64,000 nucleotides of DNA, from positions 4,774,001 to 4,838,000 of the forward strand of contig JBHGNT010000004.1 of NCBI GenBank assembly GCA_043228905.1, written 5' to 3'. This document shows, in pieces, positions 1-64,000 of the stretch. The translations under genes were made by a program, and so were the position numbers. This DNA comes from Azolla caroliniana (Eukaryota > Plantae > Polypodiophyta). Below the pieces are notes generated by a model. The model had not been told where the DNA came from. It saw nothing but the letters and a program-made list of their open reading frames with translations, and ran no database searches. Position 1 is the first letter of the stretch. The number at the start of each line of letters is the position of its first letter.

Positions 1-1616
1 CTTGAAACTAATTGATGGAATGTTAGTGTTTCTAAAAGACATGATGTGCAAGGTACATGATAGTTAATCATTTGTTGACATTTTGACACAGTATGTTGAG
101 ATTTGTGCAATGACATCCTTCAAAAGAAAGGGAATGTGTCAATTCATTCCAAATGGAGGTTTTGACAACATCAAGGTTGTAGGGTGGGAAGGTAAACAAC
201 TTCTTAACCTTTGATTTAATCTGTTGGCTAGATTAGGTTTTGTAACAAAAAAGGATGCTATGTTGGTTTCTCAAAGAACATTAGTGGCTTCCAAACAACA
301 AGATTAACATTTCTTATTCCAAGAGGCTATAGCATTATTGCAGATAAGTTGCAAGGATTATTATTTTTGCATGACCTAATTCCGCATTTAGATGGTGGAT
401 CTTAAGACCTTGAGTGGGCTTTTGTTGGAAATAGGAGATTGAGTACGATATCATCAAATGAAGTTTATCACAAGTTTATTCACAAACATAAGTGGATGGA
501 AGAAAGTGTTATTAAGGTATGGGTTTTTTCACAAGCCCCTTACCTGGTGGTTTCATGTGATCACTACAATTTGATGTTTTCAATCGATGCTATAAGCTAA
601 GGTATTCATTTGGAATGTTATGGTAGGAGTTTTACAATTGGACAAAAAGAAAATTGTTAGTGGAATGCGCTTCTTTGTTCGATGGAACAGAAACATATTA
701 GACATCGACTTCTTTCATGTCTGATAGCTACAATGGTTTGGAGGTGTATCAAATTAGTGTGGATGTCTTTGACTAGTGTAAGACTATTTTCATTCAATTG
801 GTTTTGTGCACATATAGAGAACAATGGAGTGATGGGCCCCATTTCCAAATTATCTTTGAGTTCAATTGGAATACGCAGAATACCTTGGCTTTTGAGTCGC
901 AAATTGGGGTGAGGAAATATGTTGCAATTGACCAAGTTATAGAAGTTATAGAATCTCAATCATGAAGAGAGTTCATTGTGCAAGGTAACTTATCATTACA
1001 TATAATAGTCATCTAAATTGGTGTGTACGGTGGGATTGAGTTCATCATATTTAGATCCACAATGTGATAAAGTTTGTTAAAGTTATTAATGGTGGTATTT
1101 TTCTTTCTTAATGAAATTTGTTATCTAGGTTGAAAATTAAAAAAGGCTATGTGGAATCTATCCTTGCTGGAAAACATAGTGGGCTTTATATATTCTATGT
1201 ATACATTTTGAACATTCGACAAGTAGACGAACCATGGTTTGACACCATTTACACATTGTATTAGGTAGCTAATTTTTGCATGTTGACATGTGAAAGTGTC
1301 GTTAATTCACATGGCATCTGTTAGTTGAAAAGTCATCATGCTTACACGATACGATGACTTCTCAAGTGGCCTCCGCTTCAACAATGACATTTTATTCCCC
1401 CTACCCCACCCCACCCCCAACCAATATATGACAATCAAGATAATATTATATCTTGGTATTTTATTATGCCTATCTTGGTTCCCACTCTACATCATCAAAC
1501 ATTGTCAAAGAAATGATATGGATATGTCACAATCCATTGAGTGGCTGGCATGGCACTTTTCAAGATGAGTTCCCAATGCGTGGACAAGAGTGCCATACAC
1601 TTTTGGACGAGGACGT

Positions 1617-1950
1617 TGGTTTGATGGCCATTGTGTGGGCACACAAACAAGGAATGGCCAACAGGTGGTCGGAATCTTAATTAGTTGGCCATTCCTTGTG
1701 CCCACACGATGGCCATCGAAATCAATCGGTCATTCCTCGGGCCCGCACGATGGCCATCAGGAACCAGCCGGCCATTCCTCGTGCCCACACGATGGCCAAT
1801 CGAAATCCTTGTGGCCGCGCGATGGCCATCGAAATCAGTCGGCCATTCCTTGTGCCCCCACACAATCAATGGCCAATCGAAATCGGCCGGCCATCCCTTG
1901 TGGCCACACGATGATGGCCATTCGTTGGGCCCGCGCACGATAGCCATCAA
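1617..1950. repeat. GC-rich degenerate tandem repeat (~40-45 bp unit, core gatggccatcgaaatc..cggccattccttgtgcccacac)
   Basis: Roughly 7-8 imperfect copies with recurrent TGGCCA palindromes; they produce overlapping spurious ORFs on both strands. Confidence 0.8.
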
Positions 1951-1994
1951 AATAATGGGGGCGGTCATTCCTGTGGTCACAAACGAATCTTGAG

Positions 1995-2156
1995 GCCTGG
2001 CCTGTCACGTGAAGTGTTGGTTGGGCCCCACCTCTGTCACGTGACACGCACTCTCTCTTTGAGTTGAACATGAACCAAGCTCACGAGAAAGCCGTGATGC
2101 TCTCTACTCTCCCCTGTAACCCTAATCCTACCAAAAGCGAAACCCTAATTCAACAG

Positions 2157-2195
<39 letters not shown>

Positions 2196-2200
2196 AAACA
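1995..2200 (+). promoter_or_regulatory. Putative MIR390 promoter
   Basis: CACGTG G-boxes (~2006, ~2038), TGGGCC site II-like motif (~2022), AAACCCTAA telo-box (~2140), (CT)n tract, and TATAAAA at ~2192, about 80 nt upstream of the hairpin. Confidence 0.55.
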
Positions 2201-2268
2201 ACAGAAACCAGGCTCTCTTTTCTCTCAAGCTCATCGGAACAAAGGAATGGAGGAGGTCTGAAAGGCTC

Positions 2269-2298
2269 CCTGTCACAAAGCTCAGGAGGGATAGCGCC

Positions 2299-2333
<35 letters not shown>

Positions 2334-2382
2334 GCGGCAGATAAGAGCTATAGCGCTATCTTCTCCTGGGCTTTGCCACAGG
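2269..2382 (+). ncRNA. MIR390: MIR390 precursor hairpin (mature miR390 at 2278-2298, star at ~2354-2375)
   Basis: 2278-2298 reads AAGCTCAGGAGGGATAGCGCC, identical to canonical miR390. The 3' arm CGCTATCTTCTCCTGGGCTTTG pairs with it, and the flanks cctgtcac/gccacagg extend the stem. Confidence 0.95.
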
Positions 2383-4867
2383 CAGTCTTCTCTGTATCAT
2401 CAATTTGTACATAGACACGTCCTGGATTCATCTTCAAAGGGGCTTTACTGAGTTTGTTTCTGTTTTTTCACTCACATGTTTTTTATTTTCTCTGTATAGA
2501 ATCGATCATACTCGAAGCTAATATGTTTCGCTCTTGGTTTACTGTTTTTTAGAATTGACTTTACATTCAGGTTCTTGTTCTTGTTCTTGTTGTTGGTGGC
2601 GATGGCGGCCATGGTGGTGACTTGGAAAGAAGGGAAATCAAATGAAGCTTTAATGTGATTTTTCATGGAGAATGATGGACTCTGAGATTTTCTTGAGCCT
2701 GAGTTTGTAATGTAAAAATGGCTCATTCATAAATGCACACATTTACATATTTTTACATATTTTGAAGCACTATTGTTGAGCCTTCTGCAATATAAAAACA
2801 GACCATGTGTTTATCCTAGGTTTCATGGAGGAGGGTTTTCACTGAGAACCCCTTCAGCTTGGCTTTGTAATGTAAAAATGGTTCCGTTATATGTATATAC
2901 AAGTATTTTCCTGCCCAGTTTCTTTGTGAAGGAATGAATGCTTATTAGCTCCTTTCTAGTGATCTCTAAGCCTTTAAATTTAACGCTTTCAAGTAGATCT
3001 TTGGGCCCTTACAGAAGCAATGTCTCTGAACTGTGGGAAATTTTTTCTAAACAGCCGTTTTGCCTCCGCAGAAGCTAGATTATGTGCAGACATCCTTAAC
3101 ATATTCTTCCATGAAAAACACCTGCCATGCATTAAATGTTTCAAGAAAGAAATGTTGAGTTTTTACTCTGAAATCATATCCAAGCCAGCTCCTTTCATGA
3201 GAGAAAACTATATGCCAAACATTCCGTCACATTTAGGGTATTCTTTGACAAGAAAACTTAGCATCCTGTCCCAACCGCATGATAGGGAGAGATATTAATA
3301 TAAACATATTTTGATATCTGCAAAAATATTAAGGGATGAAGCATGATATTGCACGCTGAATCACATCCATTGCTGATTTATGTTACTGACGCGAAAGCTA
3401 CTTCTAAATAATCTTTTGATTACATACTTTTGATTTATGATTTGTTTCCTGTGTGATCTTTCCTCTCAGGGTGTCAAAAAAGAGTTCATTTTTGTAAGTG
3501 GGTTTAGTTTTACACGGAAATTTTGCCTCGTCATATATGTACTGTAATTATCTGTGTTTTTTGCTATGTTCTCTGCGAAAATAGGTGATTTATTTGAGTT
3601 TCTTTTGTAATATCCTTGTACCTTGAAGAGAGATTTTATTTTCATTGGTAATTTGCTTCCTGGTTAAACTTCCTCAGAATTTCAAAGATATGACGCAACG
3701 CTTCACATCATTTTGTAAGAATTGTGCTTTCTTTACATGGAAGTTCACCTCATCATATACAATATCTGTTATATTTGCTCTGTTCTCTGTGATTGATTTG
3801 TTTGAATTTCTTTTGTGATGCACTCGCACACTCTATAAGACTATATCCTTGCAAAAGAATTCAAATCAGTTTTTATTACTACTCCCCAAATACGAGCTGG
3901 TACTCAAAAGTAACATGAACAAAGACTTCAAAACTAGCAGAATCACATTAATTTGCCCTACCATTATATCATGCCTTGTGTGTACCGTCTGTTTAAGCAC
4001 ACAAAGAAAATCAAACCATTTTGTTTATTTACTTAACATAAAAAAACAGACAAGAGCATATACGTTTTTAACATAATATGGATTATTAATGTACATATCT
4101 GGACAACATTACAGGAATCATTAGTAGGAATACTTGTTTATCTATTCATATATCCTCAAGGAAAAATTATGCATAACATCTCTGCACAAGAATATAAAGG
4201 AAGGCCATGTGAAGGAATGCTTTATTTATGTACTCCATATAAAGAAGAGTGACAAGAATATACAATTGACACTTAACCATGTAAAATAGTTATGCGTCAT
4301 GGCTATGTCCATGTTGCAAGATGCTCCATCAACAAAAGATAAAGACCAGAAACACCTCTAGTTTACCTTCTTATGTTAGCGGTGACATGTTCTTGATACT
4401 AAATATGCAATATCTAGGATAGCCAATTGTGTTTCTTTTCAAAGGATTTATCACAAAATGTAAATTACCAAGAAACTTTGTAGGAAGAAGATGCTATCCC
4501 TTTCAAAACTAGCAAGAACTCTCCATCAGTAGAACCTCTCTTTTTATGTTGTAAGTCTTCTTGGTTTGGTACTATAGATGCTAAATAGAACAGCTCACTG
4601 TAATTCTTCTGCAAGGATTTTTCACAAAATGTACATTACCAGAAAATGATTTGTACGAAGAAGATAGTTGCATCCCTTTCAAAACTAGTTAGAACTCTCT
4701 CTCCATCACTAGAACCTCTCTTCAAGTTCAAGTATGGACCCAAATACAACGAAAAAGAAGTTAGATCTCCACAAAATTGTTCGCGTCAGCACTCAGCTCT
4801 CGCTTTTCTCTTGTTCTTTTGGCAAAAATCTTACTGCAATCACCCTTTTTTGGTATTATTAACAATT

Positions 4868-7800
4868 TTATTGCCTTGTGGTGAAGAAATCAAAATCTGG
4901 ATGCTTCACACCACGCTGTTTGAGCCATGATTCAGCCGAATTTGCGAGTGATGATGCATGTTGCTTATCCGAAGGGAGGGCCGATGCCCAAAATGGCCCT
5001 ATCAACTTGTAAGAAACTAGACCAAATGCCGGTAGCTCAAACATGGTTCCTGGGTTCGAGCTACAAGTAGATGGATTAAGAAGCCACTTTCCTTGATCAT
5101 GCTCTTGTTTGCTATGATAGGGATTGACAGATTCCATGATTTCCTTATATTGTATTGGAGGATCTGCAAGAAGAAGGCGTAATGTATGGACCAAATCACT
5201 TCCAAAAGATCAGAAAAAAGATAGAATTGTGGAATGTAATTGAAGGGGGACTGTAATTTTTAAGAAATTAAGTTTTAAATAGAAAAATATATCTTGGAAA
5301 CATCCAACCCCTACTTCAACAGAAACATAGAATATTATCAACAATAATAATTGAGTTACAAGGGCATGTAAAACGTTTGGACAGAATACAACTTAGAAGC
5401 AGTAATCCCCAAGTTTAGTAAAGTAGTTTAGAGAAGTATTTAGTAAGGAAAAAGGTATAGCTTGGAAGCATTGAGTTTGAAGGGTATATGCAGATTTGTT
5501 TTAAATTTGGGGCAGATATACTACCTTGGAAACATTGAGTCCAAAGGGAGTGGAATGTGAGGAAGCATGTAGGCAAATTGCTCATCATTGGTCCAGTTGG
5601 TATGCGATATATCGGATACCTTTTTCGAAGGCCAGTGCATAGAGTTAGAAGAGTGGAAGAAAACAAGAAAGACAAACTTACTTAAAGATTCAGAATCTTA
5701 CTTGCAAAAAGGGTTCATATATTAGTCGAAGTGTGGAATGACAGACAATTTCGAATCAAAGAATCAGAAGCTTACCATGCCACTGACACCCAGCTTGAAG
5801 GGGATAAGTCATCGCTTCTTAGCGAGAATAAGTAAGGGCATGTGGCAGCAAGTTCAGCTATCTGTATAACATTCATCCACATCAAGCTCAGCATCTTTAT
5901 CATATGGGATTGTTCCTAAGAGCCCATTTTTCAACAATTCTTAGTTCCAGAGTCTTATTTTGACAGTCTGTTCCTTTCCATAAATAGAATCCAACAATCA
6001 ATCACCCAAATATGAATGTGTAGTAGCCATTCACCTTTCCAGTAAAAGGGGCTCTTCCATGAGGACAGCATCTCTCAAAATATTCCACAATGAGCTCGCC
6101 CTGTTGATCACATTGTTCACTACAATCAGAGCTCGGTCTCTCTGATGAGAGACAACTCGAACTTTCCCACTGCTCAAATTTCCTTGAGGGTGGCTTCACA
6201 TTCTCATTATCACTGCCAAAATCACTGCTGCCATCCCTTATATCACTGGCATCACTCCAATCACTGTCATCGCCAGACCTCCTAAACAATATCAAATGAT
6301 GTGTATGATTTGTGTAGGATAATGTAAAAATAGTGCAGATACTAGACTACCTTTCACGAAATTATGCTTTTGGTCGTGTCATTTGACATATTATTTGACA
6401 GTTCTCTATTCCTTTGCACTACTAGCTTCAATGACCGGCTTTATTTTAGTTAACAGAAATATTTTTCTTACCTCTTTCTCTATGCGCTATTAGACCATGG
6501 TGGGCAAATATTTGCAGTGCACACAACTTAGTATATAATTGAAGGCACCAATAATTTCTTTTATTGAATAAATTCATTTCTACAATTTAGATCTTGCATT
6601 TTTTTACTCCTTGGAAATTGATGTGCCATATAGTGCTTGAAAAAAATGAAAAAAAGTAATGTGATTCAAAAGTAGACACTGTAGCAATTATATTCAGTTC
6701 AGGATCTGCATACCATAATATTTCAAGAAAAAAAACCAAAAGAGCAGGCTATAGAATCTTCCAATTTACCACACTATTTTCTGCCTTTTGCCAGGAAATA
6801 GATCGAATTGTCACATAATTTTTTCTTATTTTTACTAACGTAAAAAATGCAAGATCTAAATTGTGGAAAGGAATTACTTGAAAAAAAAAAAACTCGATGC
6901 CCACACCCACAAAATTTCTGCACATCATGTGCACAAATACAAAAACACAAACCGCGTATTTCACACTAACGCAACACATAATATGTGCACAACCACGTGT
7001 GAAAACGTGTACGTATGTACTATGCACTTCATGCGTGCACATCATGTGTAAATACAGATCATATCTGCACAGACCTTTGGATTGAAGAAGGGGAACAAGC
7101 AGCTGCCGGATGCCAGTATATCTGAAGGGCAGAGAGAGAAGGCACATAATATTGTACAATGGTCTCGCCACATGGCAATGTGAGCGGGACTCCGACACCA
7201 TAGGCGCTCCACTCATCAAACCCCCTCCACAAGTCAGCCAAGTTGAAATAAGGCTGAAAATTGCTCACACTATCAAGATTTATAGAAGGCCACCCACCTT
7301 CAGCCTGCCCAAACACAATAGAATGTCCATATACATATCCAAATATCATAGATAATCAGCAAGCATAACAAGCACACGTAATGAAGGAAAAACTTTGGGA
7401 AATTGACAAAGGAAACATTTGGGCTCTTTTTCACACATAGACAGAAGATATAAACTTTTGGAGACTGCAGAAAAAAAAATGGGGTCTTTACCGCTCTGGA
7501 AGAAAAATATGCAAACTTTAGGAAAACCGGGAGGGAAAAAGACTGTCTAAAGAAAAGAAAAACGTCGTTTCAGACATGCCTATACAACCAAAATGTATTC
7601 TATTAGCATCCCAAGATGAGAAATGTTTTGTCTAATAAAAGTCTTCTTTCTCCACATGAGAAATGCTTGTCCAAAGAACTTCCCCGCATGAGAAAATGCG
7701 TCTCAAAACACTTTTCCTTTTGATGGAGCACGAATTATTTATCTTTTTAAGGTTTTAAAACTTTTTGAGCACATGAGAAAACATATCCTACAAAAAAACT

Positions 7801-8041
7801 TCTTCTTATATCCTACCTAAAACGAAACTTCTTCTGATCCAATAAGCTACAAGGGAAAGCTGAGTAGGATTTCGGGGTTTCAAACTGAGTAGAATCGATC
7901 TTGAGGTTTTAACAAAAGAAATAGAGAGCTTACCTTGATCTTGGCAGGATAGATGCACTCAACAGATGGAGTGGTATGGTTCAGGAAGGAGGAAAGATTA
8001 GATCTGCTATATGTAGGTAGGAGCTCTTCATGATCCGCCAT
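4868..8041 (-). CDS. DUF789 family protein, 6 exons
   Basis: Exons 8041-7934, 7304-7075, 6281-6035, 5861-5776, 5619-5525, 5163-4868 with GT-AG sites and consistent phase. Motifs: SNLSSFLNHTTPSV, FNLADLW..FDEWSAYGVGVP, VQYYVPSLSALQIY, SWVSVAWYPIYRIPTG, CFLTFHSL, FGLVSYKL, HPDFDFF. Confidence 0.92.
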
Positions 8042-8649
8042 ATCTTTAGATCGATCGATCTATCTATCTATCAATCTATCTATCTATCAATCTAGAGAGA
8101 GAGAGAGAGAGAGAGACTTTTGTCCTAAGAGTCTTCCTCGTCCACTTTCTCTTTCTCCTCCTTTCTATATAAACCTTGGGCGGATGATTCAACAATCAAT
8201 CCGTGAGTGGATTTGCAGAACAGCGGAGCTCAGAAAGAAGCGAAGGGAGCAAAACCATAAATACAGCGACTCGATATGGTAACGAGAAATAAGAGTGTAC
8301 TAAAAAGGAATGCAAATTTTTGGATGCAGGACAAGTTGCAGACATATACAGATATGCAACATATTATTATACATATATATATATATATATGATATATATA
8401 CATGTATATATAGATATATGTATTGAGAGAGATGGAGAGATGGGGTCTCTCAATAAATGCAGGGGAAATTGTGTATGTGGGATGATGTGACTGATTTCCT
8501 GTGAATTGGTAGGGCCATCAGATCAATCTTTACTATTTTATCAGACCGAATCAGCCGGTCACATTCACAGTCTCCCATCCCCTGCTCCCACAATTACAAT
8601 TAAATCTTTATGAGAAAGAGGCTAGTGAAATCTGCAGCCTTTGCTCTGC

Positions 8650-8776
8650 ATAATACATATCATATGTAATACATACATACAGACATATATTATGCATGCA
8701 CAAACTATGTATCTTCTAATGTTTGCAACTTTGCTCTAGCCTCTGCATATACATATCATATGTATACATACATACA

Positions 8777-8807
<31 letters not shown>

Positions 8808-8903
8808 GCATTCACAAACTATGTATCTTTTAATGTTTGCACCTTTGCCCTGCATGTACATATCATATGTATACATACATACCTACATACATACATACAT
8901 ACA

Positions 8904-8934
<31 letters not shown>

Positions 8935-8985
8935 GCATGCACAAATGATGTATCTCCTAATGTTTGCACCTTTGCTCGACATGCC
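8650..8985. repeat. Compound minisatellite: 3 copies of a unit containing (TACA)n
   Basis: cacaaactatgtatcttctaatgtttgca-like core at ~8699, ~8813 and ~8940, separated by (TACA)n runs. Confidence 0.75.
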
Positions 8986-9299
8986 CGCCCTTCATCTCAA
9001 TGGAAACCTAGAGAAACCGAAGCTTTTGCTTGATGATTCTTAGCTCCTTCTCGCTAGGGCTCCGTATACGCCAGACTGACACCCAGAGGAAACTACGGTA
9101 ACCCATACAATGTGTGAGCATTGATTGCCCCATAAACATGAGGGGGTATGCGCCTCACACACAAGTGCTCATATAAAATGTGAAACACTTCAAGAGAACA
9201 GACGGCATAGAAACTTTGTCGAAATGTTCACTGGAGATATATTGAAGAAAGATTTGCTTGTATTTATTTAAATTCTATCACAATCATGTTCTGGCATTC

Positions 9300-11650
9300 A
9301 ATACCACGGATGCCTTGATCCGACTTTTTTGGAAAACTAATTGATGTGGGCTTTTATAATGATGCAACGTACTCTTATGCGATTTATTGCTTCATGGAGG
9401 AGCTTTGTGAGAAACCCCAAAAGAAAGAATTACTTTCTAAGCAAAAAGTGATTGTTGGGGATTGATGCTTTGGTTGAAACGGTAGCATGCGCAACATGAA
9501 GATTCGTACAAATCATAATGTTATGTTGCTTGGAGAATTTATATGAAATGAGTGCATGCCTTAGTCCAAAGGTTATTAGTATGTTGAACGAGAAATGTAT
9601 GTGGATGCACATGAAATATTAAGAAAGTCAAAACAAACAACTGTACTCCATATTAGCTTTTCAATAAGTGTGAAGGAAGCGGTGGATTTAAAATAGGGCC
9701 ACAAAACTACAGTCGCTCGTAGATGTGCAAAGAGTTGGGTTCTTGTGAAAGAGTAGGGATCAATATTGTTCATCATAAACCAAGTCAATTCTAAAATCCA
9801 ATGTTGTAATGATTATACATCTTCAAATTACATATATTTCAAGTGGTCATCACTCCATTAGTTCGGTGATAACATATTCCATCTGCCATGTTGACCACTA
9901 ACGTAAGGCTAATCAGTGCTAGCATATGCATCATGTGCAGAATACATAGTAGTTTTTTTTATCTAGTAAGGCACAAATATGAAGCCTCCAATATTAATTT
10001 CCTTTTTCAATAACTATTCTTGCACATATAAAGAAGTAAAATAATGATAGTGATTGTGTATACTGCATTATACATGGTAAATCATGATAGGGATTACAAT
10101 TTATGTGTACTAGGTTATATAATGATTTATGTCCTCTTGTTCTATCAAGGTTCAAGATTTCAATGGTAGGTGTTTGTCCTTTAGGGCAAACATTTTGTGA
10201 TTATTATCATGTTCTTAATTATGACTTTAATTTGTATCACTATGCTTGGATAGTGACACTATTTACATAATAAATCATGCAATAGTTTCCATGGTATAGT
10301 TATGTGAACTTAAAGTTTTAAGTGCTAATTATGTGATCCATCATAACCTCTATGCAATTTGTGTTTCGTTAGGTGACGAGGGCTTGTAATGTCATCTGCG
10401 AAATCCTAGTGTTAAGCAATGTCCATTTTTATGCATAGCATGAATAAGAGAATATATGGTCAGAGATTGTTCAATATTGACAAAGAACAATGAATAAAAG
10501 TGTCGAAGTCAAAAGGGAATAAGTGGAAATTTCTTGTGACAAAGTTGCGAGTCTTTTTCAATAACTACAACTTATTTTGCCTACAATCGTTAATCATTGG
10601 TTAACATTTCATAACATCACAAAAAATATTTCTAAGGCTTTCGGTAATTTCAAAGGGTGACCTAACTATTAAGGTCACCCCCCCTTGAATGAAATGAGAA
10701 TCCCACCTCTTTTCATGTCAGCAAGATTCTTATTGTTCTAGATATAACTTCTTTGTGTATCATGAATATCTAACTTTGTTACTTAATTTCAATCTATAAT
10801 AATGATGGAAATCATGGAGGTCAATATAGGCCACAAATGTTGAGAAATGATGAACCCAAGTTGAAAGAAGGGATACAAAGAAACCACACAATGATCTAGT
10901 GGATTGATCACATCATCAAAAGTTTGTAGGAACCAATTAGGTTTAAAAACCTAAATCCGAGTTTTGATGGATCCTCTCATAGATGAGTATATACATTGGG
11001 ACTAGAGGGATTGATTATGAAGAAACCGTTGCCTCAACATGCGACTACATCTGTAAATTGGTAATTGGGATTTTGTTGTACATCAAAATCACCCAAACTC
11101 CATGTTCCTTGATACACATCAACATGTCATGACATAGCATAGTTTGACCAAAATATGTCCCGAGTGCATGCATAATAAGCCTTGTTCTTCGAAATAGTTG
11201 GCAACTTAAATTTAGAGCCTTCGTAAAGAAAACCTAAGGATATGGTTAAGAGAAAATCACAATATAATTGGAGGGCATTACTATCTCGGAATTGAAGCAT
11301 TTTAGAAGCTTATATGGATCTTGGAATAATGAATTTCTATCTCAAAATTGGAAGTATTTTCGATGATGGAGAGTGCATATTTTACCTTACAACCAAAAGT
11401 ATGTGAATCCAAAACTAGAAAGCAATTAACATTGGAGTAGAGAGAGGGTTGTGATCAAGGAAAATGGTATCTAGTAATTCATTTTAGTACATGGTTGAAC
11501 ATTTGAGGTTTGCTTTGATTGGAAATCCTTTTATAAAAGAACCAATAGAGAACATCAACATTTGTTTCTCTTGTAAGTTCTTATCTAGAGTTTTGGTATT
11601 CTGTCATAGTTCATATTATTTTATTCCAAAAAATCGTAATATTATTTAAC
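9300..11650 (+). mobile_element. Possible heavily degenerate LTR-retrotransposon pol remnant
   Basis: No long ORF and no splice-supported gene; only fragmentary integrase-like or chromodomain-like words, so support is weak. Confidence 0.25.
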
Positions 11651-11806
11651 AGTGAATCATAATTTGGTTTACCGGAGAGACAAAGACAGAGATCATTTAC
11701 TAATACATTGACAAAGGTGGATGATTTTTATCATGGTGTCCTATGGAGTGTTACATCCATTTGTTTTGATACTTGACCAATGGGGCCTTGAAGGTGATTA
11801 CAAATG

Positions 11807-14800
11807 TCACGATGAGTCATGACTAGGCCTTGAATGTGGTGGTGGGGTGTGAGTGTGAATGCTCTCTTTATTGAGCTCATAGCCTAATACATCATTTAAC
11901 TTCCTTCTTTTATTGTTACAATCATGCAAAGGCTCCTCTTGCAACTCTTTAGACTCTTCATGGTCATTGTCATCATCATCATCATCATCATCATTTATAA
12001 TCACATTAGCAATATCTTCGAGTTTTTTGGAGGTTCTATCTGTAGTTTCTTGTTGGGCTTCTTCATTAATATCTCCTGAAGTTGTGCTTTGGCTCTTTGA
12101 TAATTTCCAGCCTCTAGAGCAAATCCGTTTATATAAATCAACTGATTTTAGGGTTGTTGGAGGATGCTGCAAACAAACACAATTTTGCTTTTTTCTTCCA
12201 CTCAAACATTATGATCAATATATGTGCCAATTATATCATTATATTTGACAAAAATCTTGGATATACACACACAAAAGAAGAAGATGAAGGTGCTTTGCAT
12301 TATCTAATGGTTGAATATGGTTGCTCTGAATCTCCTTATGTATATTGTATTGCAACAAAATGGCATGTGTGTCCATGTATGTATGTACATACAGGTATTT
12401 TATGAACCTAAAGTTTGCATGTATTTGTATGTGTACATATGCGTATTAGATTTTTTATTTTTATAACCTGCATTGAAGGAAGTCCATGCACAAGATGATC
12501 CATTTCTTGTTGAAGCTTGAGAACTTCTGATCTTATTTGAGCTTCTGTTAGCTCTTCCATCCCTGCTCCTTGCCCAACAGCTATAGTATGCTCCAATCCA
12601 TTAATTGTGCTCTCTAAGCTCCTCACCTAATATAAATACATACATACATATCCAACCTAATATAAATATACGTACATATCCATATAGTTTTTTCTTCATT
12701 GTAGAATGTAGTATAATTTTGGTCCATGGTATAATAACACAAACAAGGGAAAAATGCTAAGGAAATATATGTACCAAAATACCCCTACCGTTGTTGGGTA
12801 TTTCGTACTAGGATACCTTGTTGTGATACAACTGTTACACAAGGGTATTCTATACACATTGTATCGTCAATATTTTTGAAAGTTAAGGGAATTATGGTAA
12901 ATATGCCCCAAAACAAATGCATAACCACATCTTGGTTACCTTTCGTCCTGGCCATCGTTTAAGTCCAAATTTCCGACAAGCTTTCTTTAGGGTTGTTTGA
13001 GAAACACCAAGTTTTTTGGCAGCATCCACAACACTGAGATGAAAGTAGGAGGATAACTCAGACATCTTCAATCGATGAGTTCCCCGTCCCTAGTATATAG
13101 AAGAATGCAATACAATTTCAAATAGGGGATAGTATATTATATGTCATCATTAAGATTATAAAATCAAAAGTTGTGTTAAGAAAACTATATACAGATATGA
13201 GATTAGGATGGTCTTTAAATGCATGCATTCTCACTTCGTACGACTGATCAAACAACTCAAATTGAAGCAAAAAAAAGGACAAGGAAACTATGTCTTCAGA
13301 CTAGAAATATCAAATATAATATTTTTGGGCCTCGACATACTTTGAAACATACTGAGCACATTGGCACATATTCATGGACATGTTTCTTTAAATGCATTTG
13401 TTGCTTATTGTAACAAATTACAATCTATATGACTCATGAGCCAACAAATATAACAATAATCAATTTAATAGAAATATAGCTATCATTATACAAAGTTCAA
13501 ACAAGTCTGATTATTGTCTATTCTAGCCCACAACACTTAAAACCTATCATATTATCTCTTTAGTGCTTTAAACATTTGGGTTGGACCTTCTAAAAACTAA
13601 AAATCACATGCATGAGGATGCACATACAATTTGGATATAGATTCATGGTGGGGACGAACAATTGGAAATTAATGTGCTCTACATAAAAATCATACACACA
13701 CACACACACACACAAATGGAGTTTGGAAATATAGGCACATGGATGACTAGTGGTGAAAACTAGTGGGCTATAACTCTCAACAAACACACACTACTGGCTA
13801 TAACTAGGTATAGGAATATAAAAGACAAAATGGGGTGACTAGTGCCTATTAACTAGATAACACACACATGATGTGTCTCAAACATATAGAATGAATAATA
13901 TGGGTGACTAGGTCATAGAAGCTAGTTGGCTATAACTTGGAACACACACACACACATTGTGTCTCTACATATAGAGACATCCATGGCACCATGCATTAAT
14001 ATTATATATCATGAGCTTACATGTGAATGTTGGCAAGAAGCTTACGGTCTTGCTTCTCCTGTTGACGAGAAACACCATCTCCGGCACTTGCGAATTAGTG
14101 TCGAGATTAGGATGAGCATCGATGGCGGATGATGAAGATTGGTCCTTTTCGGACCGATAACATTCAATGCCAGAGTGAGCATGCTCCATGTGATCATTAG
14201 AAGTCACATTTTCGACTCCACCAGAGTTAGGTCCATTATGATTCATCATATAGGTGTTGTCTTGATAAGCTCGTTCGTTATGGCCGAGGAAAAGATCGGG
14301 TCGATCCTTATAATCATCGGCCGAGGTATGCATGTCCTGCGATGAAACATGATGCGACGGATTCCTCAAGTTCGCATTGAGAGGTCGATGAGGGTTAATA
14401 TGCATAGTTGGAATGTTGGTATAGAATTTCTCAATTGTGTCATTCACCATGGCCGAGGTGATAAATGGAGTAGCAGAAGTGCTTTGGTTGCCTATACATG
14501 CATCACTAGGCATAAAAGCACCTAATTGGGAAGCCAAGATCTGAGCCAATATAGTAGCAATATTTGGGTTGTTAAATTTGGAGAGCATATTGCTAGGCAT
14601 GATATTGTTTGGTGCAATATTGTTGTGGGTTTGTTGTACATTATTGCAACTAATGTCATGATCATGGATGAAGTTGTGTGGTGGTTGAGCTGAATTAATA
14701 CTACCCAAATTGAAGAACACATTGTTGTTACTGTTGTTTAAGCCTTGATTCCTTTGCATTGGGCATGGCATTGAAGCATTATTGTTGACACACAACATTG

Positions 14801-16207
14801 GAGATACATTTTCTGTGGTAGGGTTAATAAGATTCTCTCGCGGTATCGAAGATGGTTTGGCATATGAATTGGGGCTAAATAATATCTCCCCATGATTCAA
14901 CTGGTTAGAATGTCCAAAGCATTGTGTAAGATTCGCGGGGCTAGCACCTCCAGTCGTATGATCCTCAATATCCGCATCTGAATCGACAGGCTTAGGGATC
15001 GTGATCATCGCGAGGTTTTTGGGTCGTTTGAAAGCACTACCGGCGGTAGTGATAAGATTTGAAGCTGATAGACCAAAATCTTTCGTCGGAGAAGGCGGCG
15101 GCTGATCGCAGCTAATAATCGATTCACGTGGAGGATGACTAGGTTCAGGTGGAAGGGAGATATGGTGCTCATAGGTGGTGGTAGTTAATATGGTTAATTC
15201 ACTAGGTGGAGGCTTGGTGGGGGTTGAACATACAAGAGAAGGTTTTACAGTTATACAACTACACTTATGGTCGGAGACATGTTGGAGCAAGTGTTCTCGG
15301 GACGAAGGGGCAGGGGTCGGGGTAGCGAGGCTAAAGCTACAATTCACAAGTTGTTGTTGTTGTTGGTTGTGTTGAGATTGTGGATTGTGAATGTGATCGG
15401 AGGCGGAAGATACTAGGGTTAAATTGCTAGGGGGTTTCCAAGTGACATTGTTGTATGGATTTGAACTAGGGGCAAGGTCTACTAGATTTGGGCTTAGTAT
15501 AACTGCCACAAGCTGCTTGTTCCCTTTGCATATCAACACATCTTCGAGGGTCGCGTCCACATCTAGCTCTTCGGGCTCGCTCCCATCCGCTCTCGCCAGC
15601 TGCAACCTCTCCACCCGATCCTTCTCCCCGATGAATCCCAATCTCCGTCCGTTCTTCTATTATGTTATCGACATTCGTACAAGAAACACATATTAAAACA
15701 ATGTCAGAAAAGAAAGGCTCTATAACCAATTGAATCTACTTTGCATCTATATATCTATATATATATATATATGTATGTATGTATGTATATATGTTATCGA
15801 CATATAATCGAAGGCAAATCTAATTTGAAAAAAAACACCAAGGTGTCGAGAATTTCGGAAGATAAATCGTCAATTTGCACTGAGGACAGTCGGAATTCCG
15901 AAAAACCTTTTTTTTTAAAAGAAAAGAAGAATCTAAAAATGAAGAGATATATGTATGAATCATTGTGGTGCATCTATTGAATCCCCAAAATTTGTGTGTT
16001 AAAAAGGAGGAATTTGATTGCAGATCTGAATCCAGAATTTTCATTTTGTAAAGACGGTCTCCTTTTTTAATGATTGAGCCAGACCTCGATGATTCGGGCG
16101 AATTCTTGAAGGGTTTCATGAAGATGGCGAGCAGAGCTCCAATGGTGACCTTTGACAAACACGGTGAACTTTGCCTTAACATGGTCTGTGTGGGCGTGCA
16201 GAGCCAT
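11807..16207 (-). CDS. RWP-RK domain transcription factor (non-NLP, RKD/MID-like), ~800 aa, 5 exons
   Basis: Exons 16207-16085, 15656-14046, 13089-12940, 12626-12468, 12166-11807, all phase 0. Exon 3 encodes LKMSELSSYFHLSVVDAAKKLGVSQTTLKKACRKFGLKRWPGRK and continues VRSL in exon 4. The first and last exons are less certain. Confidence 0.85.
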
Positions 16208-18514
16208 ATCTCATCATTCCCAAATTGATCTAAATTCTATGAATGACAAAGAAGAGCTCTTCTTATAAATTCTCAAGCAAATCCTCCTTTCAACAATGGC
16301 ATATGCTTGTGATGGGATTCAGTTATTTCAGTTGCACGCGATTCTCCACATACCTACCTTACCTACACATAAAATTTACATGAATATTAACTCTCTTTTA
16401 TGCTATAGCCTATAACTATCTCTCTACATGAATGTCTCTTAAGAGACGGTTAAATTAAGAGTTCTCCTTTTACATATACATAATTACATGAATATTAACT
16501 CTCTTTTATTCTATAACTATCTCTCTACATGAATGTCTCTTAAGCTACAGTTAATTAAGAGTGAACTCCTTTGGCCCATCCATGTGTCCGAGAGACGAGA
16601 ACACATGACACTTTGTCTCGTTGCCGGCACATAAACCTCTTCAAGATTAAAAGAATCGGTTTTCATACTAGCGTTTGTGAACACACATAGCTGCCCATAA
16701 CCCTCTTCAAGATTAAATGAATCGGTTTTCATTCTGGCGATCGTGAATACACATGTTGGGTTTTGTATTGGCCACCATGGCCTCCTATAATACCCATTCA
16801 TGCATATATCATATATCCAATCATTAGCTTTGCTTGCCTATACATTCACCCACCTTCCCTTGTTTACAATCTATGAGAGGGTTACCCATCTCAATATAAT
16901 CTCCATTCCATAACCTCTTAATCTCTGAACACATAACACAATTGCGCTAGATGGGTGACCAAAGATTTTTTGCCTAGTTATGCACAACATGTGTGTCAAT
17001 CATGCGTCATGCCCATAATGCATATTAAACCATACTTATTATAAATCTAAGAAGAGTGTGAAGAGTGTATACGTGTGAGCTTATGTAGAAATTGGTTATG
17101 TTATTCACGCTTGTGTGATTGAAAGAAATAAGTGTGTTGGTCCTATCAATGCATGAAAAGGGTTTAAGTTCATGAGGAGTTAATGTTTGATGGAAAATAT
17201 TTCAAGTAACTGTGTTGTGATCATGCATGGTTTTGATAAACACATGCAATGTGATGTTTAAACAATAACACGTGTGACATTAGTATGTGCCCTATAATAT
17301 GATGTGTGTTCACATTATGTGTGACACAAAAGAGGAGGTAGGCTCTTGTTAAGTTTGGATGGGTAATGATGTAAAAATGTTTTTGGTTTGCTCTAAAGCA
17401 TTATTTCATTCTCTTTGTTGGTAGTCATGCATAATGTTCAATGTACTTGAAATTAGAGTCATATACAACTTGTGAAAAATTGTTGTTCATGTTGATGTTT
17501 TGGGTGAGGCAAGCTTGGGTTAATGCCTTTGGCTCTATAGCATCTAAAGGTAGACCATAAGTATGTTGGCAAATCTCCCAATCTATTGATCAATTTGTTC
17601 ATGGATGTCATTTGGTGATGCATAACTGCTTTGCAATTAAAAGTCAATGTTGTATCCATTGCTTGAATCATGAGAATAAGATCCACATAAGTTGGATTGC
17701 TATTGTTTTAATCATGTGAGAAAAATCATAAGTTCTATGGTGCTTGAGAATGAAGGTGTACTTATTCTTGGTAAGTCATGATTGTGTATTAGATCCACAT
17801 AAGCTGTATTACTATTGTTTTAATCATGTGAAAAAAATCATAAGCTTCTTTGGTGCTTGGAAATGAAGATACACTTATTCTTGGTAAACCTTGGATATGT
17901 ATTGAGCGCAATGTGTAGATGAAATGTTTTGATGTGGATCAGCATGCTAGATTGCTGAGGTGAGGTGATAGTGTGGATTGGGTTGTCCCATATTTCTGTC
18001 ACAATTGCAACGAGACAAATTTAAAAGAACTTTTATGTTCAGAGGTTTTTGATGTGAGCAATTTCAAAAGTATGCTTGTATCGAACATTAAATGGATTAG
18101 ATACATCAGACAAATACATTAAATGGATTAGATACATGATTTTTGTCTCAAAGTGCATTGACTTGTACAATAACCAATAATAACATTCTCCTTTGAATGC
18201 CTCTCTTAACGATATCAAGAAATGTTTCTATTCGTATATTATAAAGCTTTTTCCCTTTCTAATGGATACAAGACACATTTGCAAATGTGCAGCTTTCCAG
18301 GTAACTTACCTGGATAAGCATGACTTACATGACTTAAATAGGAAAATTGCATGTGAAGAAAATAAGAAAGATATTTTACATTGACTACATCTTGAGAAGC
18401 AGCTCAGATAAAATGTAGTGAACCGTAAAAGGAGATAATTTTGCCAAGAAATCTTAGGCCTCTTAAAACCTTGCCATAGAGTTTATATGTATATGATGAT
18501 AGACCTAGCTATAC

Positions 18515-21500
18515 CTATTTCACATGCATGTTGCCTAATGTATAGTTTCCAATATTGAAGTTCCCTTCTGGTTGACTTACTACTGCAGCTTGTGCCTGAA
18601 GAAAAATACAAATAACTTGTGTTAGTGACCAGAAGAAAGAAGTATTTAAATGCCTATTCAAGAGCTCAAAGCAAGCCATCCATCCATTACATGCAAAACC
18701 ACAATGTGAAGTTTCAATTTATACATCATTAAAATATTGACTTTTTCGTCCATAACCACAAATTATTTGCTCATTGATTTATGAAAGCTCGCGCTTTGCA
18801 ATATGGTGGGGTTCAAGTCTCGTACAAAAGGTCGGGATGTTGAGTCCATTTAAGGAAAAACTTTTCATTATTCTAGATATCATTCACACCATGAATAGTT
18901 TTATGCTCCTTTGAGAGGCAATGTTAGCAAAAGAAAAAGAAAATGATGAGAGCATACCTGTTTCGTGTATGAAATTAGTGTATCATCCAACATTCCGGTG
19001 CATGCTTTTGTACTAAGAGGAGTGTCTTTAAGCCTGAACTTACTATCTCTTATGCACTGATCTAGTGATCTGTTGTTATAAAGCCCACTCTCCTGGAATC
19101 CCTGCATCAACTGCGGTGGTTGTCCTGATAAACATCCTGCCTTAAATGATTGTCCATAATCTTGATTGAAATGAGAGCTTGATTCCAACTCACTTTTCGG
19201 CCCTAAATTTGGATTGTTCTGAATAAGGCTATGCCAAACTTGCAAGCTATTTAGAGTTGCATTTGGATTAGAAACTAATACACCAGTATTATTACCAGGT
19301 TGTATAATAGAAGCATTTGTATTCCTACTTCCACCCACATCCAAAGTCTCATTGAGAATAGGGGTCTTTACAATTGCATCACTAGCAAGAGATGTAGACC
19401 CATAAGGAATATCAAGACTTCCGAAATTATCGACCGCAGGCCTTCTCATAGAATTAGGACTATTAGCAGATAAGATGAATTCATTATGTTCTGGTCGGAC
19501 ATCAAAAAATGCCCCAACGCCCCTGCCTTCCTGGAGCTTTGGCCTAATTTCGGTAGAAGTCATCGGTAGCCCAATACTTGCATTAGCTTGTTGCTGTAAA
19601 ATTTGGGCCACCAATGCATCATTACTATTGTTCTCAATAGGCAAGCAGCTATCAAGGGTACTAAAAATTGGGTCTAACCCTCCCATGTTTGGTAAAGATG
19701 TTAAACGATGCAACTCTACTGGACTGGAAGATAATGTACTGTTTCCAGATTGCCCAAATGACCCAGATTGCCTTATCCCCACCTGGTTGATGTGATACCC
19801 ACTTGAAATAGTATTTGATAGGGGTAATCCATAAGGTGACCTTGTGGCTATAGCACCAGTATTTGCTCCGTGAACTGCAGCTAGCTGCCGTAATGTATAC
19901 AAATCTAATCCAGGGGGGGTGCTAAGAACTGATCTATCTATAGAACCAGATGGCAAAGATGACTTCGATGATACAAAATCACCAAAACTAGATCCAGCAA
20001 TCCCAAAAGATGGATCTGGTGAACCTAGCATTGTTGAGCCCAGACCCCCAATTTGACGATGATGAGGCACTTCACTGATTCGTTTCAGATATAATCGATA
20101 TTTCTGAAAGGAAACAAATAAAACATCAAATCGGACAACATGATATCGCATGATAGTAACAGGGCAATACAAGACGTTGTGACATATGTAATAGTAGGTC
20201 AGTATCGGAGACGGACACATAAAAGTAAGTATTCATGCATGGAGTCTCAATACCAACCTGTAAATGGCTTGCAACATTTTCCCTTGTAAGCCCACGAACA
20301 TCCATAAGCTCAAGGACTCTCTTCGGGACAGCCTCTGTAAAAAATAAGCAAACTAGATGAGCATGCTTCTATAGAATTAATGAAGTCCAAAACAAACACA
20401 CATGGCATCGTTTATAAAGCATCAAAGATGTTGCGTTCATATTATCAAGTGTATTTGGAGACACCAAACTTACTATCAATGCCAAGTTGGTTCACTGCAG
20501 TTACAAACTTCTGATGCAACTCAACCGACCAGACGACACGTGGCTTCTTTGATGTCGATGGATCATCATTATCAAGTTCAGCATCATCATCGTCCTCTTT
20601 CCTCTTCTTCGAATGCCTTGATGAAGCAGCATCAGGTCCATCACTTGAATGGTACTCACCACCACCATCATTAAGCTGCTGATCTTCAACATTATCACTC
20701 ACTGCCCCTTCTCTCTTCTTCCTCCTCACAACATGCTGCCAGATGTTCTTCAATTCCTCAATCCGCACAGGTTTTAGAAGATAATCGCAAGCACCATGCT
20801 TGATTCCCTTCATAACAGCACTTGTCTCCCCGTTCGCTGACATCACTGGACAGAAGTCGATTTAAATCATAGATGCACAGAAGCAGTCTATTAGAAAATT
20901 CAGACCAATGCAAATTACATTAATAAAACATGGCATATGGGAGAGCCTGATCAATGGATCTAGTTTCTACTTAAAATTGAAAGAGAAAAGAGCTTCAATT
21001 CAATGCCGACTTTGTTAAGCCCCCACAAAATGGGAGAACCTGATCCACGTATTTTGCTTCAAACAACAACAATTGAAAGGGATACAAGGATTCAATTCAA
21101 TGTCAATTACCCAAATAACTATATCAAATGCTATAAATCTTTCTCCCAACAACATGATCATTTAAAGAAAAAAGATCCTCAATTTGATGCATATAACCAT
21201 TACTAATGATCCAATGTACACAACTTCAAACAAGACACTAATTTGACAAGAAAGGGCTTCAACAAATTCGATGCCAATTATATTAACGATCCTGCCAGAT
21301 GGGAGGGCGTGATTCATGTATCTGTTTGAAACAAGAAGTTTAATTTAAAGAGAAAAGAGCTGAAGAGCTTACTTATAACAGGAAGATCCATTTCCAGTCC
21401 AACAAGCTCAAGCAACTTGAAACCATCCATATCAGGCATATGCACATCACTGATGACCACATCAAATCCATCTTTGTTTTCTCTCAGAACCCTGAGAGCC

Positions 21501-22902
21501 TCAACAGCACCGCCACATGTTGTCACTAGAAAAAGAATAAAACAGAGATTCATTACTAACCAAGAAAATGCATTTTCATTTCATGCCCTCAGGATGTTGG
21601 ACCATTACTGACTATTCCCACTGGTGACATTTCTATCAAGAAATTTTGGACCACTTTCCCATGTATGATATAGGAGAAAGTCCATTTCCTCCCATAGTGT
21701 TCCCTAACGAGTTCAACATTACATTTTTTCCCACTTCCCATTTCAGACATTTTACAGTTGTTTTCCTACAGTGCTCAACATTACGAGCTTATCTATGAAA
21801 TGCTTCACATAACTAGTTAACAACCTGCCAAGCTAATTAAACAAAATCCCAACAAAAATCATTGGCTATGTGGATCTGATACCATCGTGCTCAGTGTTTA
21901 ATACTTCTTGTGTCGACATTCAAACATTCTGTTTCCCATGTGAGAAAGAGCTCATTTTCCATTTTTACACAGATTCTATTAAGAGAAAATATCACAATCC
22001 CCTACATGTCCCATACAATTTTCAGCATTATCAGATTCTTTAGACAACACTCTGTATACCTAGATAGCATACCCCAGACCTAATCAAGCAAAATTTGTAC
22101 TACAATCATGAATCTGATATCATCATGCTTTGTGATGTGTTCAAACATGATTTAATTCTACATGCCAAGGTATCCATCAAACCCACTACTTCATCAGACA
22201 TTATCATGCTTTGAAAGATGCCGAAGCTACTCAAGCAAAAGCACTACAATTACTAAATATATAGATCTTAAATAATTAAACACTGCTTTAGGACTTCCCG
22301 CAAAGCTAATAAAGTAAAATCACCATTATAAGCATGGATCTATAGCATCATAGTCGGATTGATGCATCCATGTAAAAGGTATCAGCATATACTTGGATTG
22401 ATGCATCCATTTAAGGGTATTTGTACATGCTTAAATTGATATACCCACATGAAAAGCAAATATGCATCCTTCAATTAAAATACATCCATGTGAAGCTACT
22501 CAAGCAAAATCACAACGACAAACATGAATTCTGTACTGCATCAGTGTGTACGTATGCTTCAATTGACAAATCCAAGTAAAGAGTATGCATCCATGTGAAG
22601 ATATGTATGTGTATTTGGATTGGTGCATAAAGATTACGGGCTTATGTCACAGAAACCATGAAATAAACAATTCAGACATGAGAAGAAAGAAATAATCATG
22701 GTTTACCTTTATAACGACATCTTTGAAGCATTCGGTCTAAAATGAGTAGGCAAATAGGATCATCATCTACAACGAGGACTCGTAATCCAATTGGAAATTC
22801 AGTAGAAAGAACAGAGGAGTTATCGGGTTGGCCCTGAGAAACCATTTTCTTCTCCACTGATATCACACGTGTATTCGAAATTGACTCTGCTTCCACTCCC
22901 AT
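18515..22902 (-). CDS. Type-B response regulator (receiver + GARP/Myb domain), 6 coding exons
   Basis: Exons 22902-22707, 21525-21373, 20845-20474, 20334-20258, 20103-18958, 18595-18515. Motifs: [19 protein letters not shown] (phospho-Asp), [37 protein letters not shown]. Confidence 0.95.
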
Positions 22903-23800
22903 GTCATATTTCTTTTCCGTCAACAAATCCCTGTGAAATATTGGCGTGAAGAATCTTCTTCTTCATCTCTAGAAGAACATTATATTTCATGAACAAGAAG
23001 ATGAAGCTTCCATCTTTGAATCCCGTGATATTTAATGGCAATTTGAGAAAAAAAAAGAAGGTTTGATGCTATGAAAGTGTGTTCGTAGAAATTAGGTCAT
23101 GTATTTATGTCTGTTAAAGAAATTAGGATTCCGTTTTGACACTGTCGATAAAAACAGGGCAAGAGGTTTCACTTTATTCGAGAAATTAAGGTATGGGTTT
23201 GACACTGTAAGGCTAAATTAGAGTTTTGAAATGACTCTTGAGTAAGAAATTAGGGTTGAAGTTTCGATATATACTAGGAAAATGAGGGTTAGGGTTCACG
23301 TTTTTAGCAGAGAGAGAAAGAAGGGAGAACAGATGTTTGCAGAAAGGAGGAAAGAAAGTGCGGACCTAATATCAAGGCACCGCAGGAACGCAAGAGGAAG
23401 ACGAAAAAAAGAAGAGGGAAGTAGAAGGAGGGCAAAAGATGAAGAAGAAGAAGAAGAAGAAGAAGGCCTACAAATTACTAGAAAGACGCCATAGCCAGAT
23501 CATGAGGGAGGGAGCTCAGGTAAGTTAACTCCCAAGGAAAGCTCATTCTTTTTCTTGTTTTTTTTTTTTTGTTTTTGTTTTATTTATTCGCTGTTTCTTG
23601 TTGTACTGTGGTACTTGTCTGAGATATGTCAGAACACACACAGAAACAGAGAGAGACAGAGCAGTGAGAGAGAGAGAGAGAGAGAAGGTTTAGGGTTTTT
23701 CCTTAAGAGGAACAAATCTTACTAAATCTGCAAAACCCTGCTCATAGCCAGCTTGGAACTAGGGAAAGGAGAAGAAGAGGCAGAGACACAGAAGAGAGAC

Positions 23801-23843
<43 letters not shown>

Positions 23844-23896
23844 AGCCTTCCTTCCTTTGCTTGCAATAAGACCTTGGGTTTTTAGTTCTCTACAAA

Positions 23897-23935
<39 letters not shown>

Positions 23936-24213
23936 CTATCTATCCATCTCTTTGTCGGTCGATCAATTGTCCGCGTGACTCTAGAGGCTATCGAATCACT
24001 TCTCTCGGGTGTACTTAGGGCATCAAACACCTTAATCTACTTGAGTCTGGAGAGAGAGAGAGAGAGAGAGAGAGCAAGGCCCCCAAGAGGCTTTACGGTA
24101 TCCTTAGCCTGTGCGTAACACACAAATACATATCTAACTAGACGTACTAAAGGACTCACATGTAGCTAGGGCATCAAAAACCTTAATCTAGTCGAGTCGA
24201 GACAAGACGAGAC

Positions 24214-24245
<32 letters not shown>

Positions 24246-24269
24246 TGAGTGAGAGAGAGAAACCCAAAT

Positions 24270-24340
24270 GGATGTAGCTCAGTTGGTAAGGTTGCCCAAT
24301 GGAGACCAGGTGGTCATGGGTTCAACCCACCCACATTCCA
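24270..24340 (+). mobile_element. tRNA-derived sequence (SINE head or tRNA pseudogene)
   Basis: A box TAGCTCAGTTGG and B box GGTTCAACCC at tRNA spacing; acceptor-like stem GGATGT/ACATTCC; anticodon arm poorly paired. Confidence 0.65.
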
Positions 24341-24343
24341 CAA

Positions 24344-24463
24344 TGGCATCTAATGAAATTAGAGATATCTATGGACTCTAATAGAGAGGTGAGAAATTTG
24401 GGTTTTGGCATCTAATGAAATTAGAGATATCTATGGACTCTAATAGAGAGGTGAGAAAATTGG
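24344..24463. repeat. Tandem duplication, 62 bp period
   Basis: tggcatctaatgaaattagagatatctatggactctaatagagaggtgagaaa begins at 24344 and again at 24406. Confidence 0.9.
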
Positions 24464-26960
24464 GAACCCAATATGTTGTACTAGTAGTGTAAACAACTCA
24501 CCACTAGGGTAAGCTAATTACAACAAAAAAGAGCCCCCCCAAGAGGCTTTACCGGTATCCTCCTCCTTAGCCTACGCATAACGCACACATACATATCTAA
24601 CTAGGCACATTGGAGACTCGGAAAAAAAAAGAAATGGAAAGGAAGAAAGAGTCTCTCGTGCATGGATATCTAACTAGGCACATTAGAGAGCTGGGGAAAA
24701 AAAAATGGAAAGGAAGAAAGAGTGTCTGTGTAGGTTTTTGGGGTAATATTCTCCTCTTCTGTTTAGGTGAGTGTAGCATGACTAACTTACACATGTGATC
24801 GAAGAGTCGGAAATGGTCTTGAGATATGTATATATACGTGTCTTCCCCTCTTCTATCATTTACCTTGTTGGGATCGCAAGGGAGAACATGAGAAGAGAGA
24901 GCTTACTACTCATGTCACCCTAGAGTTGTGATACGTCTTCAGTAGTTGTGATTGTGGAACTTAGTAGGATTTGTATGTATGTGCACCTAGCTCCACATCT
25001 TTTGTAGGCAAGACATAACATACCTAAGTGTGATTAGGGAGATCACATTGGCTTAGTCTAGGATTGTTGCACAGTGTACCTCACTCATGTCCATGTAGCA
25101 AAGAGTAGCATACTTTATTAAAGCTAACATTATCTTTGATTGGCAAACAAATAATGCATATTGTTAAATGTGATGAGGGGCGAGGAGAGAGATCACATTT
25201 AGCTACACTTCATGTTGCACCTTGGTTACTCAAATCATAGTATACCTAATTACATGTGATGGAGGAACCATGTCATTTGTAACCTCGTCGAGTCATCTGA
25301 AGGGCTCAAGTTAGGTGCCATGCTTCATCTTTGTAAAAACTATGAGGTTGATTAGTTTCGAGAATGAGAAGGGCGGTGGTAGGGTTCATTGAAAATAAAA
25401 GCGCATGGTAAAGGGGAAAGGATTTTTGCTTTCAAGGCTAGCTAGCTTCATAGCAAGAAATTGTCAAACTTGTGCATGTTTTATAGAACGAACTTGACAT
25501 TTGGTGAGATACAGTGCAATTAACGTAAATAAAAAACATATGTTGGAATCATTTGTTAATATATATAAATCATGTAAACTTATGATTAGAGATCTAGGAA
25601 ACCTATGTTGATAAGCTTAATGCTATTAAATCAATCAAGCTAAGTAGCCATGGTTCCGTGTTTCAATATAGTGTTCTATCACAAAGCTAGGAAACAAGTG
25701 GATGAACATACAACTTGGTGACATACTCAATTCAAGAAATCATTTGCACAATAGCAATTTGTTGTATATGGTGAAAATAAGTAAATATTATTACCTTTGA
25801 AAATGTTATGATAGGTACGATACCTCAATGTCTCTACATCGTTGGACATTATACATGCAAATTGGAACGCAAACAAGACATCATATAATAGACTTAGACA
25901 TCCCCATTGATTTGGTCTAGCAAATACTTGAGTATCAATCGACAGAAATTCATATATATATATATGCATAATTGACTATTGTACTGATAAAGCTTGTGAT
26001 TTGCCATGTTGAGAGTTCAAGTCTTGAGCAATGTGTTGATTGATGTTACATTCAATATAAAATTCTTGCACTTTCCACAACTATTGCCTCATAAAAGTAG
26101 TTCCTTCTATTGATAAACCACAATTGCATTCATTGTATGTTCACTTTCCACAACCCAATGCTTGAAAACGATAGTAAGGTATTGCTAATTATATAACTTC
26201 TCTTGATCAACAACCATTGCTTATGTATTCACTTTCTACAACCCAATGCTTGAAAGTGATAGTAAGGGATTACTGATAAAAGTGATGACTTATCTCAATC
26301 AACTACCATTAAATGTTGTGACCACAAATTGTATGAAGCTACTAGTATCATAACTAGTGGACTAGTCTGTAAAGGAAGGGAAATTTTATTGTTGTTTATT
26401 TTTGGAGATTCTGATGTCAAAACATTGCTCTACATTGTCGTTAGAAAGTTGAAGGAAGCTATTACACACCTACAAGGCTAGTCTTTAAAGAAGAGGATAA
26501 ATTTTCCAGTGGCTTTATTTTGGAAATTCCAAGCTAAAACTATGGTTTATTTACAAAATTACAACTTCAACATTGTATGGAGGGTTAATTTGTAACATAA
26601 TGTTGCCATAGTTACTTTGTAGCTTTAGGTCTACAACGCAATATAGGTACCATAAAGTTATCACATGTATAATGCATCTATGCCTAGGGATGGTAATTGG
26701 ACACATATTCAAGCATAATGCGACGTGTAAAGCCAAGAAGAGGTAACCCATCCATTGTTTGAATTTACCCACTTATACGCCTCAATATTCTATGGAGAAG
26801 TGATGAACAATCTAATATATTATTCATCAGTTGATAGAGGACACTCAAAAATTTCCTTGCTACCATGTTCCGCGGATGTCCTCAACACGTTGGGATGAGA
26901 GAATGTGAAAGAAACTACAAGAAGTCAATAATATATTAAAAATATTGAGCATGTTTACCA

Positions 26961-27140
26961 ATATCAAAACGAGATATTTATGAAGAAGAATTCAATTAGA
27001 AGATATCAATTTATGACTACTAAGGAAGCATATCTAAGTTATGAGAGTGAAGAATTGAACATCAAAACGAGATATTTATGAAGAGGAATTCAATCGGAAG
27101 ATATCAATTTACGATTACTAAGGAGGCATGTCCAAGTAAA
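26961..27140. repeat. Direct duplication, 100 bp period, inside probable decayed TE sequence
   Basis: atcaaaacgagatatttatgaaga(a/g)gaattcaat... at ~26963 and ~27061. Confidence 0.75.
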
Positions 27141-28129
27141 TGAAGTTATCATCTCCTGAATTCGGAAAGGGATAAGAGATCGTCCAAGAAAAAATGTCAT
27201 AATATTTTCCAATTGGTCGGAAAGTTAGGCTTAACACCCCAAATTATCGTTAGCATGTTTTACATGGTCTTATCTTATGGAAACTCGACCATTAAGGAAT
27301 GCGTCATTCTTTACAGAAATATTTTGAAATTTGAAATGAATTAGTTACAAGCTAAAAACACGAAACTCAAGGAAATCGATGTGCTCTATCTTCGAATGTT
27401 TAAAGATTTTGAGCATCACCAAGAGACCCAAAACTATGAGAGAGTTCAAGTTAATAACTACTAGTAAGATTGATCAGATATAGTTGGGTCATTCCCAAAA
27501 ACATTTCATCATATATGGCATCAAGCGCCAAGGCAATGCCAACTACATGATGTCACACTTATGATCTCACATTCACTATGATGCATGGATAGATGAGTAT
27601 AACATGATTTGTATCCATTTTGTCATATAATACGACTCCTTTCTTATTTTTACATTTACAAATCACCTAAATGGATTCTAACAAGATTGTGAAGATCATG
27701 AGTAAAGCATAAGATCCCTATAGGGATCAAAGAGGAAACTACTAAAGCTTCACTAACTAGGCTCTCCAATCCATGTGATCTCAATATCCAATGCAAACCA
27801 TGAACTAAAACACTCTTTATGGGTATCGATATTTAAAATCAGCCAGGCTCAATCACTTTTACGTTTGCATCTTTGATCTCTCTATCTACGTCATTTTTGT
27901 GGGTTTGATTCATTGTCATGCTGATGCTATAACCTAGAATAGAGTTCAACATTATTGTGTGTCGGGCCATGTTCACAATTTTATTCTCTTGTACCGCCCT
28001 ATGTTTTTTACTAAACTGTTTAGCTTAAGCTCTTTTTTTTTTTTACTTTCGATGAATGGATAAATACCCCAAAATTGTTGTAAACCAATTGTCTCATGGG
28101 CCAATTTTGGTCTTAGAAGACGTTAATAT

Positions 28130-28241
<112 letters not shown>

Positions 28242-30931
28242 ATGTATGTATGTATACACACACACACATGGTGTTAAACATTCCAATAAAACTAACTAGT
28301 ATCATTACCAATTTTATCAAGAATATTGTCTTCAAGGAAGATAACATGGAGCTACCATAGTCTCATATCCTAATTTCACTTCTCTCGGATGATCCATTTA
28401 TCATGTATCTTTCTCTGTTTATCTTTCCATCTGCTACACCATTAGATCATGTCCATTGTTTAAATTTTTTAACATAGAAATTGGAGATGTCATATCATTA
28501 ACTCCAAAAATAGTTGTTATTAAAATGTAGCACTGACATCAATATATAGATGTATTCATGGGTAACATGCACCAATGTGAAAGAGAACGACATTTTTGAA
28601 GAGTGAAATTGTTGTCTTCAATAATCACACACATTAGTTCCTTGGGATATAAGCCATCATCACAACCCTTTATGACTAGCACACGTCTATGCATTAACGA
28701 CTTATAAACTTAGGTCCCATGTATTATGAACACCCAATCTTGAGTTTCTACATTGATTTCAATTTTCAATAGAGTAATTCAAAATTTTGTTTCCTCGATG
28801 GTACGCTCATCACAATCGTTCATACGTAGGTAGGCTAATTGCCTTTTAGTTGAAATGACATACACATTAAGTTGACATAAGTGAAAACTATCTCTTTTTT
28901 TATATAATTTCTTATAATGGACGAACATACATTATGTACACCTGGTTTGTCTAAAGAGACGATGCTAAAAAGTTTTCATTTATTCTTTTGTCCTCTCTAC
29001 CTCCTGTTGTGTGTGTCTTTCATGGATGATAAGTTCTAACACCATGGTGGATGTTGTTTTCTATTTGCAAATTATTGTGAAAAATATTTATTATCTTCTA
29101 TCCATCTATATGGCATAGAAAGTTATTGTAACCTCATAAAATGGTCCATCACTTTTATTGATATGTTTCTTATATTCGTGAAATAAGACCAAATTTGGTA
29201 TATCGTCATTTTTTGATAGTTAGTCATATGAGGGAGGTGGTTATAGATCGACGTCTCAATAATGCAAAGATGTCCAACATTTCATGACCTTTTGAATAGT
29301 CAACAAGTGTATCATCAATAGTTGGCATCCATAGTCTTCGTTGAGGTTACCTTTGAAATGTACAAATAGAAGCTATACTTTTATTGAATTGACAATGTAC
29401 AAATTTGTGCTATACCTTTTTTAAAGGTTCAACGAATGTACAATGATTTATGGATATATGGTTTTTTTGTAGTTCATAACAAAGACAATTTCATCTTAAA
29501 CAAGCATGTACAAAGTTGTGTTGATGTTTTTTGCCTATCATGAGAATGATTGAAGGGGGGGCCTAACATATTCAATTGAAGGAAACAAAAGGATTAGTAT
29601 GAAAAGGCTCTATAACATCTCATTGATGTTAAATACTCCTAGGATTGCAATAAGTTGTTAGATGACAAATAAATTATGTATATATAGTGAGGCACTTAGC
29701 AAAGTTGAGGCCTTTGCAATGTTGCTTTGGACAATGATTTGACCTTTGCTATATTTACTGTGTTTTTGGTCTTGTTATGTCGATCATTATCAAAGATCCA
29801 TTTTATTCGTTGCAAAGACTTGACGTTGTATGCTTTGTCTACCTCTTTAATAATGGCTTATTTGATGATACGCTATCAAACATTTAATGGAATCAAATGT
29901 TTCTTGACCAATATTAAAAGTGGTGACTTAACTCTGGCATACACAAGAAGATAAAAATAAATCTTCGCTTTTTCTAATAAATACACAAAATTAAGTACAA
30001 TTCACCTTACCTATGTATATAGCTATAAGGCTATATACATGACATGCTTCCCTAGTTTTATAAATTTATAGTCTAAAAGTTACGAAAGTAATAGCTTAGA
30101 TTGTATGTTGTTGATTACATTATTGCTTTCTTAATACTTCGTAAGAGATTTAGGTCAAATTATTTGTTTCTACACAATCATTAAATACACAATAATGGCT
30201 AATTCTAACCTAAATTAGTTGCGTGGTACAATAATTTGTCAAGCTATACAATTTATTTGAAATATGTTGCCCATTAAGGTATTTAAAATTTGATGTATGA
30301 TTGTGCCCAACACAATAATAATGTCATTCTTCCTCAAGGTGAGATTGCTTAATGTGTCATCAATATGGGTTGAATCGTTCGTATTGCATCATGTAACATA
30401 CTAACATGTATTTGTTCTTCATTTAGAGCTTGCTTTGATAGAGCTCACATTTGTAGCCATCAACACGTCTTTGTTCTCCATTTTGAGCATGCCCTACTAG
30501 AACACATTTCCTCTTTCTTGAATGGTATTGCTTATACCCCAATTGAACTTACATTTGTAACCATCAACATGTACACGTCAAGTTTCTTCTTGAATGATAT
30601 TGCTCTGTGGTTGATATGGCCACATGTCACGATATATGTATATGTATCCGCGTGTCTGTGTATTGATGTTATTCTATGTAGCAATATGTGTATATATGTA
30701 CATACTTGAAACTTGAGAGAGGAATACCCTTGAAGTTTCGTCATAAATGCAGAAGAATACATATGTCCCTTTGTACACTAATATATTCCCAAGACCACTC
30801 ATAATTGAGGTAAGGGAATAAAGCTAACTCCCTACACTATTTAGCATATATCCTCTAGCTATAAAACAGATTCCATGTAAGGGCATATAACTTGATACAT
30901 AGAAAGTACATCATATTTAAAGCAGTATTGG

Positions 30932-30969
<38 letters not shown>

Positions 30970-32439
30970 CCTTTATTTGTAATTAGTGAATAGTTCTGAG
31001 TTTATAACCTAAGCAAGATTGTTTGGAAGTAATTTAAAGAGGATTTGGTGTTTTGATATATTGAATAGTTTTATGAGAGTTGGGTGAGAGCAAGATCTCT
31101 TAGAGGACATACCATTCTTCATGATTTAGGTAAGCACCATAAATTTTGGTTTCATAAGCCTCGGAAACATGTGCAACTAGTTAGCCAAAACAATATGAAC
31201 CCTTAAAACCCCATATTATAAAAGGAGATAACATGGGTCATGGAATATTGAACTTTTGTATTGTTGTATTATCTAATTGACATTGCTAATATAGTGTTTA
31301 AGGCTTTGCCACACTCTTCATGTTTTGATATTTGTTGCCTACTAGTTTCTCACACTATTTTGGGGCATTTGTTGTATGCCTATTGCACTTGTCTTAATCT
31401 TTGTTAATATGTTGGCATACACAACAAATGTTTCACACAAGGAAAAGTGGACATGGATGGCATGGATTTAGATGACATGCATGTTTGTATTGGCACCCAC
31501 GTAACCATTGTTTGACAAGGAAAAGTAGACAAAAGAGGATATGAGAGAGAACTTAGGTAACAACCATAGAGATCGATTAAAAGGAACAAATATTGAAATT
31601 GCTTTAAATATACAAGAAGATAAAGGTGGATATTATATAACCTTGTATTTCTTTCTTCTTCTTCTTTTGATCTTAGACCTAGATCTTTGGCCTCCCTCTC
31701 TTTTTTTGGGGTGAAAACACACAATAATAAATAAATGTGTGTGAAAAACACTACTCATAATGGGTGCACAATAGAGTATGGTCACCCACTAACTACATGG
31801 GTAGTAGAACACGTTAAATTGCCAATAGACAAGACGAACACGTCACTAAGAAAAGAATTTCCACGTGCTCCAATAGAGGAAATTGTCACAATAGTACTCC
31901 ATTCAACTTTTGTAGATATGCTTAGACTCCAAGCCTACCATCAAATACAAAAACATGGTGCATATTCCAATTATGACGCAATCCCCAATACCTCAGAAAT
32001 CGGAAAACGATATCCTTCTCCGATTTTGGGTCAATATGTGTGAATTGCGCAAGCACCCATTGTCTTGGCGTCAAATAACTTGCCAAATTTGAGAACTGTA
32101 ACTCCAAATATGTCAAGCAATAAATATTGTATGAAATGATGGGTACTTTCTTCCAATTTGAACAATGCAAAATAAGAAGTTGCCCATTGCTAGTTCATGT
32201 CGCTTTAGGGCTAATCCCAAAGGCAAAACCCCAATCACAACTCTCAAAATGAAGACCTTTGCTACAAGTGGCAATTTAGAATGCCAACTACGTTTTTAGA
32301 TTTGGCACCATCCATGATCATGGCCTCTCTCTCTCAATGTAATAAATTTGCGTAAATGACTTAGTGTTGAGTCATTATTTCTCTTTTTGACTAGGCCCTA
32401 ATATTATAAACCTTGTACTACTGTTGATCTTCGAGCTAG

Positions 32440-32494
<55 letters not shown>

Positions 32495-34345
32495 GCAATA
32501 ATTTTGTTGAAATCAGTTAGTGTTTAGTCATTATTCCCCTCTTTTATTAGGTAACTAGAGCCGTTTAAGTTTCCCCAATATTCTCTAATTTTCCATAACC
32601 TTTTATAATTTTTATTATTTAGATTTAGATTTAGGGTGTTTTTAATTAATACTAATTGTGATTAGTGAGGTTGTTAGTGCCACTAGAATTTAAGTTTATG
32701 CTAAGATTCTTTTGGCCAAGAACATTTTTCCTAGCCAAAAAATGAAGGGGATACCTCTAAGTTGGTTGTGCACAATAGGATACACCTTAGAAAAGTTGAT
32801 CAATCACAGTTGCCAAGAGACTTTGCCTATTGATCATCTCTAATCAATCGTCAAAATTCAGCGATGTCGACAATTTGTCTTGCTAACCAATCATCAATAT
32901 TATTAAAATTTGGCAATGCTTCAGTTTTGAGCTATTGCCTAGAGACATTGATGATTTGTCACTTATCAACATATAATCTCTAAGCCTACAATTTGGTGTG
33001 TTGTCAATTCTAATAATTGACTTGACGTCACATTTGTCGTTGGATTCTAACTATACAAGATGTATGAACTAACTCAATAGTAGCCACTAGTCCTTTATGT
33101 AAGTTAGCACTATGAGAAAACCAAGTCTCATCATGTGTTTCATGGAGATTGTCACCTTTAGCATCACTTTCTTAGGATGCCTATGTTAATATGGCATGAT
33201 AACCAATTCCAAATTCCTCTTCCTTATTGTGGGTCTAACAATGATATGTCAATGGCCTCACTTACAATGCTTCAATAGATGAGACCCAAATTGGAACTCA
33301 TCGTGTTATACATATCTTTTTCCTCTAATGATCATGCATTACACTATCTTATTCAATAAAGACGGCTTTCGCTGCTGTAAGGAACCCATTCCTCCATACT
33401 CGGATACAAATTTGTATAACTATAAAATTACATGATGGCAATCAAGTACACGGTAAGCATCGAAGGATGGATATAAGCCTATACCACTCTTTGTTTTCTG
33501 GCTTGAATCTGTGGGACCTGAACACATATTTTGGCATGTGAAACAGTCAATGTGTATTATCCGGTTACTTAAACTAAATAGCCAGCAGAAATATATAGAC
33601 CTATGGCAAGACTAACAACAGCAGTGTGTTGGGAGCTGACTGAATAATAGTATTCGTATGTCACAAAAATATGAACTAGACTTCAAATTTTAAATTGATA
33701 TGCAGTTTTATGAACTAGATTTCCACGGAAATTTGGTGAGGCTACTTTTAAAAAAGATTATACAATTAACTAGGTGTAATAAGACAAATGAACAAACATG
33801 ATAATCTCACTGTAGATATAAAAACTCATGATCTTATTAATTTAGTGTTCCTTATGCCAATGAACCATTCTCAGTCAACATGGTTTATAAATTATCAAAC
33901 ATCTAGAAGAAACAACTAGATTAATGCCTATTACCATAGGTTTCAATAGGAACCTTGACCAATTTGACTTATTAGACTACAAATCCAGTTTACTTCGTTT
34001 CCCCATTTGCCAAACAGTGGTAATAGGAACTGTACCAAATTTTTTAAAGAACACCATATTTGTCAAACAGTGGTACTAGGAACTGTACCAGTTTTTTTAA
34101 AGAATACCTTACAGATGGGGAAACACCTCTACATTTTGCTCAAATTATAGAACCTATGAAAATGAGCCTCCAAGAAAATAAAACAAAAATTCAACTTACG
34201 TGCATACACTTCTTGAATAGAACCGCATATACCAAAACTATTCAACATACATATGTGCCTACACTTCTTGAATAATTTCATATGATTGAATCTATTATTC
34301 AACATACATGTCAAGTATGCCATGTGCCATACTTTGTAAAAAAAT

Positions 34346-37300
34346 CAGCCATCCATTTCTCCTCTTGCAAATTTGTCTTCAGGATAATAAACAGCAAGAA
34401 CAGTATTTCCAGCAAATTTCCTTCCATTTAATGCAAGCCTTGCTTTGCTTGAACCTTCAGTGTCAGTATACTCTACAAAAGCCTACAGTGAGAAACCCAA
34501 AACTCAGACTCATTTCGTTCAAAAGATCAGGAGAATTTATGGTCTTCAAAACACAAAAAGTTATATAAATAGAGCACCTTGCCAAGACCAGGTACTTTCT
34601 CTCCTGTTGGACTTGGACGCGGAATTACAAGACTAGCAATATTTCCTGTGCCAAAATTTGAAAGAATAAGATGACCATACTAAAAATCACATCAACACGA
34701 TCACAAGCTGTCATAAAAATTCAACATCACATGAAAAAGAAAAGATCAAACAAGCTTCAAGTGATTTAAAGAAAAATAAGATGAACCACATCACTACAGC
34801 AGAAAACACCAAAAACTGAGGAAACGCCCTTACCATATTTGCCACACTCATCCTGCACATCCTGGTAGATGTCTTCAAACTCCTTGTCATCCCTTAACTC
34901 ATCTACAGATACTAGCTGTACAACAAACAGGTATCTAATTCATAAATATCTAATTGTGGAATTTTATTTAAGTCCATTATATGTAGGCAGAATATTCTCA
35001 CTTGAGTTAAACATAAAACTTTAGTTGGCGATTCCGCAAGCCCACTCCCAGGAACCATTCCTACCCCAAAGGCAGGCATGAACCCAATAGCTGCACTAGA
35101 TTGCAGGGCAAGTTTCTGCACTTCAAAAGAAAACACAATCATAATCTTACAAGTTCTGTAGACAAAAAAACCATGACAGTATACTGTGCAATTAGGCCCT
35201 GCCTGCATGGCTATTTGTTGTTGGGCTTGTAACAAGACATTTTCTTGATCTGGTTTTGGCTGTCCACTACTGCAATTTGAAAGTGATAAGTTCAGTACCT
35301 AAGATACGTGGTATATAAACATATTAAAGCATATACATAATATATATAATTAATGAATTTGTTCTATTTTATGTAAAGTCACCCTGCTGTTGCCCGTCGT
35401 ACTGTTAATGTTTTGTCACCCATCTTCAAACCATTCAATGCAGCACATGCAACATCTGTAACTGCAGGATCCTGTCATGAAGGGAGAATTTTGAAAGAAT
35501 TCACAAGCCATGGATTGTCATATTTTCACCCAATTAACAAAACAAAAATACGTTTGAAGAAAGATAAATAAGTTTATTACCTGATAAACACAAAATGCAT
35601 AGCCCTTAGAATTACCAGTTTCTCGATCTTTAACCAGATCGAACCCTCGAAGTGGCCTGCAGAGAGTACGTGAGAAAATAAAGTAAAGAAGACTACACTA
35701 AAAGCCATTTATAGACATACCCAAATGATTCCAATAGCTCCTTTATCTGAACCTCAGTCAGATAGTAAGGAAGGCCACCAACGAACACTTTGTCAGGCCC
35801 ATCGGCACCTCCAGCTATGCTGCTAACAAATTTTGAGAACAAAGTACCAGAATGATTTTTTAAATTTTTAGCCAACACAAACAGTGAACATAACTCGATT
35901 TCCAATAAGCAAAAACAAAACTAAAGAACAAAAATCATGGACCAGAAAAATCACTCAATTTATAATACAAAAATAAACGTTCACTTGTTTTGCAAACACC
36001 AATGAGCCAAAACGTTTGAGGATAAAAAAACAAATCCTTACCCAGGTGTAAGACCTATTGCGGCAAGATTTAGGTTTGGATTGGGCTGACTTGGACCCAG
36101 TGTTGCAGCTAAAGATGGATTATAGTCACTAGGCCGTCGAACTCTAACTGGCATACCCTGAGGCGTAGAAGAACAAATCAAACATTAAATAAGAACAAAT
36201 GTTTAACAAAATGCAAGACTAATGAAAGCCTACATACCTCGAACATTATGCCATCCAGTGCCATGGCATTGCTTGCTTCTTCCACAGTCCGCATCTCCAC
36301 AAAAGCAAATTTCTTTTCATGATTGATGTAAACATTGACAACAGCATCACCTATATACAGTAAAGAGATTTTATAAGTATGAAAAACAATCATTAATATA
36401 GCCATGATTGAAAACATTTAAATGAAGTACCTGGGGCACTATTCCCTCCAATAACTTGCATCACTTGGCTGAAATATGCAGCTATGGTCTAAAATGCACA
36501 ATTCAGGTATATTAGTCAAACTAGAAAAGAACATTCATCGATAATAAAATTTTAAATGGATTTTCAGAACCCAAATTAAAGCAAAATAAATAAGATACTT
36601 TAGACTGGCATTAGTTGATCAAAATATGACATGGCTTGAATATTCTAACATTTATGATACCAACCTGTTCATTTGCCATGGGAGGCAGACCACCAACATA
36701 TACACGACGAGCATGCTTCATTGCCTGCAATGATACAAAACCATAACTCCCCCATGGTCAAAAAACAAATCTAAACAGTTTCAAAGCTCATAACTAAAGC
36801 CGACTGTAAAACCTAAAATAGAAAAATTTTAAATGACCCAAAGTACAACCTTACTAATTTAAATGTTATATGCCCATCCTAAAATTAAACTTTCATATTC
36901 AAGAAATGAATAAAGTCAAATAGATAGAAAGAAACCTGTTGTGTCATAGCTTGCAGTGGCATGCCAGATAGAGCTGCAAGCTGCATATATCACACATTGT
37001 GTAAGCATGTATTTGTAATTTGAAATTGAAATGCTCACTTAAAAGTTTGATTGCATTATTACAAACCGGACTTCCTGCAAATGAAAACCCTGGTAAAACA
37101 CCTGGCAATGCTGGCGTCAGTCCAGGTAGGTGACCTGCAATTCATCATCATAGAGAGCACCAATAAAGGGTTTGGACACTTCATAATATGTTACAAGAGT
37201 GCATCGTTGTGTAACAATATTCATTGTCGCATCTCTGAACAAATTCTAGTTCCTCATAATAAAATTTCCTATGTGTATGACACCCGCCATTGGCTGTGAT

Positions 37301-40286
37301 GGCTCATTTTGAAATAAACGAAGAAAATGCATTTGTCACTACCAAAATAGATGCTCAGGAATCAACCCGAAATAGATGGATCATATCTTCAGAACCATGG
37401 TAGCCACATCCGTGTAGAGGCAGAAAGCCATGTGACTCAGGATTGCCTTCCGCACTTACAAAACAAAACAACAGCCAAAACAAAACAAGAAAACACCAGA
37501 AAAAAGGAGGGATTTCCTCAGTGCCAGTTTTATTAATAAAAAAGGTTTTATACACAGCGTAATGCAGAGTTTGCATTGTCCTTTAACAGATTAATCTAAC
37601 AGTTTAGCATGTTAAATTCCATAGAATGACAAGTGCAAATATTTTGAGATGATTTCATGCAAATTGGATCTAACCTGGTAATGGCATTCCAGGAAGAGTT
37701 GCCACATTGGGGGGCGCCATATCAAAACCGCTAGCACGTTTACTGCATGCACAAACAATGTAGCTTAGAAGCTTGCAAAAGTATTCGGAATGTGTTCAGT
37801 TAACTTTGATCTGGAGAGAACATCTAGATGTACAGAAGTTCTATCTTCCGCTAAGGAAAAAAAAATTGCAAAGAGACACCAATAACCACATAACAGAAGT
37901 CTTAGATGAGTTGATTATTTCTTCTTACCTAAAAAAACAGTCATAAAATACACAGCTCACAAAAAGCAAGATTAACTTAGATGCAGGAGAATCAAAACAT
38001 GAAAAATTATAAATTAGGATGACAACTTGATTCTTTTCTCTACAAGGAAATATATAGAAGATTAACCCTCTCAAGGAAATAACCAAAAAATTTGAAGAAA
38101 TGAAATTATAAATATGCGCTGTACATGCAAGAAACTGAAAAGAACACAAAAAACAGATATAAAATGCTATAGTAAGATATTGAATTGGTATAAATATGTA
38201 AACATATGCAAGAAAGTATATGCACACCTTATAATCGTGCAGCACATCTTCAACTTAGAAGATCAAACAATATAACTACCAAAAGAGACACTAAAAAATC
38301 CTTAGTTGAGGAGTTTGAAACTGCAATCTGAACTCTCACATTTTAACACCACATATACACAATTAGAAGGATAAATTTTGGCACGTAACATATCTATTCA
38401 TTAGCAAACCATGAAACATGAATTTTAGTTTATGAGATACGAAGAGCAAGTAGATAAAATCCTTATAGAAAAGGAAACAAAAAAATGAAAAACAAAAAGC
38501 AAACAAAAACACAAGCTGCAAGCAAGGGCACCCAAGATTATAAGCGCATCAACTTCATCATGCAAAACCAGGATAAATAATTCTATCATGATGGATGATC
38601 TATGGATTTCTGTGACATCCTCAAGAGATTCTGGCATAAGAGACGGAAGAAACTCGGAAATCCATAAAAATACCATGAATAACCATCTCCTTATAACATT
38701 CAAAAATCTATACACTGAATTTTCATCCCCATCAGATTTATATTGTTATAAGGATAGAGTCCAATGTTCCATCACGTAGAGAATACAAGTATTTCTTCAC
38801 TACAATTAGCTCCAATGAGATGTAAGGTAATAAAACATGTAAATTTAAATTAGAATATAGGAATGACTAATTGAGTTCTACTGTAATCTCTCATTGACTT
38901 ACAGCTGGACCCCTCCATTTTGAATGCTAAAAGCTGAATTTTTTTTATGTTTTTCTCATTTGTCCCTTACTTTAAATGTACAACAAGATTTGCATTTATA
39001 TACATCAAAAGTCAAATCATAAACTTATATACAGAGACAAAATCGAAGTTTCGGCAAGACAAGATTACCTCTTCTCATCTCGAGATTTGGAACGTGAGCG
39101 TGATCGTTTGCGATCTCCTGATCTCCCTCCAGACCTGGAACGGGTTCTATGTCGGTGCCTTCTCTCCCTATCATAATCATAATCATGATGTCGCCTGAGA
39201 AAGGAAAAACGTGATACATGCCACCCAAAGTTAGGAGTTGCAAGAGGAATGTTTCTCAAACGAAAAATATGAGGAATTATAAGAAGCATTCTCATATGGA
39301 ACGTTCTAAGGAATTGCAAGGGGAATCTTTCCGGAGAGAAAAATACTAGGAATGACACGAAAAGACTTTCTTCAAAGGCAAACACTGGAAATTACAACAG
39401 GAATGTTTATCAACACGAAACACTATGAGCTAATAAGAAAATGGCTATATGTAACCAAAATGTTAGGATTTAAATCAACAACATTTCTCAAGTGAAAGAT
39501 TTACCTATCACGCTCACGACTTCTTCCTTCTCTGTCTCTACTGCGTTCTCTATCATTACCCCGTTCCTTCTCTCGACTGTGCTCCCTGTCTTTACTTCGG
39601 TGTCTATCACTTCTATGTTCTTTTTCGTGCCTTTCACTTTTGCTTCTACTTCTGCTTGATTCTCTATCTCTGTGTCTATCCCTGTCTCCATGTTCTTTTC
39701 TCTCTCTGCTGTCTTTCTCCCTGGGAGAATTCTCTGAGAATTCCTGAAACAAAACCCACATAAATGAAACTTTTTCGAGTATCATAGAATCCTGCAGCTC
39801 CAAAATCAGAAACAAGAAAAACTTTTGTTTTGAAACAGACGAAGATCAGAGATAATCATTTACAACATGGATGTCGTACAAAACGCTGTTCATTTCTTAT
39901 AGATTTAGAAAGGCAAACCAAAGGAAGGGGAGAAGCTGGAGGAAGCCACGAAGAATTTGAAAGGTAAAACGAAAGACAGAAGGAAACCATGAATGTGGAA
40001 GGTGAATAAAGAAGCAGAAGGAATCTATGAAAGATCAGGGAATGTAAGCAAAAGGAAGGAGAAAAACAGGCGGACTCTATGAAACCGTTGTAAGAGTTAC
40101 TAACTGTGGAAAGAAAGCATAGAAGGGAAAGGAAAGGAGGGGATGAAATCTTTCAGGAGGAGGAAGAAGAAGCAAAAAGCAAGCAACGAGAGCACCTGAG
40201 AAGAGAGGATCATTTACCTTCTGCTGTTGCTGGGGCGCCACATCGTCGTAAGATTCCAAGTCGTCGTCTTCTGCGTGCTTCGCCAT
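34346..40286 (-). CDS. U2AF65: Splicing factor U2AF large subunit (RS domain + RRM1 + RRM2 + UHM), ~18 exons
   Basis: Exons 40286-40218, 39743-39505, 39194-39069, 37742-37675, 37134-37067, 36980-36936, 36724-36665, 36488-36431, 36350-36238, 36157-36042, then 8 more to the stop at 34346. RS-rich N-terminus; motifs SGFDMAPP, HARRVYVGGLP, FAFVEMRTVEEASNAMALDGI, KVFVGGLPYYLTE, PTKVLCLTQV. Confidence 0.95.
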
Positions 40287-42065
40287 CGCCGTTCACCTCG
40301 CCTCAAAACAAAAAGACTGCGTGCGACTCTGTGTGAGAAGAAGCAGAAGCTGTGAAGCAGTAGGAGCAGACGTATTTTACAATAATACCCAAAATGCCCC
40401 TATACATATACATAGTATACTATGATATACATATATACATATACATACACACTTATACATATACACATACATACATGTACTGTGTACACATACATATACG
40501 TATTATATACATATAAGAATTCCCGAGAATGCCCCTTTGGATCATTTTACATGTGTGTCACTGCTACCGATTTCAATCGAGAACCACGGTACGGTCTCTC
40601 CATCCGTAGAATCTACTCGGGCAGCAAGAATTGCACTTGAAGAATGATTATTGGAAATGGAAAGATAACAAAGAGCGTGGATATTTTGCACACATCCGTT
40701 ATATAGTTGCTCCGTTCATCGCTCTAACTCCCGATCAAATATGGCATCATGTGCAAAATTGTATGGCATGAGTGCCTCACCAAGTCAAGCAACTCATCGT
40801 CACTTTCAAATTACATCTGCTTTGTTGGGGAATTATATGGTTGGCCAATTCATCATCACCATGATTCTCAATTATTGTGATATAGGAGCACTCGTACATA
40901 CATACATATGTGTGTGTCTCTATATGTATACATGTATATATATGCATGTGTGTGTGTGGTGGTTGACCAAGTCATCATACAATGTTTCTCGACTTTATTT
41001 GCTCATTGAGCAACTATATTGTTTCAAGCAATTCATCACCCTTGTGTTTCTCAATGGCATGTGCTCCAATATCACCACCATCTTTCTCAATTACATGCAA
41101 TGTTTTAGAAATTATATGGTTAATTAAACCATCCTCATGCCTTGTGTCCGTATTTACTTCTAGTAAACACTCAATGTGTCATTTTTAGTTACCTACTAAA
41201 ATCTCACCTTTGATGGAGAAGGCTAGATTGTTAATTGTAAATAGCCTCAAATATATTTGTAACGTAGTTTCCATTTCCATAGGTTACCGTTCACAAGTGT
41301 TGTACTTGAAATTTTAGGCAACACGCATGTATATGCTATGTTGTCATACCTAAGTATGCTAGTTTACTCTCATTTGACTTTTATATCAGAAGTGAGATGA
41401 ATAACCTAAACATGGAGCATGACATAAAAGATAGATATACTAATTGCCTTGGCTCCAAGTACCCAACAATCAATGTCCCATACAATCCTCCACATCCTAT
41501 GAGTGCAAAAGCATTAAAGCCTAGAGCTAGATCCAAGACAACCCAATTAAGAGTGCTTACATCTCCAACCATGTATAACAGTTACTTGCATGATATATAA
41601 AGGTGGTTTTGTCATGCTCCAACCATGTATAACAGTTACTTGTGTGATATATAAAGTCACTTTGTAATTAATAAAGCCATTTTCCCAAGTGAAATGTTGG
41701 TGTGCTCAACTGCAAGGCACAAGCTTTTCCATAACACTACCATGTTTATAAAGGATGTTTCAAAACCAAAACAAGGTAACCTATACATCTGTTAAGTAAA
41801 TGTTTTCACATCATACGCCATGGACCTGTTCTTAGTACTTCATGCTTTGAAGTGTTGTGCCCATTGCATTGCATATTTGTGGAAAAGAAACTACAATGAT
41901 AGACACATAATCACTATTAGGTGACATACCATACAGAGTTTATTAATTTACAAACAGATGTGTGTATTTCATGTACAAATGAATTGGTACAAAAATTGTG
42001 TAGAAGACCTATATGAATAGGCAAAGACAGTTCAATTTTAGCATGACACAAAGCTCTCAACAAGG

Positions 42066-45000
42066 TTAGAGGATTGCTGATGTCTTATTGGGAAGACGAC
42101 AATCACATGTACAAAGAGAACGGGAGCCTTCAACCACTCGCTGATTACGACGGATATGAAGATTGATAAAAGGAACCTTCCCTGCTATCTGAAGCGAAAG
42201 AAACACTAAGTTGGTCAAATCCATACAAGCATGAAGCACAATAACAATGCTATAATATATTAATGAAGCTTTCCTGCTACGTGAAAGAAAAAGAGAAGCA
42301 TTAGGTACAGCAACTTCATAAACACCATAACAGTGCTACCATCATAGCACCACATATATTGAGAAACAAAACACAACACAAACATTTCCAAATGAAATAC
42401 TACTGGATTACCATTCTCCATGTCAAGTCCTCTGGTCCCAATGGTAGGGCTGGATGACTATACTGAAAATGCTTTGAAAACTACACCAAATGAGGAGATG
42501 TCATGATTCATTAAGATGAGATAAAGCGCTTGAAAATAATATTGTGAGACCGCATACCATAGCTAGCTGAGATTGCATTTCAGATATCTGAAATGAGCTT
42601 ATGTTGTGCAAATAGCTTACTAGCCAGCCTGGTTGAAGCGCTTGCAAAGATGACACAAATATGACTATCTGTAACAAAGCCATTGAGTGAGGGACTATAC
42701 AAAATAACAACCATGATTTCAGTGGTTACTAGTGCTAACCAATGGTATACCTTTCTATAATCTAGCACGCCTTCAAATGGAAGCTCTAGCTCATCACTAA
42801 CTACCACAGGTATGCATCCACTCACTATAGCATCAAAGAGTCTAGCTGAGGACGGGGTATCTCCAGCTGGGCTAAGGCAAAATTTAGATCTGCAACAATT
42901 TGAGACTGTTTCAGAAGAATGCTTTCACCATAACCACATGATATTTTAAAAGTAGATCACACAAGTGTTAGTCAGCCTTTCAAAATAGCGACTTTATAAT
43001 AAACTATCACATTGGTATCCCATAGACTTAAATTTGTATTCTTATACAACAAAAATGATAAAGAAAGAATAATGATGTTTGGTTGCTGTACAATCATCTT
43101 CATTTTCTTTTCATCGTTGCCCTTATGTGGAGGTGAAGAGTTATTCGCTGTAAAAAACTTCACTGGGAACATTCTAGATTCTAAAGTAGATTAAATACAT
43201 GCCTTTCACAGGATTTCTTTCACAACAAGAAAAGTGATTCTAAAGTGGTGTGATAATACCTGCGCATCCCATGTTGTGCAGCTTCTCTTCCAATATCTCC
43301 AGCAGAGCCTTCTTCCAGTATAACATTAGACTCTAATTTCAAGATATTGATAAGCTTGCTACGTATCTTTCCACCCTGCAAACAGAATTTCACATAACTT
43401 CTTTTCAACATTTCCATAGAAGACATATTCTACGCCCATGAGCTATATAAATATACAGAACCGTGGAAATGCCAGAGATTGACAAAACAAAACTTGGCAT
43501 TGTAGTCTCTAGTCCTGTCGGATCCTTTTGCTACCCCTTAAGACATTGCAATCAATTAGTTGCACATTTTGCAGGATGGTACTTCAAGCTTGTTGATATG
43601 TTCTTTTCACTGGTTTTCCAAATGGAATGCTTGTATTTAGGCTTCAACCTTACATTCAAGATACTTAGATTAACCTAGAACCACCATTGCAATTTGCACC
43701 TAAAATATCATACTGGTAAGAACATCTTCACTTCTTGGCCCATAGCTTTGAGTTTCACACCTCACTACAAACAACTACATGCCACATGATACTACAGTAC
43801 TAATCAACCAGCTTTGAGTTTCTTCCCATCAGCTAAAGAAATAATTTCTCGTACAGCCAGAGAATCTAGAGAGGAGCAGATATAAACTTGCAGACTTTGC
43901 CATGTGGAGAGGGACCGTGAGGAGCACATGTTTGTTGATGCTCTGCATGTGAGGACACCAGAATATATATAATCATATGGTGTCCCAGGGATGATGACAG
44001 ATTTAAGTGATTCCTCGCAGAGATCCAGAGACACAGAAAGGTTCTTCAACATGCAGGATCATCATAAGGAGTACATCAGCATATGGTCTCTTAGGGGCAC
44101 TAACAGCACCCCTTGACCCAGGGGCACCCGGGACTTGCCCACACATCCTACAAGTGTTGTACCGGACACCACAATCCATTGAGATATCTGAGAGATCATC
44201 AAAGTACCAATTAAGTTTTGAGGGGGGAGAGAGAGAGAGAGAGAGAGACATAACCGAGCTCTAATCTAGAGTTCACCTACAAAGACTTGTTCACAACTCA
44301 GCTATGTCATTTTTATCATGATACTCTAGTTTTACTCGACATTGTACTATGTTTTGCTGCATAGACTGAGTTTAGGCTTCCACAGAAATTAATTAAAGTT
44401 CTTTCTTTCTTTTTCTTTCTATATAACTCTATCTATCTATCTATCTACCTATCTTTCTCTCTCTCATAGGAGACGTGCAGGTTATATCCACATTATTTTA
44501 ATTTAACGAGGCCTATTTGATTGTCACTTCAATACCATGTTTTTTATCCCTTTGTCTCACTTTATTCATTTATAGGATAACTTTTAGAGGCAATTAATGG
44601 GTTCAATCAGTTAGCAAGAAATGAAAACAGTTATTCGATTATTAGATTCAATGACCACGCACTATACGTTTGACCACATACAGCATTCCTCTTCATTCGT
44701 CCACGGAAGAAAAGAAGTGTTGCCCGATGCATCCTATTATTTTCTAGGCAGTTTGTATCACAAACTTCAACATTAGGTACATATGGAAGAATCACATCCT
44801 TTTCGAGTGAGACTTCACCTGGTTTGTACCTAGAAAATCAACACCAATATGATAAGCTCAGGTTATTTCAAGATTTCTCCCAAATTTGATGGTATGTTGA
44901 ATTTACCAGTTTCCAGTCGAATCAAGGTCAGGGAGCAACCAGATAGCATGCTTCATAAACCTACGGTGAGATTTAAAAGACCATGGATGATGAACGGGTA

Positions 45001-47258
45001 ACACATGATCCCTTCCACCAGATCTTTGCCATGCTGGCTGACTCGTGACCCACTTCAATGCCTCCTGTAGAATAGAGTATTATTAATTCATAGATTATGG
45101 TGCATTGGATAAAAGATTCTCCGATATGTTAGATTATCCACAAACTCAGAATACTGAGCCCAGCAAACATATATGACCAAGCAAAACTTTCAAACATTTA
45201 AAACCGAAAACCAAACGTCATTGTTGTACAAACCCTCAGAAACATTGGACCTAACAAACATATGAATTTCCTTTGAATAATATTCGAGCATCTAAACCGA
45301 AATTATTGCCTCATATTTTACAAGAATGTGAGAATAATCGGTCAAACAGCTATTCAATTTCCATCAAAGGATTGAAACAACAAAACACTGAAAAAAACTT
45401 GGATCTCCACAAATCATCCCATCTTTTAATGGATTCATGATAATTATCCAAAACCTCACAATAATAGGCTAAGAAAATGTATGAGTTTCCTTCCAAAAAT
45501 ACATCTAAACAAAAATGGGGAATTTTGGTACATCCTGAGATCATTATTCAGCAGCACCTCAGATAAATGGGCCACGAAAATGCATAACTTTCCTTCCATA
45601 ACAATACATAAAACATCTAAAGCCAAAAGTAGAAGAAACCTTAGCTATCTGTGTATCAAAATTATCCTTCATTATTCTCCAAAGCCTCACAATCTGAATA
45701 CTATTCATTGTACCAGCAAGCAAGTAAATTGAATCTCCATCAAACGATAATGATTTGAAACAGCTAAAACCAGAACAAAAGTATATTGTCCATTCTAATA
45801 GCCAACAAATGCATTGAAATTTCTTCTAATGATAATGATTCAAACATCTAAAACCAGAAAGGAATAAACCTTGGACCTCGGTGTATTAGTCATTCTAACA
45901 GAAAGTAGACGCATTGAAGTTCTTTCTAGTGATGATGGTTAAAGATTGCATCTAATCTCTTTCTAATGATCGTGATTCAAACATGTAAACAAAAGAGGCT
46001 GGATACGTGCATATCATCCATTCTAACAGCAAACAAATGCAATGATTTTCTTCCAATAATATAGATTCAAGCATCCAAAACTGATAATAATAATAATAAA
46101 AACCTTGAAACAGACGCCCACACCCTGTATAGAAGACTCCGCTGTGGCTTTTCAAGCAGAAAGAAGCTGATGGTTGTGAAAAAAGGAATGTAGAATATAT
46201 CCGCCTCTTCTTCGTCAAATACTTGGACCACAGTCTTTACAAGCCTTTCAGACTCTGGAGCAAGTAGATCAGCCCATAGCCAGTAATCAACTGAATGCTG
46301 TGAGCGATGAAACATAGAGAAGATCAATACAAGCAATTTTAATGCACATAAGAAGAAGAATTAGAAACCATTTGAAGAATTTTTAGCAGTAGAAGAAGAA
46401 AATAGACCCCAAAGAATGTAAGGATGAAGAAGAAGAATTTGGATCCTGTGTATACTTAGCCACCCTTTAAGAATCACACAGCGCACAAGAAAACAATGAT
46501 AAAGTCTGTCCACTTATCAGTTCAATCAGCCGTAAGAAGAATACTGTACATTTACCAGCTCAACAAAAAGAAGAAGTGGAAGAAGAAGAAGAAGAAAACG
46601 AGGATGTTCATTTTTTATCTGTTCAATAAGAAATATGAAACAGAAGCGGAAGCATATGGGAGAAGAAAGACGAACGAACATTTACCTGCTCAATAAGGCG
46701 ATGAATGGGGCTTCCATTTGATGTTGCGTTCACTGTGTCTTTCAAAGTCTCATGAAAAAGCCGCAAAAGATCAAACGTGAATTTGCTCGGCATATCATAA
46801 ACATAAACTCTAAGCCGATTCTCCTTCTTCTCTTTGTAAAGATCGTTCAATTCTCTTCTTCCAACTGCATTATCAAGCTCTTTCGCAGAAACAGAAACAG
46901 CAAACAAATCTACTTCTTCCTCATTATCAGACGCGATCTTCCCGTCAATAACCACAGATCTCGATGATGCTGTTTTCTTAAACGAAGATAAATCTTTCCT
47001 TTGTTTGTTCAAGAAAGCCTCGAGAGAGGTCACAAACGATCTCTCTATCGAAGGAGGGGGGGAAGCCCTAGACCGCGCAAAAGAGAAGGAAGAGGAGAGG
47101 AAGAGGTTAGAGTTGATGGAGGCGAGGAGAGAGGAAGCGGCGAGCAAGACGAAGAAAAGAGAGATGAGAAGAACGAGAAAGATAGGAATGAGGGAGAGGG
47201 GCAAGGATTTACTGGTGTGATTACCACAACTGTTTCTGGAGCTGCTTCTGGGCGCCAT
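42066..47258 (-). CDS. GT47/exostosin family glycosyltransferase (ARAD1-like), ~9 exons
   Basis: Type II membrane anchor ([19 protein letters not shown]); motifs [76 protein letters not shown], terminal CTCDC. Exons start 47258-46686, 46297-46124, 45064-... Confidence 0.93.
43787..44168. mobile_element. Probable solo LTR (382 bp) in a GT47 intron
   Basis: Begins TG and ends CA; flanked by 5-bp direct repeats CCACA (43782-43786, 44169-44173); more GC-rich than the host intron; internal TATA-like run. Confidence 0.5.
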
Positions 47259-49680
47259 AGCCAGACAGCAGCAGAAGCAGCAGTAACAGGAACAGGAACA
47301 GTAGCAGTAACAGTTGCAGCTCAAGCTCAAGCTCAAGCTTCACTCTTCTTCTTCTTCTTCTTCTTCTTCTTCTTCTTTCTTCTTCGTCTCTGTGTGTCTG
47401 AGAGTGTCAGTGTCGGTGTGAAATGTGAATTATTTTGGGTCTCGTTTCACACTGTGCCTCAGAATCTAGCAATCGGGCGGTTTCACACTGGGCCTGTGTT
47501 TGTCCGGACAGGACATCGCACTGTCGCAGGAGCTTCGACTCCCTCCTAGCACACGCACCCACCCAGCCACCCAACCAACCCACCATGTGATGTGTAGATT
47601 TTGATTTATGCATCTGTATGTATGTATTGTAATGGATATGTATAACACTCCGAAACACTTGTTTGTGTGTTTGGTTCGGTTTCTAAAGCTCATCCCCTTC
47701 TACGAAAAAATGTAAATGCCTTTTGTGACCCTTCCACCATGTCCTTAGTTCTCGTGGAAAAACATGGTTATGGCTATCCAATAACTCGTGGTCTCTTTCG
47801 CATCGGCAAATGGGTATTATTCATGTGCTGATGCTTACTAATGCGTGGTTCCCACTTGATCAATCAAAGAGAAATATAACTTCATCGTTTCATTTGCAAC
47901 ATATGGTGGGGAATTAGAAACGATGATCAAAGCATGTATACGCAAAACTAGTGCATCTCTTTTTTAGAGATTTCTGGGAACAAGGTTTGGAGACATCTTT
48001 GGGTAGATTCCAAGCATTCCTATCAAGCAACGATTATTTCCTTCAATCAACAAGATTTGAGCGCTTTGGACCATCTAGAATTGCATAAAGTTAGCTTCTT
48101 CAAGCAATCCGATAGACAATCTCTGTTGAATTGTCGACTCCTCGAGGATATCCCACTTCAAACTTTTATTTTTTACTTCGAGTGCATGTAAGGACTTTCA
48201 TGTCAAAATGACGCCTTTTAGAATCCTCTTTATTTTTCATGGGTATTGACCTCATGTTTAGGTTTTACCACTAGTATTATAAGCATTACTAAAAAAAGGA
48301 TGCTAGTTAGATAAGACCCCTAACTTTTTTGACTCAATAGATAAACCATCTAAGAGGGCAAGCCAAGGAGCAAACCTCTTGACAAGTTTGTTTCATCCCA
48401 TAGATCCAATGGGTATCACTCCTACTTTGATGTGTCTCCATGTTGTGATAAGCAAGGTCAATATATTCATTTACTAGAAATTCCATATGCTTTACTAACA
48501 ATAACATCTCTTTTCATAAAAAGGACTTTCAACGGTGATCAAACATCCTTTATATTTGCCAATGCTCATTAAAAGTGTCAATTCAATTACTATGGGCTTT
48601 GCCATGATTTTATCATTTGCCAAAGACATCAAAGACGTGGGAGATTATTAACAACTAATTTAGTCGATAACTATTACCAAGTCTTGGTGATGTGTTCATA
48701 ACCTATTGCTTCAATAAGCTAGGAAAACTATTTAGTATAGTTGGGGAAGTAATTAAAGCATTGCAATGTAACCAATTTGCTAACCATACAACAAACCCTA
48801 ATTAACACATGAAACTTCACAATCCATACTCTTTGCTATCATACTTGCAAGGTTACTTTAATAATCATGAATTTTACATCTTTTGGCATTAACAATGGCA
48901 AACATAACATTATTCCACAGTATGGCAAGCACATAATACTTGGCATTGTTTTGCTGATCTTTGAGTTGTTATGGTTTTCCATTTTATAAATGTTTGCATT
49001 AATTTTATTCTTTGTATATAATTATTGGTCAAAGCCTTACAAATAAACATGAGACTGTAGTTTGGTTACTAGAAGTATTTCAAGGATCACAAATGTTAAA
49101 GCCCAACAGCTTCACATTTTTTTTAAATCCAAAGAACTATAACTGTACATGTAGCAATCATATACATAAAAACAAATGTTTGACATGTATGATGATGGCT
49201 TGGAGAAGAAATCAATAAAAAGATCATACAAGCTTGTAATAATTCACTATCTATTTGACAGATCCAATTTAAAAGATCAGGGTATTTCTTCAAAATTTTG
49301 GGTGATTTTTCAACAATTCAAGGGCAAATTACAAACTCGCTGGTTGGAAATGTGATCATCTGTCATTCTTGTTATTCATATGAAGCAGTAATTCATGTAA
49401 ATAAATATTGTAAGCCATAAATGTAATTATTCACATACGATGCATGAAGGGGCCTAATTTATGCAGCAGTGCAGATCCCACAACAAACAACTTCCGTTGC
49501 TAGAATAAAGCATTAGCAGACATGTAAGCACTGCGTCTGTCAAGATAGAACACACCATACTGTTTGCAACAAAAAAACCCATTGGGTAGCTTACTCAATA
49601 AGAAATAGGTTACAAGTTTTAAATTTAAAATACTCAAACACCTACACATACAGATAATTGGCAAATATATATATATATAT

Positions 49681-49711
<31 letters not shown>

Positions 49712-50117
49712 TGGACATGCATCTCCTTTTTTAAGGCTTTGTGATAAACGTTTATGTGTTAATTTAATCTTCAGCACATCAAGACTATATTTCAGAGAGC
49801 AAACCCTTCAGCTCCAAAAATCAACCGCCAAGTTTTGGCCCTGATCCTTCAGCAAAAAAGCACATCCTAGCCAAAACAAGTGTATTGTCTAAATGTATCT
49901 GGGCTGGCTAAACATGGTATTCCAATGATTATCTCTCTTTGAAAGGACTGTCTGCCCTGCATTGCCTCAGAGTTTACAACCAAGTTTGGCATCATATAAA
50001 CCAGCATTATCTGTAACCTTCACATATATTTAGCCAATACCCTTGATACAGATTTAAAATACTCAAGTTACTCATACAATACAACAATTAATCAAGGATA
50101 TTCTATTGATTGAATCA

Positions 50118-50555
50118 ACCCTGCAAATTATAACGATATAAATTATTTTGACCACCACAAGCTCAGTTTTTGCAACATTGAACTGATCTCACAGAAAACT
50201 TGTGACACATTCAGGAACATGTTGCTCTTTTTGAGTTCTTGAGCTCCAGCCTTCCTAAAATGATTGACATGTACAATCCAACAACATGGTAATTGGATGA
50301 GTGAATATAGGAATTTTCTAAACTTTTGGAGCCTACACCCTGCAAATTATAACGATATAAATTATTTTGACCACCACAAGCTCAGTTTTTTCAACATTGA
50401 ACTGATCTCACAGAAAACTTGTGACACATTCAGGAACATGTTGCTCTTTTTGAGTTCTTGAGCTCCAGCCTTCCTAAAATGATTGACATGTACAATCCAA
50501 CAACATGGTAATTGGATGAGTGAATATAGGAATTTTCTAAACTTTTGGAGCCTAC
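50118..50555. repeat. Near-perfect 219 bp tandem duplication
   Basis: Copies at 50118-50336 and 50337-50555; only one difference noticed (ttttgcaac vs tttttcaac). Confidence 0.95.
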
Positions 50556-50632
50556 GAAAGCATAGTTAAATAAGACAATATATTATTCATATATTTTGAT
50601 CTCACATGAGCTGCGGCTCTCTTCACAGACAA

Positions 50633-52046
50633 TCAATTCAACAGTTCACCCTCCTTGGTAATAATGGTCGACTTTGTTTTGATATCAGGATACTTCTTTT
50701 CAATCCACAATCCATCATTGGAAATGATAAACTCGTCCTCCGGATCAATTACCTGTACAAAAAACACAAAGCAACCAAAATCAAACGCAAAATATAAATA
50801 CTTCAGGTTGCAATTTGACTCCTTCACAAAATAATACACCTTCCCTTTATTCACAGCATATACAACTTTACAAAAACAAAGACATGTCCATATTGAAGCT
50901 TGGTAAGATAATTAAGGACAGTGCTCAGAAGTTAAATGTGGAAGTGCAAGTAGTTGAGAGAACAAGTCTGACAGGTAAAAGAAGCATAAAAATAAAAATA
51001 AAAATACAAGATTAATACATGGCTAGGAATTACAAAAAATACAAATGCCAAATTTGCTGTAGAGGACTTGTACACAAGCTGCAAGGGTTGATGCCAGACA
51101 GCTATGCAGCTGTGTCAAGCTCTTTGAAGAAGAGAATAGGTCATGATTTTCCAACTGCTCAGTCTTTAATCACTAATGATGAAACGATATTTCAAAAGTT
51201 TGAGAGGTAGACTTCAAATAAAAGGGAATATTCTAGTTTCGAGAGGAAAAAACCAAGCCTGGACTTCAAAAAGGACAATTGGCTATCAGTTTGAACGCAC
51301 TTCATTGACAATTCTTTGAGAAGATTGGCGAGTCTTGCAAAGTCTTATTTATAAACCATTTTGTATGATAAAAGATACTCTTTCTGAAGGTTTGATATCT
51401 ATTTCTGTTTTCTCCCATGTTAAGCTTCCACGACAAAAGAGAAGAAGAAGTGAAAGCATTAAAAAGACCAAATGTCCACTATTGATTTAAAAGGAACAAA
51501 AAACTGGAATATGTGGCTATTCAGAAATTTCCTGTGGCAGAAATAAAACCCTCAGTACGTTGAACATGAAATACAAGAATGTAAAGTAGCATCTTACCTC
51601 AGGTGCAAGGTCTTCGAGGCCTCGAGAAAAGCTATCTCTATAAGCAGAATTCCATTCTTTCCAAAGCTTTTCAATTTTAGTAGCCTGCCCTACAGATGAA
51701 ATGAAGAAGATATTGAAATAAAATGCTATTCAAAAAGGAAGAGAATAATCTAAAAGAAGAAATTACCAAAGATTTCGGGATGGATATCAGGGACGCCTCT
51801 ATTTTGTACGATCCTACGACGAGCATTGTAATTGGCACGTCTATTGCGGTTAATGTCAAAATCAGGCATGTTGCTCAAGTCAAAAGAGAAACGAGAAGGC
51901 GTTGGGTTCTCATCCTCTACAGAACTCCGAACAGTAAAGAAATTCCCACTTGTTCTTATTCTTCTACTGTCCTTGTCGCTATTTTTTGCAGTGCCAATAA
52001 TCCTAAATCTTGCAGGAAAGATTGCAGTTTCCATCATCATAGCCAT
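50633..52046 (-). CDS. Unknown protein, ~163 aa, probable chloroplast transit peptide, 3 exons
   Basis: Exons 52046-51767, 51689-51598, 50752-50633 join in frame through GT-AG sites. The N-terminus MAMMMET..FFTVRSS is transit-like; no recognised domain. Confidence 0.65.
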
Positions 52047-53399
52047 ATGCTGTAATACCCAAAATCTTGATATTTGTGAGGAGATTTAACAAAATATGAT
52101 CCAATACTGCAAAATCAGCAGATGTACAGTTTTTTGTGAATCATGGATAGCAATTAATTAGCTACTCTTTCCACTCAAGGTTAACATGTTTCTTTCGAGC
52201 ACATCATTATAGAGGTTATTACATTCAAAATAAATATTAAGAATTTATCACTTAAAGCATTTTGGTTCTGTATAAAATCAATATTTGCTGCTTTGATACA
52301 ACTCGCACCGTAGCTAGGTACTTGATGGAAACATGTTTCTTTCCAATGGTGTGACAGTTTTTGTTTTACAGATTTTTAAGACGTACTAGTATAAAATTAT
52401 AGTGATATGTCTCAAAGAGATTTCATAAAATCATTTAAAGAATATACGCTAAAGGTCTGGGAATTGGATTTAGCATTAGAGTGCAAAACAACATAATACA
52501 GGATTTAGGGTATCATGTATATGTACATAGTATAATGGTATAGTGACACAACTCGAGAATTTATCTTTGAAAATGACAGAATTATGAATTTATGGCACTA
52601 CATAAATGAACACAGTATAGTGGTACAACAACAAAATCAAGAATCTTTGTCTCTGAAAATTTAGACTTGTACTTACATCAACTTTAAGGTTGTGGATATT
52701 GTTCATTTTAAGATAGGTGCAGAATTATGGATAGATTTGGAATCGCAAAAACAACAAGTTGCGGATAGATTTAATTCAAGGAAACGCACGACATTGTAGT
52801 TTTAAAGAAGAAGGCTTGCACTATCTAGTTTTTCATGGCCTTTCTGTAGAAACTGTGATCGTTTTTGTAAGTTCTAGAAAAAAAAGCGAACTACCAAAGA
52901 AATTAAACTTTAGAGCTAAATACACTTTAATGCAAATAATTTAGCACATGCAAACATTACATGTTTTCCTCAAAAACGTTGAGAATTTCATCATGATGAC
53001 TCAAGATAACAAACTGCAGAAATTAATTATGATGTTTCTGCTGAAAAATGCGACTTAACTTAATTGATTATTGTTCGAAAAAAATGACAGAATGTAGAAA
53101 TTAATCGATGATATTTTGGTCGAGAGATTAATTGAAGTTAACCAGTTAGACTTGCTCAAAGATTGCGGGAGGGCAGTTAGTTTTCTTGCCAGAAACAGCT
53201 CGTTTGTGGGGAGGGGAAAACGAAGGGACCCGGAGGTGAGAAGGAATACCGTACCTTGAGAGAGGAAGAACGTCTGCGCCAGGAGCTTCGGGAGCGTGAG
53301 ACAGATAGATGTGTGAGAAGAAGGAACCATGGATGGATGGATGGATGGATGGATGCAGAAACGAGACAGGAATTTGGGGGGTGGGGGGGGGGGGGGGAT

Positions 53400-53826
53400 T
53401 TGTCCGGCCGGACAAAGGACCTCCCCGTGTGAAATCAAGTGTCTTTCGAATGGACGGCTCGGATCGTTTGGTCCGTGCTAAATGAAAGGCCGAAGATCTT
53501 GATCGTATCGGCATTCGGGGATGGCTCGTTTGCCCCACCGGGCGATGGAACTCCCCGTGTGAAATCACGTGTCTTTCGAATGGACGGCTCGGATCGTTTG
53601 GTCCGTGCTAAATGAAAGGCCGAAGATCTTGATCGTATTGGCGTTCGGGGATGGCTCGTTTGCCCCGCCGGGCGATGGAACTCCCCATGGGAAATCAAGT
53701 GTGTTTGGAATGGATGGCTCGGATCACTCGGGTCGTGCTAAATGAAAGGCCTGGATCTTGATCGTATCGGCGTTTGGGGATGGCTTGTTTGTCCGCCCGG
53801 ACCATGGAACTCCCTGTGTGATATCA
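53400..53826. repeat. GC-rich tandem repeat, 130 bp unit, ~3.2 copies
   Basis: ctcccc..gaaatca recurs at 53421, 53551, 53681 and ~53810; preceded by (GGAT)n and a poly-G run. Confidence 0.9.
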
Positions 53827-56800
53827 ATGGTAGCAAAACTACAAATCCCCCATGTGTATGTGTAGGTAGACTATGTTCCTTGCCGAGAGGGCCCACTACT
53901 ACAAACCTCTCCGCCACAATAAGGATCCATGTTCGTGTGGCAGAGGATTTGCTCGCAGCTAGAGATGTAGGATGAGCTTGTGTTCCTTCGCATTGGCTTT
54001 GTTGGTTTCCTGTGATGGAAACCCATGGCGTGTCATTGGCTAGATATGTGTGAGCTAACAGTTTCATGCCTGAATTTTTTCCTAAAGAACCCATTATATC
54101 CAACGATTGCATCAACATGCACCACACATAATATCAAGCCCATTGTCTTCTTTTTTATACCCCTTCATTCGTGGTTATGTTCAACCCCTTGGGTTGAACT
54201 TGTTTGTTGTACGGATTTCACTACTATAGCCTTGCAATTTCATAGAGGATTCAAATATTCACAAACGATACTCTTGTGTTCCCTCTCTTTTTATGTTGCT
54301 TGTGGGGGTGATCTCATAAATGTAATGCATACCTTGAACTACCAAAGTCTATGAGGGATTTCCTTTAAGCATTAACAATGTTACATACCCTAAAGTTTCC
54401 CTCTAATATATAGATAGATAGATAGACATAAGTATAGCCTATAGGTATATATGGGTTTAGTACAACATTTTAGTTCAATAGTTGTATGAACCATGACCAA
54501 CAAGGTCTAGTTTAGCATTGTTATAACTTATATATTAGAATCTAGACATGTTGATTTTATTTTGGAAGGTTTTCTTTCATATTTATGTGGTTCTTGCATT
54601 ATTGGCTGATTTTGTCTTGCTCTAACAATTTTAACACAATGTCTCATCAATAATTTTAACATCTTCACATAGCTTTGGTTGGCATCACATAGACATTAAG
54701 GAGTTGGTAGCATTTTCATAGTTTCTCTACCTTACACTAGAGATGATTTAGTAAAATCCTTGTTCACTATTCTCCGTTTTCTATGGAGTAAGACTTGTTG
54801 CATCAAGATGAATGATACACACAATAGTACTTCTGCATGGATAGATATTGTAAAATTGAGTGTCTATCTTCTAAATGGAAGTTTTATTGTGTAAATTTGT
54901 TAAATATTACACAACTATATGCAAGTATGTGCCTAAATCTTAGCTGTAAAGAATACATTCCAAATGTGAGATATTACATTATAAGAAATACATATGTTCA
55001 TAATGATTTATAATCTTATGAATGACTACTAAGATTTTGATTTTGACTCTTATTTAGAAGAGTATGATCTGGTTTCTTTCATGATCGTGTCATGTGTAAT
55101 AGGATAAGATCAAGTGAAAAAAGGTAGAATACATGAATATGTTATGATGTTGTGTTGAAATGATGGCAGTTGGTGTGATGAGATAGGGTGAGACATATAA
55201 TTATGAATATAATGTGATAAGATCATTTATGATACAATTTACTATGACATAAGGTGACATGAAGATGTGATTTCCATCAGGACAAGATCTTTCGGATCAC
55301 TTGTAAAAGGATGTGTTGACCTCATCATTTAAAGTATGATAACATGAGAACACAATGAATGTAGTGTGATGATTGATCGTGGTATTCCACAAATATCTCA
55401 ATTTTTTTGGTGATTAATTATGAATAGAGTGCGCATTTCTTGACTTGTGTGGTCTAATTTCTTAACGGAGGTTCATGCAAAAAGTTACTATTGAAAGTTG
55501 CGAAGCATAAACGAAATTTCCCTTAGGCTCATTAAAATTAAACATGCATGAACAAAATTTCCTTTAGGCACATTAATTCTTCATATAAATGAGGGTCTCC
55601 TATATGACGACACTCTTAAATAATTTGTGATTTTGAGGTTTTCATGAGCTTTCTCTATGCTCAAGGAAACAACATATAAAGATAACTTCAAACAATAGTC
55701 AAATAATGTACACAACACTAACTGCAAATTTATCTTTATCAATAGTGCAGATTTTGTTGACTACATCTACAATTATTCCATGCCTTAAATCTAGAGTAAG
55801 ATTATGTGGATGAAGTAGGGAGATTTACCAAAATTTGGATTGGCACTTGTCTTTCTCTTGTATTTAAAATCAAATCACTTGAATGATAGTCAATGAATTA
55901 ACTGTCATGCTTATTTAAGGTCCAATAAATTTTGAAGAACCCATGGGTTTCTACTATTTGAGGTGGGAGGCTTTAGCTATTAGCAATGTAACTCGGAATT
56001 CAAATTGTCTTGGATCAAGCATGAGATTCATGACATGTTACAAGATATGCTAGGTTGATATAACCCCTTCAAAGTCTTTGGATCTACGAGTTGGTAGCTC
56101 GGCTCTCAACTCCACAATGGTTAGAAAAGTTGAAATATTTTTTTCATCATTTCATGAGCATAGCCTCAAATATATTCTTTCAAAAAATGAGGCACCTTTA
56201 TTTGGTTTACATGTCTTCTAATTATTTGTAGAAATCAAAATACCATTTGATAACTCTCTTTCGGCCCAACTACAAATGAGGGGGGAATTCATCATAAACA
56301 AACATTTTTTGTTATTCGTGGTGATATTTCTTAACAAGCCTAAACTTATCATAAACCTATCCATTACGAGGGAAACAATATGACAAATGAAGCATATACG
56401 TTGTTGAAAGAGAAGCTAAATCAACTCTCCAAAAAGTGAAGGTAATATGAGGGTTCTATCCATTCTTGTTGAATCGTTTGAAAGGAAGAGGAGTTTGTTT
56501 TCTTAAAGTCTTCTCTAAAGGGCTATAAATGACAGTTACAACTTACAACCAAGACATTAACTTATCCAATTCCTCACTTGACAAAATCGGAAAAGGCAAT
56601 TTGACCTTTCAAACATCCCTTCTTCTATGTAGGCAACCATAACGGCGACCTATATTCCTTCATATATATCATTAATAAATAGAAAAGAGAGGTTTCAGGT
56701 TTTAGACATGATTCTAGGGATCATCACAAGGATACAATCTTCAACACAATTGCTAGTGCTTTGTTATGGAGCATTTGGAAGGGTTGGAGTTCCAAGTCCT

Positions 56801-57217
56801 TGGGGGTGAACATGACAATACTTTGAAACTTTGACATTTATTTGGCGAAGTTAGTTGCACCATTTGGTTTTTCCTAGGGAACCCTAGAAATTAGGGATGC
56901 TTTCCTTAAAGCTTGGAAGCATTGTTGCCTTTCTTTAATTTTGGAATAAATAATATATTACATGGAGACATACAACACCATTTTAGTTCATTTAACGTTG
57001 TGTTCCTATGTGGTATAGCTGGGTTTCTTGGCTACACCATTGTATATACTATGCTTCACACTTCCCTTGTATATACATAGCATGACAACTCCAAAGCATA
57101 TTTTAACAAATGTAATATTCAACCCATATTTTCTTAGTGAAGAAGAATCTGATACACCCTACATTGCAATTGTACCTATGTTTCATGTTAATATATATTT
57201 ACATATTAAGTTCCTAT

Positions 57218-60200
57218 TTACTTATAATGAGGGACAATAGAGTGATCACAAATCATTTTCATTTTATAGTGGTGGCCACTAAAGTTAGTTAGTTCACCTA
57301 GCACATATTTTCTATTACATCTACTGTTTTGCACCCTCGACATTTGAAAGGTAATAGTTTCCATCTCTTCATATATGTCTTTACTTCGAGAATGTTTTGC
57401 ATTCTCTAACCTTGCATTAAACCACAGATTATTTCCTTGCTTCACCAAAGCATCATAATTTAGACTCAAAGGATCAATATTTCCTGCCTCTTTTTGAATA
57501 CCCAGATTTGCACTAACATTCGCCATAAGAGCATAGGCTGAATCACAACCCTTTTTTAATTTTATTGCTTGATCAAAAACCAAATTTGCAAGTTTCAAAT
57601 TTCCCCATTTTCTACAAGCACTCAATAGTGCAAGCCAAAGAACATCATAATCACAAGGAGGTATCATCTGAGCAAGTAACATTGCCTTGTCAAAATGGCC
57701 TATAAATCCAAGAAAAGACGCAATGCAATTACGGTGCTCAACACTTGGACTGATACCATATTTACTTGTCATACTCTCGAAAAGAGAATTTCCCTCATCC
57801 CATAAACCCGTGCGAGAACACGCAGTAAGTATACAAAGGAAAGTGACATTATTCGGATCAATTCCTTCACTTTGCATCCTTTCAAAACATTTCAGTGCTT
57901 CATAACCTTTCCCTTGGTGAGCATAACCAGCAATTAATGAAGACCAAGATACTATGTTTCTAAAAGGAAGTTCTTCAAGCACATATTGTGCTAAGGCAAG
58001 CATACCGCATTTTGCATACATGTCTACTAAAGCACCACCAAGTACTATATCTTTATCTAATAAACCCCTTCTCAATATGTCACCATGAATTTGTTTGCCA
58101 GTGTTTATTGCCCCTGTGCTACCACACGCTTTTAAGATGCAAATTAGTGTGACTTCATCTGAAGAAAAGCCCTTGTTTTGCATCTTCTTGAAACAAAACA
58201 ATGCTTCATGACAGAGCTCTTGTTGTACAAACCCTGTAATTAGTGCATTCCAAGACACTACATCTTGAACATGCAGATCTTCTAGCACCTTTTGTGCCTT
58301 TTCCGGGAACCCACATTTGGCATACATATCCACCAAAGCATTGCCAAGCACAGTGTCATTCTCTAATAACCCCTTACTCAAAATCTCATCATGAATTTGT
58401 TTGCCTGTGTCTAGGGCTCCTGCACTTCCACAAGCTTTCAAGATGCAAGTATAAGTGATGGTGCTTGCATAGTGTCCCTGTCTTTGCATCTGTTCAAAAC
58501 AGGTCAATGCATCAAGGCATTGCCCTTGCTCCACATATCCTGCAATTAGAGCATTCCAAGTGGCTTCATTACAAGCAACGAGTTCTCCAAGTACTTCTTG
58601 TGCTTTCCCAAGCATACCACATTTGGCATACATATCTACCAAAGCAGTCCCTAGTGCAATATCCTTATCCAACAACCCCTCATCCACAACCTCATCATGA
58701 ATTAGTTTCCCTTCGTTTATAGCTCGTGTGTAGCCACAAGCTTTTAGAATGCAAATGAAGGTAACCACATCAGGTGAGAGACCACAGCTTCGCATTTGTT
58801 TAAAACATAAAAGTGCTTCATGACATTGCCCCTTGTGTGCATATCCTGAGATTAGTGCAGACCAAGAGACCACATCTTGAACAGGAAGCTCTTCAAACAC
58901 ATCTTTTGCTTTTCCGAGCATACCACATTTAGCATACATGCCTACCAAAGCACTCCCAAGTAGACTATCCTTCCCTAACACGCCCTTACTCAAGATTTCA
59001 TGATGAATCAATTTCCCATTGTCTATAGCTCCAATGTTCCCACAAGCTTTAATTATACAAAGATATGTTGACAAATTTGGAGAGAGGCCATCTCTTTGCA
59101 TTTGTTGAAGACAGTTCAGTGCCTCATGGCATTGCCCCTGTTGAACATACCCTGCCATTAGTGCATTCCAAGAGAGTGTGTTTCTAATAGGAATCTCCGC
59201 GAGCACCTTCTGTGCTTTTCCGAACGCACCACATTTAGCATACATATCAACCAAAGCATTACCAAGGACAATATCGTTCTTCAACAAGCCCATGGTAGTA
59301 ATCTCCTCATGAATTTGCTTTCCTTTATCTATAGCCCCTATGCTACCACATGCCTTCAGAATGCACGTGAATGTAATAGAATTTGGGCTAATTTCTTCAC
59401 TTAGCATTTGATCGAAACAAAGTAATGCCTCATGGCAGCGTCCACATTCAGCATAACCTGCAATCAACGTTGACCAAGAGACTACATCTCGGACTGGAAG
59501 TTCTATAAAAACCTTGTGGGCTTTCTCAAGCACTCCACATCGAGTATACATATCCACTAAAACATTACCTAGTATAATGTTCCTTTCCAATAAGCCTTTA
59601 CTCACAATCTCTTCATGAATTTTCTCCCCCTTGTGTATAGAGCCAGTGTGGCCACATGCCTTCAAAACACAAGAAAAAGCGACAACATCTGGCGAGATCC
59701 CTTCATTTTGCATTTGTTCAAAACAGATCAATGCTGTGTGATCTTGACCATGTTGAGAATAGCCTGAGATTAGAGCAGACCAAGAGACTACATCACGAAA
59801 AGGAAGCTCATCGAGCACTTCTTGAGCTTTCAGAATCATACCACATCTAGCATACATACTAATCAAAGCACTAGCTATAAAAGGGTTATTTCCCAGTATC
59901 TTCTTTTTCAGAAGTTGATTATGTAATCTGGTGCCTTCACATATATCCTTCTTTCTTGCACATGCCTTGAGTACGGCCATCACAGTGAAATCTTGCTTAT
60001 GACTTCCATTCCTATTAATCTCCTTACATTGCTCTGTAGCTAAAAATGCTCTTCTTCTTCTGAGATCTTCATGAAGCCAATGGGGATTATATAACCCATC
60101 AATCCACAAAGATTCACGAGTCATGGTGTTTCTAAAATCAGGAGATTTGGATGTACTCTGGATGAAAAGAGAAAGTAAAAAAGAAAATTTATCAACACGC

Positions 60201-60415
60201 AGACATATACACACGTTCTGAAGAAAAAACGAAAAATAAAGAGCTACTGCATGCAAATCTCTCTCTTTCTCATCATTATCATCATCGCTTACCTTGGTGT
60301 TACGATTGTCATACCACTGTGTAGGATTTGTGAAGAAGTCTTTCCATAAGAGATGCGTCTTTGTAGAGGAGCCACTAGATTTCTTCAATCCCCGCATAAG
60401 CTCTTGGGGCAGCAT
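57218..60415 (-). CDS. PLS-class pentatricopeptide repeat protein (PDF motif + PLS array + E1/E2 + degenerate DYW remnant), ~1020 aa spliced
   Basis: Exons 60415-60293 and 60157-57218, with a 135-nt in-frame intron (AAG|GTAAGC..TCCAG). Contains L-S, six ~102-aa P-L-S triplets, P2-L2-S2, and E motifs (LWLALLSACRKWGN; AYALMANV). Confidence 0.93.
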   Translation of the reverse strand: MLPQELMRGLKKSSGSSTKTHLLWKDFFTNPTQWYDNRNTKVSDDDNDEKERDLHAVALYFSFFLQNVCICLRVDKFSFLLSLFIQSTSKSPDFRNTMTRESLWIDGLYNPHWLHEDLRRRRAFLATEQCKEINRNGSHKQDFTVMAVLKACARKKDICEGTRLHNQLLKKKILGNNPFIASALISMYARCGMILKAQEVLDELPFRDVVSWSALISGYSQHGQDHTALICFEQMQNEGISPDVVAFSCVLKACGHTGSIHKGEKIHEEIVSKGLLERNIILGNVLVDMYTRCGVLEKAHKVFIELPVRDVVSWSTLIAGYAECGRCHEALLCFDQMLSEEISPNSITFTCILKACGSIGAIDKGKQIHEEITTMGLLKNDIVLGNALVDMYAKCGAFGKAQKVLAEIPIRNTLSWNALMAGYVQQGQCHEALNCLQQMQRDGLSPNLSTYLCIIKACGNIGAIDNGKLIHHEILSKGVLGKDSLLGSALVGMYAKCGMLGKAKDVFEELPVQDVVSWSALISGYAHKGQCHEALLCFKQMRSCGLSPDVVTFICILKACGYTRAINEGKLIHDEVVDEGLLDKDIALGTALVDMYAKCGMLGKAQEVLGELVACNEATWNALIAGYVEQGQCLDALTCFEQMQRQGHYASTITYTCILKACGSAGALDTGKQIHDEILSKGLLENDTVLGNALVDMYAKCGFPEKAQKVLEDLHVQDVVSWNALITGFVQQELCHEALFCFKKMQNKGFSSDEVTLICILKACGSTGAINTGKQIHGDILRRGLLDKDIVLGGALVDMYAKCGMLALAQYVLEELPFRNIVSWSSLIAGYAHQGKGYEALKCFERMQSEGIDPNNVTFLCILTACSRTGLWDEGNSLFESMTSKYGISPSVEHRNCIASFLGFIGHFDKAMLLAQMIPPCDYDVLWLALLSACRKWGNLKLANLVFDQAIKLKKGCDSAYALMANVSANLGIQKEAGNIDPLSLNYDALVKQGNNLWFNARLENAKHSRSKDIYEEMETITFQMSRVQNSRCNRKYVLGELTNFSGHHYKMKMICDHSIVPHYK

Positions 60416-60684
60416 TAATTTCTTCTTCTTCTTCTTCTTCTGCTTCTTGTTTCCATGTTAGAGCTGTAGCTTATAGCAGTAAAGAAGACATGCTTGGTAG
60501 TTTCCACATCCTATTTCCCTCCTCAAGTCTTGGGTTCAAATCTCACTTGACCTCTCTCTACCCACAAAAACGTATCACTCACTCCATAATAACGTCTCTC
60601 TATCAAATCTATACATATGTATATGATATACATATATGTATCTATAATCAATTAATCACCTTCTCTGTCTTTGCCATCTCTTGA

Positions 60685-63492
60685 GTGTACACATCCCGCG
60701 ACCTTTACCAACCAACGCCTCTGGACCATTGCGTATTCCCACGTGTCATTGGTGTCCCCAGTAGTAGGCGGACCGAGACCCTTGGACCATTGTGTGTTCC
60801 CATGTGTCATTGGGCTCCATGTGGGCTTGTCCCAATAGTAGGTGGACCAAGACCCTTGGATCATGGCCTGTTCCAATGTGTCATTGTGCTCCATGTGGGC
60901 TTGTCCCAGTAGTAGGTGGACGGAGACCCTTGGACCATTGCGTGTTCCCACTTGTCATTGGGCTCCATGTGGATTCCAGCCACAAGAAGAAGGCTCACCG
61001 AGTGCGTGTGAACAAGAGAGTGCACGAATGCACATGAATGAAGTCTTGTGTATAACCAATTGTAAATATCGAAGTATTAATAAGTACAAGGTAGAGTATT
61101 TTAATAGGTACTTTTATGATTCCACAAAAAGAGGAGGATGTTAGCGTGTGATGGCAGAAAATCGTGAGGGAATCTCTAACAAAAGCGACCTATGTAATAA
61201 CAGCCAGATGTAACGTCGACCCTCTCGCTCCTTGGAGCTATAAAAGGGAGGGAAAGTGTATGTTGTAGGGGGATCGATCATTTTCAGGAGGGGGAGGTGT
61301 TGTCGGTTTGTGAAGTCGAGTATTGCAAGTTTCCTGTTTTGCTCAGTCAGTTAGTGGGTGTGAGGCCTCTACTCGCGAAAGAAGCTCATGTGCTCCCGAC
61401 TAGAGGCTCACCAGTCGGAGTGTTTGCTGAGCTCGAAGCTCTATTTCCTAGCCCAAGGCCAACCTTGTATTCTTTCACAATATTTAATCGATTACTCGAT
61501 ATTGTTGTGTCCAATGTGTTGTGTGTGCATCAGTTTGTTCTGGTCTATCTGGTTGTGTTCACAATTCTCTCTTTGTCTTCTGTGTCCAGGAAGGTGTTAT
61601 CTATTCCCTCATATGTTTTGCACATACCACCTAAGCCTATGAGCCTGTGAGCTCATATTTTGGAATCCGGCAATAGGGCCGGATTGGATGTCGTTCTACG
61701 AGCTCGTGTGCTCAATAAAGGACTCCGGAAATCGAGCCGGATAGGTCACCGCAAGCTTAGTAGCCACTCATTCTTAGGCTCCTTGGTCCTAGACCCCGAT
61801 GGTCCCACCCAACCCGACCCGGCCCGCAAGCCGCGGATTTCCGCGACTTCTTTGGTGAATCCGACATGAAAGGAATGAGGGGAGACGAGCTAGCAGAGGC
61901 CATGGCGGCGGCTGTTGACTGCCTTGTGAATGCCAGGGAGAGCTCAGTTGGCCTTGACAAGGCCATCAAAACTGTCGTCAGCACGATAGGCCAATTCAGC
62001 AAACGGGACGTCATGAGTTACTTGGAGGCCTTCAAGGCCGAAATGTTGATGAGGAACATTCCGGACGACACTCGATTGTCCGGATTTGCCTGAGTTGCCA
62101 CACCAAGCATCCACGTCGAGCTGCTCGAGATTCATGCCGACTGTCGTAATTGATCGGAGTTCGAGGATCGGCTCCTCGAAAGGTACAACTTTCAATGACT
62201 CGCTTCAGTTGTCAAAGAAGGAGTTCATGGAGTGGGTCGAACTCCAAGGAAAGGGCCGGAATACGACAACACCTCTCCACAAATTCGAGAAGCGATTTTC
62301 ACAACTCTTGGTGTTGGATTGGACCATGCTCAATACGGGCAAAGTCCTATTATTCATCAAGTCGGTCGACTCGCGTGATCGTGAGAAGGTAGGTCTCCTC
62401 CTAAAGACGGACGATGGCCTTACGACCGACTAGGCCGTAGTCAAATGGGTATTCATTTGTTTCGATAAACGACGTGAATCGAATGATGAGAGGATGTCAT
62501 CGACATGCCCGACCACCAGAGGGATAATGGGCGAGGTGTCGACTCGATCAGACGAAGATGGTGTGGAACCTCCAGATTGCTCAAGCTCGGAGGGATGCCA
62601 GGGGTCAATAGCTTTAGATGCATGTGGTGCGGCGGTGTCGACCACATTCGAAGGGACTACGCCGATTTCACAGAGGTGTTGAGGAACATCGTCGTTTACC
62701 TATTGAATGGCCGCGCGCATGCTAGCGAAACACGGAAGCCCCTCAAGATGAACATTGGACGAGGCAACATGAAGAGGATAATGGAGGAGGCAATGATGTG
62801 ACGCGTCGAAGCCATCCACTACTCGACATCGGCAGGTATCCGGGTTGGAGGATATAAGAGCGTCGGGATGGGGAGCAACACCGGATTCTGGCCGATGGTG
62901 TTGGAAAGCTTCTCTAGGAAGAAGCTTACGAAGGAAGAGGCGGACCGCACAGAGAGACGGGTCTGAGAGGTCATCGGTGAAGAGAAAACCAACTTCGTAG
63001 AAGCTGCATGCCAGAACTTCGAGGTTCTGGTAGATGACAAGCAGGTCGGAAAGGCCGGAGGGGCGGACCCCTCAGGCAAATACAATACCCGGGATGAGCC
63101 AAAGGGGAGAGGGCGTGGTCCGATCGACCCACAAGGAAAGGGAACGGAAAATTTTTGGAGCTTCCGGTTGAGCTCGAAAATAGAGAAGTCAACATACCTA
63201 CGAAAGGTCATGGAGGAGCGAATCCTCGACAGTCAGGTGGAATTCACACTGCGAGAAGTGTTGGGCATTGCTAAGAAAGAATTCAAAGATATGATCATCG
63301 ACTATGTGAAGAGGAAGCGGCTCTCAACGGAGCTAGAAAAGCGATAAACCGGACAAGGTGAAGACAATACACATCGATGAAGTGGTGGGGGAAGAGGAGT
63401 ATGCCAATAGCCACTACATGCGACTGCATTGAGCAAGGGCAACAATAGAGAGTCCGGTCTGGATAGGAGATGTGAAGAAGGAGCCGGTGTCG
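60685..63492 (+). mobile_element. Degenerate Ty3/Gypsy LTR retrotransposon (putative LTR ~60.7-61.65 kb; broken gag from 61866)
   Basis: LTR-like region with TATAAAAG at ~61239; gag-like frames interrupted by stops; decayed zinc knuckle RCMWCGGVDHIRRDY; pre-protease segment H*ARATIESPVWIGDVKKEPV. The 5' boundary is uncertain. Confidence 0.7.
60720..60972. repeat. Degenerate tandem repeat (~60-75 bp unit), probably inside an LTR
   Basis: ggaccattg..tgtcattgg..gtccca.tagtagg.ggac..agaccctt recurs about 4 times. Confidence 0.75.
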
Positions 63493-64000
63493 TGAGGATT
63501 TTTGGTCATGGTGAGAAAACCCGAGCAGGAGGAATAAAACAAGATGTGCAACATTGCACGTGAACTTAGGAAAATTGTAACATAGGAATAATAGACAAAT
63601 GTAAGGAGGAAAAGTAAGATGTAAAGGTATAAAGGTGATGTGCACTTTGTAGACTAGAGGTAGGCACATGAAGTATGGGTGTAGGGAGTAGTGGGCATTG
63701 AGTATGTCGGTGAGAGGAGAGGGAGTTAAGACCCATCAATCTCACCTCCCTAGATAACGTATCAGCCTATGCAAGGATAAAGAGCAAGGGCGGTTGGAAC
63801 TCCGTTCACATCTTGACAGTTCGGATGAACCACGAGTGTAACAAGGACTCTCTCGGCGGAGAAGGCCGAGAGGATTTTTGAAGAGGGCTATAAAGGTGTG
63901 GGGAGGCGATAGTCCGGACATCCATCCGAAACCCCACACTTGTACCATAGGTAGGAATTTTTGGCTCTCCGAGAATGGAGGTTGTATTGTAACCATCATC
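63493..64000. mobile_element. Probable LTR of a second element nested in the Gypsy copy (runs off the window)
   Basis: Coding similarity stops abruptly before the expected protease motif; new sequence starts with TG, is purine-rich, and has TATAAA at ~63889. Confidence 0.45.

What the first reader, a model, noticed from the sequence alone, without database searches (positions are those of the whole stretch)
15480..16207. RWP-RK factor with an apparent N-terminal ubiquitin-like/PB1 fold built from a hidden first exon
Seen in sequence: a 41-codon exon (16207-16085, absent from the ORF track, with an in-frame stop just upstream of the ATG) splices in phase to 15656. The product is VKAKFTVFVKGHHWSSARHLHETLQEFARIIE|KNGRRLGFIGEKDRVERLQLARADGSEPEELDVDATLEDVLICKGNKQLVAVIL. 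Inference: the beta-beta-alpha-beta-beta-beta pattern and LDVDATLEDVLI (compare ubiquitin LEDGRTLSDYNI) suggest a beta-grasp fold. Established: NLPs carry PB1 C-terminal to RWP-RK and RKDs lack it. An N-terminal UBL, then a ~480-aa disordered linker, then RWP-RK fits neither class and may define a distinct subfamily. Non-NLP RWP-RK proteins (RKD, MID) are known gamete-differentiation regulators.
Basis: partly seen in the sequence, partly recalled or inferred. Interest (0 to 1): 0.7.

Follow-up and report, generated by a model that had tools for sequence, protein, structure and literature searches.

The report
Ubiquitin-fold domain on fern MID factor
This fern gene is the counterpart of a known liverwort sperm-stage transcription factor (MpMID), and a small overlooked first exon completes a strongly conserved, uncatalogued domain, predicted to fold like ubiquitin, that likely lets the factor dock onto copies of itself or onto partner proteins.

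Summary
The hidden exon is real, and the fold guess holds. Exon 16207-16085 scores 42.4 bits on a profile built from homologs only (40 shuffles: at most 8.4). Of the fetched proteins that span this junction, 20 join the two halves at the same residue, and 33 of 33 unspliced ones break there. The gene (5 exons, 800 aa, minus strand) is the fern ortholog of Marchantia MpMID/RWP2: 41 of 45 RWP-RK residues are identical, against 22-25 for paralogs in the same genome. So the subfamily is already named (MID/RKD(C)), not new. The new part is the ~85-aa N-terminal domain. It is 67-79% identical across ferns, a lycophyte, mosses and liverworts, against 12-22% for the linker, and has no Pfam match. AlphaFold2 on the Adiantum ortholog gives pLDDT 92.7 and beta-grasp matches (Afadin RA1 Z 10.1, Par3-NTD Z 9.3). 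It is not a canonical PB1 (no OPCA core) and not a conjugatable modifier. Relatives occur as small stand-alone proteins in Chara and Coleochaete. The deposited MpRWP2 model lacks half of the domain. A protein-interaction role is inferred, not shown; no reads covered the gene. Published MpMID knockouts are fertile.

The parts
16085..16207 (-). Exon 1 (41 codons). From 16177 on it encodes strands beta1 and beta2 and most of helix alpha1 of the beta-grasp domain.
   Evidence: E 2e-11; 42.4 bits against at most 8.4 in shuffles
15657..16084 (-). Intron 1, 428 nt, GT-AG, phase 0. It falls inside predicted helix alpha1; the position is shared by moss and other homologs.
15495..15656 (-). Second half of the beta-grasp domain (end of alpha1, beta3, acidic loop, alpha2, beta5), aa 42-95
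   Evidence: 80.0 bits
14046..15656 (-). Exon 2 (537 codons): domain half, then a Ser/Asn/Pro-rich, poorly conserved linker, then the conserved stretch before the RWP-RK domain
14517..14564 (-). Conserved linker motif (aa 406-421), likely an amphipathic helix; found in 17 of 17 orthologs tested
14049..14144 (-). Two short conserved motifs just before the RWP-RK domain, each in 15 of 17 orthologs
12940..13089 (-). Exon 3: RWP-RK DNA-binding domain (PF02042, E 1.3e-20), 41 of 45 residues identical to MpMID
12468..12626 (-). Exon 4: conserved stretch after the RWP-RK domain (80-92% mean identity in 20-aa windows over aa 621-680)
11807..12166 (-). Exon 5 (inferred): short conserved start, then a divergent acidic and basic tail and the stop; the whole model is 800 aa with no internal stop
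   Evidence: compare P0004 and P0048

Best explanation
[quoted passage not shown] Shown here: the exon structure by sequence and homology, RWP-RK identity with MpMID, conservation of the domain, and absence of a Pfam match and of a di-glycine end. Predicted: the fold (modelled on the Adiantum ortholog, 79% identical over the domain). Inferred: the conserved basic residues of strands 1-2 (K4, K6 and R20 in 12 of 12 land-plant rows, R12 in 11 of 12) would meet the conserved acidic loop (D59, E64, D67, D69 in 12 of 12) of a second copy, as in PB1 domains and Par3-NTD. That would give the RWP-RK domain, about 490 residues away on a flexible linker, cooperative DNA binding or partner choice during male germ-cell differentiation. 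Odds: docking module of some kind about 0.8; self-association in particular about 0.45.
For: Orthology: the cluster of hit P0041 holds Mp1g11830, 'protein MpMID' and 'RWP2'; RWP-RK 39-44 of 45 to 10 named orthologs against 22-25 of 45 to 5 paralogs of the own genome. Conservation: domain 67-79% against linker 12-22% over 10 orthologs. Fold: AlphaFold2 with 29 rows, pLDDT 92.7, pTM 0.82, five models 91.2-92.7. Foldseek rows are ubiquitin-like, RA, FERM-F1 and UBX chains, best E 4e-3, probability about 1. VIA over 48,161 chains: Afadin RA1 Z 10.1 (rmsd 2.5, 78 aligned), Par3-NTD Z 9.3 (rmsd 2.2, 77 aligned, 21% identity), 21 chains at Z 8 or more. ESM Atlas models of P0004 and of the Chara protein P0072 (31% identical to it) also match beta-grasp clusters. 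Charge pattern. Precedent: NLP PB1 and the volvocine VSR1/MID N-terminal domains mediate RWP-RK dimerisation (PMC10629530, passages; PMC7051960, passages).
Against: No experiment and no read from this organism. A shared fold shows no function, and the top rows (RA, UFM1, Par3-NTD, FERM, USP7 UBL) are tied within about 1 Z unit. Foldseek has no match at E 0.001 or better. The first, 8-row model was poor (pLDDT 59.8) and matched nothing clearly. Atlas feature scores are under 0.9, which is lead level only. The basic beta1 lysine and E64 are not kept in the algal stand-alone relatives. Mpmid-1ko males are fertile (PMC6290024), so the biological role is open.
Confidence: 0.6

Rival explanations
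1. The domain is a monomeric beta-grasp that binds a different protein (another transcription factor, a chromatin complex, a small GTPase or a CDC48/proteasome adaptor), as RA, RAWUL, UBX and UBL domains do.
For: The best structural row is an RA domain, and many RA, FERM-F1, RAWUL and UBL rows tie with Par3-NTD. The OPCA core is absent. Conservation of 67-79% across the whole domain fits a fixed partner. Volvocine MID binds a different RWP-RK, VSR1, through its N-terminus (PMC10629530).
Against: No partner was identified. Both a basic and an acidic cluster are invariant in land plants, which is what front-to-back self-binding needs.
Confidence: 0.28
2. The domain is a diverged PB1 taken from an NLP-like ancestor and moved to the N-terminus.
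For: Beta-grasp fold, a lysine in beta1 in 12 of 12 land-plant rows, and an acidic loop. PB1 domains are poorly conserved in sequence (PMC7051960). A PB1-bearing cluster appears among the Atlas feature hits (0.83; only 20% of its members carry PB1).
Against: No PF00564 match at E up to 10 in 20 or 26 members. OPCA core in 1 of 17 rows. The closest sequence relatives are stand-alone charophyte proteins, and no NLP is among the 36 profile hits. The profile finds no other locus in the own genome, which holds NLP-like RWP-RK loci.
Confidence: 0.06
3. It is a ubiquitin-like fusion that is clipped off or conjugated, or that serves only as a degradation tag.
For: The L-D-x-D-x-T-L-x-D stretch before helix 2 resembles the ubiquitin pattern (recalled), and ubiquitin and UFM1 chains match.
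Against: No di-glycine follows the last strand in the window or in the 17 full-domain rows. No Pfam ubiquitin match; only UBL_ZFAND1 at E 0.011 in 2 of 20 members, under its threshold.
Confidence: 0.03
4. In this fern exon 1 is not, or not mainly, spliced to exon 2, and the protein made lacks a folded domain.
For: Weak donor (GTCTGG). M. polymorpha has annotated isoforms that start inside intron 1 and lack the first half (P0041, P0053, P0057).
Against: Exon 1 is intact and 58-84% identical to orthologs. Twenty homolog records are joined at this residue. One unnamed gene appears both unspliced (P0069 plus P0002, longest contig 8110 each) and joined (P0019, contig 2814), the latter likely a transcript.
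Confidence: 0.03

Closest known systems
MpMID / MpRWP2 (Mp1g11830, Mapoly0014s0044), streptophyte MID/RKD(C) subfamily
   Same: RWP-RK 41 of 45 identical, same downstream conserved stretch, same linker motifs, and the same N-terminal domain at 76% identity in the 753-aa isoform P0054.
   Different: Nothing structural: this is the fern ortholog. The legend of the published schematic names only the RWP-RK domain and motif 12 (PMC6290024, Fig. 6a; the figure itself was not seen). The sequence deposited as RWP2 (ANQ44024.1 = P0041) lacks the exon-1 half of the domain.
NIN-like proteins (RWP-RK plus C-terminal PB1)
   Same: An RWP-RK domain paired with a beta-grasp domain; PB1 mediates NLP self-association (PMC7051960, passages).
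   Different: Here the domain is N-terminal, about 490 aa from the RWP-RK domain, has no Pfam PB1 match and no OPCA core. No Pfam domain was found in exon 2 or exon 5.
Par3 N-terminal domain (PB1-like, oligomerising; PDB 4i6p, 2ns5) and Ras-association domains (Afadin RA1, 6amb)
   Same: Predicted fold: Z 9.3 and 10.1, rmsd 2.2 and 2.5 A over 77-78 residues; Par3-NTD has the highest sequence identity among the top rows, 21-22%.
   Different: No sequence-level match, a different lineage and protein context; binding not tested.
Volvocine MID and VSR1
   Same: RWP-RK factors that pair through N-terminal domains in gamete differentiation (PMC10629530, passages).
   Different: Their dimerisation domains are reported as not detectably conserved elsewhere. 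No chlorophyte protein was named among my hits (names looked up for only part of them). I had no volvocine sequence, so neither orthology nor a shared fold was tested.
Ubiquitin-like domains on other transcription factors (Pfam Ubiquitin_GT-1 PF26214, GRHL1_C PF25416) and TDP-43_N
   Same: They are the nearest named Atlas clusters by language-model features (0.85-0.87). Oligomerisation roles for these domains are recalled, not checked.
   Different: Scores are under 0.9, shared features 117-131 of 256, and none of these families matched in the local Pfam scans (the local copy may predate PF26214).

Membership tests
Streptophyte MID/RKD(C) RWP-RK subfamily (MpMID) | RWP-RK domain closest to MpMID rather than to RKD(A) or NLP paralogs | tested here: met
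   41/45 to MpMID, 39-44/45 to 10 orthologs, 22-25/45 to 5 own-genome paralogs. Five of the 10 other loci (L008-L012) were left out as partial or not parsed.
Streptophyte MID/RKD(C) RWP-RK subfamily (MpMID) | Conserved region outside the RWP-RK domain | tested here: met
   aa 621-680 show 80-92% mean identity over 9 orthologs. That this is 'motif 12' is recalled; the figure was not seen.
Streptophyte MID/RKD(C) RWP-RK subfamily (MpMID) | Clade membership in a tree with volvocine MID, RKD(A/B) and NLP references | tested here: inconclusive
   A 48-column tree of 17 rows sets the 5 paralogs apart at 90/92; no starred branch, bootstrap not settled, no volvocine or named NLP/RKD reference.
Streptophyte MID/RKD(C) RWP-RK subfamily (MpMID) | Expression in male gametogenesis | not testable with these tools
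   No RNA holder listed; known for MpMID only (PMC6290024, PMC6174852).
Beta-grasp (ubiquitin-like) fold | beta-beta-alpha-beta-beta-alpha-beta topology in a confident model | tested here: met
   pLDDT 92.7; E4-11, E14-21, H26-40, E48-55, short E64-65, H72-79, E83-89 (Adiantum ortholog P0004, not the window protein itself).
Beta-grasp (ubiquitin-like) fold | Structural match to solved beta-grasp domains over most of the domain | tested here: met
   Z 10.1 and 9.3 with 77-78 of 93 residues aligned; 21 of 48,161 chains at Z 8 or more, and the listed rows are dominated by RA, UBL, FERM-F1 and UBX chains.
PB1 domain | Pfam PF00564 match | tested here: not met
   0 of 20 and 0 of 26 alignment members at E up to 10.
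PB1 domain | Conserved lysine in beta1 | tested here: met
   K at model positions 4 and 6 in 12 of 12 land-plant rows and in the window; not kept in the algal rows. Equivalence to the PB1 lysine was not shown by superposition.
PB1 domain | OPCA core D-x-D/E-x-D/E (PMC7051960) | tested here: not met
   1 of 17 full-domain rows; absent from the window sequence. A different acidic cluster is conserved.
PB1 domain | Nearest structural neighbours are PB1 domains | tested here: inconclusive
   Only the PB1-like Par3-NTD is listed, tied with RA and UFM1 rows.
PB1 domain | Front-to-back self- or hetero-association | not tested
   No complex prediction was run.
Conjugatable ubiquitin-like modifier | Di-glycine after the last strand | tested here: not met
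   None in the window or in 17 full-domain rows.
NLP subfamily | PB1 C-terminal to the RWP-RK domain | tested here: not met
   No PB1 in exons 4 and 5 or in full-length orthologs P0003-P0006.

The most novel reading that the evidence does not exclude
Land-plant 'MID' is an ancient streptophyte RWP-RK class defined by a self-associating beta-grasp module of its own, shared with (perhaps recruited from) a small stand-alone charophyte protein family. RWP-RK factors would then have gained a ubiquitin-fold oligomerisation domain twice, PB1 at the C-terminus of NLPs and this one at the N-terminus of MID, and the module would do for land-plant MID what the N-terminal dimerisation domains do for volvocine MID and VSR1.
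Probability: 0.3. Interest if true: 0.65.

Novelty: new variant of a known kind. Interest (0 to 1): 0.46.

Why it matters
Land-plant MID is a puzzle: it is kept in bryophytes, a lycophyte and ferns, expressed in sperm-stage tissue, absent from Arabidopsis, and its liverwort knockout is fertile (PMC6290024). A domain conserved at 67-79% across these lineages gives the first folded module to test besides the DNA-binding domain. It offers a bait for partner screens, charge-reversal mutants, and a second marker for asking whether land-plant MID is really related to algal MID. It also flags reference models (deposited MpRWP2, an older Physcomitrium model) that lack part or all of the domain. The advance is a new domain family on a known factor, not a new system.

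Tried and rejected
No RNA holder was listed. Two same-label contig sets laid at 80% likeness gave 0 records each; this is no evidence either way. The first AlphaFold2 run with 8 rows was low-confidence (pLDDT 59.8) and its fold searches were uninformative (Foldseek best E 0.57, VIA best Z 4.8); it was superseded by the 29-row model. Sequence searches of the PDB gave nothing meaningful. Pfam gave only sub-threshold hits such as IF3_C and UBL_ZFAND1. No canonical PB1 chain appears among the 50 rows listed, which does not exclude the family. Five of the 36 representative hits (P0077, P0080, P0083, P0085, P0087) were rejected as repeat proteins scoring through summed repeats; P0077 is the only named seed-plant hit. 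The 16182 ORF was rejected. The Atlas gave no usable hit for P0063. In one search exon 5 was off by one base, so its 'postRWP' and 'Ctail' columns were not used; fixed. The scan's earlier findings held nothing by words or by sequence. Literature: 'RWP-RK + ubiquitin-like + Marchantia + RKD' gave 0 papers; 'RWP-RK + ubiquitin-like domain' gave 1 wheat QTL preprint, seen as a listing only; searches listed no title or abstract on an N-terminal domain of land-plant MID. PubMed id 27345166 (Rovekamp 2016) and a DOI recalled for the Sakuraba 2022 review are not held; Chardin 2014 and Koi 2016 were not looked up. These papers may describe an N-terminal motif.

Full report
Observation. On the minus strand an ATG at 16207, preceded in frame by two TGA stops, opens a 123-nt exon that ends at 16085 before a GT. 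A 428-nt AT-rich intron ends in AG at 15657, and the long frame starts at 15656 in phase 0. The donor is weak (GTCTGG) and the acceptor has a tandem alternative three bases on. A profile from 27 homolog rows, with the 2 window rows left out, scores exon 1 at 42.4 bits and the exon-2 half at 80.0. The next best frame in the window scores 4.4, and 40 shuffles of a 10-kb flank reach at most 8.4.

Gene model. Five exons (16207-16085, 15656-14046, 13089-12940, 12626-12468, 12166-11807), all introns GT-AG and phase 0, give 800 aa without an internal stop. Exon 3 is the RWP-RK domain (PF02042, E 1.3e-20). The genome (523 Mb) holds 11 RWP-RK matches, but the N-terminal profile matches only these two exons (lower bounds). 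The nearest named homologs are from Adiantum and Ceratopteris, so I call the organism a fern by inference.

Is the splice real? No read from this organism covered the gene, so the evidence is comparative. Of 95 fetched proteins, 53 match the junction patterns: 20 join the halves at the same residue, 20 of 20 exon-1-only ORFs run into a valine codon (GT donor), and 13 of 13 exon-2-only ORFs follow a glutamine codon (CAG acceptor). Several of these records are near-duplicates, so they are not 53 independent events. One unnamed gene is present both in pieces (P0069, P0002) and joined but still reading into intron 2 (P0019), which is likely a partly spliced transcript (inference). The rival 16182 ORF hits none of the 95 proteins.

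Identity. Searches with the domain returned full-length proteins from 12 named species: Adiantum capillus-veneris, A. nelumboides, Ceratopteris richardii, Diphasiastrum complanatum, Sphagnum troendelagicum, S. compactum, Physcomitrium patens, Marchantia polymorpha, M. paleacea, Riccia sorocarpa, R. fluitans and Calypogeia fissa. The M. polymorpha cluster is Mp1g11830, named MpMID and RWP2. The window's RWP-RK domain shares 41 of 45 residues with MpMID and 22-25 of 45 with five paralogs of its own genome; five further loci were left out as partial or unparsed. The gene is therefore the fern member of the MID/RKD(C) subfamily. MpMID is antheridium-enriched (PMC6174852, passages) and co-expressed with MpDUO1. 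Its knockout males are fertile, and no ortholog is found in Arabidopsis or Chara braunii (PMC6290024, section 9 read whole; supplement passages, which do not say which part the 995-bp deletion removes).

The domain. Residues 11-95 are 67-79% identical to 10 orthologs, the linker 12-22%, and the RWP-RK region 90-98% in the 8 that contain it. Pfam has no match above threshold. A profile search of 1.84 billion representatives gave 36 hits at E 0.001 or better, of which 5 are repeat-protein noise. It added distant relatives: stand-alone proteins of 125-157 aa in Chara braunii (three, one of them) and Coleochaete scutata, 32-37% identical to the window domain, and an unnamed 261-aa protein with the domain (43%) and a degenerate RWP-RK. 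UniRef names two of the Chara proteins 'Ubiquitin-like domain-containing' and 'DWNN domain-containing', so automated annotation has already touched the stand-alone relatives. I looked up names for 10 of the 28 new hits; most others are unnamed, so absence from seed plants, hornworts and chlorophytes is not established.

Fold. The spliced window protein was not folded; the Adiantum ortholog (79% identical over the domain) stood in. With 8 rows AlphaFold2 gave pLDDT 59.8 and no clear match. With 29 rows including the algal relatives it gave pLDDT 92.7 and pTM 0.82, with two strands, a long helix, a strand, a short strand, a short helix and a final strand. Foldseek found no match at E 0.001 or better, but its listed rows are ubiquitin-like, UBX, RA and FERM chains with probability near 1. 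VIA-align over 48,161 chains ranks Afadin RA1 (Z 10.1, rmsd 2.5, 78 aligned) and Par3-NTD (Z 9.3, rmsd 2.2, 77 aligned) first, followed by other RA, FERM-F1 and UBL domains; UFM1 joins at Z 9.5. Atlas models of P0004 (TM 0.61-0.76 over the domain) and of the Chara protein P0072 point the same way. Intron 1 cuts the long helix, so a model without exon 1 loses two strands and most of that helix.

Which kind of beta-grasp? Not a modifier: no di-glycine follows the last strand. Not a canonical PB1 by the criteria in PMC7051960 (passages): lysines in strand 1 are invariant in 12 of 12 land-plant rows, but the OPCA core occurs in 1 of 17 rows and PF00564 does not match. A different acidic cluster (model D59, E64, D67, D69) is invariant in land plants. 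The top structural rows are tied, so the fold names no family.

Mechanism. Shown: gene structure by homology, orthology, conservation. Predicted: fold. Inferred: a non-covalent docking module on a flexible linker; the linker is rich in Ser, Asn and Pro but holds one motif kept in 17 of 17 orthologs. I favour front-to-back self-association, because both a basic and an acidic cluster are invariant, Par3-NTD is among the best matches, and other RWP-RK factors pair through accessory domains (PMC10629530, passages). Binding to a different partner is nearly as likely. Against any central role stands the fertile Marchantia knockout.

Why it may have been missed. The sequence deposited as RWP2 (ANQ44024.1 = P0041, 778 aa) appears to start inside intron 1 and lacks the exon-1 half, while the 753-aa isoform has it. 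An older Physcomitrium model (PNR39260.1) starts near the end of the domain. That ANQ44024.1 is the product of KU987912, used in the published schematic, is inferred from the name.

Novelty. The subfamily is known (also PMC11655435, passages). I found no description of this domain in ten searches of the held library, but the main RWP-RK reviews and the 2016 MpRKD papers were not seen, and public predicted structures of MpMID would probably already show the domain. PMC5601483, PMC8128824 and PMC5426797 (passages) added nothing on it. Verdict: a real, previously uncatalogued beta-grasp domain family marking a known transcription-factor subfamily; a new variant of a known kind; interest 0.46.

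Noticed in passing
P0064, P0072, P0090 (Chara braunii), P0068 (Coleochaete scutata): Stand-alone 125-157 aa proteins made of the same domain, a proline-rich linker and a Cys/Trp-rich tail, possibly a lipid-anchoring signal (inference). Chara is reported to lack MID yet has three of these.
   Followed up: partly
P0063 (unnamed Logan record, 261 aa): The domain and a degenerate RWP-RK (Pfam E 0.0023, 17 of 45 identical to the window) in one uninterrupted ORF with a short linker; may be a diverged, algal or processed copy.
   Followed up: partly
P0041/P0053/P0057 versus P0054/P0055/P0056 (M. polymorpha); P0050 (P. patens): Annotated MpMID isoforms differ in whether they hold the whole domain; the deposited RWP2 sequence lacks the exon-1 half. 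This could be mis-annotation or a regulated domain-less isoform.
   Followed up: partly
window 14564-14517 (-): A 16-residue motif in the otherwise divergent linker is kept in 17 of 17 orthologs; a second linker motif found in 15 of 17 orthologs does not match in the window protein.
   Followed up: partly
P0003/P0004, P0005/P0006, P0037/P0061: Both Adiantum species and Calypogeia fissa have two records of the gene, whereas this genome shows one locus.
   Followed up: no
window 18901-20861 (-): The neighbouring gene upstream looks like a type-B response regulator: a receiver-domain piece (PF00072, E 8e-4) followed by a GARP-like motif (recalled).
   Followed up: partly
window 57218-60457 (-): A 1079-codon ORF encoding a pentatricopeptide-repeat protein.
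   Followed up: partly
window 46623-47339 (-): A 238-codon frame that resembles the start of an exostosin-type glycosyltransferase (recalled); no Pfam match at E 0.001.
   Followed up: no
L002-L006, L008-L012 (G000): Ten other RWP-RK loci in the genome; five look RKD-like (two of them about 20 kb apart on C8) and three NLP-like by recalled motifs.
   Followed up: partly
window 16760-16640 and 16570-16380 (-): Two pairs of roughly 60-130 nt direct duplications upstream of the ATG, seen by eye; not analysed.
   Followed up: no

What the first reader, a model, noticed from the sequence alone, without database searches (positions are those of the whole stretch)
60070..60350. OSB-type PDF ssDNA-binding motif fused to the N-terminus of a PLS-PPR editing-factor scaffold
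Seen in sequence: after splicing, the N-terminus reads LWKDFFTNPTQWYDNRNTK|STSKSPDFRNTMTRESLWIDGLYNPHWL, directly before the PLS array. Established: this matches the PDF motif (W..FF.NP..WWDNR..K.....PDFK......LW.....P.WV) of plant organellar ssDNA-binding OSB proteins, where it is normally C-terminal to an OB fold; canonical angiosperm PLS-PPRs do not carry it. Inference: a chimeric protein joining ssDNA binding to sequence-specific RNA recognition, which could tether editing or processing to nucleoids or R-loops co-transcriptionally. It may be a lineage-wide family rather than unique to this gene.
Basis: partly seen in the sequence, partly recalled or inferred. Interest (0 to 1): 0.85.

Follow-up and report, generated by a model that had tools for sequence, protein, structure and literature searches.

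The report
Fern PPR protein with OSB module
This spliced gene, likely from a fern, encodes an RNA-editing-type repeat protein that starts with the small "PDF" module of organelle single-stranded-DNA-binding proteins, a pairing shared by many fern, clubmoss, moss and liverwort proteins, where the module likely helps grip single-stranded targets.

Summary
Confirmed. A 135-nt GT-AG intron (60158-60292) splits a 54-residue motif; contigs of 3 of 4 runs skip exactly this intron. The spliced motif scores 70 bits against a profile of OSB-type PDF copies (best of 1000 shuffles 9.8), and a profile of fern PPR-borne copies retrieves proteins named OSB1, OSB2 and OSB3. It is an inherited family member, not a one-off fusion: 69 of 100 hits carry PDF before a PPR array; the 62 with organism names are ferns, a clubmoss, mosses and a liverwort, none a seed plant. 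This copy has 23 PPR motifs, E1/E2 and a DYW remnant without the catalytic glutamate, so it is predicted to be non-catalytic. Function is untested. Most likely PDF adds sequence-independent grip on single-stranded nucleic acid; nucleoid tethering is one rival. Ten literature searches showed no description, but a newer Pfam family (PF30937) covers the domain, and the founding OSB paper could not be read. This scan noted the same architecture before in mosses and a liverwort.

The parts
60353..60397 (-). Start codon shared with relatives (60397-60395) and 15-residue leader (4 K/R, no D/E, Ser/Thr-rich); organelle targeting not tested. A second in-frame ATG at 60415 exists in the window allele only
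   Evidence: (loose end at 60398: 8 extra bases in 3 contigs)
60293..60352 (-). PDF motif, first half (residues 16-35; helix, then W-x-D-x-R and the conserved K)
60158..60292 (-). 135-nt phase-0 GT-AG intron, open in frame (45 codons)
   Evidence: skipped exactly in contigs of 3 of 4 runs; modelled at pLDDT under 50 when read through
60056..60157 (-). PDF motif, second half (residues 36-69; PDF, LW, P-x-W, final helix)
59996..60055 (-). Linker of about 20 residues, variable in length and sequence across the family, partly low confidence in the model
57653..59995 (-). PLS-class PPR array: L1, six S1-P1-L1 triplets of 102 residues, then S1-P2-L2-S2 (23 motifs; subtype labels assigned by eye from the layout)
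   Evidence: Pfam PPR families E down to 1e-105; layout
57434..57652 (-). E1 and E2 motifs; E2 degenerate
   Evidence: Pfam E_motif E 0.13, below cut-off; 70.6 bits for the C-terminus against a profile of 31 DYW-ending proteins
57218..57433 (-). Degenerate start of a DYW domain, ending a few residues after the His of the HxE site, with no Glu and no CxxC; stop at 57220-57218
   Evidence: no further DYW piece in six frames of 54001-57500; low pLDDT

Best explanation
The gene encodes a PLS-class PPR protein with an N-terminal OSB-type PDF domain and no catalytic DYW site; it likely acts as an organelle RNA-targeting factor whose PDF domain would add sequence-independent grip on single-stranded nucleic acid. 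Shown: spliced exon junction, PDF homology, array layout, missing catalytic residues, family spread. Inferred: import into an organelle; the PPR array reads a specific RNA (established for the family); the flexibly linked PDF domain sits at the 5' side of the bound RNA and holds neighbouring single strands, raising affinity or keeping the site open, a job that MORF cofactors help with in seed plants; any C-to-U editing needs a DYW partner in trans. The architecture is inherited from an ancestral PDF-PLS(-DYW) gene of seed-free plants.
For: The window copy keeps all the columns that are at least 85% conserved in both PPR-borne and non-PPR copies (W5, P12, W15, D17, R19, K22, P28, D29, F30, L39, W40, P47, W49). 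5 of 7 changes within the motif among relatives are synonymous (expected share 0.19-0.25, binomial p 0.004-0.014), against 15 of 16 listed changes non-synonymous in the E2/DYW tail of run X13 (Fisher p 0.003 pooled, 0.013 for X13 alone). The domain folds on its own (pLDDT 94) and both halves are confident in the window's own model. PDF lies before the array in 69 of 69 fusion hits, in 1-3 copies; 18 of 69 end in CxCxD(Y/F)W. The window copy nests in a fern PPR-borne clade (100/98). Reviews state that the OSB PDF motif suffices for ssDNA binding (PMC6963530 passages). Fern PLS proteins mostly lack DYW and are proposed to work in trans, and accessory factors are described as absent in seed-free plants (PMC13263110 passages); MORFs are placed in gymnosperms and angiosperms (PMC13386178 passages).
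Against: No binding, localisation or target was tested. OSB1 and OSB2 prefer ssDNA over RNA (PMC4166229 passage), which argues against an RNA-flank role. The window copy has lost two residues common in PPR-borne copies (H32 91%, K33 87%). 11 of 120 listed PPR relatives carry only partial or eroded motifs at i-E under 0.01, against 6 complete ones; some are truncated gene models, others look decayed, so the module is often dispensable. The leader is only 15 residues, so import cleavage could clip the motif. The substitution counts are small, and the tail counts come from a table cut to 40 of 464 rows. One paper reports MORFs in two ferns (PMC12561531, listing and abstract start only), and one search lists ORRM and OZ1-like factors in ferns.
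Confidence: 0.45

Rival explanations
1. DNA tether: PDF binds ssDNA in organelle nucleoids (transcription bubbles, R-loops) and holds the PPR factor near nascent transcripts for co-transcriptional editing or processing.
For: OSB proteins prefer ssDNA to RNA and the PPR-borne copies keep the OSB core residues. OSB1 is linked to R-loop control (PMC13393729 background).
Against: No localisation data. By the established polarity of PPR binding (recalled), the N-terminus lies at the 5' side of the bound RNA, away from the polymerase, on a linker of about 20 residues. Most fusions have a single PDF (56 of 69), while OSB2 binds as a tetramer.
Confidence: 0.25
2. Passenger: one ancient fusion was copied along during the expansion of PLS genes; PDF does little in most copies, or is clipped with the targeting peptide.
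For: Partial or eroded motifs in 11 of 120 relatives; short leaders in fern copies and loss of H32/K33 here; most PPR relatives listed have no motif (102 of 120 without any hit).
Against: Core residues are conserved from liverwort and moss to ferns; synonymous bias inside the motif while the tail drifts; clubmoss copies have duplicated the motif up to three times; the motif holds 7 acidic residues, unlike a transit peptide.
Confidence: 0.18
3. Protein docking module: PDF links non-catalytic PLS factors to a DYW donor, to OSB, or to other nucleoid proteins, solving the shortage of DYW domains in ferns.
For: PDF occurs on both DYW-ending (18 of 69) and truncated proteins; trans assembly is proposed for ferns; this copy lacks a catalytic site.
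Against: The only activity reported for PDF in the passages read is ssDNA binding. Known DYW recruitment runs through C-terminal E motifs (recalled).
Confidence: 0.12

Closest known systems
[quoted passage not shown] 2006, known here only through passages of PMC6963530, PMC4166229, PMC6451138, PMC13393729)
   Same: The same roughly 50-residue PDF domain: 70 bits to an OSB-type profile; proteins named OSB1/2/3 retrieved by the fern profile at E 2e-60 to 3e-15; same predicted fold and Pfam label PF30937 on an SSB cluster and on PPR clusters.
   Different: No OB/SSB domain; PDF is N-terminal rather than C-terminal and precedes a 23-motif PPR array.
PLS-class E/E+ PPR editing specificity factors (for example Arabidopsis CRR4, which uses DYW1 in trans; PMC13263110 passage)
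   Same: P1-L1-S1 triplets, P2-L2-S2, E1-E2 and a truncated, non-catalytic DYW start.
   Different: An extra folded N-terminal domain; not seen in 13 of 13 named angiosperm PLS proteins checked.
Fern DYW:PG-type C-to-U factors (closest PDF: Adiantum capillus-veneris GOP47_0019224, P0036)
   Same: PDF 58% identical; the window tail aligns with the PG-box-like region of P0036 rather than a KP box (by eye).
   Different: P0036 ends in a full DYW domain with HSE and CxxC; the window protein does not.
Other PPR fusions with accessory domains (RRM-PPR, MORF-PPR, RanBP2-Znf-PPR; PMC13386178 passages)
   Same: An accessory nucleic-acid or cofactor domain joined to a PPR array.
   Different: Those are mostly RRM-P fusions in angiosperms or rare cases; the main text of that survey has no mention of PDF or OSB.

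Membership tests
PDF domain (as in OSB) | Profile match over the whole ~50-residue motif | tested here: met
   70.1 bits, profile positions 3-57 of 60; shuffles at most 9.8
PDF domain (as in OSB) | Conserved W, DxR, K, PDF, LW, PxW residues | tested here: met
   All 13 core columns kept; W16, H32, K33, V50 differ from the family majority
PDF domain (as in OSB) | Binds single-stranded DNA | not testable with these tools
   Needs EMSA or similar
OSB protein family | OB/SSB-like domain N-terminal to PDF | tested here: not met
   Only 15 residues precede the motif; no SSB family in Pfam scan. It is not an OSB protein
OSB protein family | PDF motifs at the C-terminus | tested here: not met
   PDF is N-terminal here and in 69 of 69 PPR-bearing hits
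PLS-class PPR | Repeating P-L-S triplets ending in P2-L2-S2 | tested here: met
   Six 102-residue triplets plus terminal set; Pfam PPR
PLS-class PPR, E subgroup | E1 and E2 motifs after S2 | tested here: met
   C-terminus aligns to profile positions 1-173 of a 240-position S2-E1-E2-DYW profile, 70.6 bits; Pfam E_motif alone is weak, E 0.13; E2 is degenerate
DYW subgroup (catalytic editing enzyme) | HxE(x)nCxxC zinc site and terminal DYW | tested here: not met
   Stops after the His-Ser with no Glu, no CxxC; nothing further downstream
PLS-class PPR | Organelle import and sequence-specific RNA binding | not testable with these tools
   No targeting predictor and no organelle genome available

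The most novel reading that the evidence does not exclude
Seed-free land plants have an undescribed class of RNA-editing factors that carry their own single-strand-binding domain taken from the organelle DNA-maintenance protein OSB in one early fusion, later lost in seed plants as MORF cofactors arose; the domain couples editing factors to nucleoid ssDNA or R-loops, and on catalytic members could bring a cytidine deaminase to organelle DNA.
Probability: 0.2. Interest if true: 0.85.

Novelty: new variant of a known kind. Interest (0 to 1): 0.6.

Why it matters
Ferns and clubmosses edit very many organelle RNA sites with large PLS families, few DYW domains and, by most accounts, no MORF cofactors; how these factors bind well and find a deaminase is open (PMC13263110 passages). 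A small, confidently folded domain with no solved structure, placed before the array in many of them, gives a direct test: delete or graft 55 residues in the existing E. coli editing assays. It would also link organelle DNA maintenance to RNA editing and might improve synthetic PPR editors. For annotation, the intron inside the motif hides it: several gene models start in the second half. This particular gene is an ordinary, non-catalytic member of the family.

Tried and rejected
Word search with the unspliced N-terminus (residues 30-135 of P0001): 39 candidates, none scored; the intron dilutes the words, so this was no evidence. Local Pfam copy has no family for the motif (0 of 7 rows). No solved relative by sequence, Foldseek (best E 3.9) or VIA-align (best Z 2.6); this does not show a new fold. 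tblastn of a fern PDF against phage records: no match at E 1, so the Atlas's viral look-alikes (TM 0.53-0.73) stay an unconfirmed lead. Two-copy PDF complex: no verdict, score 0.09, alignment not used; no evidence either way. No run is on record as RNA; run X4 laid nothing. No whole genome, so no paralogue census. Recent species-specific fusion: rejected, the motif nests among fern PPR-borne copies. Chance match or translated intron: rejected. Downstream DYW exon: none found in 54001-57500, and an X13 contig runs through the stop to 57196. Single origin of all PPR-borne PDFs: not rejected (p-AU 0.395) but not shown; 58 columns, 89 chosen rows. Zaegel et al. 2006 not held. Supplement of PMC13386178 unreadable. 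Target prediction not attempted: no organelle sequence.

Full report
Observation. The minus strand holds a 1079-codon open frame at 57218-60457. Within it a 135-nt stretch, 60158-60292, begins GTAAGC, is 43% T and ends in a pyrimidine tract plus CAG. Contigs from public runs of near-identical relatives confirm the junction: 3 of 4 runs laid on 59990-60720 (three studies) have one contig each that joins 60157 to 60293, skipping 135 bases with CT..AC ends on the plus strand, and nothing covers the intron; the fourth run laid nothing (first seen). The runs are not on record as RNA, but exact intron skipping is what transcript contigs show. All three contigs carry 8 more bases at 60398, so the ATG at 60415 is in frame only in the window; the shared start is 60397, giving 1014 residues with a 15-residue leader. 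The contigs end near an AAG microsatellite, so a further upstream start in the relatives is not excluded.

Is it a PDF motif? The local Pfam copy has no family for it. A search with residues 36-240 listed 120 of 288 PPR relatives, mostly ferns where named; six Adiantum proteins carry the whole motif near the N-terminus. A profile of these six plus the window row (A1) gave 100 proteins, among them proteins named OSB3 (Chenopodium, Carex), OSB2 (Brachypodium) and OSB1-like (Aristolochia); 12 of the 100 carry Pfam SSB. In the other direction, a profile of 44 PDF copies from 20 of the non-PPR hits scores the spliced N-terminus at 70.1 bits, the reversed sequence at 1.2 and the best of 1000 shuffles at 9.8. 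Those 20 were picked through A1, so independence is partial. The ESM Atlas labels the aligned part of P0036 residues 19-76 as PF30937 in three PPR clusters (127, 63, 57 members) and in an SSB cluster (71 members, TM 0.92). AlphaFold2 folds the P0036 domain at pLDDT 94 as helix, short strands, helix; no solved relative was found. In a model of the window's unspliced frame both halves are confident (blocks at 70-87), while the intron, part of the linker, the leader and much of the tail are under 50.

How widespread? 69 of the 100 hits carry PPR triplets, always after the PDF, with one (56), two (9) or three (4) full copies; 18 of 69 end in CxCxD(Y/F)W. By source names: Diphasiastrum 32 (some are isoforms of one locus), Adiantum 22 (six are the query's own sources), Ceratopteris 2, Sphagnum 3, Ceratodon 1, Calypogeia 2, unnamed 7; no seed plant, although angiosperm OSBs were found in the same search. 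None of 13 named angiosperm PPRs has the motif, but most are relatives of one gene, and no gymnosperm or hornwort was identified by name. The exhaustive HMMER search found 1102 representatives at E up to 0.001; of the best 150, 12 have a PPR triplet hit and most others are OSB-like or multi-PDF proteins. Among the 120 relatives, 6 have a full motif, 11 a partial one at i-E under 0.01, one is marginal and 102 have none (shuffle control at most 4.2 bits). Several partial ones begin in the second half; P0003 starts with an acceptor-like stretch at the same point as the window's intron end, which suggests a shared intron and truncated gene models (inference). In a tree of 89 chosen PDF copies (58 columns) the window copy lies in a clade of 17 fern PPR-borne copies (100/98); one origin of all 48 PPR-borne rows is not rejected (p-AU 0.395) and not shown.

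The rest of the protein. After about 20 linker residues come L1, six S1-P1-L1 triplets of exactly 102 residues and S1-P2-L2-S2, 23 motifs. The C-terminus aligns with a profile of 31 DYW-ending proteins up to the His-Ser of the HxE site and stops without the Glu or CxxC; six-frame search of 54001-57500 shows no further piece. It resembles the PG-type box of P0036 rather than a KP box (by eye). Among relatives, 5 of 7 changes inside the motif are synonymous (p 0.004-0.014 against the neutral share), whereas 15 of 16 listed changes in residues 900-986 of run X13 are non-synonymous (Fisher p 0.003 pooled, 0.013 X13 only), and X12 has a one-base insertion at 57559. These counts are small and the tail rows come from a table cut to 40 of 464, but they suggest the PDF is kept while the tail drifts. 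Against this, the window copy has lost H32 and K33, present in 91% and 87% of PPR-borne rows.

Mechanism. Passages of three papers state that the OSB PDF motif is responsible, and for OSB1 sufficient, for ssDNA binding, and that OSB1 and OSB2 prefer ssDNA to dsDNA or RNA (PMC6963530; PMC6451138; PMC4166229). [quoted passage not shown] I infer that PDF gives the PLS factor a built-in, sequence-independent hold on single strands next to its target (0.45). Rivals are a tether to nucleoid ssDNA (0.25), a passenger role (0.18) and protein docking (0.12). None was tested; the complex job gave no verdict.

Novelty. Ten full-text searches gave no paper on PDF-bearing PPR proteins. The 2026 OSB family survey has no occurrence of PPR (PMC13393729; part 1 of 8 and passages read); the 2026 editing-factor survey and the Schizaeaceae paper have no occurrence of PDF or OSB in the main text. 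Limits: subscription papers are not searched, Zaegel 2006 was not held, one supplement was unreadable, and PF30937 makes the architecture visible in databases. Earlier notes of this scan report the same architecture in mosses and a liverwort; they are AI notes, and I tested the family claim myself.

Verdict. Real, spliced and conserved; not an OSB protein and not a catalytic editor, but a fern member of an apparently undescribed PDF-PLS family of seed-free plants. New variant of a known kind; interest 0.6.

Noticed in passing
window 60650-64000: Degenerate retrotransposon-like element just upstream of the gene: 74-nt tandem repeats (three full copies at 60757-60978) and broken gag-like frames with a weak DUF4100 match at 62967-63344 (E 2.9e-05, below cut-off).
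   Followed up: partly
window 60399-60457: AAG microsatellite and an 8-base difference from relatives in the 5' region create an extra in-frame ATG at 60415 in the window allele.
   Followed up: partly
window 18904-20861, minus strand: Exons of a likely type-B response regulator (weak Response_reg and Myb matches).
   Followed up: no
window 46626-47339, minus strand: Likely first exon of an exostosin/GT47 glycosyltransferase (weak Pfam match, E 0.002).
   Followed up: no
window 13968-15656, minus strand: 563-codon open frame with no Pfam match at E 0.01.
   Followed up: no
proteins P0216-P0239 and similar: Proteins with 4-13 PDF stretches and mostly no Pfam domain in those scanned; several have hydrophobic, signal-like leaders (by eye), suggesting PDF arrays outside green plants.
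   Followed up: no
ESM Atlas rows 5-8: Phage (Uroviricota) protein clusters of 187-277 residues have predicted folds like the PDF domain (TM 0.53-0.73); no sequence match in phage records. Possible phage origin, unconfirmed.
   Followed up: partly
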